From Klebsormidium nitens (Eukaryota > Plantae > Klebsormidiophyceae), in the NCBI GenBank assembly GCA_000708835.1, contig DF237017.1, positions 140,987-204,874 of the forward strand: DNA of 63,888 nt, read 5' to 3'. Positions 1 through 63,888 of this stretch are shown here, piece by piece (position 1 is the first letter of the stretch; every line of letters begins with the position of its first letter). Below the pieces are notes generated by a model, which saw nothing but the letters and a program-made list of their open reading frames with translations, made no database searches and had not been told where the DNA came from. Made by a program: the position numbers and the translations under genes.

Positions 1-204
1 GAAGCACCTCAAATCAACTGCAGCTACCTGCACATCGTATGAGGAGTCGCAGGAGTCGCAACTTCAGAAGCTGTTTCAGGAATGTTTTTCTTAATTAGCT
101 GTTTGCACCATATGATTTCTGTTTTGTGGTGCGACTCTTTGAGTCCTGCTCATATGACGTCAGCCTTCCTTCCGCGACGTCATTCTTTGCCAAAATCCGT
201 ACAG

Positions 205-1566
205 GTCGTGCGCCTCCTGACAGACGACGAGTTTTTGGAGCAACGGACGGACCTCGATGCGCTCGTTTCGGAAGCCAGTACGTCAGGCGAGGAGGCGGAG
301 TTCCGGTCGTTTCGCTCGGAGCTGCGGAACCGCTCAAGGGCAACGGAACGGAAGTGGCTGATCCTGGAGTCTTGGCTGCTGCGCTGGCGACTGTCCCAAG
401 TCTCCGAGCCAGAGGCGATGCAGGTGGGCCGAGGTTTAGGTCCATACCGGTTCCGGTTCCGGTTCCGGTTCCGGTTCTGAATAATGCTTGAATGTTTCAG
501 TCCTCCTGGCACATTGGTTCATGTTCCGTTTGGTCAGTTCGGCGGACTTTCTTTCAGAACCTTCTGGTAGCATGCAAACATCCCGTGGTTGTGGTCTCCT
601 TTAATTCTGGCTTGTCAATTGGAGTAAATGAGGCCGTACCAAAGTTGATACTTTTTGGTAATTTTTCTCACAATGAAACTGGCCTGTCGATACATTCACC
701 TATTACGCACCGATCGTAGCCTTTCCTCCTCTTCATTTCCGCTACTCCCTTCGTTTCTCTTCGGTTCCCTTAATTCTTGCATGTGGTCTCCTGATGTCAG
801 CTGTTTCTGAAGTTACACAAAGACAATGAACGCACTACGAAAGGGAAAGCTGTGAAGCGTGTACCCGTGTCAGAACTTTAACGTCCGAGCTTTCCTTTCT
901 TTCTCGCAGAGGATCCTTGAAGACAACGGGGTAGCTTTTAGAACGTTCGTGGACGTGAATCGGGAGCTTTTGCCCGAAAGCAGCGGCGAGGAAGCAACGC
1001 GGAGTAACGAGCGCAAACGGACACGGCGGGGCCGGAAGCGGCGGAAACGGAAAAGCGGAACCCATTCGTCCGACAGCGACTCGTCTGAGAAGAGCGAACG
1101 AAACTCTCACAGTGAATCTGACGTCGAAACGCGCCATAGAAAAGAAAGGCGCCCAAAAAGCGCTGAGGGAGGTGGTGAGATCGAACGGAAAGGCCGGGGA
1201 AGCACCGATGGAGCAGATGGCGGAACGGATGGAACGGACGGAACGAGGACGCTGGCGGGCGCTGACGGGGTGTATCTTCAGACGGACGGATTTTCGTTCC
1301 GCTGGAGTTTGGTAAGTATTCAGAGACTTTTCTGTGGCGATGATCTTCTAAAAGGTGTGGGCAACTTTTCTCTATTGAAGCGTCGACGCTGGAGTCTGGG
1401 AGTTCTCCGATTTAGTATTGACGCTACGAAGGTCCAAAGCTTTGCCCGCATTGGCGTGTGCCGACAGAATAAGTTTGCGTTCTACCGCTTTCTCATGAAG
1501 GACACCAGCAAGTCCCACCAGCTGCTAAAGCTTTTAGACACTCTTGAAGCTCAGAGGCGGTTTTAG
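205..1566 (+). CDS. Hypothetical protein, 3' part of a spliced gene (exons ~205-423, 910-1311, 1432-1566) with a basic NLS-like stretch
   Basis: AG/GT-bounded phase-0 exons join in one frame (VVRLLTDDEF...AMQ / RILEDNGVAF...FRWSL / VQSFARIG...AQRRF*). Contains RKRTRRGRKRRKRK. No family recognised and the start is not identified. Confidence 0.55.
447..476 (+). repeat. (CCGGTT)5 microsatellite in an intron
   Basis: Five perfect hexamer units, 23 bp after the donor at 424. Confidence 0.95.
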
Positions 1567-3370
1567 TTGCGCTGGCCGCCGAATCAGTTTCCTGGCCTGG
1601 CGCAAGTTGAAGAGGAGCTTTGCCGAAGCTCGTAATAGTCGACGGGTTAAGCTTAAGGCTTTTTCCCCCGCTTCCGTGGTCTTGGGGTTCCGTCTATGCT
1701 TGCTCTTCGGCTTAAGCTTTGACGTTAGCCGCTAGCGCCGTGTCCTCTGGTCATTAACCTTGTCGTTGTACACCGCTCCATACCGGTCATACGCTCGGAC
1801 TTTCTGAGAGTGTCCATCAGGCGCGTCGGTTGCCAGAGGTTTAACCAAACCCTGAAGTTTTTTCTTGGCACCGTGCAGTCGGAGCTTCCCGACCATCTGG
1901 CGGAGCACAGTCTGGCGGTCTGGTTGGGCTGGAAAGACTGGGAAGTAACGCCGGCGGCGAACCCGGGGCCGCCACGTGGAAGCTGAGGAGAGACGCGGCG
2001 CTTAGATGCACACTTTGGTGGGCGTTGTAACACTTATTTGAGCGGATCCGCAGACCCAACGTAATCGGACCTTAGTCGATCTCAATATTAGAATCCTCGA
2101 GCTTCTTATGCCGGCATCTCTGGGTGGGAACTAGCGGGTGGGAACTAGCACGTTCGGGCTTTAGGCTTCCCTGTGACATTCATTTCATGCTCGAAGTATG
2201 CACGAGTGATCATGCCATATGCTCGTGGTAACAACATCTGTCGGTCTTTTCTCGCACATTATGTCAATTGCGCCCCTGCCCGAACGTTCCATTGCCCACA
2301 ATCTGACAAAATCAGGTGTTGGACAAGGTCTTGTGTGCATCATGTCTTGTTTCGTCCTCTTCATGTTTCTTGCGTGTCAGCCATGCGTCCGACCATGGAT
2401 TTGAAACTGCAGGCTTGATCCCTTGGCCCATTTGTGCTGGCGCACGTGTCTGCATGATGGGGCGCCGCCCCGGGCGATGCCGCGCGCCAACGTACCGGCG
2501 GGCCAGGTTCAGGTTCTTGCCGCCATCTTATGTACGGTGAGTCACGTTGACGTGCTACATATGCGCAGACGGCACGTATAGACATGAGGCCGGTGCAAAT
2601 TGATCGATCAGTGGATCAGAACACGGGTGTGCAGTAGACATGAATTACCTCCAAGTTCTGTACGATGGGCTCGCGAGCTCGCCGGCTAACAAAGATTGCC
2701 GCCATAACTTAATGAACCATGTCAGCGGTCGATGCAAGCTTCGCATGGCGAATGGTATTCAATGATCGGACCTAGCTGCAGATCATGCTCGACACACTCG
2801 CATGCTCATGCCCGATTTCGTTGCATGTCGAGGATTTCAAGGTAAATGTACCGTCCAGATCCAGTCAAAGCCAAAGGAGGAACGGCATGCCCTAGCATAA
2901 GTATAAAGTCTAGCGTCCATCCAGCTCATTAATTTCACCTGGCAGTTAGGCTAACGAAGCTACCGAGAGATCTCATGCATGTGCTTAAAATATAGTATGG
3001 CGTATATGTGCAATCACAACGATCGTCACCGGATCAATCAATTGAGGACGGTGACAACGGAGATTTGAGAGAGGCCGAGATGAGGCGCATGTCAAATCTT
3101 TGCCCTTGCGTGAAGTCCGCCATCCCTGGCAATCTATTTTTACAGACTACGCTCCCACCCGTTGCGTGCAGCGGCATGTCCTCGGCTTCAGCCATTCCCA
3201 CCAGCAGAAGCAAGCTCGTATCTACCTTCCTAAACTAGTCTGTTTCTAAGCGAGCTGAGATGTCCCTGAAGGCGTTTGATACCCTAACGCTCTGAACCCA
3301 AAAGTTTCGAACCCATAACCTATAATCTCAACCGCTACAACCCTAACTCTAGATACCAACATACACTTAG

Positions 3371-3517
3371 CTACACAGCGCCAGACGGAAGAGCAACCTT
3401 GACTTCGGGCTCGTGCGCGCGCGCGCGCGTCGGGCGCGCCGTGCGTGACGGCTGGTTCTGGACGCTCTGGCCGACGCCCTGATCCGCTGCCTGGGTCCCG
3501 GTCCGCGCGGACGGTCC
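3371..3517 (-). other. Vestigial coding tail of aquaporin A: 48 open codons after the premature TAA
   Basis: Translates GPSARTGTQAADQGVGQSVQNQPSRTARPTRARAHEPEVKVALPSGAV*, homologous to the last exon of paralogue B (11369-11518). Confidence 0.8.
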
Positions 3518-6500
3518 TTACTTCTGCAAATAAAGGACCTCTAGATTGTCGCCCTCTTTAGTCCAAAATCGCGCGTCCCCACCCTTTCCCGCGACTCCTC
3601 TGGCACCTTTTTCAACTCAGTACAAAGTTTCCGTTTCTTGGTCTTACCTTTCAGTGCCTGAAGCCGTGGTGGTCAAAAGACCTTTGCTGAATTCGGCGTC
3701 CCGAGGAATGTATCTCTGTGAAAAATTGCTGATAGTAGCAAAACAGCGAGCCGACTTTCTCCCAACAGAACAGTCTAAGCCAAACGGTTTAAAACCGATT
3801 GGGAAATACGGACGGCCAGAAGGCGTCTGCACGAGCGTTGACATTGATCACCCGGATATCATGCAAGCAGCCGACGACTGGTTGCAAGCTTGAGGCAAGG
3901 GGGTAAGACACCGGAACTGAAGGGTATATATTAATTGCAATAATACAATATTTTTCTGAAAAACGATCCCGCTCCCGTACCTCAGTGTCGTTCACATCTG
4001 CCTCGTCTCCTTTCTTGCGCGCGCAGAGGAAGACGAGCTCGTACGCCAGCCCAGCAATGATGCCACCCCCAATAGGACCTGACGGGAAGAGAAACACTGC
4101 CCTGTAACACTGAAAACCGAAGGCTTGATGTGCAAAATTCAATCAAAATCCCGAGAATGAGGCCAGGACTGGGTACTAAAACCTTTTCAGTCTACTTTCG
4201 TGGAATTTTGTGCTCGGGAAACTGGTCAAAGATATGAAGCGACCTTTGGCTTCACTACATGTAGCATAATACTTCCTCAGGTTCTCTCGAGAAAGAGCAG
4301 CTCATTGTTCAAAAACTTCCACCGCTTGGAGCAACCGGCCGCTTACTTGACCGATCAAAGCCCATAGCCTTTGTACGCTTTGCTCGATCATAGGAGACGC
4401 CGAAGTTTTGTCAACTGCATTTCTTCTCGCGCTTGCCTCGCAAAGAAGGTTCGCCCGTTTAGAATTCAGCAAGCGATGGGAGACGTGAATCTGCTCACCA
4501 ATCCAGTAGAGCCAGTGCTGGCCATGCCTCCACCTGAGTGGACAAAGGCGAAGGCAAAAAATTCTGTACGTGGTCAGATTTTGTATCCCATTAGTGCTCA
4601 AACGGTGGAATTCAGAGAGTCCTTGGGTTCTTGCACGATCGCTGACTCGCAGGATGTACAAGAAGTCAAAAAAGCGAAGGACAAAGGGAGACGCGGGGGC
4701 GACGGCGAAAGGAAGAAAGGAGATCTAGAGCTTTCGCTCAGAAGCATGTCTGTTTGTAGAAAGATTGTGCGGATTGCCAATCGTTGGCAGCCCTCTTTTC
4801 AGAGTTTGCTTCGAATGATCCGCTTCGGCGGTCCTCGATAATCCTTCTAGTCAATGCGGTGGTATTTTCAGAGAAAACGCAAACTTATAGGCTTGGCAGC
4901 ACTGAACATTTCCTCAGTGCGCGGGTTGGTTCAAGAGGTAGGTTTCAAAAGCTTTTCCGCTGCATAGAGAAGAATTTGAAATTGCCCGCGCGCGCTCACT
5001 CCCCAAAGACGACGGACGGTCCGAAGCTGAGCACGGGGTCCGTGAAGCTCGTGAAGCGCGCCGCGCAGATCGTGGTCCCGGCCACGATGAAGCCGTCCGG
5101 AATGGGCGCCAGCGGAACAGCCTTCTCTTTTTCGGCCATGGTACCGAGTATGACGAAGATCAGGGCGAACGTGACAATTGTCTCCATCAGCCAGCCCTGC
5201 AAAATGACACGTGGCAGCTTGCGATCGGCTTGTGAGGATTATTTTCCAATGACGTATCGCCGTTGCTGTGAACCGCCGTGCCAGCCCTGCGAAGTGACAC
5301 GTGGCAGCTTGAAATCAGCTCGGAGGGAACTTTTCCAGTGAAGCATCGCCCTTTTCTGCGTACCGTCGTTCTAGAGACAGGGGAAACGCGCGAAGGGTGT
5401 CGTGGTCTTCGTGAAAAAGCCGTCCTGGAACCATGGGGCAGTACAAGACGAAGTCGACTAAGTCACTTCGAACAAGGAAAGCTGTTAAATGCATAAACGA
5501 TTGCGGAGGCACGGCGCTGACTTCGAAGGACGGGGATCACTCTGAGCATGAGCTTGTTTTCAATTGAGAATCACTTCGTTTCACTTCAATTCGGTGATTG
5601 CGTGATAGCTGACCGCTTCTATGCGCCCGCTCCAAGAATGAAAGAATTCAGAAGAGACTAAGCAAAGGGCAGATAAGAAGAGCACACAATTGTGAATACA
5701 GACCAGATTGTCCGTAAGGATCGGGACGCAGAAGAATCTGTTCGAATCAGACACGAACCAAGCCCATTTCAAAGTGCGGTAGAATCCACTTCTGAAGGTC
5801 CTAAGCCGCTTCAAACATGCTTTAAAGCGGCGAAGCATAATGTTGCAAGGCTGGCTTTGCACAGACCGGCTTTGCACAGGCTGGTTTGCGGCTCACGTGC
5901 GGGCCACAGCAAACAAGTAGCAGAGACATGGGTTCTCTACCATCCTGACACTCACGGTGCTGTGCAAGAAGCGGATAAACGAGAGAGGAATAAAAAGACG
6001 TCCAAAGTTCTGTATCAATTGACCTGAGCTCTGGTGACTCCGTGTGCCAATGCGGGGACACCCCCCCGCGCGGGTCCGTGCCCCAGCAGAGAGTTTGGAA
6101 TGGCGGCTCTTAGGAACGCCGCACCTAGGATAGAGCCCACCAGCTGCATCCAACGCTGACACTCTATATCAGTAAGTATGGAGATATTTTCCATGTAATC
6201 CAGTTTATTTACAGTATCAGAAGTCAGTCGCCATCGAATGGCGGAGTCCAATCTTGTGAAACAGCAGCCAAACAGCCTTTTTAATACACGTTCCTCTTTC
6301 ACGGGGTTTTCCACAAATCTGGTCCAAATTCAAGAGTTGGAGACCTTTAATCGAAGACCTGCAATCGCAGGCCTTGAACAACTTTCGATCGCGTGATGTG
6401 AATCGAGGAAAGATTGGCCAGGGGGAATTTCCGAGAGTTGTTTCCAATTGCCTCAAAGTGCCCGGTGATTGTGTACCGGGCAGAGAAGACACCCACTTGA

Positions 6501-7919
6501 GCGCTGATGTAAGCGGCCGTTCTGAGGAAGCTCATATTCCCGGTGACGAAGAACGCCGCCGAGACAGCCGGGTTGAAGTGCCCCCCCGAAATGTCGGCAA
6601 AGGTCGCCACGATAGCGACCAGCGTCAGCCCATACGCGATGCTTTGCGCGACAAAACTCGCGTCGGTTGTGACGGTGCCCCCATTGGTCTCCCGGGGCGT
6701 TCCTGCATTCGTCAGAGAAGTACAGTAGTTAACGGTGGTTTGGGACTCTGTTCTTATCCACATCAACACAGAGCGAGGAAATTAACCAGGCCCTGGGTCA
6801 AGCAAAACAGTTTCTCACCCGGAAAGTCGAGACTTTTCAAACCCTATAGACCTACTATGCTACAGGCCCCTTCTGAAAGCCTCTATCTAAAGCCTCGGAA
6901 GTTCTCAGAAGAACTGCGGCTGCTAGCTCGGTCCTTCATTGTCCGCGAGCGGTGGCCAATTATGGAGATCCTGATCTAGCAGATTGCTAACTTCTTAAAG
7001 ATTGCAGATGTCTTACAGAGGACGTTGACCGCCTGCAAGGACAATCTGTCTCTCGATTCAGCAGAATGTTTTTCGCCGCCCCTAGACTGCATCTTCAAAG
7101 AGCTCGCAAAATTGAACAGAAACGTGACCGTGAAATGAGAATATGCGTGGTCGACCCTGTCCATGTTTCAGCCGCTGATTTCGGAACTGAGGGCCACCTA
7201 ATTTTGGCAGTTGTGAGACTGACTTTTATCATCAATCGAGAAGAGCTCTCAAACGCCCCCAAAAATCTCTCTGATCAATCGTCTAGCAGATCTACACAGG
7301 CGGGAAGTTAAAAGCGTGGCTAACCAATCAGAAAAGGCTCCTACTACTATCGACTCGGGTTAAAATCTGGATCCAGTTGGCACCCAAAGAATTTGGAGGA
7401 CTTTTGCCGCCTCTTTAGCCTGGCTCAGGTGGTAATCTAGTCAAATGAGATTGGACTAAGCTGTCCTTTCAATTGAAGAATCGCTTGCATGCACCAGGGT
7501 AAAATCCCTTCGTTTTCGAAAGTCTTTTGCACGACGTCTCAAATACAATGAGATGGGCACCACTTTTGCCTGCGCACTTGATTTGGAAAGTTTGTCCCGA
7601 TTCTGGTGGCATCGGAGTTATGTTCCATTGAGCAGTCAAAGTAGCGCCTCAAAGGAAAACCTCGATTATCCCAGATTCTCGGAACCGGCGCTTCATGGAA
7701 AGAATGCGGCATAGTGCAATAAGCCTTCAAGCACACTGCGGCAAATAATGAAGAGACATGGGCCACGCGATTACCTGTTGAAATGGTTGAGCCCACCCCA
7801 ACAAAGACGAACAGCGCCGTACCCAGGAATTCTGCCAGAACCGCTCTAGCAATGTCGCCGGAATGGTTCCAATGCTGCTTGTCTATCTTTCCAAACCTGG
7901 GCGTTTTGAGGTGTGCCAT
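3518..7919 (-). CDS. Aquaporin/MIP (TIP-like) paralogue A, atypical, 268 aa; exons 7919-7775, 6702-6497, 6143-6024, 5196-5000, 4533-4499, 4078-3981, 3523-3518
   Basis: AEFLGTALFVFVGVG, ISGGHFNPAVS and HWLYWIGPIGGG motifs. All introns are GT-AG with consistent phases. The second NPA box reads DPVL. TAA is the second codon of the last exon. Confidence 0.9.
5191..5311 (-). repeat. Duplicated acceptor and exon-4 start of aquaporin A (period 90 bp)
   Basis: ccagccctgc-aaaa-tgacacgtggcagcttg at 5191 and ccagccctgc-gaag-tgacacgtggcagcttg at 5281. Confidence 0.85.
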
Positions 7920-8167
7920 GCCGCGTGGAGTCCTTTCGAAGTAGCTAATCTGTCTCCTCTTTCTTCGTGGTGAACATAAACCAAAAGACGATATCGTTCT
8001 TTCCAGACGAAGCTCCATCAGTGTCAAAATGTAAACCCTTCGAGATTTGGTGCACGAGTTTCGCTTGCATGCGCAAGGACGTGCATGTACGGTTCAAATT
8101 GTGACAGAGCCACTGAATCCATCATAAGATCTTACAGAGTTGGGTTGTGCGATAAGTCGCGCAAAGG

Positions 8168-8352
8168 ATGACGGACTAATTTGGGTATAATAAGAGCCAG
8201 GTATAACAAGCTCCAACTAACACTAAAAACCTAACCCAACAATCTACCCGCTCCGCACCCGTACCCACCCTAACCCCCAAACTAACCCCACCCGTCCCAG
8301 GCTGGTGAGCTTATTATACCTGGCCCTTATCATTCCTAAATTAGTCCGAGCT
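8168..8352. mobile_element. MITE-like element (185 bp), Mutator-like by TSD length
   Basis: Imperfect ~44-bp terminal inverted repeats (cggactaatttgggtataataagagccaggtataacaagctc vs reverse complement cggactaatttaggaatgataagggccaggtataataagctc), flanked by the 9-bp direct repeat gcgcaaagg (8159-8167, 8353-8361). Confidence 0.75.
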
Positions 8353-8796
8353 GCGCAAAGGCACTACTGTCGATGACGCGGCGAGTAAAGCATCTCAGCT
8401 TGAGGTATTTTGAGACCTGTGGCGCTATTGGGACCGCTCTAGGAGAGAAGGATTCAAGAGCGCGCGTTAGCTGGTCATCTTTCAAGCTAGAAAGAGTGCG
8501 TCAAAGCAGGATCCTATGTCCATTCTCAATACTTAAGCGTGTCAAAGGAGCTGTGGGTTAAGTAGGAAAAGAGGTTCACGCGGATGCAAGGAATCCAGCG
8601 CATGTGCATGCGCAACATGTCTGCTTGCTTTTTCTGAGCTGCATTCTAAGACGGCAGTCGGTCGTCACACGCACAATCCATTTGCAGAAAGTAAGACCAT
8701 CAGTAGAGAGCCAACCCCTAGAGATCAGGATTCAAAAGTTTGATGAGACAGCTGAGGTGTCTTAGATCCCTTGATTGATCCGCGCATCGAGGGAAA

Positions 8797-10282
8797 ATGG
8801 CAGGCCGTTTGGACATGGAACAGATTGTGCAAAAGCTGAAGTCAGAGCGCGGAGAAGAAATCACGGAAGCCTTGCAGACCTTGATTGCATATGAGTCAGA
8901 CTCAACCAGGCTCAAGGAAAGAAGAATTTTGCAGGAGCTCACACTCATAGAGAACGGGAGAGTGTACGTGAAGCTGCTGAAGCAGATGTTTTGCTGTCCG
9001 CCAGATAAGGACGCAAAGGAAGAGCAGGAAAGATTGGGATTCACTGAGCTTGACGGGGCTCACCTAAGAGGTTCATCCACCCGAGCGCTTCTGCACATGG
9101 CTCGATCCAAGGTCGTGGCCGACTTCTTGACAGCACACTCTGGAGCGAAAGAGATGCTGCACAACGTTCTTCTCACAATTCTCGAACAAAAGATCATCTC
9201 GAAAATGGATCAGGGGTCAAGCAGTGTCGATCTTCACCTGGTGCTGGACGTCTTCTTGGGCTTGGTTTCTTTCGTGCGGACCAGCAGGGAGTTCAGGAGC
9301 ATCATTATCTCTCGCGGCGAGATCATTCAGGCCGCTAAGTGGATCTTTAGCCCTGGATTCTCAGCAATGGCAGATCCAGCAGCTGAAGTGTTCTTCCTCA
9401 GAGAAACCATAGCTCTCTTTCTGTCGATGGTGTCAAGATACCCGGAAACCCACGACTGGTTGATTGATCAGGGGATAGTAGAACTTGCCTCCCAGATGTA
9501 CAAGATGCAGGAAAAGACGCCGGGAGAATCCGGGGATAGGATCAAGAGACACATTCCCCTCTTCTTCTCCAACATCATCTGGCAGGAGAATGGCAGAAGA
9601 AGGCTCAGAGAAACCGGGGCTTTCAGCAAGCTGTCAGAGATTTCCGCCCTGATTCAGAAGGCACACAGATTCGTTCCTTTGTGGATGCTCTTTGAAAAGG
9701 TCCTGCGCGACGGAGAGGATTCGTGGCTAGGAGAGCCAGTCATTCTGAAAATGCTCGGGAAGATGCTGAAAAAGGAAATTGGAGACGCAGCCGTATGCTC
9801 TTTCCCAGGATGCGACGCTGTAGAGGACTTCGAACAGCCTTTCAGCAGATGTGCCCGCTGCTGCCGCGCTCCATACTGCAGGCGAGTGCAAAGCAGACTT
9901 GTCTATCGATTTTTTAGAGTAGAAAACACGTCCTTGCGCCTCTTCTAGAGCTCGGCCCTCTGATGTTTGGGAGAAACCCAAGGTGACGAACAATGAAAAG
10001 CATTGAAGACTTGGAGCAGTACTACTGATACAACAGACTCATGTCTGTTCACTGGATGCTTCGGTATTGCTTGTTTTCTCTGATCCAAGTCAAGTAGATA
10101 CTCAAGGCAAGAGCCTGACTGCTACTCATTGCTCTCTTGTTTTCTCATGCAGCAAGAAGCATCAGAAAGCTCACTGGCCTACGCACAAGGTGGTATGCCG
10201 TCCGCTGGACAGCAGCCTGGTCAAATTCCGCTGGACCTTAGATGACTCCATGAACATCGATTTCATATCCTGTTCTTCGTAG
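8797..10282 (+). CDS. MYND zinc-finger protein with a helical (ARM-like) N-terminus; exons 8797-9881, 10153-10282
   Basis: Long ORF ending CSFPGC...CARCCRAPYC joins through an intron (GC donor gcgagt) to SKKHQKAHWPTHKVVC, completing the MYND signature. Confidence 0.85.
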
Positions 10283-11368
10283 CTCAAAGGTTGCAGCTAC
10301 ACTTCGGTTTCCATACCTTTGCAGATGACCTCCTTGATTTAGTTCGACGGGGGGGAGATTGGAAACATGATCTGTTTGGGGCTTGCTGGAGAATTATTCA
10401 TCCTTACTTGCTGGATAGAGCGCACTCAAGAATCGTAATCTTTCCTGCAAGCGGCAGAACGGTGATCAACTTGGATCACGTCTAACTTGTCAAAGACATT
10501 CCACGAAAGGCGGCAGCTGAATTGGTACAATGATTTTGGCGGAATGATATATAAGTTGGCAGCAGCATGGAGTATTTCTTGCTTGTCCGACCATCTTCTC
10601 CGCTTGCAACTGCGTGTAAGTACTGAACAGCGGATCCGTTTTGCGAGCACTTTAGTATCATGCAACCGACCATATGTATGGACACGTAGTAATCAATGTT
10701 TTCCTTTGAGCTCGCGTTGATATCTGGCCAGAGGTCGCTGTCAGACCCATGAATGCGTAGCAATCGACCTGCAGATTGCATGCTATCAAACATCCTTCAC
10801 GTACTATCGATATAACCGCCTCCTGATGCAAGACTGAACATGCGGGATCAAGCTAAGACCTACTGTACTATTGCGATCTTTGAAGAGGGCCCGCCCTACA
10901 GTAGTCGTTCAAACTTTCCTTAACTCTGTGTTCATCCAGCAGTCATGTCACCAGATGTTTCGTGGATGAACTCGAAGCTAGCCGCAGAAAGTATGTGCTC
11001 ATATAGCGTGTGCGCGGTTTCATGCGGTCGCCTCGCGATTGTTTCAAGTAGGAGACACCGGATATATACGCGGGTAAAAGTCGTGACGCCTTTCAAACAT
11101 GTACGTCTCGTGACAAGATCCGCCACTCCTCAGACCGGAAAAAAAGTCTGTTTATTACCACATACTGAGTTTCCTTTGCGGACCTTGGAGCATCTTATAT
11201 CCTCGGCGCCGGCACGCTCTAGCTTGTTTACCTTCTCTCAATCTCTTTGCTACCCTAATTCCTCGACTCCTAATCTCTCAGTCTCGGAGCGCCCGTCGCC
11301 TTTCTCAAATATTATCACCCATCACCCTCCAAACCTAACACCTTGGAAATTGTCCGGACCAATTGTAG

Positions 11369-14300
11369 CTACACCGCGGCAGACGAGGCGGGCGGAACAG
11401 CAACCTTGACTTCGGGCGCGCGCGCCGCGCGCGCGGTGCGCGACGGCTGGTTCTGGACGCTCTGGTCGACGCTTTGGGTGGCTGCCTGGGTCCCGGTCCG
11501 TGCGGACGGTCCGTACTTCTGCGGAAAAAACGGATTCAGATTCCAGCGTCTTTTCTTCTGAATGCTTCCGTTACTGTTTCTTTGTTCAGCACTACTTACA
11601 TCATCTGCAACGTTTACCGTTCCTGGCCTTGCTTTTGAGTGCTCGAAACCACGGGGTTTTGTTGACCAGTCACTGCCCTTGGCGACGTGAGGATTTCCAG
11701 GCCTTTCTTTTCTCACTCTAACAAACAGCAATGTACTAAACAGACTCTTCTCAACAAATTGGTTGAGCAATCTGATTGAGAAGCGGGCTTCGAACCATCG
11801 GAGGGCGTCTGCATGAGCTTTGGTAAGTCTTCTAGTGATGCAAGCTGCAGAGGACTGGCTAAAAGCCTGGGAACGAGGAAGAAGAAGCGGAGCGATATGC
11901 GAGCATCGAAAAGAACTCGACAGATTAACTTTCAAGATAAGGACTTCGCTCGCGCACCTTAGTAGTGTCTTCTTCCTCGTCGTGTCCTTTCTTGGGGGCG
12001 CAGAGGAAGATAAGCTCGTACGTCAGCCCGGCGATGATGCCGCCCCCAATCGGACCTGGAGTAACTAGAAATCTTTCCAACAATTCGAGAAGGGTGTCCC
12101 TTCGAGTTATTGGAATCGGGCTCGAAGGCTAGCGTGACTGTGTTTCTCAAGACAGTGCATGGGTATCACACAGGGATAGACCGGTGGACTCACAGGCGCG
12201 TCCTCTTTCCTAAGCCGTCCTTTCGCAAATGAGCGTAACATCCAGACCCTTCCCTATCTGCAACAACCGGCCGCTCATATGCGTATTCAAGATTCTACTT
12301 TCTTGGAATCCCACGTGCGGAATGGAGATGTCGAATTCCTTACAAATGCAATGCCGTTAGGGGTTGTCTTGCAGAATAAAGACATCAACAAGTTTGCTTG
12401 GATTTTTCAGGAGATAACAGGAACGGCGGAACAGTCGCGCTCACCTATCCAATAGAGCCAGTGCTGGCCGTGCCTCCCCCACCTGCACAGGAATAGGTAA
12501 ACAGAATTCTGCCGGCGGTCGAAGAATTTTCAGTACTTAGATCACATCAGAGTTTAGATTGCTCAAGAAAGGTGACTCGCAGGGCACAATTCCAAGGTTG
12601 AAAGCGAAAGGGATAGTTGATAATAAGGGGAGCCGAAACGACGGAAGAAACAAAGAGGATCCCAGAATTTGAGCGCAACCCAAGAAGATTTGAAGAGCAA
12701 TCTGTTGGCTGCAGAAACGCTGGAGCTTCTCTTTCCGAGGCTTGCGAGAAACCTTGATCTGCTCATATGCGCTCTTCGTTTACGGTTTTCGTTTACAATA
12801 CGAGGAGTCTCGGGGAGGAGTCCGATTCAGTGGAGAACTTGACACAGAGCTTGATAGGGCGCGTCTGTGATTCCATGAAGCCGCATGTGACCGGAGAAAA
12901 TTCTGCGTGCGCTCACTCTCCAAAGACGACGGACGGCCCGAAGCTGCGCGCGGGGTTCATTCCGGCGCCGGTGAAGCGCACCGCGCAGATCATGTTTCCG
13001 GCCACGATGAAGCCCACCGGAATGGGCGCCAGCGGACTCGCCTTCTCCTTGTCCACCACAGTGCCGAAGATGACGAAGACCAGGGCGAAGGTTATGATTG
13101 TCTCCATTAGCCAGCCCTGCAGTGGCATGTGACGGATCGAGGTAAGTTTCCTATAGGTGATCAAGACCAAAGGCGACGGCGAAGGTGATGGGTGGTCTTC
13201 GTAAGGCCAGCGTTGTGGGTGAGACATAGCAGCATGAGGTTAGCTTGAGAGGGTTTTGCCTTTGACGACGACTTGCCGTGTTTGTTCTTCGCCGTTCAAG
13301 TCAGAAGAAAACCAAATCTGCAAACGCATTGATGCTTCTAGTTGCAACACGTGGCAATCTGAGGATTGAGTCTTCTGTAGCAATCATAAGTGCTGCCGCA
13401 TAGAATGGAAGGTCGTATACGGAATCGTGGAAGCACAGCGCGGATTTCGAAGCACAGCGCTTTCGGATTCAAAATTCCGGTCCGTGGAACAGCCATGCAT
13501 TCTCCGAATCGTTTTTCAGACGGCCGCGGAGCCGCGCTAGATGGCCGCTTTAACGATGCGAGGTACCGCCTGACGTAGATCCGCTTTGGCCAATGAAACG
13601 AGTTTCGTGGAGAGAAAAGTTGGAGAAGGCTTTCAGCTTCGAGCACGGGGGGTGAAGAACGAATGAAGAGGAGATCGAGCGCAAGGCACGTCCGTTCGTT
13701 TCTTATTGACCGACCTGGGCTTGGGTAACTCCGTGGGCCAGTGTCGTGACGCCTCCGCGCGCGGTGCCGTGTCCTAGAAGCGACCCCGGAATGGCCGCTC
13801 TCAGAAAGGCGGCACCCAGGATAGAGCCCACCAGCTGCAGAGAGTTGGTTTCTTTCAGCTTACGATTTATGTGACAGATCTTAATGGAACTCTTGACATA
13901 AGCAAAGTAAGAGAATGCGCAGAGATTGGCTGAGAGCTTCTCAGCGCTGAGCAGGGGTGAGATCAAAGATGAGCCCACCAGCTGTAATCGAAATTCACCC
14001 TGTTCGTAGTACACAGTGGCCCGTCGCATGTGAAAGTCTCAGTCTCGAGGCAGAAACCAGACATGCTAAGAAACACGTCAGTGTGCAACGAACCCAGCAT
14101 ACGCATGCACTTTGACGCTCTTCGATCGTTGTTTCATTCCACGAGGCTATCTAGCTTGCAGTCGAAAGTTGCATCCTGCTCAGTCGTTGGTGACTGATTG
14201 CGGCTATGTATAAAGAGAAAATTTTCCCCTTTCGGCTGCCTTAACGTGCCCGACAACCTTGTACCGGGCAGAGAAAACGCTCACCTGGGCAATAATATAC

Positions 14301-15500
14301 GCGGCCGTCTTGAGGAAGGTCATGTTCCCGGTCACGAAGAACGCCGCCGAGACGGCCGGGTTGAAGTGCCCCCCCGAGATGTTGGCGAAAGTCGCCACGA
14401 TAGCGACCAGCGTCAGCCCATACGCGATGCCGAGCGCGACCATACGCGCGTCGGTCATGACGGTGCCGCCGTCGGTTTCCGGAGACGATCCTGTGTTGGA
14501 CAAAGAGATGCTAAGGGTCTTTCGGGAATTTCTGTCTGACATCCCCTTAAAATGGAACGACGTGGAATGGACCTCTGCTCATGAGTCTCGTCGTGACGAG
14601 GAGACAGGTTTCGCTGGCTCGAGATTAAGGGAAAAGGGACTTCAAAGAGACGTCAAGAGGCGCAGTAGAAGAGCTCCGCCTGATCCTATTGGAAGGAAGA
14701 TGCAAACGTTGGAGTAGGTGTTTAGCAGAGCTACTTCGCCACAGACAATCATCTTTGCTTGCACCAGCACGTTTGCGCGGCCACTTTCGGAATGACAATC
14801 ACTAGACATCTGCAATAGGCTCAGACCCAAGAGGGGTAAAAGCTTAGGCGCCGGATCGACTTCTCTGGGGCCCAAGCGCTCGGCCAAAACGGAAACCTGC
14901 AAGCAGTTGGTACTAAAGCAGCTTAACAAATACTGTCCAGCGATCGAGTCGTACAAGCCTTTGAGTTAGTCAGGAATCGTGGAAAAGGAACGTGTTGTAA
15001 TTCAGTGCAATTGGGCGAGCGCTTGACGGCTTCACCGTATGCTTTTGCATAGATGCGCAAGACATTCTGGAATGCATACCGGTGCCGAAAATGAAGGAAG
15101 GTGGTGTTTCAACTTGTAGAGGCTGGCTCGGTTCACATAACAGATTCATAGCATCCTCGAATCTTTCTGCATGCACCAGATTAAGAATTGTAAAATCCTG
15201 ACAACTCGGCCTAGCTCAACTTCAATCTTTTGTAGTCGAGCAGATGAACCAGCTGATCCTTCTGCCAAAGGACTGCGAAGAATGCTTATCTAAATTCATT
15301 TTGACTTATAAATACACCCTGCAAAGAAGAACATAAAGGACACGTGGCACGCGCTTACCCGTCGATATGGAAGCGCCCACCCCAACGAAGATGAAGAGCG
15401 CCGTGCCCAGGAATTCCGCCAGAACCGCTCTTGCGATGTCGCCGGAATGAGTCCAGTGCTTGCCGACCTTCCCAAACCTGGGCACTTTCAGGTATGCCAT
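11369..15500 (-). CDS. Aquaporin/MIP (TIP-like) paralogue B, canonical, 317 aa; exons 15500-15359, 14490-14285, 13834-13715, 13116-12917, 12482-12445, 12055-11958, 11518-11369
   Basis: Both boxes intact (GGHFNPAVS, GAGMNPARSFGP). Intron positions and phases are identical to paralogue A. Confidence 0.93.
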
Positions 15501-16938
15501 GCTGCGTGGAGCCTTCGAAGGAAGCGCGGGCGTCTCTTCTTGGTTCGTCTTTTGTTTCTTTTGGGATTCAAGATTCCCTGCAGCTAATTGCAAACGGACA
15601 AATGATTTTGCGATTACAGTTCCTGCACTACGACGTGAAAACCACCATGATCCATCTTAGGAATCTATTGTTGGATGACATATACTCCACCCATCACTTT
15701 CCAGGCGAAAAGCGCTCCGTGCAGAATCAGAATCTCCCAGCACCACCCGCTACAATGATTGCCGTCACAACTTCTGCTGCGACTCGTCTCTTTAGGATTC
15801 TTCTTGCTCGTGGGTCGCTTCGAGCGGCTGGCAAAGTGATCATGCTCGAACGGCTGCCAAGGCGTCGCCCCATCTGATTGCTCGCGCGCGGCCGTCGCTG
15901 AACCCGACGATCATTGTATCAGCCACGTGGGCTTCATGCAGCTCAGGCAAAAAAGACCATGCACGGGCCGTCATTCGGTGCAGTAAGCACAATACTCGGA
16001 TAAGCTTGATCCCAGATTCCGACCTGAGAAGACCATGCAAATCAGAGAACAAATCTTGATGGCTGAACACGCCTTTGCTTCACGTTGAAGACTTCAAGGA
16101 GGTTCACGATCAATCTCGTCGCGGAGGAGGTACGTCAGAAATGCTCGATACGACATCGAACTCGCTAAGGGACAGCCTCGGCATTAACTGGATGGACTCC
16201 CTCATATAGTCGATCTAGCTTTGATTGGTTTTGAGCGAGCATGATTCAATACCGCGGTTCGGCCGTTGGCCGCAGTGTTGGCAGTGAGGATCGAAGGAGC
16301 ATTCAGGAGGTCACTAAGCATGCAACGTCAGCATGCATTGTCGAGCGAGGCCGGGCTTTATGATACATGTGTCTACTATCATTTTGAAACAAGATGGAAA
16401 GAAGTTTCGTTTGTAGCAGAAAACGTTCAGGTCGGGCATGATTCATATACCATCCACATCGAAAAGATCGAATCGACGGACAAGAAATGGGGTGCAGTGA
16501 TCTCCTACCGACTGCATTACCAAAGAAGTTGTGCTTGCAAATCCAGCGGGCGCGCGACGCGAGCTCGTCCAGCTGAATTGGAGAAGCCTAGCGGATGCAG
16601 GCAGTCGCCATCGATCGCATGTTTTCAAGACTTCAGCATCAAATTGGACAGAATGTGTCACATTACAGATCGAGATATGCGAATCGCAAGAGGTGGCAGG
16701 AATGGTACAAAATTTTGCATCCAGCGCGTGCGAAAGCTCGTGACTATCTGAAAATGTCCTATCTAGGCAAAATGTATGTATAACTAGCCGCAAGCTCCAA
16801 GTCTGTACAGGTCGTCTGAGCGGTGTGCAACTCCAATCACAACTCAACCGCATGGTAACGGCACTTTTTGCCGAACCCACATCTCCTTATCCTCATTCAA
16901 GGGTGGTCAACTCAGTTCTCTATCCAACAGTGGTAAAC

Positions 16939-19900
16939 TCAGTTCAACCTCCTCTCAAGATCCGTGATCTCCGCAGCGACTTTGTCGATGTTGGCGAGCC
17001 TCTTCTCCAGCGGCGGGTGAGTGGACAGGAACGCAGCCAAGCCCTTCAGAATGTTGCCGGGCCCTAGGGCGGGGGCATCCGCCCCGGCCTCCACGTGGAA
17101 GAACAGGTGCTGGAAGTTGCGGTTCGTGCGGTACGGACGGAAGACCGGCTGCTTCTGAACGTCGTCCTTGAACTGCGGGTTGTTGAAGAAGGGCGTACGA
17201 TTCAGAACGGGAGCCGTCTTTTTCCAAGTACGGATGTTTCTAAGGGTGACCTCTTAGTACGAAGTGTTTCCGCAAAGAACAGCCTCGCTGTATGACTACT
17301 AAAGTTGGCAGCCTCCTTCCGTCCGAGGTCCCAAGTCTCCTGACCACTTCTGACCATTTTCAGGCCGCAACATAAGTTCCAAAACTTGCGATCATGCAGG
17401 ACCTGGCTTCCATGCACGCGATGCAGATTCAATGCAAGCTGCGGGAGACAGACTTTTGCATCAATATTATTCTAACATTATGTGAGCTTGGAAAGTTGTC
17501 ACTGAACTTGACCCTTGAAAGCCGGCGGCGCTTTAGCAGACGACGGCGCTTTTTCGGCAGCGAAACGCGCCGTTTCAACTAACGCCACTTCAACCCCGAC
17601 TACTTTTCGACTTCCCGCCAAACAGCTCAACACTTTCGAATCTGGAGACGCTCACGTTCGCCACGGCACCAGAGTCACCACCCATTCAAACGACCGACCA
17701 GTGAGACCACGACGGCTTCGCTGCCGCTTATTTTGAAGCCGCTCCTTAATCAAGCCCGACAACGAATCATAACATTACTCGAGCGTGGCCTTCCGACTTC
17801 GAAACGCAGGAGCTGAACCAATCCTACAAAAACCAGGGTCCAACATTCAGACTTTCGAGTACCCCGACTGCCAGCTCACCCTTTCCAGCTTCTCGAGCGC
17901 GCCCTTCATGTTGGACGCCCCCGCAATGGCCGTCCCGTGCGCGTCCGCGGCAAACTCGCGCGTCCGAGACGCGGACAGCTGGAGCAGGTTGCCCAGCGCG
18001 TACGTCACGAAGCCGACCGCCAGCAGGGGAATGGCGACCGCCTGGCGGGTTAAGCGAAGGGTTTAGCGAGTCAGTGTCTTAGACTTTTTACCCTCTTTTT
18101 TTCCTTCTTTTTCCTCTTCTTCCTTTTTGTTTCAAGGCAATGACTTCAAGATAGCTGGAGCAGGTTGCCCAGAGCGTACGTCACGAAGCCGGCCGCCCGT
18201 AGGGATAATGGCAACTGCCTGGAAGGTTCAAGAGGAGGCTTGAAAGAAATGCAAACCGAAGTACTTTGATGTGTTTGCGAGGTTAGATAAGTGCACCCCA
18301 GGACAACTGATCGGAAAGGGATGCATAACGAAGCCGATCGCCAGCAAAGAGATCGCGGCCGCGTGGCGGGATTGAACGAAGAGTTTAGAAGGTCAAAAAG
18401 AAGTTGCGTGAGTTTAGCGTTCACAGAAGTGTTTGCCGCTTCGGTGTCAGGGATGCAATTCAAAGCAGATGTTTGCAGAGAATGACGGGGTTGCGCAGGG
18501 TTGATGTCGGTCTCGAAGTCCTTTCCATGTGTCTTCTGGCATTTCCAATTTCGGATTGGATTATCAGGACTTTCCATCAAGCTCGACAAGAATCGAAGAG
18601 GAACGCAGACTTCGTTTCCCAGTGAGTGCGGAGAGTATAGATGTGGCTCATGAGTGACGTCGGAGAAGCCATTGACCGTGACAGGAATGAAAGACGAGGA
18701 GAGCCTGACGGGCTTCGCTTCATGAACCAACTCTGTCCGTTGAGACTTTAGCCGTTTCGTCACAGCTTCGACACTCTACGCAAGAATGCGGATACAAAAC
18801 AATCAAGCCAACACCGCACTCTTGTATCTCCCTGTAGAGTATCCACCCTCTTCACTTGTTGCTTAAAACTTTTGATCTCAGCCGAAAGTCGTCCAAAGAC
18901 GTTGTTCAAATTCCTCTTCTGGGACCGTCTCTGACCACCTTTGATTGAAGAGCCGACAGAGCAGCCGTCCCACTTTCCTGCAGACATTGAAGCACAGATG
19001 AGGCAGTAAGGCGAGCGCCCAACCCACCTGCAGCTGGCGCCCGCGCTGCGTCTGCTGCGGCTGCGCCTTCTGGCCCGAGTAGCGCTGGTAGTAGGCGGCC
19101 CGCCGGGCCTCCTGGCGTTCGTTCTCCACCAACCGCATGCCGATCTGGTACACAGCGTAGAAGCCGGAGAGGAGCGTGCCCAGGTGGGTGCCTGCAGGAC
19201 AAAAGGATATGAGAACCTCTTGTTAGAACGCTTGTTTTTTCCCTTTAGTCGAATTCTTGTCGCCGCTTTACCAACACTGATTCAGTCGTGCAAGGAACAA
19301 TCACTGATATCCGCTTGGAAAATATCGCTATCGCATGTTACATAAAAACGACCGTCCTTGTCAACGACGCAAAATGGAATTCTGGAAACCTGGATATCTG
19401 TACCACAAAGCCAGCGCTTACATCAGATAGATACCCAACTTTCCCGTTTCAATTTCGTCGTCTTTGTTCTGAGAGATGCCGGCCAAAACCCTTCGAAGAT
19501 CAAACCAAGCAACGCACGAAGCTCTTGGGACTGCCAAGCGTAACTCACCGCTGACCATGTCGCCGTGCACGATATGCCCGATCTCGTGCCCAATCACCGC
19601 CTTCAGTTCATCGGGCTCCAACCGCTTGATAATGCCCTCAGTCGCGGCAACCACCGCGTCCTTCTTAGGGTCGAAGCCCGCCGCAAAGGCGTTCATCTCG
19701 TCGGTCGGGATGACGTAAACCGCTGGCATAGCAATCTCGGCGATCTCAGCAACGTCCTACAAATACGGACAGATTTCTTCATTTCGAGCCTTTTCCTGGA
19801 ATGACGTACCCACACACCCAAACTTGCTTATTATTTCCTTCAAAGCAAAATGGATCAGTATGGATCTGGAATGGAGGAACTGCTTACAGAACCTCAATGC

Positions 19901-21852
19901 TACCCATTGATCAATGAGCTTTGACAGGTCGAAGCTCTGAAGGACAACAGATTGCTGACACTTGGTATCAAAACGTGGTCAAAACCGTGTACCAAAAACT
20001 CATTGAAATGGTCTCGGATCCTCTCGAAGGTGGTCTACGATCCAAAACAACCGAACGTGCTTTGAAGCCAGCCTCAATGGAGAAAATTCACGAATCAGCT
20101 CAAAACCTCGACATTCCACAGATCAGCAAGTCCGAAACGCTCACCCTGACTGCCTTGACCAAGGTGGGGTACTCCCGCTCAGTGACTCTTCGAGCACCCA
20201 TTCTCTGCGCAACGCTGGCTCCAACTCCACCTTGCTGGTTCTTGCTAAACTGTAGCTGAAGGTAGCTGAAACCGGCGGGGACAGCAACCAACGCGGCAAA
20301 CCCGAGGCCTCCAAGACCTGCCAAGAACGTCAGTTGACAATGTTGATAGCGTTTCTCTGATAGACTTGGGGCTGATAAGAAGATTGAAGATCTGGCCATA
20401 CCTGGATGCGTGACTGCGTACTGCGAATGGGTTCCCCTGAAGCAACCTCGGGTTTCTCCGCTAAACGAATGGTTGAAAAGTACCTGAAAGCTGTTGCAGT
20501 ACTCACTGATTTCAAGCCGAAGCGGACAAGCACACCTTTGATTCGTGACGTTCCACCTTGGCCGAATTTTATGCGACACTGTCACTTTGATGTATCCTTT
20601 CGTCAAATCCAAAGGACGCGCTAGAGGCACCAAGATCAGAATGAATGAGAACTTCACAGCGGAATCGACGAGGCAGCTCAATCAGAGACGACAGAGCTGG
20701 ACTGATAAGACAGGAAAAAGGTGACAACAGACTAGTTCTTTTTAGAAGTTGACAAACAAGCTGCTCACCTGGGGGAAGCACATCTGCTTGCCGGATGACC
20801 AACTCGAATGCAAGAGCACCCCCGGTGACAAGGGCCCCGAACGCCAGCCAGTATCCCAACACTCGCTTGCTGCCATCCTCCTGCAAGAGTTCCAAGAGTT
20901 CCGCCTGTTATGGCTCCAGCTGGTGTTGACAATCAGGACACTGGGAAAAAACCAAAACTTCAAATAAGTCGAGCAGAACTTATGCCGTATACTTTTCCTC
21001 TTGAAAACTTGTTCCCCAATCTTCCCAGTGTTAATCAACACTGGACAGTTTCTACCAAAAGGAGTACGTTACATAGATTGTGAATTCTGACAATAGATCG
21101 TCATTCTTGATGATAAGGAGGCGGAGTCTGACTAGGTCAATCAGGGACCTGGTGGTCTGCAATTGCTAACTTGAACTCTAAAAGAAGATGACCAAGGTTA
21201 TCTTGTGAGATTGATTGACGCACATCACAAAGGGCGCGCCACAAGAGGGCGTGTTTAAACACAAGAATGGATGAAGCTTCCCACTTGTGTAATGAGTATG
21301 GAGCTTGCTGTGAAACAGAGATCAATGTTGCTCCAAAACTGAGGTTAAGCTCAAAAATGATATCAGCCGCGGCGCAATGACGAACAGCATGCAGCCTCTT
21401 CAAGTATGGAGACTGAAGAAAGTTGTAGAGTTGAGGGAGTGGAGGCAAGTAATCGGAGCCAAATGAATGCTATGAAGGAAAAGTCTCCGCACCTGCAACC
21501 TCCGTGCGTACTCCAGGGCACCCCGCGATGTGAGTGCAGTTGACTCTCTATTCCCAGAAAATAGGGCCTGGGTGACAACAGACTGGGCCTTCTTCAGAAT
21601 CGGCAGCTGAGGAAGCCCTACTAGAGGCTCAGCAGGGGGCTGGTTCTCAAGGGAAGCCTTGACAAGGACCGTCCTTGACAATGAGGTTTGTGAGGAGTGC
21701 TGAGGCTGACGCTTGAGCGGCAACGCGCGCAAACCCGCATGGTTTGGCAACACGCTGTGCCGGGAGCACCTGTAGCAGATGCAAGACTGGCTGTCAAACA
21801 TAAAACTCAATCTGTTCAGGAAAACGGCAGAAGTTTCGAAGGGGTTCGTCAT
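16939..21852 (-). CDS. Peptidase M48 (HtpX/Ste24-like zinc metalloprotease) with a probable organellar transit peptide; 7 exons
   Basis: PAVYVIPTDEMNAFAAG, LKAVIGHEIGHIVHGD (HEXXH), SRTREFAAD and LSTHPPLEKRL. Exon phases are consistent. The start at 21852 is inferred. Confidence 0.85.
18153..18232 (-). repeat. Degenerate copy of the acceptor plus first ~65 nt of the M48 exon 18041-17880 (period 177 bp)
   Basis: agctggagcaggttgcccagagcgtacgtcacgaagccgg is nearly identical to 17987-18040. The copy keeps its AG but has a +1 indel. Confidence 0.9.
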
Positions 21853-23336
21853 GTTCTTGGCGTCAGCACCCACCGCAGAACAGCGCGTTTGACCCACCGA
21901 CGATCCTGTTTTGGCCTGAGGTCTAGAGAACGCGAATTTCTCAGCAGGTCACAACAGGACCCTTTCACAGAATCAACAATCTGAAAATGTGAGGCCTCAG
22001 AGGCTGCAGCACTTTAACATTACTGTCCCGCATCTTTATAAGTATGCTGGGAACACTCACCTTGAAAGTGCGTGCGTTTGCAGAGGCGCATGTAGGAGCT
22101 GCGCCCTCATCGCAATGCTGGTGGCTGCCATTGTGTCTCAACTGCGCTAGCGGGCCCTGTATTGACAAAGCTAGGTAGTGACTACAATTGACCACGAAAG
22201 CCTGTTCAACCCAGCATGTTGGTGCAATTTCCAATTAACAGGAAACCAATTTAGTGTAGCCGGACCAAAGGACATGCAGCAACCTGCATGGGGATGTCAG
22301 AGCACCGGCAAACAATTTAACACAGCTCCTATCTTCGCTACTCAACCAATATTGAGATCTGTCAATTGCAGTTCTCTGGTCACAACTGACACTCCCGTGA
22401 CAGGACTCATTTGCTGAGGTGGCCAAGATCTGCAGGATTTAATTCTGAAACATTTACTTCGCCATTTCAGAACAAGTAGGAGTACGAAGCCATGACCAGA
22501 CACGAAAATTCCGAATTTTCATGAGGGACTTTCAAGCAAGCATCATTGCGGGGCGCATCAAAAACCTCTCGAAATAAATAAAAAGGACTCAGTCCTTTAT
22601 ACTTGTCAACTTGTCTGATAGGGGAGCTTGCAATGAAGCGCAGCAGAACGTAATGAGAGTCCAACACTTGCCTCAGTTCTGGCCGCCGACGTAAAACCAG
22701 GCAACCAGCTGCCACTGCCTGATGCCTTCAGCGCAATAGAAAGGGCCGCTAGCAAGCTGAGCACCACGAAGAACTTTCAAAAATTAGTGCAAGGATCAAT
22801 TTGGGCCCTCCTTTCTTTGTCTTCTCCTTGCGCAAAACATGCAGCCTTGCTTTCACTTTGAAGGATACGCCGCGCTAAACACTTGGGGATGCCACTTGGA
22901 GGGCTTTGTAGGGATGCCACGTGTCATTGTAGTACTCAAGATGGTCAATCCGACGGCCTGGACCTAACTTGCGAAGAACGGAGGGTGTTTTTGCTTCCAC
23001 GCTCCCTGCTGGCTGTTTACGGTTTGGATGATGTTGAGGCTTGCGTGCACTTGATCGGACGGTGAGATTTGTAAAGTAGGGCTCAAACATGCAGAGCGTA
23101 TTTACACCGCAATGCTTGCTGGACCTTCTCCGTCAGCATGCTTCAAATGGACCATGGTCCTTGGATCGATCAATCTGATGGGAGGAGGGGGCATTGGGGG
23201 GGCTCTGTATCAGAAGTCGTTTGAGCACATTAGGAATGCCTGCTAGAACTTGAAGCCAGACCTTCCTTGCACGACGCTTGCATTAATCAGCAAATTGAAC
23301 TTTTGGTGAATTGAGCTCCTCATCAAGCAGATTCAA

Positions 23337-26029
23337 ATGGCCTCAACCATGCACATTGTAGCAGCGAGGCTGCCCGCTTCGACCAACTGCCCACATTGCA
23401 CCACACAGGGTCAACTCCAAGAGCCGCAAAGTACACTCATTGGTACAAGCTTTCTACCTGGATTTCCAAGATGGTCACCAACAGCAACTTCAAGGAATTG
23501 GATCAACAAACAACGACGTGGGGCAGCGACAGCCAAGGCAGAAGCAGGTAAGTAGATGCAATTGGGCTATGATGAAGAAACAAGAATGCAGGGACGAGCT
23601 CAGAAGTAAAAACAGAGAGGTGGTACAGAATGCATCACGCGAGGGGTGATCAGTAGTGCTTCCCTGAATGCACTCAACAATCTGTTTGTGATACTAGATT
23701 ACCCCCCTGAGTGAACCCTCAGTCACCGTTTCAATGTTGAGATTGACTGGTTCTGAGCCCTCATTGGAGGCATGTTCGCACTGACTTTGCAGCATCTTAC
23801 ATGCCGTATGCCATCTGTCTAGGTCTTCCTTATGGTTCTCCACAGATTCAATCAGTGTCAATGCAGACTTCTATGTCTGCCCCTCGCCGTCATGAAAGTA
23901 CGATGTGAGGACTTCTTTCAGAGACCTGAACCAGTCCTGCTCTCCTTCAGGCGAGCATGTATCTCGGAGAAGAGCCCTGCAGACTGCCCTTTTGACCAGC
24001 GTCAGTGCCTTGGTCCCAGCGCTGACTGAGGCTCAACCGAGCACAGGTAAAGCAGTAGCACCTCGCTGGACGCAGCCTTCACTTGTTTCCCTTTTACGTC
24101 AAGTGTCCCAGCAATTCTACGGATTTGTTCAGACTCATGGCGAACTCTTTGATACATATTCTAGTGACAGAATCTAAACTTAGCAGTGACTAGAGTACGA
24201 GGCTGTTTATTTCTCACCCAAGTGACCCTCTCTTGTCGACTTTGTATTTCCTGAAGGAACACTCAATTGTCGGCCTAATCTAATTCTCGACTTTGATTTC
24301 CTGAACTTAGGAATACTCAGTCGTCAGTCTACCCTAACTCTCTTCCCCCATGAAAATAAGCAGAAGCCACATTATGGGACTGTTCAGCATGTTCGGGATG
24401 AATACAAGCAGGCAAATCAACATTTGCTGTTATGCTGAGGAAGCTGGAGCAAACTCAATTTGTCCTGTGCAAATTGCAGCCGCTTCAGACGACCCGCGCC
24501 AGCAACTTCTGGACGCGATCGCTGCCAAGAAGGGCGTTCAAGAAGCGATCGATCGCATTGCAGAGATCAACCCAACTCCAAAGCCCAACAAGTCGGACAA
24601 GGTTGACGGCAAGTGGAAGCTGTTGTGGAGCTCGGACGTCGCTGAGGTCAGCAAGGTGACAAGGTGAGTCCATAAACTGCGGTGTTTCATCTTCAGGTTT
24701 GACAATGCTCTGATTGAGGCATGAAATATTTTTCGTGAAATAATTCATCAAACGGTACGACTTACATATGTTTCTTTGTCCCCTCACGTCACCAGAAGTC
24801 TTCACGTTTGGCCGTTTTAGAAGTACGCCCGAGATTCTGGCTCCTTGACGAAACGAGATTAACGGATCATGAAACGACTACAGAGAACCAAGAGGGCTCA
24901 GAAGACGAAAGCGGACAAAAGGAGGAATCGAAGCGCTCGGATCGAGGGCTGGTCTCCTACCATGTCTGTCACCCCTCTTGATTTGCTTCCATCAAATACC
25001 TATATTGTGCAGACAGGCAGTCTTCGCTGAAAGCTTCCTCCGGTCTTTTGCTTCTTCCGCAGAGTCAGACCTTCAGACCCGATCTTGATAACTTCTACAG
25101 GCCCTGATTGTGAGATTGGCAAACTGAAGTTCGGAAACGGGGAATCTTGAACGGCTCGACCACTGTGTCCGCTCTTTGTTTGCAGTCCTTCCTTCGTTTT
25201 CCTTCTAATTCCTTTTTCATGTGCACATGGAGAGGAATACTTCGAAACCCCCGCAGGTTTCTACCGATCGGCGCCGAAAGCTTCCAGCTAATCGGTCCGG
25301 GCGGTGGTATCGGGAAGGGCCGCGCCCAGAATATTGTATCGATTGGGGGCGGAGCGGTGCAGCTGAAGCTGACGTCAGCATGCGTCCCTGACGAGAAGAA
25401 CGACAAGGACTTCGTCGTCGGGCCGCCATTCAAACTGGAGCTGTTCCTGGGCTCGAAGGCGCTGCCAATCTCTGAAGTAAAAGACGTGAGTGTCGAAGCC
25501 GCTGGAGCTTCGTGTTTCGCTACGTTTCTTCCATGGTTGTTCCTGCTTCGCAACTTGGTCCGGGTGATATCTATCTTCGATGTTCCTCTACGCTCACTGA
25601 GCATCGAACACTCTTCTCTTGCTCGTGCCTATCAACTCGGGCACCTTGCAGAATCTTGTCGTGCTCTGCTTTCCCTTCCGATCAGATGATAAGTGCAGGG
25701 AGTCGCCGGTGGGCGTCAATTATTTTGTTTGCAGCGCAAGCCTTTCTCATAAGTAGATGGAAACGGTCCACTATGAGAGTTGCAAAATTTGGTCTGAACC
25801 TTATTTGTCAATGGGGAAGTCAATGGACTCCTGCAGCAAACGCTGATGCCCACCGCTTCTTGACTTGCAGACAAATAGTGAAAGAACGCCGATTCTAGGC
25901 AACGAGTTGAACTACTTTGAGCAGGTTTACCTCGAGGACTCAGGGAAGCCCGGAGATCTGCGCGTTAGCAGAGTGCTGATTGGAGACGACCGGGTTGTGG
26001 GCAGTATCTTTGTACATGAGCGGGTGTAG
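23337..26029 (+). CDS. PAP/fibrillin-family plastid protein; exons ~23337-23547, 23951-24046, 24481-24664, 25257-25485, 25871-26029
   Basis: EINPTPKP...VDGKWKLLWS and C-terminal QVYLED...DLRVSRV...GSIFVHER are fibrillin hallmarks. Transit-peptide-like exon 1; phases match. Confidence 0.8.
24236..24340. repeat. Intronic tandem duplication, 2 x ~51 bp
   Basis: tcgactttg(t)atttcctgaa...ggaa(c/t)actca repeated at 24236 and 24287. Confidence 0.8.
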
Positions 26030-26710
26030 TGCGTGCCGTTTTATCAGAGATTAATATTCATCGTGCAACGATTCAGTCAGATTGTTTAAGGCTATGGCCG
26101 GAGGTCGTTTGCGTTGCCTGCTTGCGTGGTTACATAGATCGAACATGCATGGATTGCTAAGTGTAGATGCAACATTGTGATGCGTCAAGAATCCCGATCA
26201 TTTTCAGCGGAGAAGATTCTCAAACGTCCATTGGTCCTGACAGATCGGTCGAAGAAACTTGCACGTGCATCCTTCTGAACTGACTGACCAACATGGCCAG
26301 GTGTCCAGCGGATCCCGCTCCGCTCTCTATGCATGATCGGGTGTCAGAGGATCGCTTGCATGCAGACATCCACTATAATAGTATAACACTTTGATTGGTC
26401 ATGCATGACCCTTTGATCTGTCTCCACTGCGACTGTTTCGTCGTCAGTGCGGCCGGGTCGGACGCTATCATGATCAGGAACGGCGTACATGTGCTATGCA
26501 GGTGCTATACTCATGCAGCACCCCTGACATTGGGTCATTGAGGCGCAAATAGAGAATAATCATTGTCGACAAGTCAGGAAGTTTCATCTTACCTATGTAC
26601 AAGAACTGCTGCCAGTCTACTCTGGCTTCTTTTTTGAGACATCGGAGAGGTTGGAAAGTGTGGTGACCGGAGCATACAAAGCGTTTAGTACGTGAGTCCA
26701 CCAGTTGACT

Positions 26711-27563
26711 TTAAGGGCCACGGATCTGCAAGACGAGGTGATGCACCTTTTTGACGTCTTTGACACTCAAAAGCAGAGATGCTAAGAAAGTGTCTGAATC
26801 TCCATCAGCTACTTCACGATCCACTACATGACAACTGAAGGGCCAATCAGGCGAGGGGGATCTTGAACTTTCAGTGAGCATGATTCTGTCTGTACCTCAA
26901 GTGGAGCCTATCGCGAAAGTCTGGCAGTTTGGAGCACCGCAGCAATCGGAGTTAACAGAGCAGAATCCAGAAATAGACCACCACGATATTCTGAGTATAT
27001 CTTTACATACCTTCCACGATTGTGTAGCTGTCGCCAGGTGAAAACTGGTGGTTGGAGAAGAGGACGAGCGTTGGCTCAAATCCGTCGACCTTGATCTTGC
27101 CAGCGAAGGGCGCCAACTCCGGATCGTCTCCAACCCTTGTTCCCACTCGTACACGTTTCTGCCGATCATCTTGAAACTTCACGACGACCCTGCAAAAGAT
27201 TCAGGGTTGAGGCATTACTCTTCTAAACAGCCATTGCACTTTGGACTGAGACTGGATTAATATACTCCGACAACCGCCAGGAAGAATCTCTTCTCTTTGG
27301 GAAGTCTTTTTAAAGGGAGAAGAGGAATTGAAAAACAAAAGAAAAGAAAGATTGCGCGCATACTTAGTATCTCCTGTCTGGATTACGCTCGAAGCGTCTG
27401 GTTTGACGCCCTTGAATTCAATGAAAGACCACGCTTCGAGAAACACGCCGTTCCAGGATGATGGAACTTCTGTGAGGGCCAGCAATCTGACATTAGTCCT
27501 GGCAGTCAAGAATATTCTTAGTGGGCGGGCCGCTGGAGTGCTGAGAGCTCGATCGGCAGCAGC
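26711..27563 (-). CDS. Orphan spliced ORF, partial (exons 27563-27364, 27189-27011, 26823-26711); upstream exons likely in 27.7-29.3 kb
   Basis: Three AG/GT-bounded exons with matching phases (2 then 1) give an open ~160-aa product (...WNGVFLEAWSFIEFKGVKPD...KIKVDGFEPTLVLFSNHQFSPGDSYTIVE...). It is mostly missing from the ORF track and no family was recognised. Confidence 0.55.
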
Positions 27564-30476
27564 CTACCAAGACTGAAGTTGAGTGGACGGTGACCGTCAG
27601 TTGAAACTAAGAATGCTTTGCTCGTTACAAGCCGCCTGCTGCGCTAATACGTGCGTCCGGCGCGCGCAGAGATCCATCGACAGCACAATTGCCTGACGCT
27701 GATATGAAGAGTCTGAGCAAGAACTATTTGGCAGGACTGTGCTCATGACCATGCCACATCTGGTCAAGTGGTAAGATTCAATTTGATTAAGACGATTTTG
27801 ATGCACTGCTTGTTGAACGTCGCCTGCGGGCAACGATGTCACTCACCATTCCGGCGCCACGTCAGAGCTCTCTGCAATAGCCGCCCCTGCAGTGTAAACA
27901 TGGTCAAATTTACAAAGAGAGGATACTTTTTTTTAGTAACTCTACTGGCCTGATATTCGGGGCCAGGTAGAGTAGGAGTGTCAATTTCAAAGCAATGACC
28001 TTGAGAGTCCTTACTTGCAGATCTTTCATTTCAATGAAGTCTTCCCCTTCGCTTCCACCGATATTTTCGTACAGGCAGGAGAAACAAGGACATGCTGGAC
28101 TTAGACCAGCGTCTTTCTGGAAACCTAAGACTGATTCGAAGCACGATGAAAGCCTTGATGATACACAGAGTAAGCTGTTGCCGACTTACCGTCCGGGCTG
28201 TCTTTCCCAGCTGGAATCTCGCTTGGTACTAGATGCCTATTAACTTTCATATGCACAGATTGCAGGCATGCTACGACCAACCTAAAACCACTGCAAAGCT
28301 TGGAATATCCGTCCCTTCACAGATTGCTTGAGTCGAATCAAGCAGATGTAGGTGATGATTGAGCTGCAACAGGACGTCCTTCATTCGCAGATAAGTTCGT
28401 AGTCTTTACCGCTGTCTTTTGACACCAATGAGTCGTCTTTCAAACAAAATCTGCAGCAGCTTTGGAGCAGCAGGATGGCCGCACAAACCCTTTATTGAGG
28501 GGCCCGAGTCAGCCCCTCAGGACTTTGATTTTACTGCTCGCCACCACATCAACTCATCGCCAAGGTGTGAACAAAACACCCCTCAACTTTTCCTCTCTTC
28601 AGGTCCTACCCATTGTACAGAACCATTCAAGAAAGACAATAAGCTTACAGGCAACCTCTGACCTACTTCATGATCCGTGGACATTTTGCTCGGTACGGAT
28701 GAACCTGGGAATATGTCAGTGGTCATGGCCCGGCAGTGAAGTGAAGCGGGGAACTTTTTTCCAACAGAAAGCTGAAAATCGCTGATATACGGCCGCAACC
28801 AGGACTTGTTGATGTACAGCTTCGTATAGGCATTGCTTTCCGATCCATTGTTTGCAGCAACATCCAGTCGGCAACAACATAAAAACCACCTTGCTCATGC
28901 GGAGGGGGACATTCTCCAAACCGGACTCCAAACCCCGTCCAAACCTCTTCCTTTGCTTTAAATTGGTACGTGAGCTGACGTACGCAGCTTCACATCAGAA
29001 AATGTTCGACGTATTCCGCCACCCGGCCAGCCAGTACTACCTAGTGGACTTTGCCCAGGCATTATTACGGCTGCGTGTCGGACACGCGGCCGGCAATTTT
29101 CGGAGGCGGCCGCAGTGCGCAGGGTTTGTACAATGGTCTTAGCAGAAAATGGTGATTCCTGAATCCTGACCGTCGATCTTTACCCAGCCTTCTTATCGAC
29201 GGCTCGTACATATGGGCTGCTTCGTGTTGGGGCGATTGCATCTGACACGCACCGGAGCACGGCCTCATACCTGCCAGCCCATGCATGGAAGAAACCGGAG
29301 TCAATCAGCTTAAAAACTATAGCTACCGTAGCAGTGGTATGAAAGAGACTTGGAGGGGGCCGAGACTCGGGGGCCGCCGCGGAGAGACTTTGCAAGGGGA
29401 CTTTGTATTGGAAGCCAATTGGGTCTTGCAGCCATGCCTCCGATCAACAGGGTTACCATCTTACTAATGCTACCTGACAAGGATCAATGTGATGCCCGCT
29501 TCTCTAGCTTGCATGATTGATTGTGTAGATCCCGAGCTGTCGATCCGGAGAGAATTCATCCTTCTTGCATGTATGAGTGTGTACACCGGTACGCTAGCTA
29601 GTCCCTTATCTCCCGCGTATACCGTATACGGTGGGAAGAACCCTCAAGGAACACTTCCTGTAATCCTGTTATAAACGGAACTTGACCGTCCTAGCTGTGC
29701 ATACATATTTACGAATAAACGTACGCCAAGGTAATGCACTTCCTGGCTGAGCGAAGATTTGTTAAGAAGGGAGAACCGCAATCTCCGACACACATATGGT
29801 TAACAGCTTACTTGTGTTCCGATCCGCAACGGCTTAATTGAAGCCAAAGCTCTTGATAATAAATCAGAGCGTAGACACACCCCAAAAACGTCTTCCTCCT
29901 AGCTCTGAACTAAAAAGTCATTCAGAATCTACATGCAGGGTTGAAGTCGAAACTTGCCAGGCCGCCTGCTGCGCATATGGAGGTGTGTTCGGCAATTGAG
30001 CCACACGGTTCACTTATACATATGATGCACAATCACTGCCATGCAGTTTGTATGAGTTGATCATGTTCCGCCAGCGGCCCGGCCTAGGTAGGCTCAGGCT
30101 CCCGAGTCGGCTTGCCCGGCCTAGTTCGAGGGTTGCCTGTTTTCAGGCTCAAACCAGACGGTCAAGTAGCAGGGTTTTGAAGCGCGGCGCCTAGGCGCCT
30201 GGCGGCCAGCCTGCGCAAAGTGCCGTACAAGACGGTCCAAACCGTGAACTCGAAAGCCGGCATCGTAAGAGGCATACTGCGTCCAGGCGTATGATGCAGA
30301 ATGGGAGCGGATGGCGGAGGCCGTGCCATTACATACAGAGCCCAATAAAGTGCAGGCGCAGGCAGGATTACGGCCGCAACAGCCGAGGGTCACGTGGCGA
30401 TTCGTGAGCCTGGTGACAACGCCACGCCCAACTCATCAGGAACACATATCGACGAAGCACATCAGTATACCGGGTC

Positions 30477-40683
<10,207 letters not shown>

Positions 40684-41005
40684 GGCTGGCTATTTCGATT
40701 GCTCAACGCATACCACCACTAGATTGGAATGAACTTTTCCTTTGGACTCTACATGGCGCTCAGCCTCCTTTCGCATCCATTCAGCTTCCACTGCCAGAAA
40801 AGTGTCAACTTCAAGTTTAAGAGGAGATGATTTTCTTCCCACATTCGTCTCTCTTGAATCACAATGAAAGTCGCACCAAACATTTGTATTCGGAAGCCGG
40901 AAGAGCCGCTGCTTGACGCACCGTTTCTTCCACCTTTGCGTGTTGTTTTGCGGGGAAAGCTGATCCAGTTCCGGTGACGGCTTTCAAAGAGTCTGAAGAA
41001 CGTAG

Positions 41006-41358
41006 GTACGTAAGTTCACTAGTCTCAACTGCAACGTCATCATAGTTAAGAGCCTACCAAAACTAAAACCCTAAGGTCAAAATGAGAGCAGTAACCCGGT
41101 TTTGACGAACCCTAAGGCGTTCCGCCATAGCCCGCCCGCACCCACCCTAACCCCCCAACTAACCCCACCAAGATCAGTGGTTTGCCCTCTGGTAACCCGA
41201 CCATCCCCCGAGCACTCCATCTCCCTGCAACCGAGTGCCCGGTGAAATTTCGTACGGTACCGACCATTTTCGACGTGGTACAGTACCGCCGCACTGTAGG
41301 CTGTAGGTAACGGTGATGTCACGCTGACGTTGCAGTTGAGACTAGTGAACTTACGTAC
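41006..41358. mobile_element. MITE-like element (353 bp) with perfect 34-bp terminal inverted repeats
   Basis: gtacgtaagttcactagtctcaactgcaacgtca (41006-41039) is the exact reverse complement of 41325-41358. The ends are compatible with a TA or GTAC palindromic target. Confidence 0.85.
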
Positions 41359-41713
41359 TCTGCTGGGTCTGAAGTCCGGGTTTAACCGAAAGATTCCTTC
41401 TTGGTGTGCTTTTACCAGCAGAAAAAATGCTCACAGATTTTTGGGGCGTCATGGAAGGGGCATTTTCAGCTACACTCTGCCATTCTGGATTTCAGGGATC
41501 ATGCTACATACGTAGGAATGTCCAGGAAGAAGGCTTTGAGCTTGAGAAACCACTGTTTGTGCAGTTCCCTGAACGCTGCAAGCTCCTGATCATTGCAAGT
41601 CGGCAGAAGTTTGGGCTGGTAGATTGAGCTGAACTCCTGCCTCCTGGTTGGTTGAAGTCAAGGCCTTCGCACATTGTTCCATCATTGCAATTGCATGCAA
41701 GAATTGTGACCAA

Positions 41714-44700
41714 ATGGCTTTCACAAGAGTTTTTCAGGCGGGTTGTCATCATGAAGGTCTGATCCTTGTCAACACTTGGCAGAAGACTAGAACCAGGACG
41801 TGTGCTGGCAAACTCAGCGGTGAAGGCAAGTGCAGCCAATCCAGGAGGCGCATGCCAGCTACTCTTCATATGCATCAGAGATCCACACATCATACAGCCA
41901 CCACACAATCAAGTGATGCTTTGAAGCCCCCTCGTTCTCGTCCACCTCAATTTCCCTCATTGCCAAAGTTGGCTCCACTCCCCTTCAAAAAAATACAGCA
42001 TTCCTCAGTCACAGCTTACGCACATGCAGCTGGTCAGTCCGCCAGCTCAACTGTTCTGGCAGACACAGAAACGCCCCCCTTGCAAGCTGAGCTTGAGGCT
42101 GCTGTCGCAGCTGTTGAACGTGCTTGCCATTTGTGCCTGAATGTAAGGGCCAGCATTCATGACGATGGAGAACTAGACGAGGGGGACGCTCGGCTGAAGA
42201 AGCAAGACGCAACGCCGGTGACGGTGGCAGACTTTGGGGTTCAAGCCCTGATTAGTCTAGGTAGGATGACTGTTATTGTTTCCTTGATCCTGCTCGAGCA
42301 GATTGCAGGATCTGTTCTTGCAATCTGTAGACCTTAAGCTGGTCATCTGGTGGGGCCAGTGAGAGCTTACAAAAGTGAACTCCACAATGACTAAAATGCT
42401 TACATCAAATCTCTTCAGTGAAAGCTCATGGGTTTCCTGTACGATTGTTTCGGCTCAAAGTAAGAGATTCTTCCTGCTCTCTACAGAGCTGCGGCGCCTC
42501 TTCCCTGACGTTCCACTGCTGGGGGAAGAAGACGCAACTCAGCTGAGAAACCAGCTGAAGGAAAGTTCAGCGCCAGGTGGCAGTCTTGCGGAAGCAGTCA
42601 GGGCAGTTGTTGCCCTGGTGGCGCCCGCTGACTTGGGTTCGATCAGCGTCGACCAAGTGTTGGACGCCATTGATGATGGGCGAGCCGAGACCACTTCTCA
42701 GGACAGATTCTGGGTGAGTGGAGTCTCCTGATCAACGGTGACATCTGTGCCAAGACCGCTTCTCAGGACCCTTTTGCCTGTTGTCAAGGTTTCCTTTTTA
42801 AACTGATGTGGTCAAAGCCCCGTTTCTGTGTGGAACGAGGCAGAAAGAGCAGGTTCCTTTCAGAGAATGAAGGCTTGGCAGCCAGCTGATGTTTCCAATC
42901 TAATCCTCTGAAGGAGCGGACAACGACAACCAACAACCATTACATCAAGGGACGACATTTTAAGGGACCAGAAGTACATAATCTGCGACTGGGGATTGAT
43001 GGGCGTATTCCAATCGCTTCAGGGATCGGCCCCAGTAACGTGGAACCAGCTCACTGCAATCTGCTCGTTTCTACAGATTTTGGACCCGATCGACGGCACC
43101 CGCGGCTTCTTGCGAGGAGGGAAGTCCCAGTATGTAGTGAGCTGACCAATCTACTTTCACCATCTCTGAATGCTGTGCCTCTTTAAATATGGAGGGAATG
43201 GTGAAGCATCCGTTGAGTAAGCGTTTTTCGTTGGAACGATATGTTGAGCCAGAGTCGACGTATGAATTGGAGCATGAGGCTAGGGAAGAGTTTCCGCAAG
43301 TGCAAGGTGCACTCTCACAAAGGCATGTGGCTCGGATGCCATTGTAACATCTAGTTGCAGGGGCCACGCAAAGGAATTGCGCGTGTGAAACGGTCGGGAG
43401 AGGGGCGCTTTTTATTGCGCATGTTGACATAGAACGTTTGTTTCCTTTACATTACTCAAAGTTGTTTTTGGCACCATTACACGTGAAATGCATTTTAATG
43501 GCTCCGATATCCTGACGTCTCCCATCCGCCCAGTTTTAGCCCAATCTGGGCAAATTTCAAGCTCAGAGGGGGAAGAAACGAAACATATGCGTTTGCCGAG
43601 CTTGCGTTTTATATTCAGACAGCATAAGAGCTTGTACAATCTGAAGGAATAAGGATCTACGCATCTGGCATGCTTCGCCAGTGCTTCGACCAACATTTCC
43701 ACTTCGGTCACCGTTTAGTGCATGATGATAAATTGTCTCCTTCAGTTTAATGTTTTCGGGGGCACTGAACGACGATCTCTTCCCGTCCGTCGACACATTT
43801 CCCTTTCCCTTTCCCTTTCCCTAGCTTTGACAGATAGACATTGCTAATGTTCCCCTATGCTTGCAGATTGCCCTCGCTCTAGTTCAAAACGGCAAGGTGG
43901 TTCTTGGAGTCTGTGGCTGTCCCAACATGAGTGGGGCTTCTCTCGAGTGTGATACGTGCGTGCCCGACGCCACGAGAGGCCCTGTAGAAGAGGCGAGCAC
44001 GCAGGAAAACCCTAGGGATCAGGGGGGAGAATGCACGTCCTCTGAAGAACGAGGCCCTCTCGATTCAAATGTTCGGGGGCTGATTGTGTATGCCAGTCGG
44101 GGAGAGGGTACCTGGGTGCGGGGATTAGAAAAATCGGACGGTCTGACGTCCACGTCAGGAAGAGAGTCTCTTCAGTCGGACGAGTCGGAGCGTCGAGCAG
44201 CTTTAGACGCCGGTCGAGAAGGAGCCTTTTCTCACTCTGCCTGGCTCCAGCCTCAGCGGGTCAGAGTGGACGGTGTGAAAAGGCTCTGGGACGCGCGGAT
44301 CTGCATATCAGACCATGAAACGTGGGGCGAGTTGCCCCTGGCGGCCGCGCTCGCAAGCACCCCCCATCCCGAGGACAGCGATGACGAGGGGGGGCGTTTA
44401 CACCACGCCGAGGAGTGGGAGGCGAAGCAGCTGCCGCTGTGCTGTGGAAGGTACGTGTGAACACGGACGCTTTATGGAAACCGAGAATCAGGTCCTGAAA
44501 GGATGTTGCTCGGTTCAGTGTCTTGCTTCCTGATATGTGCATGAGTTCTGAAGGGCCGGTACACTTGAGACACGTTTCGATACCAAGGCACCGATGCACC
44601 TTTGGGCGCTATCTCTCAATCTTTCGCGACCCCTCCAGTTCCAGTCAACTGCAGCTCATTGTCGACCTCAAACTCGATCCCGAAAGCCTCCTTTCGGGCC

Positions 44701-45591
44701 AGAAGAAGCATGATCGACCACTCTGCTAAGGCGCACTGCTCTGTCAAATGACCTTTGAAGAAATCCGCGGATCAGAGTCGCCCAGTCGCTGCTTGTTTCC
44801 GTCTCCCACTTATCCGCATATCTACCCTCACAACGACATGGCCGGATAGGGGAAACTGCTGAAAACCGTCCCCAGACATTCAGATCTGTCGGCCACAGCA
44901 GCGCATGCTTCAAGAAGCATCTGAGTTCTCGGTCTGTGTTTAAAAAACAATGCACGCGTAGACCCCCTCCTCGCGCCCTTTCTCGTAGTTTCCGAACATG
45001 CACGTTGCCGTAAGGGTAGGCGCCGACTCAACCACTTTAAAAAGTGGCGCTCGAGTTCTGAGATTGTCGAAGCTTTATAACGCGCTGTTTTGGCATGACA
45101 CGTCAGCACGATTCATATCTCTCTCGCAGCATCTGCAAACATATTGCCGTTGCGTTGGCGCTGCCTCGGCTGTCGACCAATGCACCGTCTCCAGATCGAC
45201 GTTCGAAACTAGCCGCTGCAACGTTTTAACGCACTATCTTCACATAACCTTTTTTCTCTCATATACTCTGTCATATGAGAGTATCCTCACATAATCTCTC
45301 TTTTCCCGCAGCATCTGCAAATACGTTGCCGTAGCTCTGGGCGCGGCCTCGGTCTTCGTACAGCACCCGGTCTCCAAACCAACGCTCAAAGTGTGGGACC
45401 ATGCAGCGGCGCTGATCTGCGTCACAGAGGCCGGGGGGCAGGTTACTGATCTTGAGGGGCTGCCGTTGCAACTAGGCACGGGAGAGAGCGAGTTCGCTCC
45501 GGGTGGAGGCGGGGTGATCGTAACTAATGGAGGGTTGCATGAGTTGGCGCTTGAGGCTGTGAGGAAGGGCCAGCAATTGCTCGTGAATTGA
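41714..45591 (+). CDS. 3'(2'),5'-bisphosphate nucleotidase / PAP phosphatase (inositol monophosphatase family, HAL2/SAL1/AHL-like) with N-terminal transit peptide; 5 exons
   Basis: KKQDATPVTVADFGVQA, LLGEED, FW-ILDPIDGTRGF, CCGS-ICKY and KVWDHAAALICVTEAGGQVTD motifs. Confidence 0.9.
45121..45220 (+). repeat. Degenerate copy of the last-exon acceptor and exon start of the PAP phosphatase (period 182 bp)
   Basis: cgcag|catctgcaaacatattgccgtt... vs the real cgcag|catctgcaaatacgttgccgta... at 45312, roughly 70% similar over ~85 nt by eye. Confidence 0.85.
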
Positions 45592-45598
45592 GGGTTCA

Positions 45599-45648
45599 TA
45601 TTGAAATAATACAACGGAGTCCTTATTGAAATAATACAACGGAATCCT
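45599..45648. repeat. 2 x 25-bp tandem repeat just after the stop codon
   Basis: tattgaaataatacaacggagtcct / tattgaaataatacaacggaatcct. Confidence 0.9.
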
Positions 45649-46119
45649 TCTAAAGGTTTAGGAAAGCGAAGGTAACATTGAACAACCGAAGTGTTGCAAT
45701 AAAAGCCTTGAGTGAAGAGGATGCTGGTCCTGCATGAGAGAGAAGGCCTGAGAAAGGGGGTTTCATTCCAAAGTCGAGCACCACTCACAAAGGAGCGCTT
45801 GGAGCTCAATTGACGACCTTTGCGGGCGACTACCGTCATGCTTGCCGCACACGGCCGGTCAGTCCGCGGCCGCCCCACCGGCACAACCCAGCGTCATTAT
45901 GGAGTGGCCTATACTAATAGCGTCTAGACTCTATACCAATAGCGTTCCGAATTTGCAAATTCCACTTTGAAATCCGGATCTCCGCCTTTCGCATGTAGCA
46001 AATGATCTAATCATTTGAAATCATGGTCTTATTACAATCAATCATAAGCTACACTTAGTTTCTTGACCGTTTCACCGATATGGAGAGGGTCTAATCATTG
46101 CAGGGCAGTAGGGCCCCGG

Positions 46120-46619
46120 GTACATACCTAGTACATAGTAGGTACTAGGTATTACCGGTAGATACCGGTATACTGGTACGGTACGACAGTGGTACCTAAA
46201 CTCTCGTGCGACGTGTGACCTATTAAACGGGCGCATTCGAGCTACCGGGGCGCACAAAACCAAAAATCCTAACCGAGAAAATCACAGGCTCCGCACCACC
46301 ACTCACCCTATTAAACCACCTTACCTACCCCACCCGTCCCCTGGGCGTTTAACTTCAAGTCATATGCCTCTACAGTCACACAAGAGTTGCCATAGTGTAC
46401 ATAGTGAGTACGGTAGGCAGTAGGTAAGTACCGTAGTACCGTTCAAAAGTACTTGAAAGTAGTTAGTGCTGACTCCCGAGTCCCGAGTGGTGTGTTAAAC
46501 TTGATGGGTATCTTCTGTACAACTGAAGGACACAGGTACGGTACCGGCATGTTCCTGATGAATTACAACGCGTAGTGCCTTGTACGCAGCAGGGACCCCG
46601 GACCCAGCGGTACAGGTAC
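46120..46619. promoter_or_regulatory. Cluster of 17 GTAC motifs (possible CuRE/SBP-box sites) upstream of the MTPSL gene
   Basis: 17 GTAC counted in 500 bp, about 2 expected by chance. A regulatory role is inference; transposon-derived low complexity is an alternative. Confidence 0.35.
46213..46381. mobile_element. Degenerate MITE-like element carrying the shared C-rich core
   Basis: Short inverted ends gtgtgac/gtcacac and ttaaacg/cgtttaa around gctccgcacc...caccta...ccccacccgtcc (46288-46339). Confidence 0.45.
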
Positions 46620-47030
46620 TGCCGCACTGGAGACAGCCCTCAGGTCGTGCAGAGTCGAAGAACAATGTTAAAAGTTTGGGCGAGTGCCAAGGAGCCTCTG
46701 TGAAGAGACCGGAGTCCACTGCCAGCAGAAGGTAAGGGTAAGTTAGTCGCAAAGAAAACAAAATTCGTGACAGCAAATGATCAAAGGGGATCAGAAGGCG
46801 CCTATAACTGGACATCAATGCCCGGCAGCGTTTTCCACCACTGATCAGAGCAGCTCAGCACTCCCTTACTTCTCCCACAAGCGAAAGCCTGGCACTGTTA
46901 CAATCAGAGTCTGGATTATTTTTCGACTGAACGCCCTGTATTTTACCAGGCGGAGCTGGTTGAGAGCTTGGTTAGACACCCCTGACCAGATCTTGAGGAG
47001 ATCTGGATTGCAGTGGAAGCTTTCTGTGGC

Positions 47031-50000
47031 ATGGCGCCTGCGGCATTGACGAACCGAGCTGCAGAACAGAGTGCGACAGGGCCCTTACCCCAGTGCTCCT
47101 CTTGGAGCTTACATCGAACCTCCTCCACGGGCCCCCAGCACCCAGCTGCCCCTCGCCGGTTGCTGCGAATTCGGACGCTTGCGGATCAGCCCGCACCTGC
47201 TGACTTGAGAGGGGAAGGGGAACAGATTTGGGAGGAGGCGCCCCCCGCCGTGTGGGAAGAGCAGCTACTGTACCCGGAGGCATGGTTTGACCTCTTTTTC
47301 AAGTACATCAAGCAGTCGCGCGAGGGAATGTGGGGCAGCGGGGCGGGACCGTTAAGCTGCATCCAGGTGGGAGGAGTGCAATAGCCCAACTCTACATCTC
47401 CATTGAACTTAATCAGCAAGTTGCTTAATCAGCTTACTTGCGGTATGACTAACAAATGTTAGCTGGTTATAGGCAATAAATGTATGTCTGGTCCGTGCTG
47501 GCCAGCAATCTTAGGGAACATCCTTTTTTAAAGACAAATCTTTGCAACACTTTCTGGTATAGACCAACCATTTATCGCTCGACTTTTACCTCTACAATGA
47601 TGCCTGATCAGACAGGACGTGGTTTGCCCATCCGTGTATTTTCCACAGAGCTTGAGTGTTTTCATCACGTTTTCGTGGTAAGACTTCAACCCGCTTATGC
47701 AGAGACCCCGTTCACCCACCAGCTCACCGCTGACCTTAGTGAAGGTTGTGAACAGTGACACGAGTACTATCCCGCAGCTTTTCTGCAGAGCGAACATTTC
47801 GTGGGTCAACTTTTACCTCGGCAAGACATCGTCAAAGTACAGTGATTCATCAGTGCGCCAATCGATCCTATTGCATGCAGAGCCTCGGATCTTTCCGCCA
47901 CCATTTATGGGAGGCCCCAGAGTACGGGCCCGAGCAGGAAAAGTGACACGACTCCTGCATTTGTTTCTTTGCGCAGGGTGAACTCGGGTGGCTGAACTTC
48001 GACTTGGGCGCAGGCGCCCAGAAGGAGGCTGCTAAAGACCATGGCTGCAGCTCTTGGGTCGGGTTCATGATTTGCTTTCCGGAGACCATGGCGTCCTACA
48101 AGACGATGGGCGAGCTCTGGAAGCCATTTGCCGCCATAGACGACTGGATGGAGCACCAGAGTCCGCGGACCTGGTCCCGGTGGTCGAGTGGTTCAAGGAG
48201 CTTTGGCGCATGAGGTGCGTCCTGAGGGGGTTTGAGCGGGAAAACAAGGTCCGGTCAGCAGGCGGTCAGGCAGGCGGGTTTCGCAGGTTTCCTTTCAGTC
48301 GGGGTCATGTAAAGAGAACCCACGCACTCAAGATGGTTCAAGGTCGAGCTGCAACGCCTGAGGTGCGCCCGGTATTTGACCAACTCAATTAGCAGCCGTT
48401 TTCAAGTAGGCGGGCTTGGTGGAAGGCATCGAACTTAGTGGACTTGGTCCAAAGTGCGCTCACGTAAAAGGTGACACAGCAGACATTTGAGAGCTGATTT
48501 CGAGAGCGAATCTGATAATTTTTTCGATGTCGAAGCTGACCCCCGACTTTCTTTCGAGTGCCACGACGCTCTTTACTTCACTGACACGCTCGGGACGCTG
48601 TGGGTGGCCTTCACGCGGTTCAACGACTCGCAGTCTGCTGGCCCACAAGTGGCTCATGCACACGTTCGGTAGAAGCAACAGCACGTCTCAGCTACGCGCT
48701 GCTGGATCCTCAGAGTAATGCATATCCATGGTGGTCATTACTTCGCAGCTAAGAGGCAGTCAACCGAACAAGGTCGACGAAAGGCGTGTAACCTCCGATT
48801 AACCATGCACACCTTGCAGATCGGGAAACTTCAACTGGTGGTAAAAGAGATTCCGAGCGGTGCAACGAGCCGTGGTTTGAACAGCGACTGCTGACTGCCA
48901 TTGTCTCCCAACGTCTCTGCAGTGCATCAAGCGACGGACTCGACTACGACCGGGCTATCGGTGCGGTGCCCACGTGCTTTGCCACGCGGCCGGAGCTTGC
49001 CAGCGCAGCCTCGGACTACCTGCTCGCCCTAGACAAGTACAATGCGCGTGCTACGCAGGTAGACCCTGCCTGGGTTCGTCGCATCTCGTGGGGCTCCTAC
49101 CTTTTTTACAGGGTGAGTTTCATCTAACCTGCCGCTAACACAGGGCTTTTTGGCGGTTAACCAGAGTCGGTTACGGGCTGGTTCGAAGCTGGTTAACTGA
49201 CCATAGACCAGACTCGAGCAATGACCAGGCTTTTAACATGGCTTTACTGCGGTTCTTGGTCAAAGAACCAGGCTGATTTTTGCTTATCGAACCTGGTTAG
49301 CAGCCAGACTTTCGTGTGTATAAGTCTGCCTGATTGGAGGACTTTGTTATCCAGCCGAGGCTGGTTAGTACTTGACTGGTTAGTCTTACCGTCTGCTGGT
49401 GACCTAAGCTAGTACTGCTGAGAATGGCTGTTGACGACGAAACGATTTGGGGTAGTAATGATGGGTCGGTACGGCTACTGACAGCAGCTTCACCTGTGCG
49501 AGTAGGGTGTGGTACAGCTGCTGACGACATGTCCGGAAATCCTAGTGTGGCCTCTTTTCGGGGCACCGTTGGATTTGTCCGTTTTCCAGCACCGGGACCT
49601 CCCGGCGGCAGTTTATCCGATGCCCGTCAATCTGCTCAGAACAAGCTAGAGTCGGGTTTGCAGACTTCGTCCTGGCACGTGAGCCACGTCTGCTATTGTG
49701 GTCCAAAACTTTGTGCCAAAAGCGATTCACTATAAATCAAAACCCGAACTAAGAGCGGACTTTAAAATATTCTTAGATCAAGTTTGGCTAAATAGTCCGG
49801 TTTCTCAGATCATAGCGCTCTTGATTCTGCCCTCGGATCTCAAACCAAACCGTACTGAAAACCGGACTCTTGATTCTGCCCTCAGATCTTAGACCAAATC
49901 GTACTCAAAATCAAAGTCCAGTTTTTAAGATCAACCCGTGTCTGAAAGTACCTGTGGCGCTCTTGGAAGTGCTCTTAAAACGAACTTACGATTTACAGCA

Positions 50001-52384
50001 AATCCAGCCTTTTCAGCGTGCCGACGAAGGCTCTCTTTGCACGCCGTTTCAACCGAACTCTTCACTTTGCTCGTGAGCGGTGTCAAAAGCGGCTCCGCTT
50101 CCGGCCTCCACAGGGCGTCATGCGCGAGGCCAACAGTCTAAGCGCGTACCAGACGCGGGGAACCCTGCCGACGCTGGAAGAGTACCTGCAGACCCGACTC
50201 TTCTCCTTCGGCGGGATCGGCATGAGAATGCTGACAATGGTGGAGCGCAGCGTCCGGTAAGCTAGCGGCTCCGGTAGGCCCGGGTAAACGAACTCTCGAT
50301 GCTACGTTAGGAACAGCCGCACTCACAAGGATTTTTGGCGGTTAAACATAGTCGGTTTACGTGCTGGTTCAAAGCTGGTTGAATGTCCAATAACCGGACT
50401 CGAGCGGTAACCACGTTTTTAGCATGGCTATGACGCACTTATTGGTCGAAGAACAACACTAAAGTCTGCTTATCAAACCTGGTTAGCAGCCAAACCTTCC
50501 TGTGACTGTCGGGAGACGCTGGTGGGGCTAGTCTATGGTTAGGGGGACACGGGCTCTCTTGCAAGATCCTTTCCATAAGCACGTTGGATCAAGGATTTGA
50601 ACGAGTGAGACATCTCCTCGGTGAGCAATTCCATTCTACTCTTCTTGCGCTCACTCTCCATAGAGTCAGGAACGTCCGTGCATCTGTTAGCCCTGTCTGC
50701 ATCTTGGCCTAAGCGGAATGAACAGAACCGCTTGCGTCACGGCCGTCCGAGCTTGGCATCGAAACTCAGGACAATTCCATCCGTCCTTCATTGTCCCGAC
50801 TCAGTAGCTACGCTTGCAAGCTGGCGTGGGAACAAGCGGGCCTCCGACGTTGATTAACTACAAGGGTCGCCACGTGGAATCTGTATAATCGTCGATCGGA
50901 TCCGGCGCGCTCTGACCAGCTGTCGCACCCGCGGCACGCTACATTCATGGCCACGCCCCCTGAGCCCCAAGTCTTTAATCCTTCGGAAATATCCCGCTCC
51001 ACGTGGCAGGCTGAACAGTGCCAGCTTTGCCCGCGCGCGCCTGCTGCTGGTGTATGCGGGCGCGGCCACCGCGCTCTTCAACGACTGCCTGGTCGCCGCC
51101 AAGGAGCCGGCCGAGGGCCTCTTCAACGCGGTCACTATCGCGGGGAAGAGCCACGTGGTGCGGCTGCATAACGTGATCCTCGACCTCTTTGCGGACGAGG
51201 CGGCCCGCTTCTGCGCGAGCGCGGCCCCGGTGAGCGCGTGTGCTAAACCAAACCCCTAAACCCCTAAACCCCTAAACCCCTAACCCCTAAACCCCTAAAC
51301 CCCTAACCCCTAAACCCCTAAACCCCCTAAAGTACAGTTTGGAAGAAAGCGGGGTCACCGATGGGCCCATCTCCTACAAACTGAAACTTAATCTCCGCAG
51401 TGCAACAGCGGCCAATTCCTTCCTCTTCAAAGTCGCGCCGGCTTTGAACCGGAGGCCGTGCTACGGTTCCGCACATCAACGAAGCGAGGTGCTCCGTTTC
51501 GGCTCCGGTTCGAGAAGCACGGATTGGAACTTAGGTCAAGCCTTGTGGCCTTCATTCAGAGACACCAACGATACGTGATTTTCCAAAAAGAATGGAATCG
51601 TGTTCTAATTTTTGTAAGGACATCCGGAGGCGCCACAGAAACATGTCCCTCACGGATCGGAAAATGTGATCGAATCTGCCTTATACAACGAAGAGTACTT
51701 TGTGAACAGAAACTTCTTGCGTCTGGATTTGATGTGACGTGGTTTTGCAACGCACTGACGACGCTCTTGCCGGACAATGGTGAATAACGGCCCGCACGTT
51801 GGTCGAATATAACAAGGCTGATTAATTAACGTGGCAAATGCTCACTGAACAAGCCCCTAGCAAATTCGACCCGCGAGGGGTCATCACGTGTTTTGAGTCC
51901 GGTACTCTTGTGTGCCCTAACCGCTGCTTGCGATAAGATAGGCGCCCGGTGGACGGGTGGGGTTACTTGGTGGTTAGGGTGGGTTCGGGTGCGGAGCGCG
52001 AGTTTTCCTGGTTAGTTCCATGGTGTGATTCAGTCGGGGATTGCGGATCTTCGGGCACACACCAGTTAGGCCACACAAGACTTACCAGTATCATGTCTTG
52101 CGTTGTCGCAGAAGGACGAAGCTGAGGAGTTCGTCAACGTGCTGAAGGCGAGCGTCACTGGTGGCGCCGTGTGGCACAACACCACTGGCCGCTACCGCAA
52201 GTATGTGGAGATGACGCGGCAGCCGTTTGCGATTGCGGGCTGGCCGGAGGGGCAGCTGACGGACGCCCACAGCCGGTTGCGCGGGGAGGTGCGCGCGATG
52301 TTGCAAAGGATTGCGCGTGAGGATCTGCCAGGGGAGTTCCCGCAATCGGATGAAGCGGACCGGCGGAGGGCGGCTGGTGCATGA
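47031..52384 (+). CDS. MTPSL: Microbial-type class I terpene synthase-like protein (MTPSL), possibly frameshifted; exons ~47031-47366, 47977-48214, 48483-48669, 48923-49112, 50114-50256, 51019-51229, 52112-52384
   Basis: DDWME (DDxxE, 48139-48153), PTLEEYLQTRLFSFGG, NDCLVAAKE (NSE/DTE-like, 51080-51106) and WHNTTGRY (WxxxxxRY, 52172-52195) occur in the correct order. A frame change is apparent at ~48163. Confidence 0.8.
49131..49318. repeat. Dispersed ~190-bp intronic repeat, copy 1 (MTPSL intron 4), probable non-autonomous transposon fragment
   Basis: Homologous to 50316-50504 (ttttggcggttaa...gctggttc(g/a)aagctggtt...gactcgagc...tgcttatc(g/a)aacctggttagcagcca). Rich in (C/G)TGGTT motifs. 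Confidence 0.8.
49818..49911. repeat. 2 x 49-bp intronic tandem repeat
   Basis: ctcttgattctgccctc(g/a)gatct...ccaaa(c/t)cgtact at 49818 and 49867. Confidence 0.85.
50316..50504. repeat. Dispersed ~190-bp intronic repeat, copy 2 (MTPSL intron 5)
   Basis: Homologous to 49131-49318. Confidence 0.8.
51253..51331 (+). repeat. Interstitial telomere-like array (CCCCTAAA)n, i.e. TTTAGGGG on the minus strand, 10 units
   Basis: 7 x CCCCTAAA, 2 x CCCCTAA and 1 x CCCCCTAAA, starting 23 bp after the exon-6 donor. Confidence 0.95.
51901..52086. mobile_element. MITE-like element (186 bp) in the last MTPSL intron
   Basis: Imperfect TIR ggtactcttgtgtgccctaac vs reverse complement ggtaagtcttgtgtggcctaac. 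Contains the shared core in reverse orientation (51951-51997). Confidence 0.65.
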
Positions 52385-52550
52385 CCTAAGCCTGCGCAGC
52401 TAACTAAGTAACAATGAAGATGTTTGAATGTACAGGGGGCCGTTTAAGTGATTATTCTGATCTGCGTATAAAGATATAGCGGACGGTGCATGACCTAAGC
52501 GCAGTTAACGGTGACATTTGAGTCCTTCCAAATGATGTACAGAGGGCCGT
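52376..52550 (+). repeat. Tandem duplication spanning the MTPSL stop codon (period ~109 bp)
   Basis: ggtgcatgacctaagc at 52376 and 52485; atgtacag(g/a)gggccgt also repeated. Confidence 0.8.
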
Positions 52551-53531
52551 CGTGCACAATTTTGGTTTGTGTAGGAAAGGTATATATGTAGCCTCAGCCT
52601 CGCTCAACGTGTTTTGTACATTCAAAAGCATAGGCACTTGCTGGTGCAATTATGATTTCCGGGCCATCCTCCCGAATTGCATCGTAGTAAGGGAAGGCCG
52701 GCCGGCCGGCAATCATGTAGGCCTTAGGGGGGCCAGTCACGGCCTCAGATTGTACATAGTTGTACATGTGACTTCGCGCACATCATGATGATGCATAGGA
52801 TCGGAATATCATGCACATAATGTTAGCGAAAGTTATATATAGGCATGATGTAACATGTGCATGTACATCTGGTGATGATTAATGGATGGCAGCTAGCAAG
52901 TGAGGAACATATGTTCGCTCATGAGACTGATTGATCCTGAGCTGCACGTGTTTATATGAGCCTATGCATCTGGCAGATCCTAAGTCGAGGCGCCCCGGCC
53001 TGGCATCAGTGTCTGGGTCAGATCATAGGATGGCGGGCCTCGCACCAGGTAGTATGGTAGTGTTGCCAAGGGGGCCGGGGTGACATGGCCGGGCGCCCTT
53101 CCAGTCACTGGCCAGAACTCTACGTGTCGAACGCCATTTGCTTTGCTGGCTCACGCGCGCAGCCTTTGCAGAGGCATGGAAAACTTGACGCATACAGGTG
53201 TAGCAGTGGCGACGCACAAAATGTAAAATCGATGGACTATTTTGTCGCCGCAATCTCTCCCCATGTTATGGTCGTGCGGGGGACCGTTAAAGCATGCATT
53301 GGCGAATGTCAGATCGTAGTGACCAATCAAGCGCAGACGTATGAAGACTGATCCAGACCAGCATGATTAGCTGATGATTTGCAACGAAATCGAAGTAGCA
53401 CGCGTTTCTGGGGTGCAAAGCGGATGCACTAAGACAAAGGACCGAGTCCGACTCGACCATTCCGCATTTCCAAACTCAAGGACGTCGGGTCAGCCAGAGT
53501 CAGTAACGGCAGCTGCACAGTCGCGCCGGCT

Positions 53532-56500
53532 CTACTTTTCCTCTTTGGCTTCGACCTTTGGATATTGCGCCACAACGTCCGACCACGCAACCACACCGTC
53601 GGCAAGACTCCGAACGACGCCCACAACCTGTTTCGTCCCGATGCGCACTTGTTCCGTGGTTTCCCGTTCCCGCAACGTCACAGTGCCGCCCTGAAGGGTT
53701 TCGAAATCGACGGTGATGGCGAACGGCACGCCGATCTCGTCCGTCCGGGCGTACCGCTTGCCGATGGAAATGGCGGTCGTGTCGATCTGGAAGGAAAGAC
53801 TTTGGTCAGCACCTCAGCTTTCATGTCTTCTTCGCTTTATGAAGTCAGCGCAACCCAACCATTTTTCCTGACCTATCTGGTAATCAGCAGATGAAGCCCC
53901 GAACAGTGCAGAGCAGACAAGTTCCTTTCTAAATGCGTAAACATTGCTGAATCCGGAAAACGACGCTGAGCGGTGCTACGAGTCCGTTGATGTTCCTATT
54001 ATTGTGACGACTCTCCTCATGCTTCGTCTTTTTGATTTCTCGCAAAGCTTCTTTAGAAACGGTCCCTCCGCTTCAAACATGTAAAATTCTTTGTCTCGTC
54101 GGTACGTAGTAACATTAGATACACGTTATGATGGTCCAACAAAAGGCACAATACGAGCTAAAGAAAGGGCCAGAAGAAGCTTCGAAGCAGCTCGCTGCTC
54201 TGTAATCAAAAGACAGAACAACAACAACATTCTTCCATGACTTCCCTCACCTTGTTCGCAACACCGGAGGCAGTCATCGCCTGCGAGATTTGGTAACCCT
54301 CCTCGTCCAGCTTGGCGTTTGACACTAGCGGGAACACAGTCACCTTGATGGGCGCCACGAGAGGCGTGAACCTGGCCAGACGAAGGATCGGTGTTAAGCG
54401 GCGAGGTGTTTAGAAGTAGGACCACGATGGCTTCTGTCTCACCTCTCCTTAGCGCGACTATCCTACCACTTTCCTACTAGCTTCCCACAACTTTCGTACC
54501 ACTTTCGCACCTTTTTACCAATTACCGTACGAGGAACAACGTCTGTTCGGTCTGCTCCGGACTCGGCTCAGGCGGAATGTCACTACCTAGCTTTGCGTTT
54601 GATATGGACTTTCTGACATCCAAGAAAACTTGACCGCCAAGCATGCAACCTGGTTTTAAAAGATGGATCAATTCAAAATAAGTAAGGACACACAAAACCC
54701 AGAGAACCGACTGTTGTTCGTTATCCGGGGCGTTGAAAGCGATTTACCAATCTGACTACTGAAAACAGGAAGCGTCTACTTAGTGTAATACAAGCAGACA
54801 GTCTGCTCAGGAACCTCAAAGTATCCGTGACGGGCCGCTGCTCGTCGCCAGCAGACGCAATCCAAGGAGGAGACAAGCACAACAACGACGTCACAACTTG
54901 GGACAAACTCGGGAACGAAAAAGGTGGGAAAGATGGGGAGAAAAACACTGAATGTTGTAGTAAAGGACTTACTTGAAGACGGTCCGCTGCTCATCGCCTT
55001 CCCGCGCATAGTAGGAGTGCTCGAAGAGGCAGTAGATGATGCGCCCGACGCCGAACGACGGCTCGATCACGGACGGCGTGATGTTCTTGCCGCTCTCCGT
55101 GCGCTTCTCCTTTGCAATCTTCACCATGTCGCGGGTGATCGTAAACGTCTGGAGGCAGAAATTCGGATTTACGTCAGCAGGCTGGGTCTGGGTGTGAGAA
55201 GAAAGAAAGATGTCGTTCAAATAACCAGAGCAAAAAGGGGCTTGTTTTGCTTAAGCTCTTCGTCAGCGCTCTTCACCATGTCGCGGGTGAACGTGGATGT
55301 CTGGAGGCACGAAATTGGGTGCACGTCGGCAGGCTGATTTAAGGTCTGGGGAAAAAAGAAAATTGTTGGAGATAAGCAGATGAGATCGTGGATAATAGTG
55401 CTTGGCTCTCCAAGCGCGTAACCTTTGCAATCTTCGCCATGTCGTGGGTGATCGTAAACGTGAGAGACACGCCATCGGGGATACGTCAGCATGAGGGTTG
55501 GTTGGGTTTTGAAGTTACCAGAAAGGGGGTCATGGTAGATGTTATGATAACCAAATTATGACAATGACCTTATAAGCTCTCCATGCGCATCTCCTTCGCA
55601 ATCTTCATTTTTTCGAGGGTGGTCGTAAACGTCTGGAGACACGCGATCGGCAGCATATCAGCGTGGGGGCTGCTTTCAAGTGGGCGTCCTGAGACTCGGA
55701 ACGCCTGACGTCACATGGCGAAATCGAAGCACGGACTTCCGCTATCCTGTCGCCGAAAAGCTGGTACCGGAGTCTGTGCCCCGAGCACTGGGCCCTGCTA
55801 AAAGTGGCCGGGTGATGACGTTTGCGTAGACGCCCTCTTTCAATGTTGGGGAGAAGCAGGGCAGTGAAAGGGGAACTGTTGATATAGAGAAAATAGAACC
55901 GGGGCAGAATAGTTTGGGCTGCTGTGAAAATCGTATCCGTTTTCTTTGGCCATAGCGAATGCCTGTGAAGGTGCGGAAAAGCCTGGAGCAACCAGGTCAG
56001 GCGTCTGAAAGCGACTCAATGGCTGTATAGCCTGGGAACTAAACCCTGTTCCTTACAAGCTGCAATTGAAACGCACTATACTGAAGTTTGCTTCTATTGC
56101 AGACGGGTACGCTTATAAAAGCCTACGTTCTTATCAAGTCCTGCTCACCTGGTTCGTTGTGCAGATGGTAAGCGGGGCTTCGCCGTCCTTCTCCAACTTG
56201 GCCTGCATAGCGAGAGCCTCCTCCTCTGACATCGCCTGCAACAAGCAAAGACGACAATCGTATCAAGAGGTAAAATGAGATGCGAGGCAAAGAGGTAAAG
56301 GTCCTCATCTGAATCTGACAAAGCCTGCAAACTTCAGAACGGCGATGGTTATTGAGTAGCGGCGATACGGAATTCTATCTTTGGAGAACGGTCGGAACCC
56401 CACAGGCGTAGAGGGGCTACATTGTGACCCATGATTCAGGGAGTTTGCGCAAACCAACCACGATGGGCGTCCGCAATACTGGTGCACGCCAAACTTGCGG

Positions 56501-59500
56501 CGCCGTTAAAAAGAGATTGCTGCGCTCATCATCGACAGGGAATCCAAGATTTTCTTCACACAAAAGGATCTTGTGGTGAAAACAATCCATGACAAGTGCG
56601 AGGCACCTCTGCATCTTATAAATCTACACGAGCGAGCGGATGAAGCACACAACAGACCGAGAAGCAACCAAGCGAGACGGCAATCAGATTGTCTACCACA
56701 ATGATTAGTCGTTCACACGTGTTTGGACGACCAAGCGCGGCATCCTCATAGCCCAGCAGGCACAATGCAACATACGTCAGTCAACAGATTTAAAACAATC
56801 AATCATGATTATTGCCGGACTTGACACAAGTGTCAGGGCTGCTGGTGTAGGTTTATAAGAGTTCTTGCCAAGAGCAGAGTCCAATCTGAAAACTCTGCCG
56901 CTTTTCTCTTGTCTCTGGGACCAAGGTGTACGCACGTCCTGCTTCTTGTCTTTTATCATAAAGATACGACACACAAGTGCTCTGGCGACTTTTGGCTGCC
57001 AGAGGCGACGAGAAAACCGCAAAACCAGGTGGGAAACCGCAGGCGAACGACGTATACAGGTGTCTACTACTGAAGCAAACGGATCGGCATGATTCGGCAC
57101 GAGAAAGTCAGAAGAACGTCCAAAGCTCCTGACATATCGATGCAAGATGAAATGCATCCGACAACCATTTCCCCCAAAAGTATCGATAACAGGCTAGGCT
57201 GCCTTGGAGACGATGCGAGTCTCCCAATCTATCCACTTTGATGCGACAGATAGAATTAAAATCCTTGCTAGCACAGGCAACGATTGAGAAATCCGAGTTG
57301 CTAACCAGACTAAGCACCGCCCACTTAAAACAAGGGCGCATAAAGATTCTGATCAGACCATCAGAAGCTCGCAAAAACATGAACGTGGCTGCGAGAAAAC
57401 ACTGGAAACTTTTTGACTCTCACACGGAGGCACTTTGTAGCGCAACAGAGAACAGGCTGTTGGTCATTTCAAACTTGCGAAAACCGACCTACCCTGATCA
57501 AACGCAGAAGCCGCTGAATTGCTCTCTTCGTTGAGAAAATAGGATCACTGGACAGTGCCTCAGCAAGAGCTATGCTAATCCACGTTTTCACAGAACGTGA
57601 TCCGTCACCAAGGAAAGGGAAAGCGGTGGAAATACAATTTTACATCTTTTCCGGTCAACTTGTCAAAGGAGCTTCCAAATGTGTTGAGAGCGCTTCGGCG
57701 TCAGACTACGAGGTGCCAGCAAGGGTGCGGTGGCAGGGTTAGATGCCAAACCAAGCTCAAGGTCGTCATAACCGAGCACGGTCGACAGGAGGGAACTGAA
57801 AATATTCAGCTCGACTTTCAGAGACATCGAGAAAACAAGCTTCCCGGGAGCAAGGCCAATCAACAATGAAGGAACGTTGAAATTTTGGCTTTCCACCCGC
57901 GCCCGTAGGTCAAGGCTTAACCTCGAATAAGAACCGAAGCACTAGTCCGCCAATAAGCATGGAAATAGAGCAGCTTGCGCCCTCCAGGCTTGAACGTGAC
58001 ACTCAAACTCGAAGTGGCAACCATTGAGTACGTAAAAGGCAGCATCAGCTGGATGCCCAGCCAAAATGACGTCTTCGTAGCCACTTTATTCCACACAGAA
58101 GTTTAGCAGGGTGAAGAAACTTCCGGTCTGCTAGACAATATGCAACATCCGTACCCAGCGAAGCTCGACAAAAGTGGTCCGCCTAACGGGGACCGTTGCA
58201 TCAGATTCATTTGCGACTGCTCGGCTTTCCACCAAGGAAACAGAGTCTCTGCTCAAGGGCTGAACATCGCTCGCCGGTTTATACAGGGTTACAGATTGCG
58301 TCCACTGACGGGAAGCCACGGATATGCGCTAGAAACGCCTTCTGGAGTTTGTGTCTTCAGCCTTACTCCCCCAACCGGTGATTGAATGCGAATTTGCGAC
58401 GAGACTCGCTTTCCTTGACAGTGACGTCTATGAATAGAAACTAAGACAATAAAAAATCCCAATGCAAAAGCGCGGGTTGAAGCGGCCATCAGACCTAACG
58501 AGCTTCATCTGGCCCGCAGGAGAAGTGCACGACCAGGCCGGGCGTCCTCATGACCTTCTTTTGATGACTTTTGAAAAGAGTACAATGCGCTAGATAAAGA
58601 ACAGAGTCAGCAGTATAGAAAGAGAAACCGAAAGCAAGAAGGAGACACGACAAAGTGCAAGCCACGACGAAAACAGAGAGACACGTAGGACGAGGTGATA
58701 TCTGTGCGGGCGCACCTCGACCGCCTCCTTCTAAAGTTCTATTGTTCTTTTTGAGCGTCTTGCCAAGCACCTTGCCACTCTGGTAGGGGGCAAGAAGGCG
58801 ACACGAAAACACGACGAAGAATAGCAAAAAAAGGCAGCCACAACGGGGCTGTTCCTGGGCATCCGCACCTCGAGCGCTTCTTGTTGTCCTTCTTGAGCAT
58901 TTTGCCCAGGACCTTCTCGAAAATCGGGTGGGAGGCGAAGAGGCGACACAAGAACAGAACGAGAAAAACCGACGAAGAAACCGAGCGGAATAGAGACAAG
59001 AGGCAGCCACAACTGGGGCTGTTTCCGGCATGCGCACCTCGAGCGCTTCTTTGACGACAGTGTTTCCTTCTTGAGGTTCTTGCTCAGCACTCTCTTAATG
59101 ATCAGGTAGAAGGCAAAAAGGCAACAGAAAAACATGACGAACCAAACGACGTACATAACGAGCGAAACAAGAAACAAACGGCAGCCACAACGGGGCTGTC
59201 TCACACCTCGAGCGCTTCTTTGACGACCTTGTTGTCCTGCTTGAGCGTCTTGCCCAGGACCTTGCCAACATTCAGGTAGGAGGCTCGAGGGCGACACAAG
59301 TACAGGACGAGAAGAATGAGGAAAGAAACGAGTGACAAAGAAACAAGAGGCAGCCACAATGAAACTGTTTCACACTCGAGCGCCTCCTTGACGACCTTGT
59401 TGTCCTTCTTGAGCGTCTCCCAAAACCTTGCTGTGAGGCGAAACGCTCAAAGCAACGTCCAAAACGGAGACATGAAGCAGCCACAAAAACTACAAGGGTA

Positions 59501-62500
59501 CAAGTTTGACGTGCGCACCTCGAGCGCCTCCTTGACGACCTTGTTGTCCTTCTTGAGCATCTTGCCCAGCACCTTGCTGTCAGGCGCCACCACCACGTGC
59601 TCCACCTCGCGCGGCTTGTCGTACCGCTTGAAAGCAATCAGCGGCTGCTTGCTCTCCTCCTGCGTATCCGCAGAGACCGGCGGTTAGGCTTGCGGTCAAA
59701 CCCAAAAAAAACTTCTTGAGTAACCAATATATTAATCAACTCAAAAATGAACCAATCAGCGGCTCTTTGCGACCCTCCTGTGAGAAAGGGCGGTCAGGCT
59801 TGTGGCGATGAGGGTTGCGCTTAATCAAGACGATTCTTCTTTTTGTGCATGACTCGGATTCAAAAGTCAATTGCTTTTCGCGCCTGAAACGTGAGAGGAT
59901 ATCGTCCAGGACAAACAAAATAAAAAGCCAAACAACCAATAAAAACGTGATGGTGCTCGGTGTCAGATCGTATGGGGCCCAGTCCGCTGATCCCATGCAC
60001 TCTACGTAGTAGTAAGGAGGCACTGAAGTAATTGCTCTTCACCGTGTGCACTGCTCCTCGATCAAATTACCCCCGCTCTATGAGGAATTGCATCCCAATC
60101 GCGGACAAAGAAAAAACTGACAAGAGCTGCTCAAGAAACCATTAAGTCGTATGCTCGTTTCAGGCAGTATGGGGTCCAGTCTGCCAGACCGCCGCACTCC
60201 TGACTCCAGACCCCAGTCAAGTAAAGAGCCGCTCATCAGTATGACCAAAACAAACCAAAGCCAAGTAAAGAGCCGCTGATATACACGACCAAAAACAAAC
60301 CCACCGAATGCTGTTTCAGGTCGTACGCTGCCCGGTCCGCGAGCCCGACGCACTCGATCCAGCCGTAGCTGCACTCAATCTCCGCGTCCCAGCAGTCCTG
60401 CGCGTAGTGCGCCATCTCGGACGCTAGATGCTGCCGGAACCGCAGCCGCGTCTTGTCAATGCCCAACTTCGTTAGGAACAGGTACGTGCGCGCGATGAAG
60501 TAGCCCAGCGTCTCGTTGTTCACGATGCCCTGCAACGGAAATAACCGGCAAGTGTGAGGGGCTCTTACCTTCCGGTACCAGATTATCGGACCCCCATCGG
60601 CCACTGACACGTTTTCTTCAGCCTTCGACTTACTTATTCGAGTCCTGGTGGCAAGCGAGGCACCAAAACAAGCTCTGGGTGACACCACTTGTTGCTCTTT
60701 TCTCGTATCTTAGGTGGATGACCATGAGCAAGCCCTAGCGGCGCGAGTTGCTACCCGGGTATCGCGTCAGGAAAAGAAAAAGAGGTTGTTCGTTTAATAA
60801 ATGGGGATGCCTCAAATGTGATGTTACCGCGTGATTGTTCATAACTACACTTACAATCGTCCCCCTAGGATATTCGAACGTTTCAGGAACTACAAAGCCT
60901 GCGTTGTGGATTGTGCTGTCAAGGACGGCTGCATCATCAAAACAGCCATCCCGATCAACCTGTCATCCGCCTCATTTTCAGCGAAACGGGGCATGAAGCT
61001 TCTCCTCACCTGCGCAACCGCGTCCCCGATCTTGGTCAGCACCGGTTTCTTCTCCGCGCCTAGTTGCTCCGCCCGAGGATACAGCAGGAACTCGAGGTCC
61101 TTGACGTGCTTGAACTTGGGGTGGCTCTTGTCTTCGGGGTCGACAAAGTGCTCGATTTCCGCTAACGTAAACTCGCGCACCCGCAGGAGGCCCTGTCGGG
61201 GAGCAATCTGCGCAGAAAGGCGTGCTGTAAGTTGAGTTGTCAACTTCGAACAACGCCTCAATGTTGTCACAGACAGGAAGGGTGGTGTGACAAGTGCGCT
61301 CTCCAAAAGCAGGGCGGACGATTGCCAAACAACGACTGAGCATGCGAATTGTATGCAACCGCCACAGAAGAAGCTCAGTACAACAACGGTCAGGTTGCGA
61401 CAAAATACGACCTCGATTCTTTGAGCTCTGAGCGAGGCCCTTGACGCTTCCAATAGACCGCTGAAAGGCGGAGAAAGCAGCTCAAGCCACCTGTCTCCTC
61501 ACCTCGTTTCGGAAAGCCTGACCAATCTGCGCAGCGGCGAACGGCAGCTTGTTGCCGTTGTAGTACAGCAGGTCCCGGAAGTTGACGAAGATGCCCTGGG
61601 CAGTCTCGGGCCGGAGGAAGCTGCACATAAGAAATGACAAATTTCACAAAAGGTTACTCGTGATCAGAGAGAGAAACGGTACAGAAACCAGAAGCAATTA
61701 CAAACGCCTAGAGCGAGGACGGGACACGTTCCTGAACAACATGTCTCACCTGCCTTCATGAGCGAACTACAGTGGTACGGAAAAACATGTGAGCTCTTGA
61801 CCAACCGTGGGTCGCATGAATCGATGCGAGACCAAGAAAAAAGTATATGCGTTACGATGATGCGGCATGGGTCCTTCATCTTGAAAACAGAGCCAGTTTC
61901 AACAACTGTTGGGCGATCCAACGGGGTAACCACAAGGCTTCATTGACAAGCCCAACCCAGGAATCAATCGACAATCAAGCAAAAGGTCAGAGGCTGCGCT
62001 CGTCAATTCCTGATTGACAGAGGCACAGTGAACGTCCACAAGACTCGACACTGCTCTTTGCTACTTTCTTGAGGCTAAAGCTGTTTCTCGGCAGGCATAT
62101 TTTTGGGATTCAAATCTCCAAACTTTTCCCCTTCCAGATATCCCTGGCACTCTCCTCCCACTTCTCACATGCCTAATTGAGCCACGCAACTTCGTTTATT
62201 TCGAAACAATGACTCACAGTCCAGAACTCACCCTTGCATAGTGCCCGTGGGTCCGATGGAGGTGGCAAACATGAGGTTGAAGGGGTAAGGCTTGGACAGT
62301 TCGTTCTTGGTTTCTGGGGCCACAATCTTGTACTTTGTTAGCAGGGCGCCGAGCTCGTCAGCGGAGAACTCGTCCACACGGGCCAGGACGTTCTTGTGCT
62401 CAAGAACGACGTCGGGGGCGAAGGTTGGGTTCTTCTCGAGCAAGTCTTCGACGGCGTCCTGGAGTAGGAGCGGAGGTCCTTTGATTTTAGATCCAGTCAG

Positions 62501-63812
62501 AAGGCCAGAAGATTCAGGAGTGAATCCAAAGAACTGAAAAAGTTCCAAGAAAATCAGGTTCTTGCACCCGGCTTCAGTGACTCTGGCAGCGAGGAAACAG
62601 GAGATCAGAGGTGAGCTCCAAACATCGAGTGTTATTTTTAACTGTAGAAATTGAGGTGTCCGCGTTTCTCTTTAACCTTCAGGGTGGTGACAAAGAAGCC
62701 TTACAAGACCACAGCCTAAATGAAAGCTCTGTTAGCAACTCATCAGGAGCAGCTCCAGAACAGCGCTGACGGCAACAAAAAGTTGCCATCGCTGGACCCA
62801 GACAAATCAAGCATCACATGGCAATATCAACCGTAGAACCTGAGAGAAATGACCACCCCCAGGATTGGGTGCACACAATCTGCACAAATTGGGTGCATGT
62901 TCTGGAACAGCCGGCATTTGCTGCACCCACGTATTCCGCAGGCGAAAACAAGTGTTTGATGAACATTGAAGGTTGATAAACTGCTCAGGCTCTAAGGAGT
63001 TTGAGCAGTCTCTGTGCAACAATTGCAACAATGAAGTTGAGCACCTTCGTTGTGCGGCCGTTGGTGGAGGTACGTCCACTTAGACATGGACATCTTGCGC
63101 ACCATCAAGAGCAATTGTCTATCCCCTCAATCACCCTCTCGAACTACACCATTATCATCGAAGACTTTAGCGATGATTTGATGTCCAATCAAACTTGGGT
63201 TTGTAGCAAAGAGACTTCTAGACTTGAAGAAGTGCGCAATAATCTGCATCACGAGAATTCCCGCACCTTCAGCAGGTGGTCCGCCCGGTAGCACGCCGAG
63301 GTCTTGACGTCCTTGACCATCAGGTCCGTAAACTTCTCCACATGCCCGCTCGCCTTGAGCACCACCTCCGGTGTGACGCACGGACACTCAACCTCCAACA
63401 TATTCTCCTCCATAACATAGTGCTGCCGCCAGAACTGCAGAATGTTTGCCTTAACCGCACACCCCGGAGGACCATAATCATACAAGCCAGCGATGCCACC
63501 ATAAATTTTGAAAGCGGGGATGTAGAATAGTCGCCGCTCGAGTGCATTCGAAACGTCCTCCCTGAACTTCTTCCGGCCCTCGGACGAGTCCTTGCTGACC
63601 CCCGCTTTCGCTTTGTAGGCATCCTCTGCTGCTTTGAGCTCCAACTTCAGCGCCGTCAGCTTTGCCACCACTTTGTCGACCTCCGCTTTGTCCACCTTCT
63701 TCTCCTTGAGGGCGCCTTTCATGGCGCGCACCTCGTCGCCCGTGCGATTTACATCGGCCTGCTTGGCGGTGAGGTCCGCGTGCAGAGCGGCCAACTCGGC
63801 TTCAGACGCCAT
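53532..63812 (-). CDS. GARS: Glycyl-tRNA synthetase, eukaryotic alpha2 type with N-terminal WHEP domain; ~10 exons
   Basis: [75 protein letters not shown] and [21 protein letters not shown]. Confidence 0.97.
55260..55680 (-). repeat. Three degenerate tandem copies of the acceptor and exon start at 55148 (periods 152, 161, 171 bp)
   Basis: Each copy has a branch-point-like ctgac/gctgat, a pyrimidine tract, and (c)cag|ac(g/a)t.tacg..cacc.....atg..gaag. Copies begin at 55300, 55461 (AG lost) and 55632. Confidence 0.9.
56310..56330 (-). repeat. Short echo of the acceptor at 56235 (period 89 bp)
   Basis: ttgcag|gctttgtcaga vs the real ttgcag|gcgatgtcaga. Confidence 0.6.
58520..59518 (-). repeat. 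Tandem array of at least 5 degenerate copies of an exon 3' end, donor and intron start (periods 144, 168, 169, 169, 153 bp)
   Basis: Exon tail ...gctcaagaaggacaacaaggtcgtcaaggaggcgctcgag|gtgcg recurs, ending at 59375, 59207, 59038, 58869 and 58716. The intron motif gcagccacaa recurs in each unit. Confidence 0.93.
60148..60200 (-). repeat. Degenerate copy of the 3' end of the GlyRS exon ending at 60305 (period 157 bp)
   Basis: gagtgcggcggtctggcagactggaccccatactgcctgaaacgagcatacg vs gagtgcgtcgggctcgcggaccgggcagcgtacgacctgaaacagcattcg; the donor GT is not retained. Confidence 0.75.
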
Positions 63813-63888
63813 TGCGTGCAACTTGTCAGCGACTTCTCAACTGCGATTGCGTGAAGCCCTGTCAACAGAAGGAAAGTACTCTAAGGGG

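Follow-up and report, generated by a model that had tools for sequence, protein, structure and literature searches.

A transcribed and probably inactivated gene of the microbial terpene synthase type in Klebsormidium nitens

Microbial-type terpene synthases in land plants and algae

Microbial-type terpene synthases have been presented as characteristic of the non-seed land plants. Three papers place MTPSL genes in Selaginella, Marchantia, hornworts and ferns (Jia et al. 2016, via PMC9169658, PMC12448838 and PMC12890914), and algal surveys have reported essentially no microbial-type synthases, the exception being one charophyte in a set of 158 algal transcriptomes (PMC6681836). TPS-like sequences in Klebsormidium nitens were known before this work, as two accounts show: a 2023 survey counted five genes with a PF03936 domain in this species (PMC10600500), and K. 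flaccidum matches were set aside as no typical TPS (PMC9169658). In the sections available, the count comes without K. nitens gene identifiers, and the locus described here may or may not be one of the five. The genes in these accounts share their genome and superfamily with our locus; its splicing, motifs and frameshift are described in neither PMC10600500 nor PMC9169658. The locus lies in a window of 63,888 nucleotides (contig DF237017.1, positions 140,987 to 204,874 of the forward strand), the whole stretch of DNA that was analysed, and adds a bona fide nuclear, spliced and expressed member in a streptophyte alga.

Among the closest described systems are the bacterial PF19086 (Terpene_syn_C_2) synthases, including that of Chitinophaga pinensis (L005:1461-2474), epi-isozizaene synthase (3kb9) and spiroviolene synthase variants (6tjz). 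The algal family resembles them in its single alpha-domain and in the order and spacing of the Asp-rich, RG.P.L.EYL..R..S.G, NSE and W....RY motifs, at an identity of ~20%. It differs in an N-terminal extension of ~85 residues, a spacing between the metal motifs that is longer by ~20 residues, Val or Ala where the NSE motif has its middle Ser/Thr/Gly, and five spliceosomal introns, and the window copy is in addition frameshifted. With the land-plant MTPSLs the family shares microbial-type single-domain genes, introns, a streptophyte nuclear genome and gene families with birth and death. Unlike them it has an algal host, and a search with the 73-aa exon 5 among 1.84 billion representative proteins (E<=0.001) found no land-plant MTPSL and tied the window gene to no land-plant MTPSL group. 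The same set held no close relative of exon 5 beyond a handful of algal exon fragments.

Gene architecture and transcripts

Contigs assembled from RNA runs X5, X9 and X10, which represent three studies (2015, 2018 and 2024), define five GT-AG joints and thus six exons (Table 1), in place of the six spliceosomal introns of the initial annotation. This evidence is at the level of contigs, from which rare variants are dropped, and all runs possibly come from one cultured strain. Because five introns are seen spliced in RNA contigs from three studies, the locus is no contaminant but an expressed nuclear gene with introns, which disposes of the contamination that the initial annotation had named as counting against its proposal. 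The introns also contain host-type repeats. Not all of the RNA is fully processed: intron 4 is read through unspliced in RNA contigs of all three studies, its spliced joint being found only in X9 and X10, and the interior of intron 2 is covered by low-depth unspliced RNA fragments only. The 3' UTR ends at ~52581-52595.

Table 1 Features of the locus on the + strand of the window
Feature	Position	Description	Basis
Exon 1	47031..47366 (+)	ATG at 47031; 112 codons	RNA joint 47366/47977 in X5, X9, X10
Intron 1	47367..47976 (+)	610 nt, GT-AG, phase 0	RNA joint
Exon 2	47977..48214 (+)	Asp-rich motif DDWME at 48139-48153; frame break; premature stop	RNA joints on both sides; RNA contigs and alignments to L001, L003, L006, L007, L009
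1-nt deletion	48163..48164 (+)	Context CAG AGT CC/GCG GAC	Alignment to homologues
Premature TGA	48211..48213 (+)	One base before the exon-2 donor; four exon junctions downstream	
Intron 2	48215..48922 (+)	708 nt, GT-AG, phase 2; encloses 48536-48668, the supposed extra exon	RNA joint 48214/48923, three studies
Exon 3	48923..49112 (+)		RNA joints and homologue alignment
Intron 3	49113..50113 (+)	1001 nt	RNA joint 49112/50114
Exon 4	50114..50256 (+)	Motif RGTLPTLEEYLQTRLFSFGG at 50156-50215	RNA joints, PF19086 match, PDB profile matches
Intron 4	50257..51009 (+)	753 nt	Joint 50256/51010
Exon 5	51010..51229 (+)	NSE-type motif NDCLVAAKE at 51080-51106	RNA joints
Intron 5	51230..52111 (+)	882 nt	RNA joint 51229/52112
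Exon 6	52112..52384 (+)	WHNTTGRY at 52172-52195 (RY pair); stop 52382-52384	

The start codon, the terminal stop codon and the four motifs, in order on the + strand, were all found where the initial annotation had put them. Exon 1 opens with a Ser/Thr/Ala/Pro/Arg-rich N-terminus, and the composition noted earlier was confirmed (residues 1-45 comprise 10 Ser/Thr, 8 Ala, 6 Pro, 4 Arg/Lys and 1 Asp/Glu). By this composition the N-terminus may be a plastid transit peptide. A conserved block (RRLLRIRTLADQPAPA...LLYPEAWFDLF) follows, with 59-66% identity to exon 1 of the homologues L001, L006 and L009. Within the introns, a multi-copy repeat of ~190 nt occupies 49131-49318 of intron 3, and intron 5 carries ten copies of AAACCCCT at 51250-51331 and the core of a very high-copy repeat at 51966-51998.

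Relationship to class I terpene synthases

Pfam was run on the window copy exon by exon and gave exon 4 as its sole match, a weak one (PF19086, E=0.013, 15.7 bits, under the Pfam cut-off of 23.7); exon 1 had no Pfam match. Exon 4 of five homologues also matches PF19086, the best being L009 with 24.0 bits. Whole-protein comparisons were made by script. When the family was aligned by hhalign with 63 Chitinophaga-type (PF19086) synthases, the probability was 97% (E=1.1e-10, 266 columns), with DDWME in register with DDQFD, RG.LPTLEEY..R with the same motif, NDCLVAAKE with NDLFSFNKE and W..GRY with W..ARY. The real alignment scored 83.3 against at most 23.8 for 60 column shuffles, and shuffled and reversed controls reached probabilities of no more than 1.5%. 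With a synthase HMM, all of 900 shuffles ranked below the three real proteins. Searched against the PDB, the exon-4 profile found bacterial terpene synthase chains in 29 of its 30 matches (E=1.4e-3), and the exon-2 profile had as its best match a terpene synthase in which DDW falls in register; no terpene synthase was among the PDB matches of the exon-5 and exon-6 profiles or of exon 5 alone. The aligned alpha-domain is preceded by only ~85 residues, and there is no N-terminal beta/gamma domain of the plant type (PF01397). The profile-profile alignment, the HMM and the exon-4 PDB matches support the earlier placement of the gene in the single-domain, microbial-type class I terpene synthase superfamily, where its sequence would make it PF19086-like.

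The motifs are conserved to different degrees. DDWME conforms to the Asp-rich pattern DDxx(D/E), and its DDW does not vary among six family sequences. NDCLVAAKE departs from the NSE/DTE triad (N/D)Dxx(S/T/G)xxxE; it keeps the N and the E and has Val at the position of the middle ligand. Val or Ala stands there in all seven exon-5 sequences, which read NDxx[V/A]xxK[E/D]. We read the exon-4 motif as a putative diphosphate-sensor Arg with the R-x-x-S-x-G triad. Both this triad (R283-L-F-S-F-G) and the RY pair (G-R-Y 402-404, read-through numbering) align to the bacterial motifs; L003 departs from R-x-x-S-x-G.

In one related alga at least five paralogues occur, three of them intact, and their intron positions and phases are identical to those of the window gene; the intact ORFs (L003, L006 and L009) encode 416 to 487 aa. 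Values of dN/dS among L001, L006 and L009 are 0.23-0.36, and to judge from their sequences the paralogues are under purifying selection. A tblastx comparison of the window against the L001 locus (~8 kb either side of the L001 gene) gave no match outside the gene's exons. Two metagenome scans with exon-5 and exon-6 alignments found nothing. A word search of a protein collection with exon 1 found no match; that collection therefore lacks both the 190-aa product and the proteins of the alga itself. Two Logan contigs (L010 and L011) considered as spliced mRNA were rejected as short genomic fragments.

We suggest tentatively that Klebsormidium-like algae may have their own old, intron-bearing multigene synthase family, with the metal motif NDxx[V/A]xxK[E/D], that belongs neither to any land-plant MTPSL group nor to a sampled bacterial or fungal clade. 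If this is true, the streptophyte lineage would have had microbial-type synthases earlier than land plants or independently of them, and the window copy would be one member, only just inactivated, of a birth-and-death family. The L006, L009 and L003 types offer concrete genes for questions of cyclic-terpene production and of the timing of acquisition.

The frame break in exon 2

DNA alignment with L001 revealed a single 1-nt gap in exon 2, four codons past DDWME. Upstream of this deletion the codons follow the ATG frame, and the conserved codons downstream (ADLVPVVEWFKELWRM) are in the -1 frame; in L001, L003, L006, L007 and L009 exon 2 is read in one frame (DDWLE...WF/W..LWR). The open frame of the mRNA is 190 aa long, its last 16 residues being out of frame, and with the 1-nt deletion and the TGA at 48211-48213 the window copy has no ORF spanning both metal-binding motifs. 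The lesion looks recent or strain-specific because the frame after the break is still open, with 0 stops in 291 codons (11 and 4 in the other two frames). The description of the locus as a 'domesticated' enzyme gene is not borne out: the gene is not intact and its mRNA encodes only the 190 aa.

The locus is, we think probably, a six-exon, five-intron nuclear gene from a small and very divergent algal branch of the microbial-type class I synthases, and the window copy either a pseudogene, transcribed but inactivated recently, or a null allele in the strain that was sequenced. By analogy with known class I synthases, intact members would bind a prenyl diphosphate via a Mg2+ cluster, held by DDxxE and by the N and E residues of the NSE motif, and would sense the diphosphate through the Arg of R-x-x-S-x-G and the C-terminal RY pair. 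The substrate would then be ionised and the carbocation cyclised. In the window copy, with one base lost just past DDWME, a spliced mRNA is made, but it encodes only a 190-residue N-terminal fragment, and no protein with both metal-binding motifs would arise. The length of open frame downstream suggests that this inactivation was recent.

The initial annotation had instead described an intact synthase with an uninterrupted ORF of 502 aa, in seven exons and six introns, which is obtained by placing a donor at 48190/48191 and an extra exon at 48536-48668. We find this scarcely credible and rejected the model: the extra exon serves to bridge the frameshift and has no counterpart in five homologues, the donor (GTTCAA at 48191) is poor, and the joints 48190/48536 and 48668/48923 occur in no RNA contig of the three studies, which show 48214/48923 throughout. 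The model also puts the conserved peptide DLVPVVEWFKELWRM out of frame. Caution is warranted here, as a gene model that repairs the frame by an invented intron would list a frameshifted copy as a functional enzyme. A sequencing or assembly error in a gene that is truly intact would fit a lone lesion followed by a perfectly open frame, but is highly improbable, because DNA and RNA contigs agree at 48163/48164. The RNA contigs match exon 2 with 0 mismatches and 0 gaps, the DNA contigs show no indel there either, and we rejected the error on finding the identical gapless sequence in the DNA run and in RNA contigs assembled separately for the three studies.

It is improbable, too, that the gene functions despite the break, whether by ribosomal frameshifting, a rare corrected transcript, reinitiation at Met191 or fragments that assemble. 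The stop-free codons downstream would be expected of such a gene, as would the occurrence of its mRNA in several studies although the premature stop should trigger nonsense-mediated decay; against it, the RNA contigs contain neither an alternative joint nor an indel, and a product started at Met191 would lack the Asp-rich motif. No slippery heptamer of the form X XXY YYZ is present in exon 2, and programmed frameshifting was rejected. To our knowledge, no class I terpene synthase is known to work as a split protein. We also regard as unlikely a reading in which the family has kept the terpene synthase fold without being a canonical cyclase, and has another activity or a non-catalytic role. The Val or Ala shared by the exon-5 sequences and the deviation of L003 in the sensor motif agree with it, but purifying selection has kept the Asp-rich motif and the RY pair, both the N and the E/D of the NSE motif, and the sensor Arg, a pattern that fits a metal-dependent diphosphate-ionising enzyme.

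Three points count against reading the copy as recently inactivated. The deletion is possibly strain-specific and not species-wide, as the runs may share one cultured strain. A minor corrected or alternatively spliced mRNA may exist, since contigs drop rare variants. The downstream frame being open, the C-terminal part may still be translated somehow.

Exon structure and transcripts

Positions 46900-52600 were aligned with contigs assembled from a single DNA run and from three runs that are probably RNA (X5, X9 and X10, from three different studies of 2015, 2018 and 2024). Those from the RNA runs are spliced and thus represent true RNA, and they contain exactly five GT-AG joints, which define a gene with six exons. 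The initial annotation had proposed six spliceosomal introns, a model that yields a 502-aa ORF but needs exon 2 to end early at a poor donor (GTTCAA, 48191) and an extra exon at 48536-48668; joints for this exon were absent from all RNA contigs, and the model was rejected. Intron 2 is covered by low-depth unspliced fragments only. Intron 4 (50257-51009) is read through unspliced in the RNA contigs of all three studies, and a spliced joint was lacking altogether from the contigs of run X5. The 3' UTR ends at approximately 52581-52595.

Positions of exons, splice joints and class I terpene synthase motifs in the window
Feature	Position	Strand	Basis or description
Exon 1	47031-47366	+	RNA joints
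Joint 1	47366/47977	+	RNA contigs
Exon 2	47977-48214	+	RNA joints
DDWME	48139-48153	+	Asp-rich metal-binding motif
Joint 2	48214/48923	+	RNA contigs
Exon 3	48923-49112	+	RNA joints
Joint 3	49112/50114	+	RNA contigs
Exon 4	50114-50256	+	RNA joints
RGTLPTLEEYLQTRLFSFGG	50156-50215	+	diphosphate-sensor region
Joint 4	50256/51010	+	RNA contigs
Exon 5	51010-51229	+	RNA joints
NDCLVAAKE	51080-51106	+	NSE-type motif
Joint 5	51229/52112	+	RNA contigs
Exon 6	52112-52384	+	RNA joints
WHNTTGRY	52172-52195	+	C-terminal motif

Spliced RNA contigs in three studies support a nuclear, expressed gene; its source is a streptophyte alga. The spliced introns, and the host repeats inside them, exclude the contamination that the initial annotation had raised, and the host is unlikely to be a bryophyte or fern. 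Upstream, the RNA contigs reach at least 214 nt beyond 46900. A 90-codon ORF in another frame (46777-47049) begins before the main ATG and overlaps it; provided that genome and 5' UTR are colinear, it would count as an upstream ORF.

The reading frame of exon 2

On the RNA-supported exons, the frame set by the ATG passes through DDWMEHQS and ends at a TGA (48211-48213), giving an ORF of 190 codons. The frame of all downstream exons is that of the peptide ADLVPVVEWFKELWRM, the -1 frame of exon 2. In five homologous genes exon 2 is in one frame (for example, DDWLEQQGPEELGVVVAWFRELWRM), and DNA alignment with the closest homologue, L001, has just one gap, a base missing from the window at 48163/48164 between CAG AGT CC and GCG. 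Exon 2 is matched with 0 mismatches and 0 gaps by the DNA contig and by those of all three RNA studies; the deletion is thus real in the organism and in the mRNA, and an assembly error is excluded as its cause. The intact ORF of the six-intron model does not survive this break: the gene in the window is transcribed but frameshifted, a pseudogene or null allele that encodes 190 residues.

After the break, the frame is open for 291 codons, with 11 and 4 stops in the other two frames of the same mRNA segment. This long open stretch suggests that the lesion is recent or strain-specific or, less likely, that it is bypassed in some way. Although 291 codons without a stop would suit a bypass, exon 2 contains no slippery site of the X XXY YYZ type, and a recent or strain-specific lesion is the reading we prefer.

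Homology to microbial class I terpene synthases

Exons taken singly are too short to give a strong match; exon 4 of the window gene alone matched PF19086 with E=0.013, and exon 4 of five homologues matched the same family, at best with 24.0 bits, just over the gathering score. When an exon-4 profile built from three sequences was searched against the PDB, 29 of the 30 sequences returned were bacterial class I terpene synthases, including spiroviolene synthase variants and epi-isozizaene synthase (best E=1.4e-3, at the diphosphate-sensor region). The top PDB match of an exon-2 profile, at E=0.087, was also a terpene synthase, and its alignment kept DDW in register. Scanning bacterial genomes with the exon-4 profile led to a Chitinophaga pinensis gene (L005:1461-2474), which is a canonical PF19086 synthase (1.5e-44), and 63 relatives of this synthase formed the reference set for whole-protein tests. 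Three sequences entered these tests: the read-through of the window gene, in which X marks the break, and the spliced products of the homologues L001 and L003. Against an HMM of the 63 synthases, L003 scored 26.1 bits, the window read-through 13.7 bits and L001 9.6 bits, all above 900 shuffled controls.

Profile-profile comparison by hhalign aligned the family with the 63 synthases at 97% probability (E=1.1e-10) over 266 columns. DDWME was placed opposite DDQFD, NDCLVAAKE opposite NDLFSFNKE and W..GRY opposite W..ARY, and the RG.LPTLEEY..R block lay opposite its bacterial counterpart. Sixty column shuffles scored at most 23.8, with probability at most 1.5%, and the reversed alignment scored 16.5; with the homologues L006 and L009 added, the outcome was unchanged (96.5%). 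At the level of sequence, we regard it as established that the gene is homologous to class I terpene synthases of microbial type, in agreement with the initial annotation, and the four motifs it listed are all found on the + strand of 47031-52384 in the order given. At its middle ligand, the NSE triad (the second metal-binding motif) has Val in the window gene and Ala or Val in every relative; judged from these residues, the NSE motif of the family is non-canonical at one defining feature. The first 45 residues from the ATG at 47031 have the composition noted earlier (10 Ser/Thr, 8 Ala, 6 Pro, 4 Arg/Lys and 1 acidic), which is like that of a transit peptide, as a resemblance only.

A divergent family in a related alga

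Microbial terpene synthase-like genes (MTPSLs) are typical of non-seed land plants, according to reviews (PMC9169658, PMC12448838, PMC12890914), and a survey of 158 algal transcriptomes is cited as having found them in only one charophyte (PMC6681836). In a 2023 survey (PMC10600500), K. nitens has five PF03936-only genes, and none are counted in Chara, Mesotaenium, Spirogloea or Chlamydomonas. A 2022 paper describes K. flaccidum hits without typical TPS features (PMC9169658). Taken together, the two papers count TPS-like sequences of this alga yet leave them undescribed. What stands out is the family itself, small and divergent, whose genes bear introns and an altered NSE motif and include intact members in a related alga.

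Exon 5 (73 aa), used as the query of a complete HMMER scan over 1.84 billion representative proteins, recovered only three genuine relatives, each an exon-sized ORF predicted on a eukaryotic DNA contig, and a profile word search added four more. Homologues L001, L003 (=L002), L006, L007 (=L008) and L009 come from JGI samples 3300060284 and 3300060285, taken here as one alga, and the fragments L004, L010 and L011 from three Logan runs (ERR10900196, ERR11523665 and ERR11523670). Intron positions and phases of the window gene are common to the homologues. Three of these genes are intact, L006 (487 aa), L009 (486 aa) and L003 (416 aa), and every exon of L001 is open; no exon 6 turned up for L007. 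Protein identity to the window gene is 51-53% for L001, L006 and L009 and 29% for L003. At least five paralogues, each on its own large contig of the same sample, split into two subfamilies (L001/L006/L009 and L003/L007). With dN/dS of 0.23-0.36 among L001, L006 and L009, these genes form a genuine protein family that is subject to purifying selection and shows gene birth and death.

Relative to L006, L001 carries an inverted 2-kb segment (L001:7396-9462, JGI 3300060284 contig Ga0590114_0001188) that takes in some of intron 4, the last two exons (5 and 6) and the 3' end; no inverted repeat was found flanking it. Despite the inversion, the six exons are open and the protein is 90% identical to L006. 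The exon-5 ORF of L001 is present on two contigs, the second with mostly the same neighbouring genes.

Decayed extra copies of exon edges occur inside neighbouring introns of the window gene and two homologues: intron 5 of the homologues carries copies of the exon-5 3' end (L007:9373-9453 and 9532-9606; L009:9269-9346), and intron 1 of the window gene holds a weak copy (E ~0.8) of the exon-2 start at 47790-47846. Elsewhere in the window, the minus strand of 31993-40683, its GC-richest part (55-62% GC), contains four long ORFs (275-575 aa), none with a Pfam match. A repeat of ~190 nt lies near the starts of introns 3 and 4 (49131-49318 and 50316-50504, 77-83% alike), with a DNA contig depth of 150-400 versus 19 elsewhere. 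The intron-5 core at 51966-51998 is of very high copy (depth ~2350), and contigs of both DNA and RNA have many loose ends there. Intron 5 also holds an interstitial telomere-like array at 51250-51331, (AAACCCCT) x 10.4 with 93% matches, which reads TTTAGGGG on the opposite strand.
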